This document shows, in pieces, positions 1 to 64,000 of a DNA stretch of 64,000 nucleotides. The position numbers and the translations under genes were made by a program. Numbering within the stretch: the first letter of the stretch is position 1; the number at the start of each line of letters is the position of its first letter. This stretch comes from Raja brachyura (lineage: Eukaryota), in assembly GCA_963514005.1 (NCBI GenBank), contig OY740801.1:13516001-13580000 (forward strand). The letters run 5' to 3'. The notes under the pieces were generated by a model. The model worked only from the letters and a program-made list of their open reading frames with translations. It made no database searches and was not told the origin of the DNA.

Positions 1-377
1 CATTGTATGAACAATGCTTATCAGGTTAAGAGATTATCCTGGGAAGAACTCAAATTTTGTACTTCATATTCAATGCAATTTATCTTCTGTCCAATTAAAC
101 ATTATTTCTCTATTAATGTTTAAAAAATTAAATATTAATGTTTAATAAACATTAAATGAACAGGATAACTGCGAGTGCGCGTGCAAGTGCATGCACATGA
201 GTGCATGTGTATAACAATAGAGCAGAAAATAATACTAGGCGTTTTCTTGTTCTGGGGCGACAGAAAAGACAACGTGAAACTAATCTACGTTTCTTAATTG
301 TTCACTTTATGAGGGCATTATTTCATATGAAATCTACTCATCTGAATTCTATTCTACTTTCTCGCTGTGATAGTTAC

Positions 378-590
378 CTTCAGGATAATGTAACAGTCTG
401 CTTCGTAGAACTTCCCATGAAAAGCCTCGTCAATTTGAGTAGGAACAAAATTCTCTATGTGCCAAATCATGACCCCCGGGATATGACCAACATCTTCGGT
501 GAAGAACTCCGAATAATCGAGTGGAGGTTTCTCCAGACCCTGATCCCACCGCTTGGTGCTCAGGTCAGAGTACTTGACTTCTCCCATCTC
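378..590 (-). CDS. FLII: FLII exon 13 (start of gelsolin-like domain 1)
   Basis: [71 protein letters not shown]. Confidence 0.95.
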
Positions 591-1968
591 CTGTAAGGAA
601 AAGGGCAACAAATGGAACAAACTTTGAGATGATAGGCTTATCAGCATTTATTGTTTCAAACTGACTAACTGTACCAGTACTGAACATAATTAAAGGAACC
701 CTGTATTACCATCAATGATCTAAGAGAGCCGAGCTTCCTTTCATTCATCACAGGATTTAGAGTTAAAATTACAAATTCATCTCTTTGACCATAGTCAATC
801 GTTTTTCTCTGCTTTTCCCATTGATGTGTCTATGACAATAGGTGCAAACCAGTTCCTGAATTAAAAATCCTGATGCACTAGGGGATAATACTTGTCAAAT
901 AATTACATCCGTTCTAAGGAACTTGTTCTTGACAGTGGACTACTTTCACAGTATTCCTCTTCTGTGGGTCAGTCTAATAACTGGGCCCTTCCTGGAGTGG
1001 AGCTTCATTCCATACCCTTGGCACAAGAAGTCGAAGCTGACAGCTGAAGAGTGGTTTCCGAGGGCAGTAAATCCCAGAATTAGTAGACCCGGTTAACAAG
1101 CAATTTTGTTTTTTGTTTGGTTGCGAAAAGGGTTCTGCAAGAAACAACTTCTTGGTGAACATTAAGTCTTGATGCCCATTACGGAATCATAATGTTTTGT
1201 TGCATAGCACCTCCTTCCCCCCCCCCCCCCCCCCCCCCACCCCACACCATTTCCTTGTGGTCTTATTTAAATGTATTGATTCTTCTTGTGGCTTGTGCAT
1301 TCTCTATTTGTGCATGTACAATGCTGAATGCTGACATTTGTTCACAAGCGGGGAGAATATTAATCAAAGACGTGTGCTTTATTTGCTGGTTGTTCACAAT
1401 CATGCATAAAGAACCTGTTTCCATGACTCCATGCCTCTATCGGTGTGAGCATGTTGGGCTCCACGGCCTGTTTCCATGCTCTATGACTCTATGTCACTTT
1501 CTCGACTCAAACGATAGAGTTAATTTGCTGGGATGGGATTGGAAATACACGGCCTGAAGGACTGTGAAGTGGGAGCTGGAAGAAAGGATAAACCTAGAAT
1601 TTTCTTTGGCCAGCAAGGATATGCTATACTTTTCTAGGATCAGAGGATGAACTTGATTTTTTGTTTATCAACCTACTCATCCACATTGATGATCATACAG
1701 ACTCCCTTAATTTCCCTCTGTCCTTGTTGTTTAGGAATACTGTTGTTTATACAGTGCTGCAGTTTATAATAATCGGGAGATTGTTCATTGTAAAGGAACA
1801 TACGGAAACCTGCCAAATTATCAAGATAACCATCCTCCTTTGATTTTACTGTTTATATATCTACAAAAGCTTTAAATTGTTAGAAATGGGTCACACATTA
1901 GCAGTTATTCCTTCAAGAGATATCCACATTTATTCTGTTTATGTTTTCAATCAGAATCAAGTATTTAC

Positions 1969-2102
1969 CTCCATTTTTTTGTTCTTGTCCTGTGTTACAT
2001 CGCTCATTCCTTTCAGTACTTGTTTGGCCTGGTCATCCTGGGAGGAGTCCTTTCTTCTGCGGAGACGCATTTTACGAGCTATTGGATCCCGAGGAGTGAC
2101 CC
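1969..2102 (-). CDS. FLII: FLII exon 12
   Basis: [44 protein letters not shown]. Confidence 0.94.
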
Positions 2103-2929
2103 CTTTTTTCCAAAAGGGAAAATTAAATAAAAATTAAACCTATTTTTGTTTATACAAAGATGCAGAACCCAATTCACCCAAAGTGTGAGTATTGGTCAGG
2201 GATCAATATCAGCTAAAATTTAAACAGCTTGATCCCAGACTTGGCTTACAGAGTAAGTGCCTCAATGATATATTGAAAATCTTCTGATGCCCAGAAACAC
2301 TTCCAATGAAGACCAAAATATACTCGAGGAACAAAGCCTCATCTTCTGGCCACACTGCAGCCTTCTGAACTCAACATCAAACTCTTCGACTTCTGATAAC
2401 TTGTATCAGAACTGGCTATTTCTGACAGTGATTTTGTCACTTCTTTCTCTCCTTTAGTGCAGCCTAGCCTGTTGAGCATGCTTCACAGCCCCGCTAATAG
2501 CAACACAAAAAAAGCATACTCCGGGAAATTATAAAATAATGGATTTTGCAAATAATTTTTCTTCCAAACTTTGAGGTTGTAGTTACAACAGTCTGTAATC
2601 CGAGAGTGGCAAAATAACAGCATTCATTGTAAGATCAGAGAAGGTTTGAATTAGAACACAAGTAGATGCCTGATTTATTTTATTAAAGGAATAAGGATTT
2701 AATATGCTCACATTCTAACCTCATTGTGAACCATCTTGCTCTCTGCTTGTCATGATCCTGGCCGCTTCCCTGCCCGATGAAGTTTCTTTTTCACAGACCG
2801 TTTCTTTCACTGGCGTGAGAACTCACTTCTCATCATACTGACTAAACCCGTCACACTTTGGTGCTAAACACTCAAACAGGTTCTGGCCTTTTCCTGCCTC
2901 CGTTCTCCTGCCCCCCCACCCCCACTCAT

Positions 2930-3060
2930 TTCAATCTGAAGAAGGGATCCGACCCAAAACGTCACCCATCCTTTTTCTCCAGAGATGCTGCCTGACCCGC
3001 TGAGTTACTTCAGCACTTAGTGTCTATCTTCGATATTAATTACCATCTGCAGTTCCTTAC
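2930..3060 (+). mobile_element. Penelope-derived short element; hammerhead core damaged (GAAA>AAAA)
   Basis: ctgaagaagggatccgacccaaaacgtcacc...gatgctgcctgacccgctgagttac...atctgcagttcctt. Confidence 0.7.
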
Positions 3061-3225
3061 TCAAAACAGTGTTATTCTCCAGTTCACTCTGCAATGTCAC
3101 CACAAATTGGTTTGGTTAGATAACAAGGAAACATGCCATCTTATCAGCTAGATATTTCACCTTGATGGGATGGCATGAAATAAGTTCCACAAAGTGAATA
3201 AGCATTATGTCTCAGTTGTCTGTAC

Positions 3226-3373
3226 CTCCAGCAGCTGCTGCGACTGCAGCCGGTGATGCACCAGCCAATCTAAGCTGGTTCTGCAAGGAGAAGTCAATAT
3301 TGTAAAACTCTGCTGTTTGATCCACTGGTTTAGGGGGCATAATCAAATTAGGATTTTCCCGAACATCCAGAAC
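3226..3373 (-). CDS. FLII: FLII exon 11
   Basis: [49 protein letters not shown]. Confidence 0.95.
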
Positions 3374-4517
3374 CTAAAAGATTAGAATAAATTAAATTAA
3401 CTTCTAAGAATGAAAGGATAAATTACACAATATTGAAGATCTGAAATAAAAATAGACAGGAAGAAAAATTAACCCAGTTTTAATTTTCTGGGTTTTTTTC
3501 ATATTGATAAGGTGTTATGGTTTTACAGTGGGGTCATTTCTACGCAAATGCCCTTATCATACACACTGTAAATGGCTTGATTGTAATCATGTCGTCTTTC
3601 CGCTGATAACTGGTCAGCACACAAAAGCTTTTCACTGTACCTCGGTACACGTGACAATAAACTAAACAGACTGACTGAACTTCCACTCTAGTTATTACTA
3701 TTATCTACAGTGGTTTTGCACAATCATCAATATTTGGTACATCGGTTCAGTCTTTCAAAATATAACTTTTTAATTAACATCCATTCATCTCTTATTTCCT
3801 CCAAGTTAATTATAATTTTTGACTACCTGTTTACTTTCAAGCAATTCAATAATTCAAGAAATTATTCTGTGCTGAATTACTGATATCTGCTTCCATAAAC
3901 TTCAAAATGTTTGAGGTTCCCACGCAAACTGAGAAGATCCAATTTGCTTGCCTTTTTGTAGTGGGGTTTTCCAGACTGCTCAACAGAATCGGACTCTCGG
4001 GATTCCAGTGGCAATGTATGAAAGTGCTGCAAGTCTACAGCAGTTATGCTGGAGGATCTGACCACTAAACCTGCACTAGGATTAGGCCAAGTGCAGGAAT
4101 AGAAAACCAATTAATTTTAACGTAGAGGAACTACTGCAAAGGAGATGGGCATGTACAATATACTTTTCATTGTTTTAATTAATTGTGTTCAGTATTTATT
4201 GTCTTTAAGTATTCATTTTTGAAAAAAAATTACATTTAATAAACTTTAATTGATTTATTGAATTTTTAAAGTAGTTTCCCTGAACAATGGACTCTGACTT
4301 TTTTTTACTTAGAAGGAAAACAGTTACAACTCAAAACACTCCCGTTCATCTTGCCCACAAGCAAAATAATATTTTCCCAACTACACAAGCTCTGAAAATT
4401 GACCCACCCGAATTGCAAAAAAATGCGCATCATCACATGTACATAGCCTCTAATAACCATGTAGTACAGCATGGTATTCTACAAAACTGAATGAAAGTTG
4501 TGCTAGAATTAAGCTAC

Positions 4518-4602
4518 CTGTATATCTCCAAGAAAATGGATGGCTTCAGGCAGAGTGACCAGACGATTTTTAGTAAGAATCAGCTTCTTTAATTTTGCAC
4601 AT
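4518..4602 (-). CDS. FLII: FLII exon 10
   Basis: [28 protein letters not shown]. Confidence 0.94.
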
Positions 4603-5085
4603 CTGTAATTAGAAATCTATGTTAAAATTTTCACTTCTAAAGAGCAGAAAAAGTCTTACAATGGTTTATATTTTCTTCACAAGACAGGAGAGTCGTGGCG
4701 GCTCAATGTTCAACCTACACGTAACTAACCGTAAGCAAGCTGGGTATAGGTGGAAGATCATGATCAATCTTGACTACTCCAGATGAAGGTAGTGGGTAGG
4801 GGGCATTGGAGTTAAATGATGAAAGGAAGAGAATCAGTCATGACAGCCAACACTTACCTGATTACCAGACATGGGCTCCATGGGGCCACATTTGGCTGGT
4901 AAATCCTACAAACAACTAAGTTACACTGATCATTTCAGCTTCGACAAAAGAATCATTACCCTAGTGAAAGTACTGAAGCGTCATAGACATCATTTTCCTT
5001 CCTCCCCATATAAAATGATACCCCGGCACAATTTCTGCCTTGTGGACCCCAAAGGTAAATTAATTCAAAACATTAACATTCTTCA

Positions 5086-5418
<333 letters not shown>

Positions 5419-5880
5419 TTAATTTGCTCCAGTGCTTGTAAGCATTTAAATTTCACTTCCATCAGCCCTTTTCTGCACAGATAATAATCAAAACAGCAAA
5501 AGAAAAAGCTGAGTTTCATCACAAGAGGCTAGAAGCAGCAAGAACTAATGATGCTTCACATCAACAAACACCTTCCCTTTATCCCTATGCACAAAATAAG
5601 CTGTAGGTTTATATATTATTCTAAAAGTATGTGGGCTGAATTTATTGTAGAAAGGACATGCACATCAAATTCAATGAAACAGTATATGGTCTCCTAGCAC
5701 CGGGGAATTCAGAAAATGAGTGCATCATATTTTAATCCTTATTACCAGATGTTGGCACGTATGTTAACATTAGTTCAGTACCCATGTTCAAGTATAAAAG
5801 GTGACAAGATTGATTTTAATGTGCCAAGTTTCCTTAGTTTTCCAAACTATTGCCGATCACAAGATGAACGATGCTCATAC

Positions 5881-6014
5881 CTGCACACACTCTTTGGAAT
5901 CAGATCCAAGTTATCATTGGCTACCATAAATTCCTCTAGAATTGTCAGTTTCCCTATGCCCGATAAGATTCCATCAAAATCCTGCTTGTTCGTGTTCAAA
6001 TACAACAAACGTAG
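5881..6014 (-). other. FLII: Diverged tandem duplicate of FLII exon 9 (alternative exon or pseudo-exon)
   Basis: [44 protein letters not shown](R); 31/44 aa identical to exon 9, no stops or indels, same AG|gtatga donor; acceptor uncertain. Confidence 0.8.
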
Positions 6015-6394
6015 CTCATTTGAAAGATACAAAACTAAAAAAGAATCTCTTTCATTCTCCCAAGGATAGGATCAAACTTGAATAGTCAATATTTGATCCT
6101 CGAGAGGCATACTAAACCCACGAAAGGTGCAACGTAGATTGTGCCCATGACAGATAGTTTCTCCCAGGTGATTTACAGTAATGCTTCCAGCAACATTATC
6201 CAGTACCCCAGAATTATTGGCCTAGTAAAAAATACTCTTTGCTTTGTAAACCACTCAAATGAAGCTGTCATTAATAAAGTAGTGATAGAAACATAAAAAT
6301 AATCACATCTAAAACAATAACTGCCATTATCTTTCAAGTCGAGTTGCCATAACAATAGGCACAACCTATTTTTAAAATAATATTATTATCATAC

Positions 6395-6570
6395 AGGAAG
6401 TGAAGTGAGTTGGTTGCGGGAGAGGTTCAGCGTGTCCAGCTGCGTCCACTGATCGATGCAGAGTGAGAGCTCAGAGATCTGGTTGGTGCTGAGGTTCAGC
6501 CGCCGGAGAGACGAGAGGGTATACAAGCACTCAGGTACCCGGCTAAGATCATTGCATGACAAGTCCACAT
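6395..6570 (-). CDS. FLII: FLII exon 8
   Basis: (D)[58 protein letters not shown]. Confidence 0.95.
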
Positions 6571-7061
6571 CTGCAAAACAAATTGTAACACTTTTAAGAT
6601 TGGAGAAGTTTAAAACACATGTTTGATCATGCTCGAATAAGCAAGGCTACAGGTTAGGATGATTGCCAGGCACATAAAATTTAAATATATTAATTTAAAA
6701 CTAATCATCAATTCCACATCATAAGAAGAAAAAAACTATTGCAAGTTAGATACAGGTGACACTCATGTTACAGCCATTCAGATAACCAAAATTTACCCTT
6801 ATGGAATTCATAATTTGCAACCCAAAATAAAGCATAATTGAATCAAAAGTTTGAGATGTCGAATGAAATTCACTTTTGTAGAATTTATGTGAAAAAGAAA
6901 CACAATTTTTAATCAGCTAACATTTCTTTATAGAGGTATGGATATTGCGGTTTTCCATAATACAAAGCCACACCAAGGACCATTTACTGAGGAAAGAAAA
7001 CCTCTCACACCCACTGTAACGTGGGAGTCGACTGTACTCGTATATTACTGAGATGAGTCAA

Positions 7062-7347
7062 TACATGAGCTGCTATCACACAGCGCAGGAGATTCAGGTT
7101 CGACCCTGACCTCAGGTGCTGTCTGTGTGCAGTTTGCACGTTCTCCCAGTGACCACGAGGGTTTCCTCCGGGTGCTCCTGTTTGCTTTCACATCCCAAAG
7201 ATGTGCAGGTTTGTAGGTTAATTGCCCCAAGTGTATAGGGAGTGGATGTGGGATAATACAGAACTAGTGTGAACGACTGATCAATGGTCAACGTGGACAT
7301 CATGGGCCAAAGGACTGTTTCCATGGTGTCTTTTTCAATCAATCAAT
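7062..7347 (+). mobile_element. tRNA-derived V-domain SINE (HE1-like)
   Basis: B-box ggttcgaccc, V-domain gctgtctgtgtg..gtttgcacgttctccc..gggtttcctccgggtgctcc, short tandem tail. Confidence 0.8.
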
Positions 7348-7827
7348 ACAAAGAGCGAAAAAGGTTTCACTCAACAGAACTGAAACCAAGTAAGTGACAC
7401 TGACACAGACACAGATTCAGAAAGTAATTGGTACCCTATTAAAAGTGACTTGCAATCAAATAAAACAAATGATTAAATGGACAGCCTCAATTTCACAAAG
7501 CAAGTCTATCACACTTCCATCCAGGATTAGGATGAAGGTCAACCTCAAGCCACTCGGTAGAATTGCTGCTCAAAATGGCTTATATTAAGAACGTGCAACA
7601 TAAAAAACTGATGTAACACAGAGCCACACAAGGCAAGTGAGCAGAAATAGGTAAGAGACTGTTCTTAAGACTAGAGGGCTGTGTGATGGAGACATTGGAA
7701 TCATTGAGCTGTATAAAATTTTCAAAGGGGAAGGTAAGTGTAATGCAAGATTATGCAAACAAAGACATTTAGGGGAAGATGTCTTTTTTTAATGAACAGC
7801 TAGACTGAAATGTGCAGAAGCAGCTCA

Positions 7828-7977
<150 letters not shown>

Positions 7978-8400
7978 TTATACACCCTGCTGGAATTCAA
8001 TCAAACCTGCAGATTAAGCACAAAATTAAAGTAAACCCTGGTCAACTGTTCAGTGGTATAGAAAATGGAAATTGTTCTAAATTATCATCTCTATTATGAT
8101 GCTTCAGAATCAAAGTAATTTTGCAGCACAGAAACAAGCGATTCTATCCATTATGCCAGGATTTATTACCAATAACAATAACTGTTAGAACTTCTTACCA
8201 TTGTGGGTGGTGTAAACAAACTTGTTTGAAACTTTAGTGCTGTTCTTGCTTCATTGGCACAAAAAAAGCCTCATAACTACGGGAAAAGTAACTTTGTAGC
8301 TGAATGCCCCATGGTTCCAATCACTCTACGATAGCCATTCACTGACATGACAATTGCTCGTCAGCCAGAAGGACTAAACATTCTTATCAAAGCATTTAAC

Positions 8401-8837
8401 AATTGGGCCATTCTTTGGAAAGTGAACCAAAATGTCACACACGTGACCAGGTGGCATCACATAAAGTAATCCATGAAAACAATTATTGTAAGGGATTAAT
8501 CTAATTCATTGCTATTTTCCCACCTACAGAACTATAATGCAGGCCTGCTAAAGATATGAACATTATAGCCGTTTAAAATTCACAGAGTTTGTAAGATAAA
8601 ACGAAGTTATGAAAAAAAATTTCCGTGCGAGGTCACACATGTGACCAGTCATATTTGACCTCTGACCCTAAACAAACATTGTCAACATAACAAAACATTC
8701 ACTTGATAAACTTTAAAAAAAAAGAATCATATATACATTACAAAACAATATACCTGTAATGCTTTCAGAATTAGAAGAGATGTATCCCACAATTTTTCAT
8801 ATTGTTGGTCACACACGTGACTAAGACTGGGCCAATT
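8401..8837. mobile_element. Unclassified MITE-like element
   Basis: TIRs aattgggccattctt / aagactgggccaatt (13/15); three internal gtcacacaYgtgac motifs at 8434, 8632 and 8808. Confidence 0.55.
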
Positions 8838-8962
8838 TCTGAAAGTATTTTCACTTTTACATTGGTACCCATTCAAACACCTGACCCATTCGTCAGCTTC
8901 TGTTATTTTAATTTTTTATGACATGAAATTAAACAGAGAGACAAGCTTTTGGTTATCACTTA

Positions 8963-9193
<231 letters not shown>

Positions 9194-9279
9194 CTATCCA
9201 GGTTCTCCAGAGATGCTTCCTGACCGACCGAGTTACTCTAGTATTTTGTGCATTTCTTTGGTATAACCAGTATCTGCAG

Positions 9280-9450
9280 ATAGACTCATTTTCTGGAGAA
9301 ACTCAGCGGGTGCAGCAGTAACTATGGAGCGAAGGAAATGGGCAATGTTGCCTATTTCCTTCGCTCCATAGATGCTGCTGCACCCGCTGAGTTTCTCCAG
9401 CACTTTTGTCTACCTTTGATTTTTCAGCATCTGCAGTTCCTTCTTAAACA
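9280..9450. mobile_element. Penelope-pLTR-derived foldback mini-element
   Basis: Inverted arms 9293-9400; 12-bp TSD cagtatctgcag at 9268-9279 and 9451-9462; inserted in an older relative. Confidence 0.75.
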
Positions 9451-9915
9451 CAGTATCTGCAGTTCCTTGTTATATCATAATGATGTTATAGCACAACTCG
9501 CTGGGACATGTGTTTCACTCTTCATTGTATCTGTGAAGGGCAGTATCAAGCTAGAGCTAGAGGTTTTTCCTGCTATACATGTTGTCAGGGAAAGGTGTTA
9601 AGTGGTGGGAAGTTGGTTGGGCTTTGGAAGGGAGGGAGGGTTATGGAAATTACATTCGGGCGTATAACTACAAGAGCCAACTTCAAAACTATGAGCAAAA
9701 GCCAGCAAATAAGCACCTCAGTACTGGAGGTGTGAGCAAGGAGGTAATTTAGTCCAACAGTTCCACAGAACAAACTTATCTTCCACTCTCTATTCAATGA
9801 TTGCACAATTTCATGCACATAGAACAAATTCAAAAAAAGAAAAAAGAAAAAAGAAAACAGAAAAAAGTTTTTAAAAATCCCACAACCAATGCATTTACGG
9901 TGAGATTCATGCCTA

Positions 9916-10029
<114 letters not shown>

Positions 10030-11099
10030 TCAAGTACATTCTCAAAGCAGAAGAATGATCTTATTTGGATACATTATTTCCCAAAAACAGATATCCTTAT
10101 TTCCTTTTGAGATTGCAGTGCATTTGCACAGAACATCTTTTGAATGCTTGCCCACAGAATCTTTGATGCTAACAATTGTAGCATTAAAGGAGGTGAAAAG
10201 GATGGGATTGAAAATGACATACTGTTCTGTGACTATGATTTCCCGTTTGATAAATGCTGCTCGAAATATCTAAGCATATTGTAGATGGCACCGGTTGTAC
10301 AAGGGATTGGGCTTGATCCTGACCACATGTGTCGTTTACACGTTCTTTGTGTATTTGCATAGATTTCTGTCCTTGTAATATGAAAGACATGTGGGTAGAT
10401 TAATTGGTTACTACAAATTACTGCATACAATATGCAAATTGTAAAATAATCAATGAGAATGGAGGTTGATGTGCATGAGAGACCAGGTTGCAGATTTGCA
10501 GGGAAATAAGAGGAGAACTAGAATGTGTAGAATTGATCTACCAGAAGCCTTGATAAGTCAAATGGCCTCCTGAGTCATAATAAGTATGAAAGAGTTGCAG
10601 AATAAATCAATGTTTGGTTTGTTCACCTTTGAAGCAAATATTCACAATCGCACAGAAATGCTTGAGCAAGATTGAAATGTGCCAACAGTGGTAGCTGCCA
10701 ATCTCTGGTGCTGCGTTCCTTTGGAAAATGCCGAGCATAGGCCACGTGCTAAGGCAGATATGGGCAATACAAAATAATTGAAGCTGATACTGAACTAGAA
10801 AAGCCTGCCAATGCTCAAGGTCTTGACCTTGCCCACAGAAAACCATGGACTTCCTTCCCACCAACTTCTCCTGCCAATGACCATATTCTCCTATACAAAA
10901 TGACACTCATTGTGAATCTGATAGGTGAAAATTCCATGGGATTTGCAAAGCATCCAAAAAAAAATCAAGAACTGAGGCAGCAAGATGATACTGAAATATC
11001 CTCTATTTTTGTTAAATATTTGATGTCAAACAAATATAACGAGCAGAGAACTTTAAAACCACTCCTGAATGCTCTTCTAGCTTTACATATTTATTGTTA

Positions 11100-11261
<162 letters not shown>

Positions 11262-11740
11262 CTATGGAGAACACAAAGGATATTACAGACATTTACTGTT
11301 CCATGTCAGTAAAAAGTGGTTTTAATCAAATATCGAACACTAACATGTCAAGGTCTGAATAAATTACAAAAGTCTAAAAAGCTGTCTGAATTACAGATTA
11401 GATTATTTCATGAACAATATGTTATGCATACCGTCTAAATATAACTTAGTTACAGATACAAATTCTCAAGATTTCATGCTTGGAAGGTAGATCAGTATAT
11501 CTGAGCTTGGGATCACAAAATTGTAATGTCAAATGGTGATCCCAATAAAGAAGCATTAAGGATGTTCTGGAAAGTAGGGTCAGGAGCAGAAATGTTGAAG
11601 GAAGTGGCCATCATTAAGGGACTATGCAGTGAAAAATATCCACATTTTTAAAAACGTTGTTTTATCTTGAGTTTCTGCATCAAGAATAGCTGGAATTGGT
11701 TCCCACAGCCCTTTCTGAAATGACCTGTCTTATTACTCAC

Positions 11741-11812
11741 CCGCAAGCAAGGCAGACTAGAGAGCTCCCCATGAAGCGTTGTCAAACTGTTATGACTCAC
11801 TGATAAATGTTC
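11741..11812 (-). CDS. FLII: FLII exon 3
   Basis: EHLSVSHNSLTTLHGELSSLPCLR; tag/gtgagt. Confidence 0.95.
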
Positions 11813-12490
11813 CTACAATGAAACCAAAACCTTCGGGTTAGAGCAGAGTAAACCATTTCACATTTTTTTTGTAATTAATCAACACTTTAAAAAAAAAAAC
11901 TGGCACAAACGATGACCCTGCTTTGTAAACAACATGCAAAGGAAATAATCTATAGTTCTATAATTTACAGTAACCAAGATCCCAAATTCTAAATATGGTA
12001 GTGAACAATTTATTTTTGCCACTATTATTAGCCAATTTGCGGACAAGATCACAGTCCAACAAAATAAATAATTCTATCATAAGACAACTGCATCTCCTAA
12101 TAAGAGTGACTCTGGCCAGAGTTGACTTCCATGGAAGTCAATTCTTTTCTGGCCACTAAACATAGACAGAACCAAAAGGGTACCAGGTCATAAGAAGATT
12201 CACAATCAACATGGTCCTCACACCAATGCATAAACAGTTCCAAACTGAATGGTGATCAAGAGTAGACAGTCAGCTCATTTTCAACCATATTCGCTGATGG
12301 CAATAACAGTATAACAAAGTTTTTTCCTCCCTGCAGTTCACATACTGTGAGTTGGTTGAAATCTAAAATGGATGCCATTAATATTAATTAACCCTCAAAG
12401 GAGATATTGCTTGGCACTGAATTAAGGGGAGGGTGATACAAAAAACACTTGCATTTTGATTTGTTTTGTAATTTGAAAGAAACACTTTAC

Positions 12491-12601
12491 CAGTTTATGA
12501 AGAGATCCCAATTCCTCGGGTAAGTAGCAAAGTCCTGTTCGGTTCAGTTTCAGCCATCGCAAACTGGTCATACACTTAACATGTTCAGGAAAATAACCAC
12601 C
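12491..12601 (-). CDS. FLII: FLII exon 2
   Basis: [37 protein letters not shown]; AG/GT boundaries. Confidence 0.95.
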
Positions 12602-13286
12602 CTTTGCAAAAGAAAAAAACATTCAATTTTGCTTTGGAAACATGCCCTGGTCATGCATCTACATATTTCAAGCAGACGTCAATGTGGTTAAAATAACAAC
12701 ATCAACATAACCTCCACACAAGTTATACAATTATGAAAAATTCAAAGCTGTATTCAAAATCTCAAAGGCAGTGAGTGACCAAGAGTACAACACCTCAGTG
12801 ACATCATTTGAAAGCCAAGCATCAATTTTCACAGGTCCGCCCGCATTAACTAGTTCTACCATATCATCTTGTTCAATCTTCCACTGTCTCTAAATTGCAA
12901 GACTGCTCGTCTGGCATGAGACTTACAATTTAAACACTCAATGAGAAGTATGTTGAAGTTCCAACATAAGTGTAATCTTGGATATCTTAGCCATTACATC
13001 ACCACTAAAGTGTACATATTATGTATACTTGCCACTCTCCATAAAGCAGCTCACACATTCTCCCTCTCCAAACAAAAAAAAGTTATAATGCAAGATATAA
13101 AGCACCCACATTTTTGCACAGCTAGATCCCATTAACAATGATGTAAATTTCCAAAAATGGACACAGCGCTCAAATAACTCAGCGACTCAGGCAGCAACCC
13201 CTGGGGAACATGGATAGATGTTGTTTCAGGCCGGAACCCTTCTTCTGACTGATCACGGTTCTGACTAGAAACAGCACAACCATGAT

Positions 13287-13600
13287 TTTAGTTTACTTTA
13301 CAGATCCAGGGCGAACACAGGCCCTTCGGCCCACCGGGTCTGCGCCGATCAGCAATCCCCGCATATTAACACTATCCTACACCCACTAGGGGCAATGTTT
13401 ACATTTACCAAGCCAATTAACCTACAATCCTAAACGTCTTTGGAGTGTGGAAGGAAACCGAAGATCTCAGGGAAAACCCACGCAGGTCAGGGGGAGAACG
13501 TACAAACTCCATACACACAGCACCCGTAGTCAGGATCAAACCCGGGTGTCCGGCGCTGCATTCGCTGTAATGCAGCAACTATACCGCTGCGCCACCATGA
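13287..13600 (-). mobile_element. tRNA-derived V-domain SINE
   Basis: Minus strand: tggtggcgcagcggta A-box, gggtttgatcc B-box, V-domain, gggcctgtgttcgccctg tail. Confidence 0.82.
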
Positions 13601-13648
13601 TCTCCAGGAATGCTGCCGGACCCACTCAGTTACTCCAGCACTAGGTAA

Positions 13649-13885
13649 AGGGTCTGTCCCACTTTCACGACCTAATTCGCAACCTCTGGCGAGTTTGCCC
13701 TTGACTCATACTCGCAGCATGGTCATCATGAGGTCATAGGAAGTCGTAGATAGATCGTAGCAGGCTGTGATGCTAGTCGTAGGTACTCGTGGCATCAAGA
13801 AGTTCGGGCGTTTTTTCGAGCCTGATGAAAAATGTCCACGAGTAAAAAGGGTCATGAATTAGGTCGTGAGAGTTGGACAGGCCCT
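13649..13885. mobile_element. PIF/Harbinger-type MITE
   Basis: ~30-bp TIRs agggtctgtcccactttcacgacctaattc / gaattaggtcgtgagagttggacaggccct; TAA TSD on both sides. Confidence 0.75.
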
Positions 13886-14084
13886 TAATGTGGGGGGGTG
13901 GGGGGGACACGACGACGACAGAACATGTCCTTAATAATTTCTATTGATTCACTATACAATGCATCATCACTTGGTTTGGCAACTTCTCTGCCAAGATCTC
14001 AGGAAATGGCAGAGTTATGGTTGCAGCTCAGTCTATCAAACAAACCACCCAACCGTGCACTTGACACTGGATAGGTAAAGCAGC

Positions 14085-14149
14085 GGCCCCATTGCAGAAG
14101 TGTCCACGTCGCGGGGCTGGAAACTGGAAGTACCCTGAGCTAATTCTGC
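14085..14149 (+). ncRNA. HDV/CPEB3-like self-cleaving ribozyme fold
   Basis: GGCCCC AUU GCAGAA GUG UCCACGU CGC GGGGCU GG ...(P4)... GCUAA UUCUGC: 6-bp P1 with G1.U, 6-bp P2, P3, CC/GG P1.1, putative catalytic C at 14140. Confidence 0.72.
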
Positions 14150-14267
14150 TACCACCATCATGTGTTGCGACAAGTGATGGCTTCCACTGATTGTCGTCGG
14201 AAGCTTGCGTCCTTTTTAGGATGATGACAGCGTATTCAACATTTGTAACAAGATGGACACGAAAAGA
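14085..14267 (+). mobile_element. ~183-bp non-autonomous retroposon headed by an HDV-like ribozyme, nested in a Rex1-like remnant
   Basis: TSD aggtaaagcag (14073-14083) / aggtcaagcag (14268-14278), one mismatch; tail ...gacacgaaaagaag. Confidence 0.7.
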
Positions 14268-15739
14268 AGGTCAAGCAGGCAACATAATTAAGGACCACTC
14301 ATTCCCCAGTCATTCCCTCTTCTCTTTCCCATCTGGCAGAAGCTACTAACAGATTGAAAGCACATCATGAACAGTTTATTCCCCTTTTCAAACTACTTGA
14401 ACAGACTTCTCATAAGACAAGGGTGCAGACCCAATTTCACAACCTACTTCATTGCAGCCCTGGCACTTTCTCTCGAGCAGTAACACTATAACACTGTAAC
14501 ACTATAATCTGCACTCTGGAGTCTCTTTGCACCTCCTGGATTGTACCCATGTATGGGATGATTTGACTGGATAGCACACAAATGAAGTTGTCCCACTGTG
14601 CCTCGGTACATGTGGCAATAATAAACTAATACAATGCAAATACGACTTTAATTTTTGACCAACGAGTTAATCTAATGGAGACATGCAGGGCACTTCAGAC
14701 CCTTAGAATGTACTCCCCATGTCCTATACAGCGACAGTACAGAAGTGCCACCAGCTGGAGCAGCTCAATCTCTGCATCTTGGAGCCTGAGCAACAGCTGT
14801 CACATTCTATCCACAGGGCTGGATTTTGTGAACTGCATATTTTGGAATGGGATCATCCACCATCATTGCACAGGTAGAGATGGACTGAACTAATCTAATG
14901 GTACCATGCGGGAATACATATCCCATGACATGTACAACCACGGCAGATAAAGTGACACTCAAAACAAAAAGCTGGCGGGTATTTCAGGAGTCCTCATTCC
15001 CCAAGCAACATTCGGTTTCTAATTCTGATGGGGGGGGGGGGGGGGGGGGGGAACAAACGCTCTCTTGCCTATCACTGCCAGGGCCAGGAGCAGACCACCA
15101 CGGGTAGCTCGACTGCACAGGGAAAGAGAAAACAAAGCCAAGAGTGACAGCAATAAGATATTCTATAGTTAGCAGAGCTTCAGCAGTCACAGACCTCAAT
15201 CCAGGAAATGTGTTGCTTCCTTGGTGGCAAAGTGAAGAGCATCACTAAGTCCTGGCAGAATCTTTTGGACAAGGAGAGTGAACAGCCAAAGACTGTGGCC
15301 CATATTGCTACCAATGACATAGGCGGAAATAAGAATGCAGGCATATTTTATTGAATTAGGTGATAGATTAAGAAAAAGAGCTTCAAACTGTGGTAATCTC
15401 AAATTGACTTCCATGACCAATGAATACAAACTTAGGAGGATAACACTGACGAATGGCTAGCAGGAAATTTGTGCAAAAGAAAGGGCTTTAAATTCATACA
15501 GTCCTTCGCTTTGCTAAAGAAAATGCATTGAAATGGGCCCTTCAGCCCAACTCATCAATGCTGCCCAAAGCATCTTCTTGAGCTGGTCTCACGTGCCTGT
15601 AATTGGCCCGTTGCCCCTAAAACTTTTCCTATCCATGTACCTTGTAAACATTGTAACTGTACCCACCTCTACTACTTTCTCTGACAACTCGTTCCCCATC
15701 CACCCCACCCTCTGTGTGGAAATTGTGCTATTTAGCCCT

Positions 15740-16480
15740 CTTTAAATCTTTCCCCTCTCATCTTAAACGTATGACTCCAGTTTAAACTCCCCTACCCTGG
15801 GGAAAAAGACTATAACAATCCATTTTATCTATGCCTCTCACGATCTGATAAACCTCTATATAGGTCACTCCTCAACCTCCTTCATTCCAATGTGAATAGA
15901 CCCAGTTTCTACTTAAAACTCAAGCCTCATCGATATCCTATTGAAACTTTTCTGCAACCTATTTTGCTTTATCTCATCCCTCCCATAGTATGGTGACCAG
16001 AACTACCCACAATACTCCAAGTGGTCTCCACAACATCTTATACTGTTGCAACATCAAGTCCCAACTCTTGTCCTCATGTCCCAATATGAAGGCAAGCATT
16101 TATGCAGCTTCTTCACCATCTAATTTACCTGCATCACCATTTTCAGGAAACCATGTACTTGTACCCCTTGGTCTCTCTGTTCTACCGCATTTCCCAGGGC
16201 CTTTTCATTTACTGTGTATGTCCAGCCCTGGATTAACTTAGTGAAATTTCAACTGCCATTCCTTATCCCACTTTCCAATTGATCCAGATCCTGTTGTATC
16301 TTTAGACAATCTTCATCACTGTCCGCCACACTATCAAATTTGATGTTTTCTGTAAACTTACTAATTATACCATCTACAATTCTTACTCAAATCATTAATA
16401 TATATCATTATCCATGATGATGATACGATGCAGGATTTTGTCAAAAGCCTTGCTAAAGTTCATGTAATCCACACCTACCC
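15740..16480 (-). mobile_element. Decayed CR1 fragment
   Basis: Degenerate similarity to the CR1 RT and 3' region seen at 42157-43300. Confidence 0.6.
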
Positions 16481-17545
16481 TGCACTTACATCTCAAACAC
16501 AGCTGTTCAGCCTTGCAACAGCCATTCTCACAATGGCCCACTCCAAAATGGCTGTTCCATCAGGTCCTTTCGAATTCTCTCGCGGGGGACCTACTAGCAA
16601 GGCCTTTGGGGACAAAAAGGCATGGGAAACGTTGTGGGGAAGATAGGACCTATCAATGCCAGACAGGCTGTGACTTAACAGAACTAGGACTAACCTCCTT
16701 GCAAGCAGATTTGGGGAGGGTTTAATTGAGCTTGGCAGAGGAAGTTGAAAAGATACAAAAGAGAGAAAACAGACTTGGGAATAGAAGCTAAAAAAGTGAG
16801 GTAGTTTAGAAGGAAGAACAAATAAAGGCTGGAAGTTAAAAGGAGTCTATTGTGAAGCATGTAGATAGCCGAAGCACTGATAGACATATTATAGCTCTGC
16901 CTGAAACATGTTATAAAGTTGTGCAGTTATTTAACATTCTTGTTTAAAGGCTTTTCAAACAAAATAAGGAGGGGCTAAGTGAGAGGAAGAGACTGAAAGA
17001 AGAAGGTGGTGAGGCAATCTTGGTTGAAGAAACAATTAATAAGATCAAAAAATGGAAAGTTTACTATGTTATTTTGCACATTTTCAACTAACATGGTTCC
17101 CTTCTACATCATTTGTCTTCCATGATGTTATGATTCTCCATTCATCAATAATCCTAGAAAATGTTGGTGTCTCAAAGTTTACATTTGCCATAGAATAAAC
17201 AATAGATTAAACCAAGCATTAAGTCGGTATTATAATTGAATTTCTATTTTAATAAGAAAAGTTTCATAACTTTCTAAGGAAAGTAGTCATAAATGAAGCT
17301 GGTAATGACATCAAGATCAGGAATTCTGCATTAACTGTCAACACAAAGCACATAATATCAATACATTCGGTAGAATAGAAATAATACGACTATGTAGAAC
17401 TATACAAACACCCCACAGGCCTAGGCTGCCTGCCTCTTAGTCAGATTGCTGCTCAATAATAGTCATAATAATACCACACAACTGACCAGGCAATAGCTCA
17501 TTTCTACACAGAACATTAATATTCAGAGTGGTGTAACTGACTTAC

Positions 17546-17608
17546 TTTAAAATCATTTCCACTTAGATCCACACCCCTGATGAAGGGCAAGACTCCGGTG
17601 GCAGCCAT
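17546..17608 (-). CDS. FLII: FLII exon 1
   Basis: ATG at 17608; MAATGVLPFIRGVDLSGNDFK; donor gtaagt. Confidence 0.95.
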
Positions 17609-17609
17609 G

Positions 17610-17830
17610 GCCGCTGTGACAGTCCACCTCAACCTACCGCCATTAACCCCGCCCTTCCTTCGCATCTCATTGGCCAGCACCTGTCACCTGGGCGGGCACT
17701 GACCGATCTCGATCAGTCTCATTGGCCGAAACTCCTATCAATCACAAGCCAATCATCAGGTTTGGTTGAGCTGCGTCTCACCCATTTCCGGATATGAGCG
17801 CATGCGCCGTCCCGCCCCCCTCTCCCGTTG
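17610..17830 (-). promoter_or_regulatory. FLII CpG-rich promoter and 5' UTR
   Basis: Several GC boxes (ccccgccc, gggcggg), CCAAT boxes in both orientations, ETS-like ttccgg 17786-17791, NRF1-like palindrome gcgcatgcgc 17798-17807. Confidence 0.7.
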
Positions 17831-18109
17831 ATCGACAGCCCCAGGACCTGAAGTTGGGCAATCGAAGTGTGCAGGAAGTACAGGATGGAAATTGGTGGTA
17901 GTTAAAACGCCGGAGAAACTCAGCGGGTGAGGCAGCATCTCTGGAGCGAAGGAAATAGGTGACGGTTCGGGTTGAGTAGTGAAGTTGATGAAGTCCATGA
18001 GTGCTGGAGGTAGCACCGATGCAGTTGTCAATGTAACATAGAGTTTGGGTCTAGGGCCAGTGAATGCCTGGAACATGGATTGTTCAATGTAAGAAGGGTC
18101 TCGACCCAA

Positions 18110-18390
18110 AGCGCGGGTCGGTACGGTGGCGCAGCGCCGGAGACCCAGGTTCGATCCTGACTACGGGCGGTTATCTGCACGGGGTTTGTACGTTCTGCCC
18201 ATGTGTTTCCACCGAGATCTTCGGTTTCCTCCCACACTCCAAAGATGTTCAGGTTTGTAGGTTAATTGGCTTGGTATGAATGTAAAATTGTCTCTAGTGT
18301 GTGTAGGATGGTGTTAGTGTGCAGGGATCGCTGGTCAGTGCAGACTCGGTGGGCCAAAGGGCCTGTTTCCACGCTGTATCTCTAAACTAA
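18110..18390 (+). mobile_element. tRNA-derived V-domain SINE inserted in a hammerhead-bearing element
   Basis: ggtggcgcagc, ggttcgatcc, V-domain, gggcctgtttccacgctgtatctctaaactaa. Confidence 0.82.
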
Positions 18391-19539
18391 ACGTCACCCA
18401 TTCCTTATCTCCAGAGATGCTGCGTGTCCCACTGAGTTACTCCAGCTTTTTGTGTTTATCTTGGGTAATCGAACTGTCAGTCATGGATTGTGGGCGGGCT
18501 CGTCTGCCAATAGATAAAAGACCAGAGTGCATTAAGTGAGTTCCAATGATAGCCACAAAATACTGGAGTAACTGAGAGGTCAACAAAGTTTGGGCAGACC
18601 AAAGAACCTGGAAGAAATTTTGCAGTTCTAGTTTTGTATAATATTTTTACTCTGAATAAAGTTTATTATGATTAGGAAATGGGTCAGGCAGCATCTCTAT
18701 AGAAAAGGAATAGGTAATGTTTCAGGTCAAGACCCTTCCCGATCTGAGATGTCACCTATTCCTTCTCTCCAGAAATGCTGCCTGACCCGCTGAGTAACTA
18801 CAGCATTTTGTGTCTATCTTCTGCAGTTCCTTCGTACACAAACTGAGATCCGATGTGTAGGCATAAGGAGCCATTGATGATGGATGGCACCTTAAGCAAG
18901 CTACAAGGTGCTGGATGATCTCGGCAGGTCAAGCAACATTTGTGGAGGGATTTGGACTGATGATGTTTTGGGGCGGGGCCCTTTGTCCATTTCCCCCGAT
19001 AGATGTTGCCTGACCCACTGAGTTCCTCCAGCAGTTTGAGCTCGGATGTGTAGTGTATTGACATTCAAGTGGTAGAGATGCAAACGCTCTGTATGACCGC
19101 TTGGAAACTAGGAGGGATAGGATTAATTGCGGAATGATTGGCCATTGTTAAGCTATGAATCTGTCTGGATTCCTATTACTGGTACATCTACACCTTTAAT
19201 TTATTTCTGTTTGAATTTTTTTTCATAGAAACTTGTTGAGAATCTGATGAAATCTGCTTGGGTAGATATTTCACAATGCCAAAGGACGGCTTCTTGGACA
19301 AGCCAGGTTTGCAGCCTGTGAGAAAATAATTCAATAGACTGAGGCAACCTTATGCTGAATATAGAGATAAGTGTATCCTTCCACATAATAGCAAGCATAA
19401 AAGCCAATCATGTCCGAAAGGATCCATCACAAAGTTTCCAAAGGTAATTGTCTTGGACTTTGTTATTCACCAATGAATTGACAATATTCATAGATATTGA
19501 CAAATATCTACCATTAATTACTCCCTTCTCTTTGCAGAA

Positions 19540-20700
19540 TACAACATTGGCTGGGGGATAATGTGTTGAAAACAATTGTGTAAATCATTGGCCTTAAGTT
19601 GTGTGGATTTTCAGAAAGCCTTTAAGGTGCAACACAAAAAGTAATTAATAAGAAATTTAGATTACATGGGACTGGGGGCAATATAGATGCATTAATAGAC
19701 AGATGGGAATAAATGGATCATCTGTCTTAATTTAAGTGCCCCATGGATTACTGCTTGAGCGTTTATTCATAATGTACTCAATCTTTGTAATCTAAATCAA
19801 TGATTGCAATGGGGGAATAAATAGGTGTACTTGTGGTATAAAGCTTGGTGAAAAGATGCAGAGATTTCAAATTTACACACAGATACACAAAATACACAGA
19901 AACACTAAAGTGGACGGTATTGTAGATAGTGAAGATGGTTGTCAAAAATTGCAGCAGGATCTTGATTGGTTGGGTAAGTGGGCAGAGCAATAGTTGATGG
20001 AATTTAATACAGAGAAATGTTGGGTGTTGCATTTTGGAAAGTCTAACTCGGGCAGGACCTGCAGTGAATGGGAAGGCTCTGGGTAGTGTTGTAGAGCATA
20101 GTGATCTAGGAGCACAGATGCATAGTTCCTTGAAAGTAGCATCACATGTAGATAGGGTGGTCAAAAAGGCTTTCAGCATATTGGTCGCCTTCCGTCAAAG
20201 TATTAAGTATAGAAGTATGTTATAGTTATACAAGAAATTGATTAGGCCACATTAATAGACAATAGGTGCAGGAGTTGGCCCTTTGAGCCAGCACCGCCAT
20301 TCAATGTGGTCATGGCTGATCATCCACATTCCCGTTCCTGCCTTCTCTCCATATCCATTAACTCCACTATCCCTAAGAGCTCTATCTATCTCTCTTGAAA
20401 GCATCCAGAGAACCAGCCTCTGAGGCAGAGAATTCCACACACTCACAACTCTGTGTGAAAAAATGTTTCTTCATCTAAGTTCGAAATGGCTTACCACAAT
20501 GAAGAGTGTTGTGGTTGATTTTGGGCACCATGTTATAGGAAAGATAGGGAGGTGTTGAGCAGGCTAGGACTATTCTTTGGAGTGCAAGATGATGAGGGGT
20601 GATTTTATAGAGGTTACAAAATCATGAGAAGAACAGATTGGGTAAATGCAAAGAGGTAAAGTATCAGTCGTAATCTGATTGAATGGTGGAACAAGTCCAA
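19540..20700 (+). mobile_element. Decayed CR1 ORF2 fragments with a nested inverted CR1 3' end (~20255-20480)
   Basis: Frameshifted similarity to the 42157-43300 RT (QQDLD, FNTEKC, VKKAF motifs). Confidence 0.75.
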
Positions 20701-21094
20701 TGCTCTACTCCTTTCACTCCACAGCAGATCTTTTTGCATACCTTCGGTAGGTGGTAGGGAAAAGGAGAACTCCCAGATTACAACATTACAAAAAATATTT
20801 ATTGTGACTATATTTTTTTCTCTAACACCATAATGGATATTTTTGCATCTACTGGATTGTAACGTCAAAAAACATTAATGTTAAAAATTTCCTTAAGCAA
20901 TCCTGGGGCCCATTTTGCACAACCTGACATTCTCTGAATGAGCAATTAAATTGGAGAAATTCAACTGTCTTCATTATAGTCAAAGATCCATGTATTTCAC
21001 ATATATTGCAATTTTGGTCTCATATATTGAGACCAATTCATGCCAAGGTGCACGGTGAGCACTGTTATATAAATTGTGCTTCCTTTACCAGGAT

Positions 21095-21360
21095 TCCAGG
21101 ACAAGGTCATAGCCTCAGAATTAAAGGATGGTACTTCAGGAAGGCAAAGGGGAGGAATTTCTTTAGTCAGAGGGTGGTGAACCTGTGGAATTTGCCACAG
21201 AAGACTGTGAATAGATATTTTTGAGGCAGAGATAGATAAATTCTTGATTAGTACGGGTGTCAGGGGTTATGGTGAGAAGGCAGGATAATGGGGTTAGGAG
21301 GGAGAGATAGATCAGCCATGATTGAATGACGGAGTAGACTTGATGGCGAATGGCCTATTT
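21095..21360 (+). mobile_element. CR1 3' end
   Basis: GHSLRIKG...FFSQRVVNLWN and gagaaggcagg...atcagccatgattgaatg. Confidence 0.75.
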
Positions 21361-23277
21361 CAAGTCAAGAGAGTTTATTATCATGTGTCCCAGAGAGGAC
21401 AATGAAATTCTTGATTGCTGCAGCACAACAGAATATTATAAGCAAAAATACAGAACAGTTAAGCTCATTATACACATAAATAAGCAGATAAAGTGCAATT
21501 ATTCTTCTATCACCTATGACCTTCTGATACCCGAGTAATTTAAGAATAGCAATTATTAAATGTTACCTTAATGATGTCTGAAGGGATTAGGGTTGTCAAG
21601 CAATAAGAAATTATGATTGTATAATCTTAATTTTACCCTTAATAGAACACCAATATTCAGATTTTCAGTACATAATTTATTGCTTTTGAGTTACGGATAA
21701 TCTTGAAAGATCAAAAGGAAAACATTTTGCCTTTTTAATGTTTAATGATGTCACAAAGCATTCATGTTCTAGTTTCAGCAGAAAATCTGATTTATTTCAT
21801 TGGCCAATTTACTCACTTCATTCAGTGGAGTTTAGGACCACAGGAAATCATTATAGTTGATCAACTGTTTTCACTAATCACAATGTTGAAACCAGCTGGG
21901 GAGCTGAATAACTCCCAGCTGTCTCTTTGTACAGTTGGGAAATCTGATTCCATCACCCAAATTACAATTCTATATCATTCCCTGCTTAAAATGTCCCACG
22001 TTGGGGTGGAATCCCTGTGTTAATCATACAAGAGCCAGTCAACATATCGGTACATCTTGAGAGGAAAACAAATCACACTTTTAGTTAAACCATGAGAACA
22101 GAACTACACTGAAAAAGCAAATATTAATTTATTATTTGAAATAAAATCACTTAACAGTAGCTTCTAATGTTAAAATAAAATGAATTTTAATTCATCCATG
22201 TCCTGGTGGACTCTCGGGTTTACTCAATTCTATCTCTTCAATTACTCTGCTCTCTATTATAACTTCAGTTCTATGGTTCAATGCAACCTCCCAATGTGTT
22301 GGTGATAGTTACGTTCACACTGCTAAATGCAGCCTGATGGTACACTGTGACACATTCCCACCAGTGTTACGGCCTAATATTATAGTGCAACCCTGCATCT
22401 ACCATTACTGTATCCAGGGAATTCTGTGCCTATAAATACTGTATCAGTGAAATAGTGCTGTAATCATTAGTGCACTACCCCAGTATTATATAGGATAAAC
22501 ACAAGCCACAATAAAATGTAAAAGGTGAATGGCTGTTCTCTTCCCCATAGAAGACTATGAGAAAATGAGGGAAATAAAGCATCTGCATTTCTACTGCACT
22601 TCACTGAAAGCCATTTGACAATGCAGCCATTGAACGATTCCTTATCCATGGTACATCACACAACATCCACAAGAGATAATACAGTAACCTAATATATCTC
22701 TCCAAAAATAGAAACTTAATTCCCTGCTGGACATTTACAAGTGATTTATCCAAAAATCAAATGCAAACATGCTGAACTGGAACCTGAACGTATGATAACA
22801 CAATGACATAATAAAAGTTACCTTCGCATTTAAAGGTGCCAAAATCAAATCCTGAGCTTTTAACTAACTTTAAACATTCGGACTAAAACAAATTGATGTT
22901 CTTACAACTCTTCAACTCCTCAGATGCTAAGATGTACCATCTCCAGAAAAGCTTGATTTGATAGAAGCAATACCATTCCATGAATAAAATCCACCCATGG
23001 AGGACTAAGCAACCGCTCCTGGAGGCAGGTTAAGTAATGGATTCCATTCTGCTTCTCACTGTAACCCGGCACCCAACACACCCAGGCGACCCACTCTCCC
23101 TCATCGAACAATGAACTCACTGAACTCTATATTAAAGATCACATAATGCAGTACTCCTTATGAAGGATCTGGTTAGTATCAGTGGGAAAGATCAAGAGAA
23201 CTGAGATGAAGATGACAGTTTTCTCTGCAGGCACAGTACCCAGTTTATGACAAAATGCAGGTGGGAAGGAGAGAGGG

Positions 23278-23402
23278 TCACCGGTTTTGGGGGCATTTTG
23301 TCCTGGTGTGCCCCGGCTGATGACACAGCCCGCAGGAGCGTGGCTTCTTTGCTGTGGGTCCATTCTGGAAAGAATTTCTATCCCGCCGATTATCTATTGA
23401 TC
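23278..23402 (-). CDS. TOP3A: TOP3A exon 19 (terminal)
   Basis: tttcag|GA; SIDNRRDRNSFQNGPTAKKPRSCGLCHQPGHTRTKCPQNR*; stop TGA 23278-23280; not present in the supplied ORF track. Confidence 0.93.
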
Positions 23403-23465
23403 CTGAAATAGAAGGAATACAATTATATCATTTGATTTGAACATCCCAAGTATTCCTTTATCAAT

Positions 23466-23601
23466 CTTCTTCTTTCGTGTGGCATGCACAGCCTAAAGTT
23501 GTAGGACAACTTGTTCTATTGGATCTTCTGTATGTACACGTCGAGTTGATTGCATTAGTCGAAACAGGGCGGACCACGTGAAGGTTGCAATCTTCCACCC
23601 C
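23466..23601 (-). mobile_element. 136-bp non-autonomous retroposon headed by the HDV-like ribozyme, (GAA)n tail
   Basis: Perfect 11-bp TSD cctttatcaat at 23455-23465 and 23602-23612; 3' end ...gccacacgaaagaagaag. Confidence 0.8.
23548..23601 (-). ncRNA. HDV/CPEB3-like self-cleaving ribozyme fold with minimal P4
   Basis: GGGGUGG AA GAUUGCA ACC UUCACGU GGU CCGCCCU G UUUCGA CUAA UGCAAUC: 7-bp P1 with G1.U wobble, perfect 7-bp P2, 3-bp P3, L3 UUCACGU, J4/2 CUAA with putative catalytic C at 23558. Confidence 0.8.
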
Positions 23602-24248
23602 CCTTTATCAATGAATGACCTAAAATTAAGTACAGGCTCAAATACCTATTCAGCTGTTTTTAGTATTTAACTGGTGGGGGCCATTCACAGCTCATTGCAC
23701 CTCAGTCAGATCTGCAACCTGGCATTACAGCTTCCCACAGTAGCTTTGGCCTAGCACAATGAACTATGTAAACATCCTAAGGTAGCCTATGAATGTATTT
23801 AGTAGACAATTCACAATCTCCATTTCTATAAACAGTAAACCATATTCTGAAAAACACATGCTATCCATAAACATTGATCAAGTGGCTCATAGCAACTCAT
23901 GGCACTGCATTGAAAACCATGGTCCCAGGTGGCATTTTAAAAGCGTTCATTTGCCATTGAGTATTGCACAAAAGTGACTGGTGGTGGTGAATAATAGTAG
24001 AGCCGCTGCCACACAACGGCAGAGACCCAAGTTCAATTCTGGCCTTGGCTAGTATCTGTTTGCACATTCTCTCTGTGATTGTGTGAATTTCCTCCATGTG
24101 CTCCAGTTTTATCTCAAAGATGTGAAGGGAGGTAGGTTGCTTGGTAAATGGCTACTGTGAACAGCTCCTGGTGTGTAGGGAAATGGTAGAATTTAGGGGT
24201 AATAAGAATGTAGGATGAATTTTAAAAAATGGAATTAATGTAAGATTG

Positions 24249-24617
24249 CAGACAGTCCTCAGTTACAATAGGGTTCCTTCCATTCCCAAAAAATGCTCGT
24301 AACCCAAACCGTTTGCAAGTCAGAAATGAAAAAGTGTGTGGGAAAAGCAGTTGTCAGCTGGTCTTAGGGACTCAATGACTGATCGATGCTGCTGAGCGCT
24401 CTAGCTCAGCTCAGCTCGACGCAGCTCCAATAATTGTGGCTCAGAGGGAGCGGGCTGGGGAAGAAAGAAAGTGGAAATGCCCCATTTCCACCCGGCACAA
24501 GATGTCTGTGGCCCCGCAACAGCAAATTCAGCACCGTTCATTCTCTTGCTCCCTCGAATGTTGTTTGTATGCATGGGGTGCCCACAAGTCTAGTGTTCGT
24601 AACCCAGGAATAACCTG
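24249..24617. mobile_element. Tc1/mariner (Tigger-like) MITE remnant
   Basis: Degenerate TIRs cagacagtcctcagttac / gtaacccaggaataacctg. Confidence 0.45.
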
Positions 24618-24797
24618 GCTAGCTCGTGTTTTTCTGAATATGGTTAACAGTTTTTGAAAAAGAGGTTGGTAATTGTCTACGAAATACTTTCCTACAGTGC
24701 CTTAGGATTTGTTCGTTTAGTTCATTAGTAAATCGGTGGTTAATGATCAATACAGTTTTTGTGCTGTACTTTTCTGTGACTCTATTGCGATGCTTAC

Positions 24798-25459
24798 CAG
24801 GTAAAGCATTCTCATCGGCCCACTGGAAGAAGCCACACTGCTGTTCTCTGGGTTTGGAGCACGTATGGAATGCCCGTCCCTTGTTGGGTCCATCTTTCTG
24901 CACTGTGCGTGTGACAGCTGGCTGGTTGCATGTGCACATTGTTTCTCCTGCACCAGAGGTCCCCCTGCTTTCAGCCTGGCGGATGTTTCCTGTATCTGTG
25001 TTCGTATTCCCCCTGCCAACAGCTCCTCCATGGCTTCTCGATTCCCCAGCGTCGTGCTCGGCCCACAGAAAGAAGTTGCAATTGCCCACGTTGCACTTGT
25101 AAAACCTCCGACCCTGGTTTGGTCCATCCTTGCGGACTGTCAGTAGTAGTGCATTCTGACCACAGTTGCACATAACAGCATTATCATCATGTGCAGTCAC
25201 CGATGGAACGGTTCTAGATACTGGGCCCACAGCCACTGTTGGCACAGCACCTCCATGGTTTCTGGGCCTCTTGTTCACGTGACTCTCTGGTCTGTTCTGC
25301 GACAAATGGTTGGCTGCTTGATTGTTCAATTGGGATGGTCCACGTAAATACCTCAGGTCCAGGATCTCCCTCAACATCTCGTCACAACCTCCAATACAGC
25401 CGACGAACTCCAAGGGGACCAACGGAGGCACACTGCCTCGTTTGAACTTAAACTTTAAC
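24798..25459 (-). CDS. TOP3A: TOP3A exon 18 (two GRF zinc fingers)
   Basis: LKFKFKRGSVPPLVPLEFVGCIGGCDE...CNCGQ...GRRFYKC...CNFFLW...CTCNQ...GRAFHTC...CGFFQWADENALP. Confidence 0.95.
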
Positions 25460-25541
25460 CTGAAAATTCAGAACAAGTAAAATGAATACGTTTTCTGAAA
25501 ATAAAACAGTAAGGCTTAGATTTGTCATCTTTAGTCCTTAC

Positions 25542-25664
25542 CTGTGAACTGGGTGTGGCTTACATGTGGGACAAACGCTCTCATCCTTGCTGACCCCAAG
25601 GACAGAATCGGGAAACCAGACAGCAGACCTGCAGCTCGGATATCCGGTACATGAAAGGTACGTC
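25542..25664 (-). CDS. TOP3A: TOP3A exon 17
   Basis: TYLSCTGYPSCRSAVWFPDSVLGVSKDESVCPTCKPHPVH(R). Confidence 0.94.
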
Positions 25665-26211
25665 CTGCAGCAAATACAAAGAAAACACGATGAACGCAAC
25701 AGCCCGCACTGTCACAAGGTGAATAGGAACTGGCAATATATGCCAATAGCCCAACATGGCAACAGAATTGCATGCATTTATACAGTACCTTTAACACAGT
25801 AAAATATCTTACAGTGCTTCACAGCTATGCTTTCAGAATAATAAAATAATTTCAGTTAGGTACATAAAATATTAAGACCTGGTCACAGAGATGGGTTTTA
25901 AGGAATTTGTTTAATGAAGATAGAGAGATATCTGTATAGATTTTTTTTTAAAGAGGCTTAATTCACTTTGATAAAAATATAAAACAGGAGCAGAAGAATT
26001 AAATTAAGGAAACAGGAATAATAAGTTTGGAGCTGTTGTCAGGATTCATTTTCCATCCCTTATGTTCTTCACCCCCACCCCAAACTCAATTCTCTATTCA
26101 CAGGATTTATTTCCCACAGTGCCTACACTTGCTATGTTCATTGGATTCCCCTCACACCTTAATATGTTCACAGAATTTATTTCTTGCCCCTTATCCATTC
26201 CTTCATGTGAA

Positions 26212-26386
26212 CATGGATTTAAGAGAGAGTTGGATAGAGCTCTAGGGGCTAGTGGAGTCAAGGGATATGGGGAGAAGGCAGGCACGGGTTATTGATAGCG
26301 GACGATCAGCCATGATCATATTGAATGGCGGTGCTGGCTCGAAGGGCCGAATGGCCTCCTCCTGCACCTATTTTCTATGTTTCTAA
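26212..26386 (+). mobile_element. CR1 3' end
   Basis: Near-identical to the reverse complement of 42160-42330; ends ttttctatgtttcta. Confidence 0.8.
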
Positions 26387-26893
26387 CATACTAAGGGATA
26401 AGGTATGAACTATGGTGACTGATTAACATGAATGACTGGAACATTAAAAATTAAATTAGGAGGTATTATAAACAGAAACACAATTGATTAAATTGACAGT
26501 GCCACCACCAGGCTAATTTACCAAAGGTATTCACATGCTGGAAGAGTGTGGCATGTTTTTTTGTGGACATTTATACATAGGTAACAGGAGAAGTAGCCAG
26601 AGATATGACTGGAGAGGAGTGGGGGTAAAGAAGAGAGAGGGAGTGGGCAGATAAGATGTAGATGAAATATGAACCATTGCGTCACAGGGGAATGGATGAT
26701 GGGGACAAGCACAATTTATAAGTGAAAAATTGAGCTTTAATCAAGTAAAAAAAATAAGGTGCAGATCATCCATAAACTGAATGGCCATCAAGCTCAGAGG
26801 AAGAAACTGTTCATTGCAGGAACAAATGCCCACCTCCTGTTCCTGTGCGATTGGTATTAGGGCTTCATGTTATCTTCCTATTCAGTTTCTTAC

Positions 26894-27037
26894 CTTCCAT
26901 CTTTCTTTGGTTTGAGAACCATGTCCCTGCCGCACTGGGGGCATTTTCGAACAGGTTCCGAAATCTCCATCTGGAACTCTTCGGATGGTGTGATTTCTGT
27001 CATCTCCCCCAAGTAATGGGAGAGAGCCTCATCCAGC
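26894..27037 (-). CDS. TOP3A: TOP3A exon 16
   Basis: LDEALSHYLGEMTEITPSEEFQMEISEPVRKCPQCGRDMVLKPKKDG(R). Confidence 0.94.
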
Positions 27038-28436
27038 CTACCAAAACAACACCAAACATCTAGTCTGTAGGCTTCATTTTCACAGAGATTAGAATAAAAA
27101 TGTTCCACATTCAGTTCTTCTCTTGTAATATCCATGCCATGTGCTTCATGGAGGCAAAGCTCATGATCAATACAAGATCTAGTAACCAAAATGTATCAAA
27201 GGAAATAAAGGAGAAAGCAAGATGGTAGTTACAAGTCAGGAAAACAGGAGATAACATGAAAGCTGAATGACAGAGAGGGATTGGGAGTTTTAAGGAGCCT
27301 CACAAGAGGGTTGGTTCATGGTCCAGTGAAGTGGGCTTAGTGAAAGTCTACTGTTATGCAAGACTATGAGGGAATGTGGACTGCCAAGATTGGAAGAGCA
27401 AAGGAATCTGCAGGATGGAGAGGAATGATGGAGCAGGGTATAAGGGTCCATGAGAGTGCAGCAAATTCCTAGGATGAAGAGGCCCTTGGCAGTATAGTAG
27501 AGAGGGAAAGGAGATGGGGCTGCCAATTGAGAGGCCTGTCAGGGACAAAGAGTACACCTGTTAAGCTTGTTGGTGTGGGGGCAGTCATGGACTTGGTCAG
27601 CACGGAAATGGGTGATGGAAATAGGGCCTGCCAATGAGGGAGGCCATCAAGGATAAAAGGAAGATAGAAAAAGGGCCTGCTGGGGATGGGAAGTGGAAGG
27701 AAAAGTGGGAGTATGAGGATGACACATAGGAAATGGCCACCAATGGGAGGTGTTGCAAGGAAATGAGGTACGATAGTCGGTGAGTGAGTGATGCAGTAAA
27801 ATGTGTGGCTACACTAAAGAGGTGGGACCCAATGCCCTCCCCTGAAAGGAGGAAAACGACGGGGGGATGGGGATTGAAAGATCACCACACGGGAAGACAG
27901 AGCTCGGCACTGATGACAAGAGACGGGATGCTCTAGGAAGGGGAGAGAGAGTAAGACAGTAGTGGCAAAGAGGGTGGACAGATTGGCACTGAACTGCCTT
28001 TTGACTCACAATTTACAATCAAAAGGAAAGGAATCTCTTCTGAAATTTCTTTCCACTAATTAATTGATATCCACGTGTCTGCTTGGATCAAAGCTAAGAG
28101 GATCTGGTAACTATTCTCAAGGCCATACTCATATTATAATAAATTAAAACTAAAAGACAACATAAAAATAAGGAAAAGATAGAGTCGGTTGAACTAACCA
28201 TGACATTATCAGATTGCCATAAAAACCCAACCAATTCAGTAAAGTCCCTTTAATAAGAAAATCTGCTGTCCTTACATTTGGCTTCAAGCCTAACCTTTAA
28301 GGCTGACTCTCCACTCTGAAGTGGCCGTTTAAGACAGTTTTACCTAACTGTATAAGACAATGAATACTGGCAGAAAATGGCCCCTTTGCCAACAACACTC
28401 ACATCCCAAGAATATTTGGTTTATACAAATACTCAC

Positions 28437-28602
28437 TTTTTTGCCTTTGCCACGGCTGCGATGAATACCTGCTTGTATTTCTGAATATACTGATGCAGCA
28501 CACTAAACTTGTCTTTCTTCCCTTCGCAAATCAGTTTCAGATTTGCCTCAAGCTCAGCTCTTAGATCTGGCTTGGACATCTCATATCCCATGGAATCATA
28601 AC
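28437..28602 (-). CDS. TOP3A: TOP3A exon 15
   Basis: YDSMGYEMSKPDLRAELEANLKLICEGKKDKFSVLHQYIQKYKQVFIAAVAKAK(K). Confidence 0.95.
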
Positions 28603-29287
28603 CTACAGTAGAGGCAAAAATAATCACAAGCGTAAAAAAAATGGACAGCAAAAAAATGAACAAAGTGATAGTTCTTTATAAAGTAAGTCCAGGGAATTGA
28701 TAAATGCAAATATGGAGATTGCAGATGACTTAAACAGGTAAGTTGTTGCACCAATCTTCACTGCAAAGAATATGAGTCACACCCCAGAAATAACTGTAAA
28801 TCTGAATCTAGAAGGTGGGAGGAAAATTACAACACCATGGTCCTGAAAAAATTGTTGGACCTGGGGGCGGCCAGAAACACAGATTCCGATGGATATCATC
28901 CAAGTACCTTAAAATAATTAATTATTGCTGATGCATTGGCTTTATTTTTGCAAGATTTCCTGATTTCAGAACAAGTTCCAGTAGGTTAGAATATATGAAT
29001 ATAACTCAACCCCTCCTCCCCAAAAAAGAAGAGGCAGAAAGGATATTATCATCTTTCATAGGGGAAGTGTTAGAAGAAATTATTAAAGCAACATAGCAGG
29101 CCACTTGGAAAAATGGTCAAGTTCCTCTGTGTAAATATCACCAATAATTTGTCCGGATCCAATCACGTTATATCTTCAAGGGACACAAAGTGCTGAAGTA
29201 ACTCAGCAGGAGGGCAGGGCGGGGTGGGGGAATGATAAATGGTTCCAATGTTAAAATCACAGATTTTAGAGCAGTTTTGTCTCTTAC

Positions 29288-29401
29288 CTTCCACTAGACC
29301 CATTCCCAATTCCCCAGGGAGGAATCGTTGCTCTGGAGTCAAGCCCACATACATTCGGGATTTGATCGTCTCAATGTGGTCTGCATGAGTGGCATCAGTC
29401 C
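29288..29401 (-). CDS. TOP3A: TOP3A exon 14
   Basis: TDATHADHIETIKSRMYVGLTPEQRFLPGELGMGLVE. Confidence 0.95.
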
Positions 29402-29525
29402 CTGATAGAAAATAAATGCACATGAGCAACACAGCTCCACAGCACAGGCCTCTAACATGTCACACTCCTCAACATTGGGGCACTAAGACCCGATCTTTAC
29501 CAACCAAGAACCTGATTTTCCATTA

Positions 29526-29920
29526 CAGTTATCCTTCGTTATTGTGGACCATATGGGGGAGGAATGGTGTCCGTTATTGCGGGTTATCCTCTATAACCGA
29601 GTAAATGTTTGCTCTAACGATCTAGCGGTCACTCTGTGAAGTAACGTAATGTTTTGAGATACAATACCCTAACCCCAATTATTTTTAACAAATAAAAATG
29701 TATCTTTATTATTGCAGACTAAAAATGTATCTTTATTACTGCATACCAAAGGCTGTTTGTTACATTGTTTAATAGTTAAGTGTCTATCCCAACAATTGCT
29801 TGTCAATTTCAATGCCATGTCAATTTCAATAGCCTCCACAGTGTAACAAGCAGTGTTCTTAAAGAGTCCGCTATAACCAAAATCTGTTACAAGAAGGTCT
29901 GTAATAATGAGGGTTTACTG
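29526..29920. mobile_element. Tc1/mariner-type MITE remnant
   Basis: ta|cagttatccttcgttatt ... aataatgagggtttactg degenerate TIRs; repeated ctataacc. Confidence 0.5.
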
Positions 29921-29944
29921 GATGTCATAGCCAGGGAATGTGCA

Positions 29945-30210
29945 GCATGAAACAGGTCCTTCGGCCTACTGGGTCCATGTTGACTATTGAGCACCCATTT
30001 ACACTAATGCTATGTTAATCCCATCTTTATATTTTCTTCATATTTTCATTAACGTTCCCCCAGATTATACCGCTCACCTGCACACAAGCGGCAATTTATA
30101 GTGGCCGATTAACCTACCAATCCACGCATCTTTGTGAAATGGGAGGAAACCAGAGCACTAGGATAAAACCCACACTGTCTATGGGAGAACATACAAACCT
30201 TTCCGCATGT
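29945..30210 (-). mobile_element. V-domain SINE remnant
   Basis: Reverse complement of the V-domain and tail. Confidence 0.65.
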
Positions 30211-30457
30211 ACAATCAAGCCATGGAAATGTCTTCACCCAAAGATAGGAGTGACCCATGTGGTAATCAGAAACAAGAATTTCCATTCCATTCTTCAAGGA
30301 CATGAAGTGATTGGTGCCTGTTGATTACAGCTAACTAATCACAGACCAAGCAAAGAACTAAAAATGCTGGTCTTCACAGTAAAGGGGTCACAACATCCAG
30401 TCAGTGAGATGATAACAAGAGGCACCAAAATAAAGAGAACTTGTGTTTCAGACTTAC

Positions 30458-30587
30458 CTATACCATGCTTCTCCATCAGGGCAATTAGATCAGCCTCAGT
30501 CAAGAGTTGGGGTGGACTTGTCTCGCCATCGACCATCTCAATAGTGGTCGGTTGGAATTTCTTTCCCCTCTCAAATACTGGTATAAT
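30458..30587 (-). CDS. TOP3A: TOP3A exon 13
   Basis: IIPVFERGKKFQPTTIEMVDGETSPPQLLTEADLIALMEKHGI(G). Confidence 0.95.
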
Positions 30588-31044
30588 CTAGAACAGACAA
30601 ATTATGATCAGAATCACAGGAACTCTAAAATAAATAATTTTTGTTACCAGTCATACAACAAATACCTTGCATGAACTTTAGGTGAACATAGAAGAGATGT
30701 GAGCATTGCTTTTGAATGTAGAGACATCACAGATAGATATAAACCCATTATATTTTCCATCCTCAGCAATGAATATACTTACAACAGGTCTATCAGTTTA
30801 AGGTCATAGTAATTCCAGAGTTCTGGAACAGGAATACCTCCTATTCTAGAAATGTTGCGACTAATTATCGCCCACATTCCAATATATATCGAATATTTTA
30901 TGGTACACGTGGCTCTAAATTTGTTTAATGGGTTTCACACTTTCCTCCTGTCTGAAAGAATGAAGGCATTCTCTAAAGCAATAAACCGTACCATGCTAGA
31001 AACAAGGAATTGGGTAATGACTCATTTCATTCTTTCTACAATAC

Positions 31045-31230
31045 CTTTGCATTCCATTTGTCATATGGATAAACATCGAGATAATTCCGTGCAATAATCA
31101 TAAGTCCATGAGCAACAAAACGTTCTCCTGCAATGTCAATTTCCACTGTGGTTTCCTGTCCCTGTGCATCCTGGGAGCAACAAGCCAGAAAGTGGCGAAC
31201 AACAAACTCATAAACACGCTGCTCAGTTCC
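31045..31230 (-). CDS. TOP3A: TOP3A exon 12
   Basis: [62 protein letters not shown]. Confidence 0.95.
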
Positions 31231-31887
31231 CTAAAAATAAATTTTAAAAATTGTACAACAATTACAATTCACAAATGAGTTGCATGTACAAAATTAGTTC
31301 TGTATTGATTTGAAAAATTGAATATCAATTAGAAAAAAAACTTCAATCACAAGCTTTTCATATTCAAGAAAGAAATTGCAGTTGAAGAACATGCTCTAGT
31401 TCACCCCTTCCCCTCACCCCAGGATTTTGCTGCCTCTTTTAACCTAAGCCAATCACAGGAGCATTTATTTGTCATTTATTTTACTTGCGGGCGGAGCAAC
31501 AAGGCAAATTCCTTGCATGTGAATACTTGGCCAATAAACTTATTAATTAATTAATTAAATTGCACTGGATATGAACTGAAATAATGATGTTATTTCTTGC
31601 TGCAGTTTTACAGGTACATTAGACAGAACAGCAACAATAAATATACAATAAATTAGCATTCAATTAAACTAGACCACGATCGTGCAAAAACCATAGCATG
31701 TAAAGCAAATATAGACTTCCCATCGGTAACAAAACAAAAATATCACCAAAGCCCTTTCCTTTGCATCCAATACAACCAAACATATTCTGTAATGTTCTAG
31801 AATGCATAATAAATACAAAATATTTATAGTTTCTACAATTTGTAACCTTGCAACCTAACCATGAGTCTCCATTGTTTTATATTAAAA

Positions 31888-32916
31888 CTAGACCAAGTGG
31901 GACCCGTTGGGCCCCGTTCCCCCAACGCAATATTCTACTACTCACCCGTTCCCCCAACGCAATATTGCACCACTCACCCAAAGCCCCTAACTGCGCAGTA
32001 GCAGCTCAGTTTCCCTCATCCCCCAGCTCTCTCTCCCCCTCTTCACCCTCCCTCTTCTTTCCCCTCTCCTCCTCCTCTCCTTTCCCCTACCCTCAGTCAC
32101 TCCCTCCATAACCACTCTCCCCTCCCCACCCCCCTCCTCTCCATCCATCTCCCTGCTCCCACACTCCTCACCTCTCCCATTCCCCCACTAAACAAAATGT
32201 TTAAATTACACTTCTCCTCCTTCTCTCCCCTACCATCAGTCACTCCTTCCATTACCCCTCTCCCCTACCTACCCCCATTGACGTCATTTTTTAAATGCAA
32301 ATGAGATCCCCTAGAACTCCCTCCAGCCTCACTGCCGTGGTCATTTCTAATCCCGCACGCGCGGGGAGACTTTCAGTTACCGCGTGTGCGGATTTTAAAA
32401 TAACTGAAAGTCAGTCAGTCACTATTTGAGGCTGCGGTCTGGAGCCGTGGGCCCGTAGCTGCAGTCCCCGGACCCTGCACCGGCTCGAACCTCAGCCCAG
32501 GGCCCGGAGCCACGCTCAGGGCCCAGTCCGTGTCCGTGTCTAGTGTGCTTTTATCGGGAACAGTGAAGTCTTTTAATGTAAATGAGATCCCGTTGTGATG
32601 TCATTGTGGGGTGGAACACTGCTGACGGGCAGTTTATGTAAATGAGATCCCATTGTGACGTCATACACTGCTAACGGCAAGTGGGGCGGTTTTACATTTT
32701 TTTAAGTTTAAAATGTGAATAACGTAAAATATAACATCAATCTGAACGAAACTTGATAAAAACACATCACAGGAAAATTGTGAGTAAGGTGGTCCAAAAA
32801 TTGTAGCACAATCGTGTACCATTTTGGCGTAGTTCCGGGAGCACCGGATACGCAGACACACACGCACGTAGACAGAATCACAAACAAGATGAGAGTTTTA
32901 GTAATATATAGATAGA
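31888..32916 (-). mobile_element. Non-autonomous Helitron
   Basis: Minus strand A|TCTATCTATATATTACT...GGGGCCC-AAC-GGGTCCC-ACTTGGT-CTAG|T: 5' TC, subterminal hairpin 31899-31915, 3' CTAG, A/T target, no TSD. Confidence 0.8.
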
Positions 32917-32972
32917 TAAGCGAATGGGATCACACCAACAGAAGAATTCAAAAATACTAGAAGAGCTAATAC

Positions 32973-33180
32973 CTGTAGGTTGCTGGCATATTTAGTCGGA
33001 TGGATCGGTGGATGGGCCTGGTCAGATTTGTTTCCATTTCGAGGGTTTGGCCCACCTCCGTCCAAAATACCTTGTGCAAATGCCCCCCAATGAGAGTCCA
33101 CGGTTTGCTGTTGCACCAACATAGAGAGGTTTAGGTCCTTGGGGAAGATATTGGTTTCTGTACGAGGGTAGCTGATGTAT
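32973..33180 (-). CDS. TOP3A: TOP3A exon 11 (catalytic tyrosine)
   Basis: YISYPRTETNIFPKDLNLSMLVQQQTVDSHWGAFAQGILDGGGPNPRNGNKSDQAHPPIHPTKYASNLQ. Confidence 0.96.
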
Positions 33181-33729
33181 CTGCAGAAGTAGGAATAGAA
33201 ACAACAATGTGTGCTTAGAAACTGAAGTAAGTATTTGTTGTCACAGGAATTCAGAGCTCTCACAAATCTTTAGTGACCCCTAAATAATTGGTCTGGACAT
33301 AATGATTGAGGACTATTTGACCACATGGACAATAGTAGTACATCTACATTTGTCCCAGTTGTCATGTATTAACCAAACCCGGTAAATCAGCAGAAGTGAA
33401 ATAATTAATCAAGCCAATGATCATCAACTTCTTCGAACATAGTCCACATTTATGTTCACCATTTACTAACAGAGATCACATATAGGGTATTTAATATTCT
33501 GAATGGTTCAGAGTACATATATGCAGTGAGACAAACGCAGAATAAGGAAATTCCAGGACCATAAGCATGTGATAAAGGAACATTTGGTTCGGTTTAGAGG
33601 GAGTTAAGTGTCATAGTATGGACCTACAGAGTGAGTTATGGAGTAGGATGTCAGAAAGTTCAAAACATTACATAAAGAGATGCTGGAATTACTCAGAGGG
33701 ATCAAATGCAACAGCATACAGACTCTCAC

Positions 33730-33812
33730 CCTTGTGTGTACAACTTCTCTGCTATCCTCATTGTCTCCTTTGCATTGATTTTTAACTTCCTTGAAGCCAG
33801 TTTCTCCAATTC
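33730..33812 (-). CDS. TOP3A: TOP3A exon 10
   Basis: ELEKLASRKLKINAKETMRIAEKLYTQ(G). Confidence 0.95.
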
Positions 33813-34570
33813 CTGTTTTGTAAACAAAATGTTAATTTTTCAATTAAATTCCGTTTCCAGTTCTTGTTCATCATTCATAAACATTCATCTAATAGCAGTG
33901 CCCTTAATATAGTAAAGGATTGCAAAAGGTTCAATAAAGGCAAAGCAGTAAGCAAGTTTGGGGTTGAGAGAAATTACCTAAGTAGACAAAGTCAAAGAAG
34001 CTCGAGAGCAGCACAGGTTCAATCCAATAGGACCGTGGTATCGCATTCTATGCAAGCACAGTTTCCAATCAGCGAAGGGACATCAGCTTTAACATGCCCA
34101 AGGAAGCACGCGTGCAAAGCCCCCTTTATTCGTCAAGCACGGAGAATTTTGATGACTGTTTTTGAAGCTTGATCTTTTTAAATTCAGGGGATAATACAAG
34201 GCTTGGTTGATTATAAATCAAATATTTATGATGAGTGTATGTAGGGATTGTGAGGCAGGAACAAGCACAACAAGCTAACAATCCATAGGGAAGGATTCCA
34301 GCCCTCGCCCAATATTTTTATGTATACAAAATATTCCTGGACAATCAACAAGGGCAGGAATTTTGTGGAATTTTGATTAGAGAGATTGTAATTGTAATTA
34401 ATTTATTGGCCAAGTATAGGGGAGGATAAGACCGTGGAGACATACGACAGTGAAGAATTAAATCCAGAAGCTAACACTTAAAAGTCAAGAAACAGCACAC
34501 TTTTATTTCTTATTAAATTAAATTATTGTAGCTTTTCATTATATAATTTTTGCTACATCAGGATACACAC

Positions 34571-34645
34571 CACAGTTTCAAGAGGTAAAGGTCTCCATTT
34601 GCTCTTCGGTTTAGTAAATACATCAAGTACAGTAGCAACTGGATC
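34571..34645 (-). CDS. TOP3A: TOP3A exon 9
   Basis: DPVATVLDVFTKPKSKWRPLPLETV. Confidence 0.93.
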
Positions 34646-35875
34646 CTGTGATCAGGAAACAAGAAATAAATCAAGATTATGTATTAAAAAAACAAAAGCT
34701 TTACAAAACCAAGTATTAATTAGCGATTTCTTGTTTTATGTTAATACTAACTCATGGATGCAGATAAGAAGCTGTATGTGAAATACCTTCACAAAGAAAG
34801 TTGACTTCTTGCGCTTAACCATATAACCATATAACATATAACTTAATGACACAAAATGCTTTATTTTGATGTTGAAAGATATTTACTCAACTTAATTCTC
34901 TCCCAATTTTCTCAACCCCAAAATACATCCAATCAAACTAATGTGGAATTTTGGTTATTTCTGCCTAATCATCTTTGCAATACATTTCACACCCTCTTCA
35001 ACCTTCCATGAAGAGGTTTCTCCTGTCCACGGCTAAATATTTTAAAATCAATTTTATCCCCAATCTCTCTTGGTACTTCAAATGCAGGAAATTGTTTGTT
35101 TTTATATAGTCCGTCCCTTTATTCAAATTATAATAGTGCCATGTGTTTGCGTTTCTTCAGGCAGCATCTTACGGAAGCTGCCCTTCATAAAATGTCCAAT
35201 CTCATTTCAATAGCATGAAGTCCAAGATAAAGTTTTATAAACACTTTTTTTTTTCTTGGCATATATACTTAGGATTATGTTTATTTCTAAACCTTCTCTA
35301 TTAATTAGGCCTAAAATGTCTACTTCCAATCTGCAAAAAGTTGTAGTCCTGATATAATGCTTTCTCTCCCTACAGAAACTGCCCAAGCTATAGAATATTT
35401 TCAAAATTCCTTTTGTCCCCCACCTACAGCCATGTCAATCAGGTAAGTTTCCACCCTAAATCCTTCCGCTGTCCCCCAACCCCAATTATATTTCCATCAC
35501 ATCATAAAACCACACACATTTTATTAAACCAAAATGCATCAGCTCACACCTGCTGACAGTACGTTTTTCTGTGCTAACATCACCCATTTCCAGTTTCCTT
35601 TCACTTAAAGAATTAGCTCAATCTATTTTTGCAAACGTTGACGCATCTGTGGTGAGCTTGCATCCAATGTATTGATCTCCAATCACCAAAAGTGATCCCA
35701 GAGGGGAAGCTTTTGTGACACACCTACCTACTCCAAACTTCAGTAAAAAAAACAGAAAATTAAAATTCTTCATTTCCTTCTTTAAACCAATTTTTTATAT
35801 AGTTTGCTATCCTTCCCAATCTTCAAATATCTTACAGATTCAGGAACAATAATTCAGACGTAAACTCATGCTCAC

Positions 35876-35976
35876 CTCCATGCAAATCTGGTAAAGTACA
35901 AGGCATGCCGTGTGGTTGAAAAGCCGATGTCTTTTCCAGTTAAATTCTACATTGCCATCTTCATTCTCGTGGGTAA
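35876..35976 (-). CDS. TOP3A: TOP3A exon 8
   Basis: THENEDGNVEFNWKRHRLFNHTACLVLYQICME. Confidence 0.95.
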
Positions 35977-36396
35977 CTAAGAGACAAATCCCCCCACCCA
36001 GTGACATTTAGTACAGTAAACACGTGAAAGGTTATAAGAACAAACCTAGAACACAGATCTCCCATGCAGTACAACCACATAATAAAAGAATCTGAACTGA
36101 GGGAATTATGTAGAATAGTTCTTGTCCCAGTGGTCATGTTACATAATCCCTTAGATCTGCCACCATCTGGAGCTAGGTTACATGCATATCTAACATGAAT
36201 TTACAGTACCTATACCCCAATTGCAATACTTTCTTGCAGAATGCACAGTCTTGTACTTTAAAGAGGAAGGTAATGTTGTTCTACCTTCCCCTTCCTTTGT
36301 TTAGTGGACTATTCAACCAAGGAGAAGGGATAATACACCAGAGTTTATGTGTGGACATGTTATACATTTTCAGAGAGGTTCAGAACTACATCGTAC

Positions 36397-36567
36397 CTTT
36401 GATTTTATAGAATGTTTCTTGAATAAAAGCCTGGATTGCTTTGAAACGTTCAACCACAAACCCCAGCGTTGGAAACTGACAGCTGCCATAGCTGATGAGC
36501 TGATTTGATAGCACATTTGGAAATATTTTCTGTAGTCGCATGGTCTGAAACCGGGTGAAAGAAGCAC
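36397..36567 (-). CDS. TOP3A: TOP3A exon 7
   Basis: [56 protein letters not shown]. Confidence 0.95.
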
Positions 36568-37058
36568 CTATGGAGAAATATCATGCAGCTCAATTCAGAA
36601 AGGCAAAGGAGATGGGTTCAAAAAGGCAGCAGGAGGCCTCAAATACATCATTGGGGGTGGAGGTGTAATGGTTCACCTGGGAGGCCGGGAATATGGAGTG
36701 GCATGATTACAGGAATACATGTGAATATTAGGGGTAGCAAAGAGAGATTACAGGAATTAAGAGACAAAGGGTTACGGAGAAGATGGTGGGTAGATAGAAA
36801 ATACAATTGATTTGGAGCAGGGTGGGAGGGGGTTAAATCTCAGCAGTAGAACTACAGATCGGAGAGGTGGACAAATGTTGGCATGAAACCACAAGAGCAC
36901 AGTAGAGATTTTGAACCTGGAGTTGTTGGTGGGTGTAATGAAACCACATATGGCAGGAGCAGGCGTGCTAAGTGAACCAACTTGCAGATTAGTTAGCTTG
37001 CTTCACATGGGAAAGCTCAAGCGAACATGAGAAAAGAAGTGTAAGTTAAGCCTCTTAC

Positions 37059-37202
37059 CGATCCGAAGATCCAACTCCTGCCTTACATCAACAGCATCAT
37101 TGATTTTCTCGTCAGGTTCCACGAGATTCTCGTAGGCTTGTCTGATGGAATTTGGTGTAATCTCAGAAAATCGTGCACGCAGCACCTGCAGGTTGGGCTT
37201 CA
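37059..37202 (-). CDS. TOP3A: TOP3A exon 6
   Basis: KPNLQVLRARFSEITPNSIRQAYENLVEPDEKINDAVDVRQELDLRI. Confidence 0.95.
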
Positions 37203-37357
37203 CTGTCTCAGGAAAGAGCATGCAGAGTGAACAGCATTAACAAATTCAGTCATCACAAAGTATGTAACAATACAACAAAACGTTTCTAGAAACAATACAT
37301 CTAAGAACAGCCACAGCCTCGCCTCATCGCAGTCCTCAACAAACCACAAATCCTCGG

Positions 37358-37619
37358 GTGGTACTGCCTTACAGAGGCAGAGACCTGGGTTCGATCCTGA
37401 TTATGGGTGCTGTTTATACAGAATTTCTTCGTTCTCACTGTGACTGCGTGGATTTTCTAAAGGCGTACAGGACTTGTAGGTTAATTGACTTCTGTAAATT
37501 GTAAATTGTCCCTAGTGTGTAGGATAGTGCTACTGTACAGAGTGATCACTGGTCAGTGCGGACTCAGTGGTCTGAAAAGCCCGTTTCCATACTGAAGTCT
37601 AAAGTCCAAAAAGTCTAAA
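37358..37619 (+). mobile_element. V-domain SINE
   Basis: gggttcgatcctga, gtccctagtgtgtaggatagtg, tail aagtctaaagtc. Confidence 0.78.
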
Positions 37620-37908
37620 TGTCACCCCGACAACAATGCCCTCTCCATTCCCCATGGACAATAAATACTTACAACTGTGCCAGCATTTGGTACACATGAC
37701 AACAATAAACAAACACAAATCTTGCGAGCCTCCTGATAGCCAGGAGAGATTAGAAGGCAGAATGGCATTACCAAGCCTGCAAGGACCCTGATTAACATTG
37801 ACCCTTCCTATCAGCCCTCTAAAATGAGACACTTTTTTTTTTTTTACATATTACTGAAACATACAGGTGAGATACACTAGTAGGACCCAGAAACATGTGC
37901 ATAATTAC

Positions 37909-38017
37909 CTGCTTTACACACTTGAATTATTTCAAATCCAATGTTTTCCCCTTCACGATCACAATCAGTCCAAATCACCAAGGCCTGACATTTCCTCACT
38001 TCTCGCTCTAGGGTTCT
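37909..38017 (-). CDS. TOP3A: TOP3A exon 5
   Basis: [36 protein letters not shown] (Toprim DxD). Confidence 0.95.
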
Positions 38018-38589
38018 CTTGAAAACAAACAAAATTAAAGAAACAGCTGCAATAATTAAACCCTACAGATATATCATGAACCATCTACTATCACCTCAAT
38101 TATTACTTGATCAAGTAAAGCACGAGCGAAATACAGAAATCATGGACATTTATGTTACTGGAGGATTTTCTGCCATTATGCCTCTGAAACCAAAGCCCCA
38201 ACTATCACCACTTCAGGCGCACTTCCAGGTATTTTCTCCCTCAATGTGTTAATGGTTTTACTTCCATTGCCCTTTCATGCAGCATACTCAAGAACTACCT
38301 CCCAGCTGTGCCCTGTCCTAAACTAAACATTTTCTTAATATCCACTCTAAACCTTCCATTAATTATCTTAAAATTAGGTCCCTAGTCACGGACCACTTTT
38401 GGGAAAAGTACTTATGTTTCTTCATACGTCTAAGCCTCTCAATTTTATACATCAATTAAATGTTCTCTCAGTCTTTATAAGAGTCACTCATACAGCACAG
38501 AAATAGGTTCTATTACTCACCATGTCAGTGCCAACTCTTTTTTGCTCATATGCAAATTCCATTTCCCCACAATACGACTATATCCTTCA

Positions 38590-38785
38590 ATTACTTTATC
38601 ATTGTTACTTTTTTGCATATCTTTCATCATTGTTCTTTATCTCACCACATCACTGTCTATATCTCTCGTTTCCCTAATCCCGAACCAGTCTGCAGAAGGG
38701 TCTCGACCCGAAACGTCACCTATTCCTTATCTCCAGAGATGCTGCCTGTTCCGCTGATTACTCCAGCTTTTTGTGTCTATCCTTC
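38590..38785 (+). mobile_element. Penelope-derived short element; hammerhead core mutated (CTGCAGA)
   Basis: gtctgcagaagggtctcgacccgaaacgtcacc 38688-38720 plus family tail. Confidence 0.7.
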
Positions 38786-39628
38786 AATTATTTGCTTTTT
38801 AAATGTGGTCTAAATGCCTCTTAAATTAGTTAAGTGAATCTGATTCCACCAACTCTCGAGCAGCACATTTCAGATATCAACCACTCTCTATGTAAAAAAA
38901 AAAGTATCCCTTAAATCTCCTATCTCAAAGAAAAAATCCTCAGACCAGCCAATTACACTTTCTAACGAAATTTCTCCAAAACTGGCATAATGCTTGTCAA
39001 TCCCCTCTGTACCTTTATTTTATCTATCATACCATCTTTCCTGGGGTGTAATAATCAGAACTATACAATGTATTCTAACTGTGGCCTAATTGGTCATTTA
39101 TACAGTTCCAACACTACCACCATGCTCTTCTTAATGGCTTGACGGACCAGATGCCACAACATTTTCTCTGGTGGAGGAGCCTTGGAACAAGAGGTACAGT
39201 TTCAGAAAAAGGGGTAGGTTCTTTAGTACTAAAATTATAACTTTTTTTCCAGTTAAAGGCAGTGAACCTTTAGAATTCTATATCTGAAGCTTAGCAGTTG
39301 GGTTTATTCAAAATAGAAATCAACAAAAGGTTGGCCATGATTTTAATGGGTGGTGAAGCAGGATTGGATTTCGGCCTGAAACGTTGCCTCTCTCCTTCGC
39401 TCCATAGATGCTGCTGCACCCGCTGAGTTTCTCCAGCATTTTGTGTACCCCCCGAAGGATTGGATAGCCTTGTCCTGTTCCTATTTTTTATATTTATACA
39501 CTGCGAAGCAAAGTGCAACACTAGTTAAATGCAGAGTAAAATTCATTCTAGGCTACACCATGGACAGGTACAAGTCCAGTGAAAAGGATATGCAATACAT
39601 AATCCTGATATTATATTAATAAATATAC

Positions 39629-39704
39629 CTTAATATCCACATAGTTTTCTGGACAATACTTCTCAACCTCAGCGTCAAAGAGAGTCACAGGATTACAGCT
39701 ACGC
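39629..39704 (-). CDS. TOP3A: TOP3A exon 4
   Basis: RSCNPVTLFDAEVEKYCPENYVDIK. Confidence 0.94.
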
Positions 39705-39835
39705 CTAGATATTGGAAACAAAAGCCACTGAGCAAAATCCAGACAGATCTAAGAGCGTTAAATGGTACAAATCATTTTTTGTTTTAAAGGACAGAACAAT
39801 TCTAATGCATTCTGATAAGATAACCAGATAAACAA

Positions 39836-39925
39836 CAGTCTGAAGAAAGGTTCCGATCCGAAACGTCACCTATTCCCTTTGTCCAAAGATGCTACCTGAC
39901 CCACTGAGTTACTCCAGCATTTTGT
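39836..39925 (+). mobile_element. Penelope-derived short element with hammerhead core
   Basis: cagtctgaagaaaggttccgatccgaaacgtcacc plus family tail. Confidence 0.7.
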
Positions 39926-41144
39926 TGAACAAAAAATCTTCTTGAACTAATAATAAGTCGTTTGCTTAATTTTAATTTTCAAACTTAAATCAGTTAAAGT
40001 CAAGAAGCGGTTTATAATAAATCGACGGACACCTGATTATTGGGCTGTAATGGCAGTGACTATTTTGATCCCAGACTCACAATCCAAAACACTCTGAAGG
40101 GTATTTATTTAAGAAGGAATGTCTCAAACTTCCCATGTGTCTTCATTGGTCATAGTCCAATATTCAGTTTCTCACCGAGCCCGGTGATAAAGCACCATCT
40201 TCATGAAGTATTACAGAAGGTCCTGTGGGAAATCTGGATGCTGGTCACTATCAGTGACAACATTTGTTTTAATAAACAGTAACAACTCAGCTAGGCAAAT
40301 TTCATTCTTTGAAATAACTGTAATCAAATGTATTTATAATTGCACCAGTAGTTTCCAGTGTGTCAATTATTAATTTTAAAAATTGTTTTCATAATATGAT
40401 TAATGTTAATAGTTTTGTCATTCAGTTGTTCAAAGGATTCGGAAAGCTATTTCAGCCTAAGAGAATGACTAAACCAGCTGTCAATGCCTCAATGATTATG
40501 AACTGGCATGAGGAATGTTTCTGTCTATCATTAAAGCCATTGACAGGCAGCAATAACCACATTACACCTCATCCATCCAGAAAATGCTTAACTTTTGGAA
40601 ATGGTTAACATGGGTAGTTGGGCAGGCAGATGTGTTCAGGATCACAGGGCTATGGGAATAGGTTTCAAATTTCCCAGTGCAGAGATCTGCCCCCTGACTG
40701 CAAACACTTTTGAGAAGTCTCATTAAGATCGACAAAAGTTCCAGTGCATATAAGCCACATCACTGAACTAAATGAGCATCGGCAGAACCAACCAAGGTGG
40801 AATTGTCAAAGCTAGAGGACATAGCCTTAAGGTGAAAGTTAAAAGGAGAAGTGTGGGGCAAGCTTTGTTTTACAAGAAAGTGGTGGGATATTCCACGTCC
40901 AAAATTGATGTGTTCCAGTTCTTGCACTAACACGTCAGCCAACTAGATTAAGTCATGAAAATCTTTGTAACATTTACATATTCTGCACTTTTGCTGCAAC
41001 TTTTTTTCCAAGATCAGTTGCATTATCTGTTTTATTAATATATTTTAGAGTTTTAAATTCAAACCATGTCATCTAAAATATATTGCAGCAAGCAAACCTG
41101 ACTTATGCTTGTAGATTAAATTTTGTATATAAATAAAAACTTAC

Positions 41145-41218
41145 CATTTCTGAAAAGGTGCTTTGAATTCTAACTCAAGTAAGTGACCCGAAACAGAAGT
41201 CATCACAATAGAAATATT
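41145..41218 (-). CDS. TOP3A: TOP3A exon 3
   Basis: NISIVMTSVSGHLLELEFKAPFQK(W). Confidence 0.94.
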
Positions 41219-42055
41219 CTGCACATTTGGAGATAAGAGGGAAAGACAGAAAGAGCAAATTCACTCATTACTTATAGTAACATAAACTTTAGAATACTTT
41301 TATAATCATTATGATTCTTACTCCTACACATTATTTTCAATCATTGTACTTTCAATGTACATTCAATTAAAATGTACTTTCAATCATTCCTTGATAAAAA
41401 ACCTTTTGATTCAACAACACGTTAATATTAAACAATCTTACTGCAGGATCTGGTTCCCAACAGGCGGTGTCTGCCAGTGTGCTACGTATTCAAGATAACG
41501 TTATGTACCAACACAAGAGTAGGATGTTTAACTTTCTGGTTGATCATTCTTTCCAAAATAAAGGAAGTTATGGATACCTTCCTACAAAGCCAGTTTGAAC
41601 TTTTGTTTTAAAATCTTTCCATATGGAACTCAAACTGTGGTGCTTTAAAACCTTCATCCCATGTTCTACCTTCATTAATTCTGCTCTAATTTTCAGAAGC
41701 CTAGGGAGGTCAGTCCAAATACTTAAAAAAATAAAAACCATCCTTTCTTTCAATTGGATATCTTAGAAACAGAAGCATTAGATTATGAGTGTTATATTAT
41801 CTAAAGTTACACCTGCCTCACTAGGTAATTTTAAACTAAACTCAGAACAAAGCAGTAGTGCATTGGCCTTTTCACATACTCAATACATGCAGCCATTCTG
41901 TAACACCAAACCAGTTCTGCCATCAAGTAAAGTTTATTCATGGGGGGGGGGGGGGGGGGTTGTAGAATGATTAAAAAAAAAGAGCAATTCACTTCTCACT
42001 TCTACCAGTCACCCTTGCACCCTTTTTATTAAAAAGTAGGAAAATCAAGACATAC

Positions 42056-42115
42056 CTGACCAAGCATATTACACTCATACTCATAGATCTTGTTGAATTT
42101 TGAAAACCCTTCTCT
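42056..42115 (-). CDS. TOP3A: TOP3A exon 2
   Basis: REGFSKFNKIYEYECNMLGQ. Confidence 0.94.
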
Positions 42116-42156
42116 CTAGATGAGGAAAAAACAGGAACATTATTGATGTCAATATT

Positions 42157-43300
42157 CATAGAAACATAGAACATAGAAAATAGGTGCAGGAGTAGGCCAT
42201 TCGGCCCTTCGAGCCTGCACCGCCATTCAATGTGATCATGGCTGATCATCCAACTCAGTATCCCGTACCTGCCTTCTCTCCATACCCCCTGATCCCTTTA
42301 GCCACAAGTGCCACATCTAACGCCCTCTTAAATATAGCCAATGAACTGGCCTCAACTACCTTCTGTGGCAGAGAATTCCAGAGACTCACCACTCTCTGTG
42401 TAAAGAATGTTTTCCTCATTTCGGTCCTAAAGGAATTCCCCCTTATCCTTAGACTGTGACCCCTTGTTCTGGACTCCCCCAACATCGGGAACAATCTCCC
42501 AGCATCTAGCTTGTCCAACCCCTTAAGAATTTTGTAGGTTTCTATAAGATCCCCCCTCAATCTTCTAAATTCCATCGAGTACAAACCGAGTCTATCCAAT
42601 CTTTCCTCATATGAAAGTCCTGACATCCCAGGAATCAGTCTGGTGAATCTTCTCTGTACCCCCTCTATGGCAAGGATGTCTTTCCTCAGATTTGGAGACC
42701 AAAACTGTACGCAGTACTCCAGGTGTGGCCTCACCAAAACCCTGTACAACTGCAGTAGAACCTCCCTGCTCCTATACTCAAATCCTTTCGCTATGAATGC
42801 TAACATACCATTTGCTTTCTTCACTGCCTGCTGCACCTGCATGCCTACTTTCAATGACTGGTGTACCATGACACCAAGGTCTCGTTGTATCTCCCCTTTT
42901 CCTAATCTGCCACCATTCAGATAATAGTCTACCCTCATGTTTTTGCCACCAAAGTGGATAACCTCACATTTATCCACATTGTACTGCATCTGCCATGCAT
43001 CTGCCCATTCACTCAGCCTATCCAAATCACCCTGCAGCCTCCAAGCATCCTCCTCACACCTAACTATACCCCCCAGCTTGGTGTCATCTGCAAATTTGGA
43101 GATGTTGCATTGAATTCCCTTGTCCAAATCATTAATATATATTGTAAATAGCTGGGGTCCCAGCACCGAGCCTTGCGGCACCCCACTAGTCACTGCCTGC
43201 CATTCTGAAAAGGACCCGTTTACTCCTACCCTTTGCCTCCTGTCTGCTAGCCAGTTCTCTATCCACATCAATACTGAACCCGCAATACCGTGTGCTTTAA
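42157..43300 (-). mobile_element. Young 5'-truncated CR1-type LINE (ORF2 RT C-terminus and 3' UTR) in TOP3A intron 1
   Basis: Open ~350-codon frame with VPQGSVLGP, KFADDT, RPHLEYCVQFW, RRLRGDLIE; ends in (TTTCTATG)n-like tail. Confidence 0.93.
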
Positions 43301-44214
43301 GAAAACACAGCAGAGTGCAAAACACAGCAGAGTGCAAATCGAAAATAAAACAAGAGCATGTTCAGGCAGCACCCGCAAAGAATGTTTAAAGAGCCAACAA
43401 TTCAGGTTAATGAAGAGTAGGGAGAGGACAACCAGATTTGGTGTGAAATATCCACAGTGGTAGTGTTAGAGTCTTAGATAAAATCAAAGAGTGAAACAGC
43501 AGATGGGAAGTGGCAAGGATTCCTGGTGAGTGAGGAGTCCAGGAAAGTGACGGCGACCTACTGTACGATACGGAGACATAGGAGGGGATGATGAATCTTA
43601 AGTAGGGTGGTGGGGAGGCTGTGAGATTTTAGTCATGCTGTGCCTGGGTAGTTGGGATTGAAGTAGTCAGGGTAGAAATAGATTAGGAAAGGATCGAGGT
43701 TGAGGGGGGGAGATTGATCAGGGGTGAAGGTTATCAGCTGGAGGTGGGGGTTCATAAGGGAAGGGTGGGGTGGGTCAGGGCAGGAGTGGGGATTAATCAG
43801 GGCAGGGGTCGATCAGGGCAGAGTTAATCAGGGGTGGGAAGGTCGTTCAGGGCAGGGGTCAGGGGTCAAGGTCAAACAAGCCAGGGGTGGAGTTGATCGA
43901 GGTAAAGGTGAGGTTGATCAGGGAGGAGGTTGGCCGAGGGAATGGTGGGCATCGATCATGGAGGGGTGGGGTTGATTGCACTAGGAGAGATGGGGTTTGA
44001 ACAGAGAGAGATGGGGGTTGATTGGACAGGAAGGGATGAGGTCCATCAGGGAGGGGATATATCGCAGTGAGGGGTAGGGGTTAATTGGACAAGGGGATTG
44101 GGGGGAGTGAGATGCAACAGGGAGGGGTGGGTTGGGTTAAGCTGACTGACTGTCCGGGATAGGATGTAGAGAGAATTGCTGTATGTCCCAAATGGGAAGC
44201 GACCAGGCTCCTAC

Positions 44215-44352
44215 CCTCCGGGAACGTCCAGCCGACATGATCTCCGCGATGGCTTTGGCCGCGTCATTTTTCTCAGCCACGCACAGCACCTGGCGGGCCT
44301 GCAACCGGCGACCCCTAACGCTGCTCATCGTGCGGCTGAGCACCGATATCAT
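44215..44352 (-). CDS. TOP3A: TOP3A exon 1
   Basis: MISVLSRTMSSVRGRRLQARQVLCVAEKNDAAKAIAEIMSAGRSRR; second in-frame ATG at 44328. Confidence 0.92.
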
Positions 44353-44500
44353 GCCGTGCTGGAGTTAGAGCCGGGCCCTGGGCTAATGGCGTCCTTCACG
44401 CCCGCCATCAGCGTTGGCGCCAACCGCGCGCGCCCCCTGCCTGCCCCAACCGTCGCCGCGCGCGGAGAGCAGCGTCGCCGCCAACAACGCAACCTCAAGG
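44353..44500 (-). promoter_or_regulatory. TOP3A CpG island, 5' UTR and promoter
   Basis: Dense CpG (cgcgcgc, cgccgcgcgcgg) immediately upstream of exon 1. Confidence 0.65.
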
Positions 44501-44639
44501 CGAAGGACTCAAAGCACTGAGGTAACTCAGCGGCTCAGGCAGGCAGCATCTCTGGAGAACATGTACAGACGACGTTTCAGATTGGGGACCCTTCCTCAGA
44601 ATGATTGGTGTAGAGGGGGAGTATGTATGTACGTATGTA

Positions 44640-44985
44640 TGAAATGCTGGTTTAAACCAAAGGTAGACACAAAAACCTGGAGTTAACTTAGCGGAGCAGG
44701 CAGCATCCATCCCTGGAGAGACATTTCGGGTCGAGACCCTTCTTCAGACTGGTTAGGGATGAAGGGAAACGAGAGATATCGACGACGATGTAGAGAGATT
44801 TTAAAAAAACAATGAATGAAAGATATGCAAAAAAGTAACGAAGATAAAGGAAACAGGCCATTGTTAGCTGTTTGTTCGGTGAAAACGAGAAGCTGGTGCG
44901 ACTGGGGTGGGGGGCGGATAGAGAGAGAGGGAATGCCGGGTCTACCTGAAGTTAGATAAATCAATTTTCATACCACTGGGCTTTT
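44640..44985 (-). mobile_element. Penelope 3' end fragment with an intact hammerhead core (44720-44747)
   Basis: Minus strand reads ctgaagaagggtctcgacccgaaatgtc followed by the family tail gatgctgcctg...gctaagttaactccag. Confidence 0.7.
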
Positions 44986-45529
44986 AGCTGTGTATATACA
45001 TATATACACACATTGAACTTATTTATTCGCTTATTATATTGTTTACAGTGTACTCTGTTGACATATTCTGTTGTGCTGCTGCAAGTAAGAATTTCATTGT
45101 TCTCCATATGACAATAAAACACTCCTGAATCTTGAGAAATCTGGAAGGGAGGTGGGGCAGGACAAAGCCAGCCAAGTGACAGGCGGATACAGAAACAAAA
45201 AGAACTGCAGGTGCTGGTTTACAAAGAAAGACACAAAATGCTACAGTAACCTCAAACAAAGGAAAGCAAATATCACCTGAGGGGACCACATGAGTGGGGG
45301 ACAATCACATTGCAGACTAATCGCAAGAATCGCATTCCGGGGAAGGTTCTCATCCGAAATGCTGCCTATTCATGTCCTTCAAAGAAACTGTCTGACCCAG
45401 AGTTATGCCAGCTCTTTCTGTTAACCACACCTTGACTGACTGGTTCATCAAAACATTTTGGAGAATGAGTCTTTATACCGAACGTCTTCAAACCCCTTGT
45501 AGAATGCTGCCTTCCCATTGCTAGAAGTC

Positions 45530-46050
45530 CATGATGACATACTACTTGAAAACATGGACCACTTTCCTCATCTCGAGAGCCATTTTTAAGCAATTTGATA
45601 TTTGGCATAATCTTCAGTGTGCTTGCACCGTCTTTGACTATCTGTGGAAAAGAATGCTTGATGATCAAGATCTCTGTCCTGGTACAACGTTTATCATCTC
45701 GGGCAGCAAAAATCAACATTGTATGCTTCCGTGACATGAGTTACTTACAGTTGAAGACTCAAAGTTTTGATGAGATATCACAACCACTGACTGCACATCA
45801 TCATCCCAAACCACTGTTGGATAATTGAACCAATATCACTGTCCCATCTCAGGCCAACATCATCAGGTTTAATGTTCTAATTACTCTAAAAACAACCAAT
45901 TACTAAGAGGAGAGGAGAAATGATTCACGGATTCTACAAGCCTACCTTGGAAAATATAACATCCCCAATGACTCAAGGAAATTCTAGTCCATAACCATTC
46001 TAAGTGGAGAAGGAGAATTAGGAATGGCATAGATAACCTCTGAAAATACT
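45530..46050 (+). mobile_element. Decayed RTE-like LINE fragment
   Basis: DHFPHL.SH and LQCA..VFD.L.KRM..DQDL-like remnants. Confidence 0.4.
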
Positions 46051-46826
46051 CACTACCTGCCCCATCAGTACTTTCTGCTCCACCAATGATATAGATTGCA
46101 GGTCTTTCATTTGCCTCAGCAGTCACTTCTACTGAAGTCATCCTCAACTTCATGGAATAGCCGAGCAAGAAACAGAAGACCTGTTACCAGCTAACCCAAC
46201 CAAGTCTGGTTGCCCAGTAGTTACCGGTAGGTCTAAAGGAAAGGTGTATCTGACAAATATCATGAATTACAGTAATAATAGGCATTTTAAATCTCAAGCT
46301 TTTATCCTATATAACCTAGAGGATTTTTTTTAAACGCATTGCAAAAATGTCACCGAAATTACATTTAAGTAACAGAAAATCTGTCCCAAAGAAATGAAAA
46401 TGGGAAACAAAGCCAAACATATTAGAGACACAGTGAACTGAGGATGCTAAATTTGTTTTTCTCCCCATTAATATCTCAACCTTTACAAATGTTACAACAA
46501 ATCATTGGCTTTTGAACATGGGGGATCTTTTTGCTGATGTTACCCCTTTGCAAGATTTACCTTGTTACGCCAGAAGGATCAATTTCGCATTGCAATACAT
46601 ACTTATTTTCATTTTGGATCGCTATGACAGTTTAAGAGATATGATAATTGAAGCTAATGCTCTAGCACTGCTTACAAATGTTTACAACTATGGGTTTATT
46701 ACTATCAATGTCTTTCAAGTACTGGATGTTGAATTGAGTAGCTTTCTGCAGTGTTAGCCGGAACTAGTGGTGCTGGGGAAGGCTGAGCCGGTGCACCAGT
46801 GGACCGGTTATTTTGTTGTAAGGAGG

Positions 46827-46921
46827 ATGACGACGGCGCGGTGTGGGATTTTAGTGCGGAATTTACAGGCTTTTTCATCCTCAAACCGACACCTATTTGG
46901 AACGAGTTTCGCCGGGTGCAG
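46827..46921 (+). CDS. UQCC4: UQCC4-like exon 1
   Basis: MTTARCGILVRNLQAFSSSNRHLFGTSFAGC(R); donor AG|gtgcgt; phase 2 matches exon 2; local CpG enrichment and ccggaa at 46758. Confidence 0.75.
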
Positions 46922-48397
46922 GTGCGTTAAACATAGCACAATTGAAAACTTTCCCGACTTTGAATTGTGAGAGAGATTGGGAGGGATCGCCGCTTTGTTC
47001 TGGCGCTAAATGACAGCACATGACCTTCAACATCGTCGGGATTAGGAATTCATTCTTAATTGGCGACGAAAGGACATTTAATTTAGCAATTTAATACTGG
47101 CGGAAATCTTCCAACCATCTTTGATACTGATGGCTTGCCTCGTGTGTGAGACTCCGAGAGTTTCCTTAGTACTGTGTGTAACTAATACCGGGAACAAGGA
47201 GTGAACCCGCATCCTTTTGACTCAGGGGCGTATGCTTACACAGCGTTAGCAGAGGCTTTCATGACAGAAATAATAAGAAAGATGCAATATTGACTGGAAA
47301 TCTGAAAAAAATGGTAATACTCAGTAAATTATTGAGCTGAAACAACCCCTTTCACTTTTCACAGATGATGCCTGACCTGCTGAGCATTTAGAATATTTTT
47401 CTGTATTTAGTTTATTTGTAACTAACGAAGTATGGATCACATAAAAGCACATTTTCGGTTAAGAATGCACGGGTGTTTTATGAATATAGATAATACTCGA
47501 GAATAATCTTCTAAATTCGTAACATTGGGAACCCCCCGTCCCCTCTTTTCCATCAGAAATCCATGCTATCATCAGTTAATGTGAACAAGATAAAATTATA
47601 GAAATGTTATGACATAAGGATGCTGTGAGAAATAATTACCCAAACTAATTCCACATGCCAGCACTTGGTTTGTAAGTGTTGCAGAACACAGCGCTCCAAG
47701 TACGCACCATGGTTCTTTTTTAAAGTGATGAGTGTTTCTACATCTTCACCCTCATAAGCTGCAAGGTGACGACCTCTACCATACTTGGGGAAACAATTTC
47801 CTTACCTCCTTTCTTATTCTATCCACAATGTAAAATCTATGCTGCTTGGTCATCGATTTCTTCATCTAATTTACTCTCTTAAAATGGGATATAATAAGAG
47901 AAAATGTATTATTATCCAATTTAGTAAATTGAACAGAGGATGCTTAAGGATTAACAGAGGATTACTTAAATGGTGGCATTCTTGAATGTTGGTTTAAAAA
48001 GTCTATAAATGCACAGAGCTTTCGTGAGACCACAGCTAGAGTGCCAGGTACAATTTAAAGAATGACAAACTTGCCTTGAAAGTAGTGCAGTGGAGGTTCG
48101 TTAGATTAACGTCTAGGATGATTCTCTTGTTCCTTGAGAGATTGATCAAAACAGGCCTTTCATACCAAAGAAGGTTGTCTAACATGACAAGAGAATATTG
48201 ATCAACTGAGAAAGTGGCCAAAGGCAAATGAAATTTAACTTGGCAAGTGGTAAGTGATGCACTTTAGGAAGTTAAACCGGAGGAGGACATACACGGTGAA
48301 TGGCAGAACGCTGATTGTTGTTTAGCAGAGAGAGCTCATTAATATAGAGTTCCTTGAAAGTGGCAACACAGGTAAACTGAGTGATGAAGAAGGCTTA

Positions 48398-49998
48398 AGA
48401 AGGAACTGCAGATGCTGGAAAATCGAAGGTACACAAAATACTGGAGAAACTCAGCGGGTGCAGCAGCATCTATGGAGCGAAGGAGATAGGCAATGTTTTG
48501 GGCCGAAACCCTTCTTCAGACTGGTGGGGGGGAAGAAAGGAAAAAGGAGGAGGAGGAGCCCGAGGGCTGAGGGAGAGGTAGGAAGGGGAGGAGACAACAA
48601 GGGTTAACAGAATTGAGAGAATTTGATGTTCATGCCAAGAGGATGCAGACTCCCCAAGCGGAATATGAGGTGCTGTTCCTCCAATTTGCGGTGTTGCTCA
48701 CTCTGGCCGTGGAGGAGGCCCAGGACAGAGGTCGGATAGCAATGGGAGGGGGAGTTGAAGTGCTGGGCCACCGGGAGGTCGGGTTGGTTAATGGGGACCT
48801 AGCGGAGGTGTTCGGCGAAACGATAGCCAAGCTTCCGCTTGGTCTCACCGATATAGATCAGCTGACATCAAGAGCAGCGGATGCAATAGATGAGTTTGGA
48901 GGAGGTGCAGGTGAACCTCTGTCGAACCTGGAACGACTGCTTGGGTCCTTGAATGGAGTGGAGGGGGGATGTAAAGCGACAAGTGTAGCATCTCTTGCGG
49001 TTGCAAGGGAAAGTGCCCGGGGAAGGAGTGGAGCGGGATGGAAGGGAAGAATTGACAAGGGAGTTACAGAGGGAGCGGTCTTTGCGGAAAGAAGACGGGT
49101 GGGGGGAGATGGGAAGATGTGGTGGGGTCACGTTGGAGGTGGCGAAACTGGCGGAGGACTATGTGTTGTATGTGCTGGCTGGTGGGGTGAAAGGTGAGGA
49201 CCAGGGGGACTCTGCCCTTGTTGCGAGTGGGGGGGATGGGGAGAGAGGGCAGTGTTACGGGGTATGGAGGAGACCCTGGTGCAAACCTCGTCTATGGTGG
49301 GGGAGGGGCATCCCCGTTCCCTGAAGAATGAGGACATTTGTGATGCCCTTGTGTGGAACACCTCATCCTGGGAGCAGATGCGGCGTAGACGGAGGAATAG
49401 GGGATGGAGTCCTTGCAGGAAGCAGGGTGGGAGGAAGAGTACTCCAGATAGCCGTGGGAGTTAGTAGGTTTATAGTGGATGTCGGTCAGGAGTCTATCAC
49501 CTGTGATGGAGATAGTGAGGTCAAGGAATGGAAGGGAAGTGTCGGAAGTGGTCCAGGTGTATTTGAGTGCCAGGTGGAAGTTGGTGGTGTAACGGATGAA
49601 GTCAGTCAGTTGTGTGTGGGTGCAGGAGGTGACACCAAAGCAGTCGTCGATGTAGCGGAGGTCGGGGATGGGGCCCTGGTACGCCTCGAACAAGGATTGT
49701 TTGACGTACCTGACAAAGAGGCATGCGTAGCTGGGGCCCATGCGCGTGCCCATGGCTATGCCCTGTATTTGGAGGAAATGGGAGGAGTCAAACGAGAAGT
49801 TATTGAGGGTAAGGACCAACTCCGCTAGGCGGAGGAGAGTGTCAGTGGATGGGTATATGTTGCTCCTCTGGTTGAGGAAGAACCGGAGGGCTTTGAGACC
49901 ATCCTGGTGGGGGATGGAGGTGCAGAGTGACTGGACGTCCATGGTGAAGATGAGGGGATGGGGGCCTTGGGAATGGAATGCGCCATTCCATGCACTAT
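48398..49998 (-). mobile_element. 5'-truncated, frameshifted Penelope-like element (RT + GIY-YIG) with 3' pLTR
   Basis: FTMDVQSL, QGIAMGTRMGPSYA, RYIDD, LPFLD, YKPT RT motifs; CxxxxCxxC linker, IYCIRC, YIGETKR; 9-bp TSD gaaggctta at 48389-48397 and 49999-50007; damaged hammerhead core near 48492-48519. Confidence 0.9.
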
Positions 49999-50126
49999 GA
50001 AGGCTTATGGACATAGGACAAAATATTGAGTACAAGAGATGAGACTTTGTCACAGTTGCACGAAAAGTTGATTAGGCTACAGTTGGATTATTGTGATCAG
50101 TTTTGGTCACTCTTTAGGAAAGATAT

Positions 50127-51008
50127 GGGGGGGGGGGGGGGGTTGCACGTAAGGTCACTGGGTCATAGGGCGTGACGCACGGAGCCGCTCAATCCATTTG
50201 GAGGACATCCGTAACTTCAGATGCAAGAAACGCGTACTTTGCTACCTGTTTTTTAAAAAAGCCAAAATGTTGAATATTTGCGCTGTAAGAAATTGTGGAA
50301 GTAGGGTAAGCGTGAGAGACATGTACCCAACTTCAGAATTCTAAAAGTGAAGCGAAATGAAGGGAAAGAGAAGCGAGAGCTGAAGGGACAACAACAGCTG
50401 AAGTACCTGGCAAACATTGGAACATTGCAGATATCGGAATTGAAAATATTGGGAATTATCGCGTTTGCTCACTGCATTTCATCAACAGTAAGGCATTATT
50501 TGTGTTTTTTGTTGATTCCTTTGGTATCTAAAAAGTCTTGGAAGTGATAAACCTGGCTGTAAATTTTGCTTCAGAGGTGTTTTCTTTTTGTATGTAAAAA
50601 CCCACTTGAGAACCACTGTGATAAATCTGGCTGTAAAATTTTACAGCCAGATTTATCACTTCTGAAACTTTTTAGATGCCAAAAGAATCAAGAAAAAACA
50701 TTAATAATGTATTGCTGTTGATGAAATGCAGTGAGCAAACGGCCAATGTTCGGCAAGCACTCTGGCTGTTGTTGTCCCTTCAGCTCTCGCTTCTATCTAC
50801 TGTCATTTCTCCTCACTTTTGGAATTCTGAAGTAGGCTTAATGTCTCTCACGCTTAACCCGATGTCCATAATTATTTACAGCGTAAAAATTGACAATTTA
50901 GGCGGGTTTTAACGAGCCTGCTATGTTGGAAACAATGGTAAGTGCTTACCTACAGTTCATCACGTGTACACCAGTTGGGTCCTGACCCGACTGCCGTGAA
51001 ACCTCCCT
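50127..51008. mobile_element. Foldback (palindromic) non-autonomous DNA element interrupting a CR1 remnant
   Basis: 50300-50540 is the imperfect reverse complement of 50660-50860; perfect 42-bp palindrome at 50618-50659; CR1 sequence resumes on both sides. Confidence 0.7.
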
Positions 51009-51479
51009 ATTAAGCTGAAGAGGATGCAGAAAATATTCACAAGGATGTTACCTAGATTAAAGAGTTTATAGGGAGAGATTGGATACATTGGGTCTATTTT
51101 CATGTTGCAAAGGAGGCTGAGAGGTGGCATGATAAAGCTATATAAAAATATGAATGGCATAGAAAGTGAAGGGTCTCGACCCGAAACGTCGCCTATTTCC
51201 TTCGCTCCTTAGATGCTGCTTCACCCGCTGAGTTTCTCCAGCCTTTTGTGTACCCTAGATACTGTCTGTTTCACATGGTAGAGTTATCTAAAACTATAGC
51301 CCACATATTTAAGGGTGGTTTCAAGCAAATCTTAACAGTGAACTTTTAAGAGTAGTTAGTATTTAAATTGAGTTCTTAGATGAGGAGATGGAAACAGATG
51401 AAGTAGCATATAAAGCCACCTGGATAATTATTTGAATTTAACGGGATGTGAGATTAAGCGGTACTCATTTAATTTACTA

Positions 51480-51755
51480 CACTCCCTATAAACTCAGCAC
51501 TGTGACGCCAAATTCTGCTCCATTTACAAGTTTACATATTACACCATTATAGTGGGCTGGATCTCGAACAATGATGCACTGGAGTACAGGAAGGAGATAA
51601 AAACCTTCATAATATGGTCAGGTCAACAACCCCACCCTTAATATTAGCAAAATGAAGGAGATAGTTATGGACTAAGGAAACAAATTCCCATTGAACATCA
51701 ATGGCGTTTAACTGGAAATATGTAATAGCTTCAAGTTCCAGTGTGTAAATATCAG
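51480..51755 (+). mobile_element. Rex1-like RT remnant
   Basis: Degenerate KF..TTIVG.I.NND..EYRKEI and LNISK.KEIV.D. Confidence 0.5.
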
Positions 51756-52234
51756 ATGTGAGGAGAATGTTAAAGGAGAAACCCAACCTCCTCCTACCCC
51801 TTTCTCTTCCCCCCCCCCCCCTTCACTGTGCCCCATCTGGATGTGTACCCATTTCTCCCTTTTCCTGTCACCTCCCACTTGTATGCCTCCTTATAGCTTC
51901 ACATTTCATATCTATATTTGTCTTTTCATTTCTGGCCTTTGTTCAATCTTCTGCCAAATTAAAAAAAAACCCTCACCTGTTCCACCTATCACTTGCCAGG
52001 ATTTGTCCCACCTCTCTTGTAGCTTTCTCTGCCCCACTAAAATCAGTCTTAAGGATCACAACTCAAAACGCATCTATTCATATTCTTCAGAGATGGTGTC
52101 TGACCTGCCAAGTTACTCCAGCACTTTTTTTGTGCAAATGAGCATCTGCAGTTTCTGAGTTTAGATGTAAGAGCATTACATCTGGTCTAGCAGATGGGTA
52201 CTGGGATATGGAACCATGTTTAGGGAGAGACAAG

Positions 52235-52525
52235 AAAAACAATATGCTTTTGTGGTTGCAGCACCTAGACTGGAACAGCATCCCACTTCTCATCAGAACT
52301 GCCCCCTCCATTGACTCCTTTAAGTCTAGACCTAAAACCTATTTCTACCCACAAGCGTTTCTTGAGGTCCTCTGAGGGAGCGCTGTATGTATGTATTTCT
52401 GTATGTATTGTTAGATCTGTGTATCATTGTATGTAGCACGTTAGTACCTGCACTGATGTAAAGCACTTTGGTCAACGAGAGTTGTTTTTAAATGTGCTAT
52501 TGAAATAAAATTGACTTCACTTGAC
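52235..52525 (+). mobile_element. L2-type LINE 3' end
   Basis: AF.VAAPRLWN..P..IR...S..SFKS.LKTY-like remnant; tgtaaagcactttggtcaac..gttg..aaatgtgctat..aaataaa(ttgac)n tail. Confidence 0.65.
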
Positions 52526-52590
52526 AAGTTTATTAGCATGGGCTTATCTGCAGATAATGGCGTGACTCAAACTTTTTGTTTTCTTTGTAG

Positions 52591-52939
52591 ACAATACAAT
52601 TCGACAAGAGCTTTCTTCTCTACAGCTCCACATGACCAAAAATCATCACTTAAGGAAATTGAGAATGAAGAAGATATACCCATAAAATTTAGCACCAGTA
52701 AGGCAAGCAGCTCTGTCTGGTCTGTGGAGAAAGCACTGGGCGGTGGTCATCAAAAACCTTGGTGGAAGGTTCTTCCCCTCAGTCTGGCTGCAATTGCTTT
52801 TTTAGTTTGGTGCATCCTTAGGAAAGAAACTGAAGTTGATAAAATCATGGGACAAGCTTTGAGTGACCATTTTCCTGATCTCATACTCTCTGAGGCTGAG
52901 CCAGAGGAAGATGCCAAGAAACCAAACAAAACAACGTAA
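52591..52939 (+). CDS. UQCC4: UQCC4-like exon 2
   Basis: Strong acceptor tttttgttttctttgtag; QYNSTRAFFSTAPH...PWWKVLPLSLAAIAFLVWCILRKETEVD...KPNKTT*. Confidence 0.9.
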
Positions 52940-55900
52940 TGAATGGAGGATGGTAGCTCCCGCAATTAGGCAGTTTTGTTTTTTTAAATTGTAGATAAAA
53001 TTCATTATGAAACTGCTGTCCTGAAGCAAATTACTGCAGAGGTTGCAAATCTGAAATAAAAATGGGCAATACTGGAAATACCCAACTGGCAAGACAGCAC
53101 CTATGGAGTCAGAATCGTATACACAATTTCAAATCAATGGCCTTTCCGTCGAACGGAACAAAGATAGAAATAAACCATTTTAAGTTGCAGAGATGGGGAG
53201 GAGCAGAAAATTAAGGAAAGGTATGTGATATGATGGATGCCAAGGAAGATTGAATGACACCAGTATGGCTGGTGCTGTTGAAAGAGTGAGAAAGATTTGC
53301 AAGCTACAAAAGGTGCATCAGGAGGCAAAAAGGAAGGGAAAAATAAAATACAAAATTACCAGTACAAGGGAGACTAAAAAGATACAAGACTGAAGTGGCT
53401 GATTAACTCTTGAGTTTTGAAGGCTGCAATGCACCCAGAAGAAACCCATGGTCCTATTCTATAAACTTGTATTGACCTTTGCAGCCTAGGAGACCAAATA
53501 TGGAGGCCAGAGAATATGAGTTGAATGGAGATTCCTTTTCTTTGCAGCTTTAAGCATGTTTAACTTCTAACATTTACCGATTCTGATAAAGGGCCTTTGA
53601 TCACGTTAACTTTATTTCTCTCTCTTCGGGTGCTGCCTGACCAACTGAGTATTTCCAGCATTTTCTGCCTTTGTTTCCTGTATCCACGGATCATTTAAAA
53701 CTTCAACTTAATCTGTTGAGGTTGAAATTTGGTTGGTGGAATCTTCCAATTGACTTTTCATGATTCCTTCGGAAACATAATTTGAAGATGTATGAGACTT
53801 CACTGCTTCTCTCTACTAAGACATCTCAACAGAGAATGAAGTGTGAGATGATCAGTCACAAAATGGCACAGCTGAGCTTCTGATGGCATTGATAATTCGG
53901 ACCTTTCCACATCACGAGTTCACATTTGATCCTTGATCTGTGCTTGGTTACTCTCTTGTAGCCATTGCATCATCAAAACTTACATCATTCAGAACCACAG
54001 TTCATCTCTGCGGCTAATTTGAAAACTGTCAACGTTTCAGCGGTAACTCCTATCTAAACATTTCTATTGATAACGTATATTTATAAATTTGATTAATCTG
54101 GAGAGTTCCTTTGTCTAATGAACTGAATTGTCAAGGAACAAGGGGTCATTTTGGAGAAAATAATCAAAATAAATTGGCTGTTTCAAATTTTGGCAACTAA
54201 TGTTCTCAGATTGAGATAATCATGAGGATGAAGATGTGGCCTGCCTGACAAATATACTGCAAAATTAGGTTGGTGGGGAGAGACAGCTGGGAGGGATTTC
54301 TCTTGAACATTGTCCTTTAACAATATGTGGTATATCTAAACGATAGGATCATCTCTGATCTGAAGCTGACCTTATCTGTAATTGCAATATTGTTCATAAT
54401 AGTGCTAATGGTTCTCACCACTACTTTTCCTTAATTGAAGTACTGTACTCAAAATGCTGCCAAAAGTGGAATTGAAACAATTAAAATCAAACTTGCTACA
54501 CCATAAATGGTGGATTGCAGTACGCACGAGTTGTGTGAAGCAGTCCTGATCAGGCAAAACAAACTGAATCATTGGTTCTTTTTGGTTTTCAATCTGTACA
54601 GGTATAAATACTGTAATAAATGTAAAGAACATATCTTTCGTTTGATATTTTTTCTTGATTGTTTATAAATAAACGTAAGTATTTCTGCAAGCATATTTTT
54701 GAGAACAAGAATTTGAAAATAGTTTTGCTATTTTTGTTCCTGGTATTGCCTTAAACTGAGGCACTTATTATTACTTGGTATATAGCCCTTCAATATTTTT
54801 AAAACTTTAGGTTCTCATAGTACCATGTTCCCATGTATAAGGTTGTACCTTGAGATTTAGTATGTGTTCCAGAAAAAAAAACATGACTGCATTTGTCTGA
54901 TAATGGCTTTCAAATGGCTGATTTCTCCATGACATCTCAAATCCTTAACAAAGGGCAGTATTGCTTTTAAATTAGTTTCAAACTTAATGTCAGGAATATG
55001 ATTTTGCAAAAGGCAAGGCAAGTAAATAAAATTCATGTTTTGTAAATTTGTAGTATACCGCTGCAGATTACATTACTTACTTGCCTCACCCGCTGAGTCT
55101 CTACCTTCATTTTTGTCTACCTTCAATTTTTCTAGCATCTGCAGTTCTTTCTTAAACATCACTTACTTGCAGACTTGCTTGGAATTTAAAAGGGTGAATT
55201 TGCATTACACGTTATTTCTTGACTGGGTTATCACAAGCACTTTCTAAAATGTTGGGGAGTGCAAACCATTGTGGTAGGTAAGGGGATGACAGTGTCATTC
55301 AGGAACTAGATCCTGTTTTCTCCAGCTATGAGCGAGACGCTCAGAGACTTGTCTGACTGGTCCGCGGGTTAAGAACATCTACAAATGGGCTGAAGAATGA
55401 TAAGAGATTAATTGCTGTTATGATCCATATTGCTGCACATAACAGATAGGACCAAAATATTTTGCTGAGGGGGTATTAGCAGCTAGCAAGCAAAATCACA
55501 AAGAAGACTTTTGAATTACTAACAAAACCATGAGAAAATTGTCTTCACGTCAAATCAGATTTGAGCGGGTGTGGGAGAAGCGGATTACAGTTTGTGGGTC
55601 ACCGGTGGACAACAGAGGGTGCTGTTCTGGCATGATCAGGTGTACCCAAATCCGGATGGGACTATCGTCTTGGCACATCAAACTGCTACAGCAAGAGGTT
55701 TAGGTTAGGAAAAATGTAGTGATCAGAATGGGGGAGGAAGACACAGAACATGCAAATGCAAGTATACTACTGCAAATAAAGTCAAATTAACAAAAAAAGC
55801 TAAAAATACAAAAGGGCTTGCATTTTGTTCAGCCAAAAGGACCAATCTTACATGGACTGACACGTGCTGTGACCCAGACAAATGCACTGCAATTATTTCA

Positions 55901-56034
55901 AAACATGAACCTGCATTTAACCATACCAACAGATGTAGGTCTGTCTCCAGATCACACACTTTCCTGGCTTAAAAATATTGCTGTTCTTTCATTGCTTTTG
56001 GATTTAGATCCTGGAACTCTACCAATGATAGAAA

Positions 56035-56260
56035 GATGAGAAGGAATTTCTTTAGTCAAAGGGTGTTCAATCGTTGAAATTCATTACCACAGACGGCTGC
56101 AGAAGCCAAGTCAATGGACATTTTTAAGGCAGAGTTTGACAGATTCTTGATTAGTAAGGGTGTCAGGGGATTTGGGGGCGAAGGCAAGAGAATGGGGTTG
56201 AGAGGAAAAGAAATGGCAGTTGACGATGGGCTGATTGGCCTAATTCTGCTCCAGGAACTT
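56035..56260 (+). mobile_element. CR1 3' end, decayed
   Basis: aggaatttctttagtca...cattttttaaggcagag-type CR1 3' motifs. Confidence 0.7.
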
Positions 56261-56439
56261 ATGAACACAACAGCATCATTGACACAAAATATGTAACGAT
56301 TCGAGATCCACACACTCCAAAAAATCTGAATTTATTCAAATTCTCAGTGACCCCCCCCCACCATTAAAAGTTGCAATACAGGACAGTTCCCACTCACAAT
56401 GTGTGTATATTAAAGTCACAGGCTAAAGATACAAAACGT

Positions 56440-56445
56440 TTTATT
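56440..56445 (-). terminator. Probable polyadenylation signal of H3.3
   Basis: AATAAA on minus about 215 nt after the stop codon; no histone stem-loop seen. Confidence 0.55.
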
Positions 56446-56658
56446 TTGAAACCTGAGCCAAGAGTCAAAGAATGTTTACAAAATGATCTGCTACTTACAC
56501 ATTGAAAATTATTATCAATACTAAAAAAAAAATATGAAAGATGACCCAGTCTTCACCAGATGCCAAGACTGCAGTCCAAAATTGTTTCAGGAATGGGCCG
56601 TTTAAAATATAAATTTCAAAATACAATTATCTTTGAGAAAATCTCAACGTATAACGTT

Positions 56659-56811
<153 letters not shown>

Positions 56812-57414
56812 TTAAAAAGTTTAACATTATTTCCTTTATAGACTCATCCTTATAGATCTACACTTGATCATTTCTAATGAGATCGAAGTCTCATAAAATA
56901 TTATGTGCCAAGATTATTTTCTCTTCACATGCAATGGGCCTAGCTGTTAAATGTAATTCCACACCATATCCCTGAAAATTATCAAAGCAACCAGTTCCCA
57001 AACAAAGATATAGGGCAGGTTTGAGCCAAGGTATTCAATTTCCTCAAGAACAGGATTAAAAATACACTTAATATAGTTCAAAGAAATCTCCAAAACTGGT
57101 ATTACATTTTCCAAAAGAAATGGGTAAGCATTTGGGAACCCAGGGCATCACTAATTTCCTATGATGGCGACCAGCAGCATCTTAATATGGTTGTTCACCT
57201 TAAAACACATTCAAAATTGAAATGGTATATTTGAAACTAATACAGTATGCTACGTTCAAGCATACACTAAACATATTGTCCATCTGATAAGCAGAAACAC
57301 AAAAAAATTAAATAATGGGGCAATGGGGAATTCACAGCCAAATGAGTCAAGGTATTGGTTTAGCCACAGGTTATTAGATAGTTGAGCCCTCAGTCACATA
57401 TGCGGACAGGATTA

Positions 57415-57651
<237 letters not shown>

Positions 57652-57890
57652 TTACTAAAACAAGTCAGGTCAAGCCAAAAGTCTCAGCTCACTTTTCTCC
57701 AATACCAGAGGGAAACCACAGCACCCATAAGATACTTGCTAACACAAACTCTTAAGACAGCTTAGACACAAAATGCTGGAATACCTCAGGTAGTATCTCA
57801 GGAGAAAATAGATAGGTAATCTTTTGGGTCAAGATCACCTGGACAAACAAGGACAGATGAATAAGCGAATTACTGGACAAACAAGAACCT

Positions 57891-58358
57891 AATAAGCGAG
57901 TTCGGTATTCCGAAAAACGCAAGAAATCATGGGATTTGTTAAAGGTCACATGCGATAAAAACTTTCGGCAGGTCCTGGACTTACGGGAACGATGGCCCAG
58001 TCTTACAGCCAGCGTGGAGAAGCAGCACTAAATCCAGCTCAACTCTGCCCATCTCACCGGGTTAACCTACAGCCCTGCCTGGACTGATGGGACACCAGCC
58101 CGGAGCTGGGGAGTTAGGGCTGCTTCTCCGTGCTGGCTGCGGGCGCCGCTCCAGTCTGACTCCCGACATCTCTGGTCAACCCCGGATGGGGGAGGGGGTG
58201 TATGGTCCAGTGACGGTTCGGCAGTGATTGCAGCGCCGGAGACCCTGGCTGCGGATGAGGCGCAGGTCTGTCCTTGTCGCAGCACGCCTGCCGAGAATAT
58301 TTTTCGCTTGTGACCTATGACCTAGGCATGCGCAGTCGGAATACTGAACTCGCTTATT
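57891..58358. mobile_element. Unclassified TIR element (MITE) in an H3.3 intron
   Basis: 23-bp TIRs aataagcgagttcggtattccga / tcggaatactgaactcgcttatt (1 mismatch); GC-rich interior. Confidence 0.7.
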
Positions 58359-58404
58359 CATCTGATCTGTGTACCAGTTTAGTTCTCAAACATCAGCAAC
58401 AAGA

Positions 58405-58703
58405 GCACAGTGGCGTAGCAGTTGAGCTGCTGCCTTACAGCATCAGACCCATTTCGATCCTGACCACGGATGCTGTCTGTGTGGAGTTTGTACATATTCC
58501 CTGTGAACGCGTGGGTTTTCTCCGAGTGCTCCGATTTTCTCCCACTCTCCAAAGACGTACAGACTTGCTTATTAGTTGGCTTTGGAAATTTTGTGAATTG
58601 TCCCTAGTGTGTAGGATAGTGTTAATCTATGAAGCGATAGCTGGTCAGCACGGACTCGGTCGGCCAAAAGGCATGTTTCCGCACGGTATCTCTAAAGTCT
58701 AAA
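58405..58703 (+). mobile_element. V-domain SINE
   Basis: agtggcgtagcagtt A-box, ttcgatcctga, V-domain, ctctaaagtctaaag tail. Confidence 0.8.
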
Positions 58704-59424
58704 GAGAAAGCAATGCCAGTGATCTCAATGACCCCCAAAATGAAAGTTTTCTCAGACAACATCTTGCAATAGGAACAATGAAATATCTAGAGCCTAGAAA
58801 TCCACATGGTTAACATCTATAAAAAGCACTTTGCTGCTCTATCAGAAAATACCTAGGCTCATTTGACAAGAATGATTAGATCACCCAAGAGCTAACCAAT
58901 TACAAACATAGTATTCTCCAATTGGAAACTCCAAACATCAAGGCCCAGAAGAGAAGCAAGTCATTCTCTGCCTAATAAGAGTCATTTTAATATCCTATCC
59001 CGCTCCCATACTGACCTCTATGACTTCGAACAAGGCTCAATATAAGCTCAAGGAACACCATTCCATGGAAACTGAAGGAACTGCAGATGCTTGAATCTCG
59101 AGCAAAGCACAAAAAGGTCAGGCAGCATCTGAGACGGTTAAGGACCCAAAACATTGTCTGTCCATTTTTACCAGACGCAGCTTTATCTGCTGAGTTCTTC
59201 CAGCACTTTGCTTTCTCCTGAAAATTACATTTGCAGTTTGTGTCTCAATTTTTCTTTGCTCTCTCATTATTAGCAAATCCACTTTTAATCAATCTCCTTC
59301 TTTCATCAACATTCCCCATCGGATATGCCTTTCCCTTTTTCAGCCCACATCACTGCCACTGGTGTAATTCCCCTCTCACGGTTTACACTTTATCACGACC
59401 ATGCCATCATTCCCCCACTCTTGA

Positions 59425-59913
59425 ACGGCCTGTCCCACTTGGGCGACCTAATCCGCATGTTCTGGCGAGTTTACCCTCGACTCATACTCGCAGGATGGTC
59501 ATCACGAGGTCTTCGTAACTCTCCTACATGCTCGAGAGTGGTCTCCGCGTACTCGAGGCCTGAGCTAGGTCGTGGCGGTTTTTTCAATATGTTAAAAAAT
59601 GCCTGCGAGTTAAAAAAAAAAAGGTCGCCATGGAAAAAAATAGATACTTATTTTACTCGTAGGTTTAGTTGTAGTAGGTCGGCATGTTAGTCGTAGGTAA
59701 TTGAGGGTAGTCTAAGGCAGTCGTAGATAGTTTTCATCAGTCGAAGGCAGGTCAAATTAGATAATCTTCACTCTCCACTATTCGGTGTCCAATTTTCCCA
59801 AAGTTAGTCATAGCTAGTCGAAGCTGGTCTTCTACATAGTCGAAGGAGGTCAACATGTCATAATTTCACTCTTCTAAACTCGCCAATCAGGTCGCCCAAG
59901 TGGGACAGCCCCT
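59425..59913. mobile_element. PIF/Harbinger-type MITE related to the 13649 element
   Basis: TIRs ctgtcccacttgggcgacct / aggtcgcccaagtgggacag; shares internal gactcatactcgcag..atggtcatca; flanks tga/tta. Confidence 0.75.
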
Positions 59914-60428
59914 TTACTGCAACTTTAATCTCATTATCCTTGTTCTCCAGAGACACTGCCGGTCCGCTCAGATACTCCAGCATTTTGTGAACTTTTAATC
60001 TTCTCCAAATTTTTGATACAAGATCAGCAACCTGAAACGTTAACCGTTTCCCTCTCCACAAATGCTGTGGGATCCGAATCGCTCTGTTTGTTCAAGTAAC
60101 AGTGTTTCAGATACTACTTTCACGGTACAATTTCTGCAGGCTGCGTCTCCAGACTGATGGCACTCAACTCGACGTCTCGGGAAGTTTGAGATTTCTACAT
60201 TTACGTGAGCGATTCGATTGTCATTTAGCACTTTCATGCAAAAGAATAATGCATTCTTCCCAGAGGGAAACCACGTTAACTATTAAAACAACTGTAACGA
60301 GCTCAGTTCAAACTATGTAAGAGGATGGGGGAAATAAAAGTTCGCGCAGAATGACGAGAGGAGGGATCTGCTAGCTGGGAATTCCTCCATGACAGCAAGA
60401 GAGGCAACACAAGTCGGAGGCCAACTCA

Positions 60429-60563
<135 letters not shown>

Positions 60564-61059
60564 TCATAGAATCTGTAGAACGGAGAGAACGATTAGACAT
60601 GACGATGTTCCACTTTATGCCGCCATACTCCACGACACTTTGTCTCTTGCCACCCCCTCCCTTCCTTACTCACTCGTATTCCCGCCCTTCCGGCAATTAG
60701 TGGCGGCGCTGTGGCTCCCAAAAGGGAACACTCTCACCGACCAGAATTTTCATAATGGAATGGCGGCTGTCTAGCCCAGTCCAACCGACCGAGCACATCT
60801 CGGGAGTCCAGTACCATAGTTTATCTCCTGGCACAATTAATGAGGGCAGCACATAATGACTAATTGTTTATTCCTTTTTCGGCCGGGTAGCCGCCCGGAT
60901 CAGAAATAACGCGGAATAAACACAATTCACTGGCAAAACAACGCGAGCAAAATAGCACGAGGGCGGAAAAAGAGGTTAAAAATACTAGCATTGCAGATGT
61001 CTTGTTTACAAAGAACCGCAGTGTTTGCAGATCCTCACCGCGGGCGCTCGCTGCTGCAG

Positions 61060-61175
61060 GTACTTATATCCCGCCTGACGTCACTCCCGGGCCAACGTTC
61101 CATAACGTTGTTCCTTGCAGGCCATTGGCCAAGTCAATTGTAATGTAACAATAAACAACCCTGGCCCCGCCCCCT
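61060..61175 (-). promoter_or_regulatory. H3.3 core promoter
   Basis: TATA-like ATATAAG 61063-61069, perfect CRE TGACGTCA 61076-61083, CCAAT 61124-61128, GC box near 61163-61174. Confidence 0.75.
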
Positions 61176-61263
61176 CAATGTCTCACTCTCACCTGGATGA
61201 CAAATACAGGAAGATAAACACATAATGCTGGAGTAATTTAGCGAGGCAGGCAGCTTATCCGGA

Positions 61264-61450
61264 GGTTACACAAAAAGCTGGAGAAACTCAGCGGGTGCAG
61301 CAGCATCTAAGGAGCGAAGGAGATAGGCGACGTTTCGGGTCGAGAAACGTCGCCTATCTCCTTCGCTCCTTAGATGCTGCTGCACCCGCTGAGTTTCTCC
61401 AGCTTTTTGTGTAACCGTCGATTCTCCAGCATCTGCAGTTCCTTCTTTAA
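61264..61450. mobile_element. Penelope-pLTR-derived foldback mini-element
   Basis: 73-bp inverted arms 61264-61416 with a 7-nt loop; 14-bp TSD cagcttatccggag at 61251-61264 and 61451-61464; inserted in an older relative. Confidence 0.85.
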
Positions 61451-61825
61451 CAGCTTATCCGGAGAGCAGGAATTGGTGACGTTTCGGCTCAGACCCTTGT
61501 TCGGACAAATTCTTACAAATGCAGGAATTGTTGCAGTGGCCAAAAACTTTCCTCTCCCTCCAAAAGATGTCCAGGCCTTATACTTACTGTTTGAATATAA
61601 TTTGACGTAAAATAACTTGTTTTACTTCAAAGTTACCAAATATTGAAACAAAATTAAATCTAGAAACAAGGACCTGCAGATCAAATATACTGCTGCAGAT
61701 ACTGGTTTACAAATAAGGACTCAACGTGCTGGAGTAACTCAGCAGGTCAGGCAGCGTCTCTGGAGAACATGGGTAGGTGATGTTTCAGGCATGGACCCTC
61801 CCTCAGACCCAAAATCAAAATCCAT

Positions 61826-62048
61826 GAGGGTACACAAAAGGCTGGAGAAATTCAGCGGGTGCAGCAGCATCTAAGGAGCGAAGGAGATAGGCGACGTTTC
61901 GGGTCGAGACCCTTCTTCAGTCTGAAGAAGGGTCTCGACCCGAAACGTCGCCTATCTCCTTCGCTCCTTAGATGCTGCTGCACCTGCTGAGTTTCTCCAG
62001 CCTTTTGTGTACCCTCGATTCTCCAGCATCTGCAGTTCCTTCTTTAAC
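61826..62048. mobile_element. Penelope-pLTR-derived foldback mini-element with two back-to-back hammerhead cores
   Basis: 95-bp inverted arms 61826-62016 centred on 61921 (2 mismatches); CTGAAGA-A-GGGTC-TC-GACCC-GAAAC-GTC at 61922-61949 (+) and 61893-61920 (-); 15-bp TSD atcaaaatccatgag at 61814-61828 and 62049-62063. Confidence 0.85.
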
Positions 62049-63194
62049 ATCAAAATCCATGAGATGGGAGAGGAGGGAGGGGGGGGGGGAGGGGGGGGGG
62101 AAGAGAAATATCAATCATGGGAGGCATCGAGGGTGCTGGTTGTAGATGGGCAACCCCACTGACTTTTCAAAAGGGAAACACAGGAGGCCATGTTGAACAA
62201 AATCTATCATTTATCATATCAAAAGCTATCATATTCCCTGCCTAGACCTTTAGATAATTCACTGGTCAGGCCTAGGAGCAGTCTGTTGAACTAAAGCTAA
62301 GATAGACATACAATGCTGGAGTAACTCGGCAAGACAGGCAGCATTGCTGGAGAGAACGGGTGGAGCCGAGCTGGTCATCTTATCATTTAATCTGCTCTGC
62401 ACATATCAGCATCTCACCCACAGGCAATATCCTTTATTTATAATCCATGATAGATTGAAATTACTTTTGCAATTCAATGGAATAAGCTTACCCACTTCTC
62501 CTCTTGAATAGAGCACTTTTGTTATTGACCTGGTAAGTTGCCAGGATGAGGCAGCTTTCAAGCAAGACCTACTTAAAGTAGCTACCCTCACCCACTCATA
62601 TTAATTCAGTTCACTACAGCCTGAACATAACACGGTGTGGTCCAGAGTATGCATGGTGGTTTCCAATGATTCAGAGATGAATATTACCGAAACTCATTCA
62701 CATTAATAAGCACCAAAGTGTAAAACGAATAAAACCCAATGATGCTTTAAGTACATTGTGTAAGAGGATAACTCAGGAAGTTTTGGAGCCCTTTGGTGAC
62801 TAAAAGTGTTACCTACATGAAGAGGCAGTGGATGTAGGTAAAATGAATATGTTGCGACGGTGTTTAAAAAGAGGGGAAGGGGAGGGGGGTGGGGGATTGC
62901 TTATCATGTAGCTGAGGAGAAAGTGTTTTAAATATTGTTGACATAAACACAGTAAGGGAGGAAACATCAGGTATAGATTGTCCAAAACTGGCTACCTCAT
63001 CAGTCTTGGTTGAAATACTTGCTAAGCTACTAAACAAAGAAAAGGAGAAAAATTGTGGAGGCTTTGACAACAATTTTTCTGTTAAGCCCACTAACACGGA
63101 ACTGTCGTTTAAAAAGGGATGAGATAAACCAAGTAGTTAAAGGGCACTTAGTTTAATTGTGTTGATGGATAAATTACTGGAGTAACTTCTGAAG

Positions 63195-63582
63195 ACTGTT
63201 CCCAACATCGGTAACATTTTTCCTGCATGTACCCTGTCCAATCCTCTAAGAATTTTATAGGTTTATTATTTTGTATGAGATTCCCTCTCATCCTTCTACA
63301 TTCCAGCGAATACAAGCCCAGTCGACCCATTCTTTTATCATATGTCAGTCCTGCCATCCCAGGAATTAACCTGGTGAACCTACACTGCATTCCCTCAATA
63401 GCGATAATGTCCTTCCTCTAGGAGACCAAAATTGCACACAATACACCAGGTGCGGTCTCACCAGGGCCCTGTACAACTGCAGTAGGACCTCCTTGCTCCT
63501 AAACTCAAATCCTCTCGCACTGATGGTCAACATGCCATTAGCTTTCTTCACTGTCTGCTGTGCCTGCATGCTTACTTTCAGT
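63195..63582 (-). mobile_element. CR1 ORF2 fragment
   Basis: VKKANGML...LQLYRALVRPHL..CVQFWSP, RFTRLIPGM; frameshifted. Confidence 0.85.
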
Positions 63583-64000
63583 AATGCAGAAATGGATGTT
63601 ACCTTTTATTAACCAGACATACTTAAAGTTGTGTCTTTGGGGGTCTTGCCCTATAGTGAATGGTCTGCAGGCTTCAAACTTATTAGCATGTCTAGGTAGT
63701 ATGTCTAGGCATCATTTCTTGTACATTCTGCTGCAACATAGTAAATTTCAAAAGGTACTCCAGGAACTCTAAGAGGGTGATTGATGGGTGCATTTCGTTG
63801 CTTTGGTACGGAATAAGGACTGCGATTTAACATGCAAGTCATGTACTCTTTGCTTCTGAAAAAACCCCACTAAAGATGGTGGGGTCGGGCAGAAGTCTGC
63901 GCATTTTTTAAATCAGGTAAAGACATGTGTACATAAAGAACTGTGACCTGCAGGAGTATGAACCCAGTGCTGGTGGATGGGATGAGGTTGGATAGCTCTC

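What the first reader, a model, noticed from the sequence alone, without database searches (positions are those of the whole stretch)
23455..23612. HDV/CPEB3-like self-cleaving ribozyme, sense-oriented in the last intron of TOP3A, heading a 136-bp retroposon
Seen: on the minus (TOP3A-sense) strand, 23601->23548 reads GGGGUGG-AA-GAUUGCA-ACC-UUCACGU-GGU-CCGCCCU-G-UUUCGA-CUAA-UGCAAUC. This satisfies the HDV nested double pseudoknot: 7-bp P1 opening with a G.U wobble, perfect 7-bp P2, 3-bp P3, a 7-nt L3, G for P1.1 and CUAA in J4/2. P4 is reduced to about 6 nt. G1 is exactly the first base inside a perfect 11-bp TSD, and the insert ends in a (GAA)n tail. Established: L3 UUCACGU and the CCCUGU after P1 match the mammalian CPEB3 intronic ribozyme as I recall it, and HDV-like ribozymes process the 5' ends of R2, RTE and Ingi/L1Tc RNAs. 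Inference: a promoter-less, ribozyme-released SINE-like element, probably Ingi/Vingi- or RTE-mobilised. If active it would cut TOP3A pre-mRNA about 200 nt before the final 3' splice site, which could affect inclusion of the CCHC-encoding last exon and would launch new copies from host transcription.
Basis: partly seen in the sequence, partly recalled or inferred. Interest (0 to 1): 0.9.

Follow-up and report, generated by a model that had tools for sequence, protein, structure and literature searches.

The report
Ribozyme-headed Vingi mini-retroposon in TOP3A
A 136-base jumping element in the last intron of TOP3A begins with a very small hepatitis-delta-type self-cutting RNA fold inherited from a Vingi-type LINE; it is one of thousands of copies, so the fold probably serves the element's own copying, and nothing here shows that it regulates the gene.

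Summary
Observation confirmed. Minus-strand 23601-23548 fits the HDV nested double pseudoknot (only descriptor hit in the window; 0 in 25 resampled windows), though Rfam scores it far below threshold. It heads a 136-nt insert with an 11-bp TSD, in sense in the last TOP3A intron, 199 nt before the 3' splice site. The genome holds 1,320 exact copies of the 54-mer, and most sampled copies start at G1. I found the parent: a 3.1-kb single-ORF Vingi-type LINE (endonuclease plus RT, no RNase H) sharing nt 1-73 and 98-136, whose start codon lies inside the ribozyme. Seven Vingi-type families here keep the fold with different helix sequences, which is strong comparative support; cleavage itself is untested. 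The element is a ribozyme-headed, internally deleted LINE like NARTc, RIME and R2 SIDEs. Apparently new: the Vingi clade, a vertebrate host, a nearly P4-less form. The TOP3A-regulation idea is unsupported: copies decay without visible selection, this copy has no exact daughters, its G(-1) and flank predict slow cleavage, and a relative's probable RNA contig splices the intron normally. Side lead: two sister families resemble the Rfam CPEB3 model.

The parts
23602..23612 (-). Upstream copy of the 11-bp target-site duplication; supplies G at -1
23548..23601 (-). Minimal HDV-like ribozyme fold, nt 1-54; predicted cut between 23602 and 23601
   Evidence: 1,320 exact genomic copies
23595..23601 (-). 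P1 5' strand (pairs with 23572-23566)
23586..23592 (-). P2 5' strand (pairs with 23554-23548)
23573..23585 (-). P3 stem and 7-nt L3 loop; C22 (23580) pairs with G37 (23565) as the single P1.1 pair
23559..23564 (-). P4 remnant: one U-A pair around UUCG
23555..23558 (-). J4/2; predicted catalytic C at 23558
   Evidence: inferred by homology
23553..23555 (-). ATG at the J4/2-P2 junction, in frame with the endonuclease ORF in the parent LINE
23529..23601 (-). Part derived from the 5' end of the Vingi-type LINE 'family G' (nt 1-73; 66 of 73 identical to each of two LINE copies)
23505..23528 (-). 24-nt middle not matching the LINE ends: partial duplication plus a fold-back that pairs with the 3' part as a 7-bp hairpin
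   Evidence: origin inferred
23466..23504 (-). Part derived from the LINE 3' end (nt 98-136): last codons, stop codon at 23495-23493, short 3' UTR and (GAA)n tail
23455..23465 (-). Downstream copy of the TSD, 52 nt before the intron end
23403..24797 (-). Last intron of TOP3A (1,395 nt, GT..AG), which hosts the insert in sense
23278..23402 (-). Coding part of the TOP3A last exon, with the CCHC knuckle

Best explanation
The insert is one fixed copy of a bipartite, non-autonomous retroposon made by internal deletion of a Vingi-type LINE. Shown: it consists of the LINE's first 73 and last 39 nt plus a 24-nt rearranged middle; copies carry TSDs and (GAA)n tails and mostly start at G1; the 5' fold is kept by compensatory change across LINE families. 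Inferred: source copies are transcribed by read-through from host genes (or from an internal promoter), the ribozyme cuts before G1 with C44 as acid-base catalyst and leaves a 5'-OH unit-length RNA, and the LINE protein binds its ends and inserts it by target-primed reverse transcription. Selection acts on the fold only in source elements. The TOP3A copy is an incidental insertion that probably cleaves slowly and is tolerated because the 3' splice site is made seconds later.
For: Partner LINE: L147, L196, L197, L199, L201 share both ends; L196 spans about 3.1 kb and is collinear with a 1,019-aa endonuclease+RT protein with no RNase H match (990 of 1,019 residues covered). Copies: 1,320 exact 54-mers, 2,999 exact 3' 25-mers, 3,071 exact 30-mers of an older subfamily. 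5' ends: 15 of 17 independent 3'-anchored copies and 36 of 40 older copies align from within the first 4 nt; TSDs end within 1 nt of G1 in 10 of 13 and 20 of 28; loose contig ends pile up at 23601 in all 4 runs laid (489, 472, 30, 207). Covariation over 7 families: P1 41 of 42 cells paired against 147 of 252 for non-cognate strands; P2 6 of 6 with a C-N-A linker in 5 of 7; P1.1 C-G in six and U-A in one. Within the lineage the differences fall at tolerant places: U.G versus U-A in P1, J1/2, and the base after the catalytic C. No selection on copies: ribozyme part 31/806 and 125/1973 differences against 33/1347 and 141/3071 for the rest.
Against: No cleavage was measured. Rfam score is far below threshold. 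One P1.1 pair and almost no P4 may mean weak activity. All LINE-G copies seen are decayed (84-91% identical to each other) and older than the young subfamily, one copy of which sits inside a LINE-G copy (L201), and the young tail differs from the LINE tail at 2 positions, so the direct mobiliser was not found intact. In families A and C the J4/2-P2 end does not parse cleanly. Strands were partly chosen by best pairing, and P3 by the search pattern.
Confidence: 0.76

Rival explanations
1. The TOP3A copy has been co-opted, like the CPEB3 ribozyme, to cut the pre-mRNA and tune splicing of the last exon or mRNA yield.
For: Sense orientation; all 54 nt match the family majority while 3-4 changes lie in the other 82 nt; the insertion appears shared by three other organisms 0.8-3.6% diverged (contigs enter the element by 25-29 nt, under the tool's 31-letter bridging rule); precedent in CPEB3 (PMC10274809 passages).
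Against: The 0/54 versus 4/82 contrast is not significant (Fisher p 0.15), and 1,320 copies are equally intact. G(-1) is the slowest base in the genomic HDV ribozyme, over 25-fold below U (PMC1874588 abstract). The upstream flank pairs with nt 38-40 and 45-49 and lowers predicted P1 from 0.97 to 0.52-0.64. Only 145 nt, about 2 s of elongation, separate the ribozyme from the 3' splice site, against 9,931 nt and a 2-3 min half-life in CPEB3; slow intronic ribozymes had no effect on splicing (as cited in PMC10274809). A probable RNA contig of a close relative joins 24797 to 23401 (that organism's insertion state was not seen).
Confidence: 0.08
2. The 5' end is set by an internal promoter and the pseudoknot is kept for non-catalytic jobs: exonuclease protection, binding of the LINE protein, or cap-independent translation from the AUG inside it.
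For: The L1Tc/NARTc first 77 nt are also a promoter; R2 ribozyme folds protect the 5' end and bind protein; the ORF's ATG lies at the J4/2-P2 junction in families G, A and B; families A and C have atypical J4/2.
Against: The C-N-A linker, L3 U..G and G1 are kept in five families with unrelated helix sequences, as catalysis would require; element starts coincide with the predicted cut site; the functions are not exclusive.
Confidence: 0.12
3. The young subfamily was mobilised by a different or unsampled LINE (a younger LINE-G subfamily or another Vingi family), not by the LINE-G copies seen.
For: Young copies are about 3% diverged and nest inside LINE-G copies that are 84-91% identical to each other; the young tail differs from the LINE-G tail; searches score only the top candidates.
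Against: The older subfamily has the LINE-G tail; none of the other six families gave a comparable match to either end in the loci examined; copy ages overlap.
Confidence: 0.15

Closest known systems
NARTc / RIME / SIDER (non-autonomous derivatives of L1Tc and ingi, trypanosomatids)
   Same: Short element made of a LINE's 5' and 3' ends, headed by an HDV-like ribozyme that cuts at +1; NARTc shares the first 77 and last 30 nt with L1Tc (PMC3383444 passages; PMC4035085 abstract).
   Different: Vertebrate host, Vingi-type parent without RNase H, 136 nt against 263 nt, P4 nearly absent, single P1.1 pair; activity shown there, untested here.
Vingi-1_EE non-autonomous derivatives and other bipartite LINEs (RTE, Ingi, Vingi, R2)
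   Same: Internal-deletion origin from a Vingi-type LINE (PMC5786205 passages).
   Different: [quoted passage not shown]
R2 SIDEs of Drosophila
   Same: 5' ribozyme joined to a LINE 3' end, spread by TPRT (PMC3414825 abstract).
   Different: SIDEs are rare and confined to 28S rDNA; this family is dispersed in thousands of copies.
Mammalian CPEB3 intronic ribozyme (Rfam RF00622)
   Same: Sense-intronic; same L3, single C22-G37 P1.1 pair with U21/U38, same numbering to nt 38.
   Different: CPEB3 is single-copy, has a full P4 and lies about 10 kb from the next exon; this copy is a recent repeat and is not listed by the CPEB3 model, whereas sister families D and E are, below threshold.
Minimal P4-less HDV-like and theta ribozymes (gut phages, metagenomes)
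   Same: P4 reduced to a short loop; such forms cleave in vitro (10.1101/2023.06.13.544163, first part of main text and passages).
   Different: Those lie beside phage tRNAs, and that study reported no hits in the human, mouse and protist genomes it searched; this one heads a vertebrate retroposon.

Membership tests
HDV-like ribozymes | Nested double pseudoknot P1, P2, P3, P1.1 with 7-bp P1, 3-bp P3, 7-nt L3 | tested here: met
   only one P1.1 pair, as in CPEB3
HDV-like ribozymes | Catalytic C at the start of J4/2 followed by N-A, G1, U20 and G25 | tested here: met
   kept in 5 of 7 families cleanly
HDV-like ribozymes | Covariation of helices among homologues | tested here: met
   P1 41/42 against 147/252; selection of strands partly by pairing
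HDV-like ribozymes | Score above an Rfam gathering threshold (RF00094, RF00622, RF02682) | tested here: not met
   16 bits against 44, E 7.3; so not a member of these curated families, whose models include a P4
HDV-like ribozymes | Mg2+- and C-dependent self-cleavage 5' of G1 | not testable with these tools
   needs in vitro transcription
Bipartite non-autonomous LINE | 5' and 3' ends shared with one autonomous LINE, coding middle deleted | tested here: met
   nt 1-73 and 98-136
Bipartite non-autonomous LINE | TPRT hallmarks: variable TSD, simple-repeat tail, occasional 5' truncation | tested here: met
   TSDs mostly 8-15 bp; 2 of 17 and 4 of 40 copies start later than nt 4
Vingi clade (parent LINE) | Single ORF with APE endonuclease and RT, no RNase H (PMC13708176 passage) | tested here: met
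   copies are decayed, architecture read via the 61-64% identical relative P0001
Vingi clade (parent LINE) | Phylogenetic placement with named Vingi elements, apart from Ingi | tested here: inconclusive
   32-34% identity to an Anolis 939-aa protein that I recall as Vingi-1_Acar (the label is recalled), against 25% for a Nimb/I-like LINE; no labelled references were at hand, no tree built
Classical SINE (tRNA, 7SL, 5S head) | Head derived from a Pol III small RNA | tested here: not met
   no tRNA, no such Rfam match; head is the LINE 5' end
Domesticated intronic ribozyme (CPEB3 type) | Purifying selection on the orthologous copy | tested here: inconclusive
   p 0.15 within the copy; orthologous ribozyme sequences could not be read

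The most novel reading that the evidence does not exclude
Vingi-type retroposons are a source of vertebrate intronic HDV-like ribozymes, the mammalian CPEB3 ribozyme among them: family E and D heads match the Rfam CPEB3 model in sequence as well as fold (28.4 bits, E 0.0011; 24.1 bits, E 0.029; both under the 35-bit threshold) and the human genome holds a Vingi trace. This genome, with on the order of ten thousand or more ribozyme-headed copies, would then be seeding such ribozymes, with the TOP3A copy as an active one that measurably tunes last-intron splicing. I put the Vingi origin of CPEB3 alone at about 0.3 and a measurable TOP3A role at about 0.08; the figure given is for a form in which some intronic copies of this family act on host splicing and CPEB3 shares the origin.
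Probability: 0.12. Interest if true: 0.85.

Novelty: new variant of a known kind. Interest (0 to 1): 0.57.

Why it matters
It extends ribozyme-defined 5' ends to Vingi-type LINEs and their non-autonomous offspring in a vertebrate, with one of the smallest HDV-like folds (54 nt) present in over a thousand exact copies, each in a different flank. That is a natural library for asking whether intronic self-cleaving RNAs are tolerated, purged in sense orientation, or co-opted, and where the CPEB3 ribozyme came from. It also delimits candidate cis-ends (73 + 39 nt) and a start codon embedded in the ribozyme for a clade now being developed for gene insertion. The TOP3A location itself is probably incidental.

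Tried and rejected
Chance fold: rejected. tRNA-headed SINE: rejected. Nimb/I-like LINE (top 30 PF14529 loci) as partner: no match to the element. Vingi families A-F as direct parent: own heads and, where seen, own tails. TOP3A copy as a source of daughters: its three-change haplotype occurs once in the genome; 6 other copies share one change only. Expression: no RNA holder listed; contigs cannot show a coverage drop or a 5' end. Empty-site allele: none among the 15 joints shown of 32, so not excluded. MAFFT alignment A1 had two wrongly placed rows and misaligned P4; not used. Pseudoknot-blind folding cannot form P1 and P2 together and was used only for flank competition. A first copy-number estimate of about 5,800 disagreed with 1 perfect 54-mer in 15 sampled copies and was replaced by the overlap estimate. 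The 20-codon frame from the LINE ATG to the LINE stop in the young subfamily is lost in the older one (2 nt longer) and is treated as chance. Bacterial promoter scan is not informative for this host. Ruminski 2011 and the original Vingi paper were not held. Earlier scan notes: none for this sequence or genome.

Full report
1. The observation. From G1 = 23601 on the minus strand: P1 1-7/30-36 with G1.U36 and an internal U5.G32 wobble, a 2-nt J1/2, a 7-bp Watson-Crick P2, a 3-bp P3, L3 UUCACGU, one P1.1 pair (C22-G37), a one-pair UUCG remnant of P4, and J4/2 CUAA with C44 at 23558. The 11-bp TSD is perfect. A general HDV descriptor (J1/2 1-25 nt, P4 region 3-70 nt) gave 1 hit in the 64-kb window, this one, and 0 in 25 Markov-resampled windows. 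Rfam placed the F. prausnitzii HDV model on exactly 23548-23601, but at 16 bits against 44, E 7.3, so curated models do not accept it. The host is TOP3A (GRF fingers in the penultimate exon). The last intron is 24797-23403; G1 lies 199 nt and the downstream TSD 52 nt before its end.

2. A large repeat family. A DNA search of the own genome gave 1,751 candidates, 40 scored, 93-97% identical apart from the query. Exact patterns: 1,320 copies of the 54-mer, 2,999 of a 3' 25-mer, 3,071 of a 30-mer marking an older subfamily (reversed controls 0). By hand from the listings, 12 of 34 exact 5' hits in the first 110 Mb of C1 have an exact 3' hit at the right distance, which implies roughly 8,500 young copies; the older subfamily would be 12,000-22,000. 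These are rough. Of 30 loci anchored on the 3' end I kept 17 (dropping 12 segmental duplicates and 1 duplicate); 15 align from within the first 4 nt, and TSDs were found in 13, ending exactly at G1 in 9 and within 1 nt in 10. Of 40 older copies, 36 start within 4 nt, with TSDs in 28 (12 exact, 20 within 1 nt). In all 4 public runs laid, loose contig ends pile up at 23601 (489, 472, 30, 207).

3. The parent LINE. A PF14529 search led through 20 fetched stretches to one Vingi-type copy, whose endonuclease found 154 matches falling into seven families, A-G. Family G shares nt 1-73 (66 of 73 identical in each of two copies) and nt 98-136 of the short element. L196 spans about 3.1 kb and covers 990 of 1,019 residues of a relative with endonuclease and RT domains and no RNase H match, the architecture given for Vingi (PMC13708176 passages). 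An Anolis protein among the 75 homologues is, by my recall only, Vingi-1_Acar. The LINE's ORF starts at the ATG at nt 47-49, on the J4/2-P2 junction, in family G and likewise in A and B; the short element also keeps the LINE's stop codon. Family G has spawned at least two further bipartite derivatives (4 clear copies and 1 copy among 30 LINE-type 3' ends). All G copies seen are decayed (84-91% identical), and a young short copy sits inside one (L201).

4. Comparative support for the fold. All seven families begin with an HDV-like head. Over family majorities (7, 5, 4, 1, 2, 3 and 6 copies), P1 positions 2-7 pair in 41 of 42 cells against 147 of 252 for strands of different families; P2 pairs 6 of 6 with a C-N-A linker in B, D, E, F and G; P1.1 is C-G in six and U-A in B; the stretch between P1 and the catalytic C runs from 7 nt (G) to about 50 nt. 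Caveats: P3 was imposed by the pattern, P1 and P2 strands were partly picked by best pairing, and A and C do not parse cleanly at J4/2. Within the G lineage the differences are a U-A to U.G change in P1, the first J1/2 base, and the base after the catalytic C, which is G in 19 of 37 older copies.

5. How it most likely works. Shown: bipartite origin, TPRT hallmarks, precise start at G1, conserved fold. Inferred from established HDV chemistry and from R2, RTE, baggins and L1Tc (PMC6765202 passages): read-through transcripts are cut before G1, and the unit-length RNA is taken up by the LINE protein and reinserted. An internal promoter is not excluded (PMC3383444 passages). T is enriched at -1 of new insertions (29 of 55 junctions against 29% background, p 3e-4), the base that gives fastest cleavage in genomic HDV (PMC1874588 abstract); this may equally reflect endonuclease preference or untemplated addition.

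6. The TOP3A copy. Copies decay without visible selection on the ribozyme (3.8% against 2.4%, and 6.3% against 4.6%; the anchors lower the second figures). This copy's intact 54-mer is unremarkable (p 0.15). Its three-change haplotype is unique in the genome, so no exact daughters exist. It has G at -1, and its flank is predicted to pair with nt 38-40 and 45-49. The 3' splice site follows 145 nt after the ribozyme, about 2 s at 3.5-4.1 kb/min, whereas CPEB3, with the same single P1.1 pair, has a 2-3 min half-life and 9,931 nt to the next exon, and slow intronic ribozymes were reported not to affect splicing (PMC10274809 passages). Cleavage during the minutes before splicing completes remains possible. 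A 4,424-nt contig from a probable RNA run of a relative about 1% diverged joins 24797 to 23401 and a second GT-AG junction; that organism's insertion state was not covered. Contigs of organisms B and C enter both junctions by 25-29 nt and those of E (3-3.6% diverged) the 5' junction by 25 nt; this is under the tool's 31-letter rule but suggests an old, shared insertion.

7. Comparison and novelty. It works like NARTc, RIME, SIDER and R2 SIDE (abstracts of PMC4035085 and PMC3414825; passages) and meets the definition of a bipartite non-autonomous LINE (PMC5786205 passages). That paper names six ribozyme-bearing clades without Vingi. Searches for Vingi with ribozyme (6 papers; passages read in two), Vingi alone (listing), HDV-like ribozyme with shark (1, listing), non-autonomous vertebrate terms (listing) and skate/Chondrichthyes terms (0) showed no description of this family. 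Two key papers could not be read, no supplements were opened, and Repbase, Dfam and patents were not searchable, so priority is uncertain. P4-less forms were described from metagenomes and phages (10.1101/2023.06.13.544163, first part of main text). Other papers seen: PMC7761336, PMC4836649, PMC5753468, PMC10919898 (passages) and PMC4908430 (one reference line).

8. Verdict. Real, well supported by comparison, and a new variant of a known kind; catalysis untested; host regulation unsupported. The most interesting lead lies beside the finding: heads of families E and D match the Rfam CPEB3 model in P2 and core sequence (below threshold). Interest 0.57.

Noticed in passing
L023:1165-1261 (+), L142:510-614 (+), L145:4400-4497 (-): Heads of Vingi-type families E and D match the Rfam CPEB3 model (28.4, 24.1, 22 bits; E 0.0011, 0.029, 0.15; threshold 35), sharing P2 sequence as well as fold: a lead that the CPEB3 ribozyme descends from a Vingi-type element.
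   Followed up: partly
L217, L224, L227, L229, L232, L233: 6 of 30 LINE-G 3' ends carry an inverted piece from the 5' region of the element (within nt 8-312 of the reference copy) joined to a 3' fragment across a deletion of over 2 kb; TSDs clear in L227, L232, L233. Resembles twin priming near the RNA's 5' end and may explain how bipartite elements arise.
   Followed up: partly
L214, L215, L219, L234 and L222: Two further independent short derivatives of LINE-G with the same ribozyme head and LINE tail but different middles.
   Followed up: partly
P0002 against L191, L196, L199, L201: A predicted protein of the eel Synaphobranchus kaupii is 62-72% identical to decayed family G copies, near the within-family translated range (72-85%): possible horizontal transfer; DNA not compared.
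   Followed up: partly
L112, L131, L164 and window 23553-23555: In families A, B and G the ORF's ATG sits at the J4/2-P2 junction of the ribozyme, so folding and translation start overlap.
   Followed up: partly
55 distinct 5' junctions in the loci: T at -1 in 29 and A in 5 of 55, against 29% and 28% background.
   Followed up: partly
L143, L144, L153, L155 (family C); L112 (family A): HDV-like P1/P3/L3 but J4/2-P2 does not parse cleanly; possibly variant or inactive ribozymes.
   Followed up: no
L031-L060, L110: An abundant young Nimb/I-like LINE with a gag-like ORF1; no match to the element.
   Followed up: no
G000:C1:14.57-14.95 Mb (L073-L085): One insertion multiplied 13 times by segmental duplication.
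   Followed up: no
window 22937-22994: The probable RNA contig of organism D skips 58 nt in the TOP3A 3' UTR with non-canonical ends: species deletion or unusual splice.
   Followed up: no
L258, L259, L027:~405-470: A 3'-truncated, P1-deleted copy of the older subfamily embedded in another repeat before a C/T-rich tract, amplified with it.
   Followed up: no
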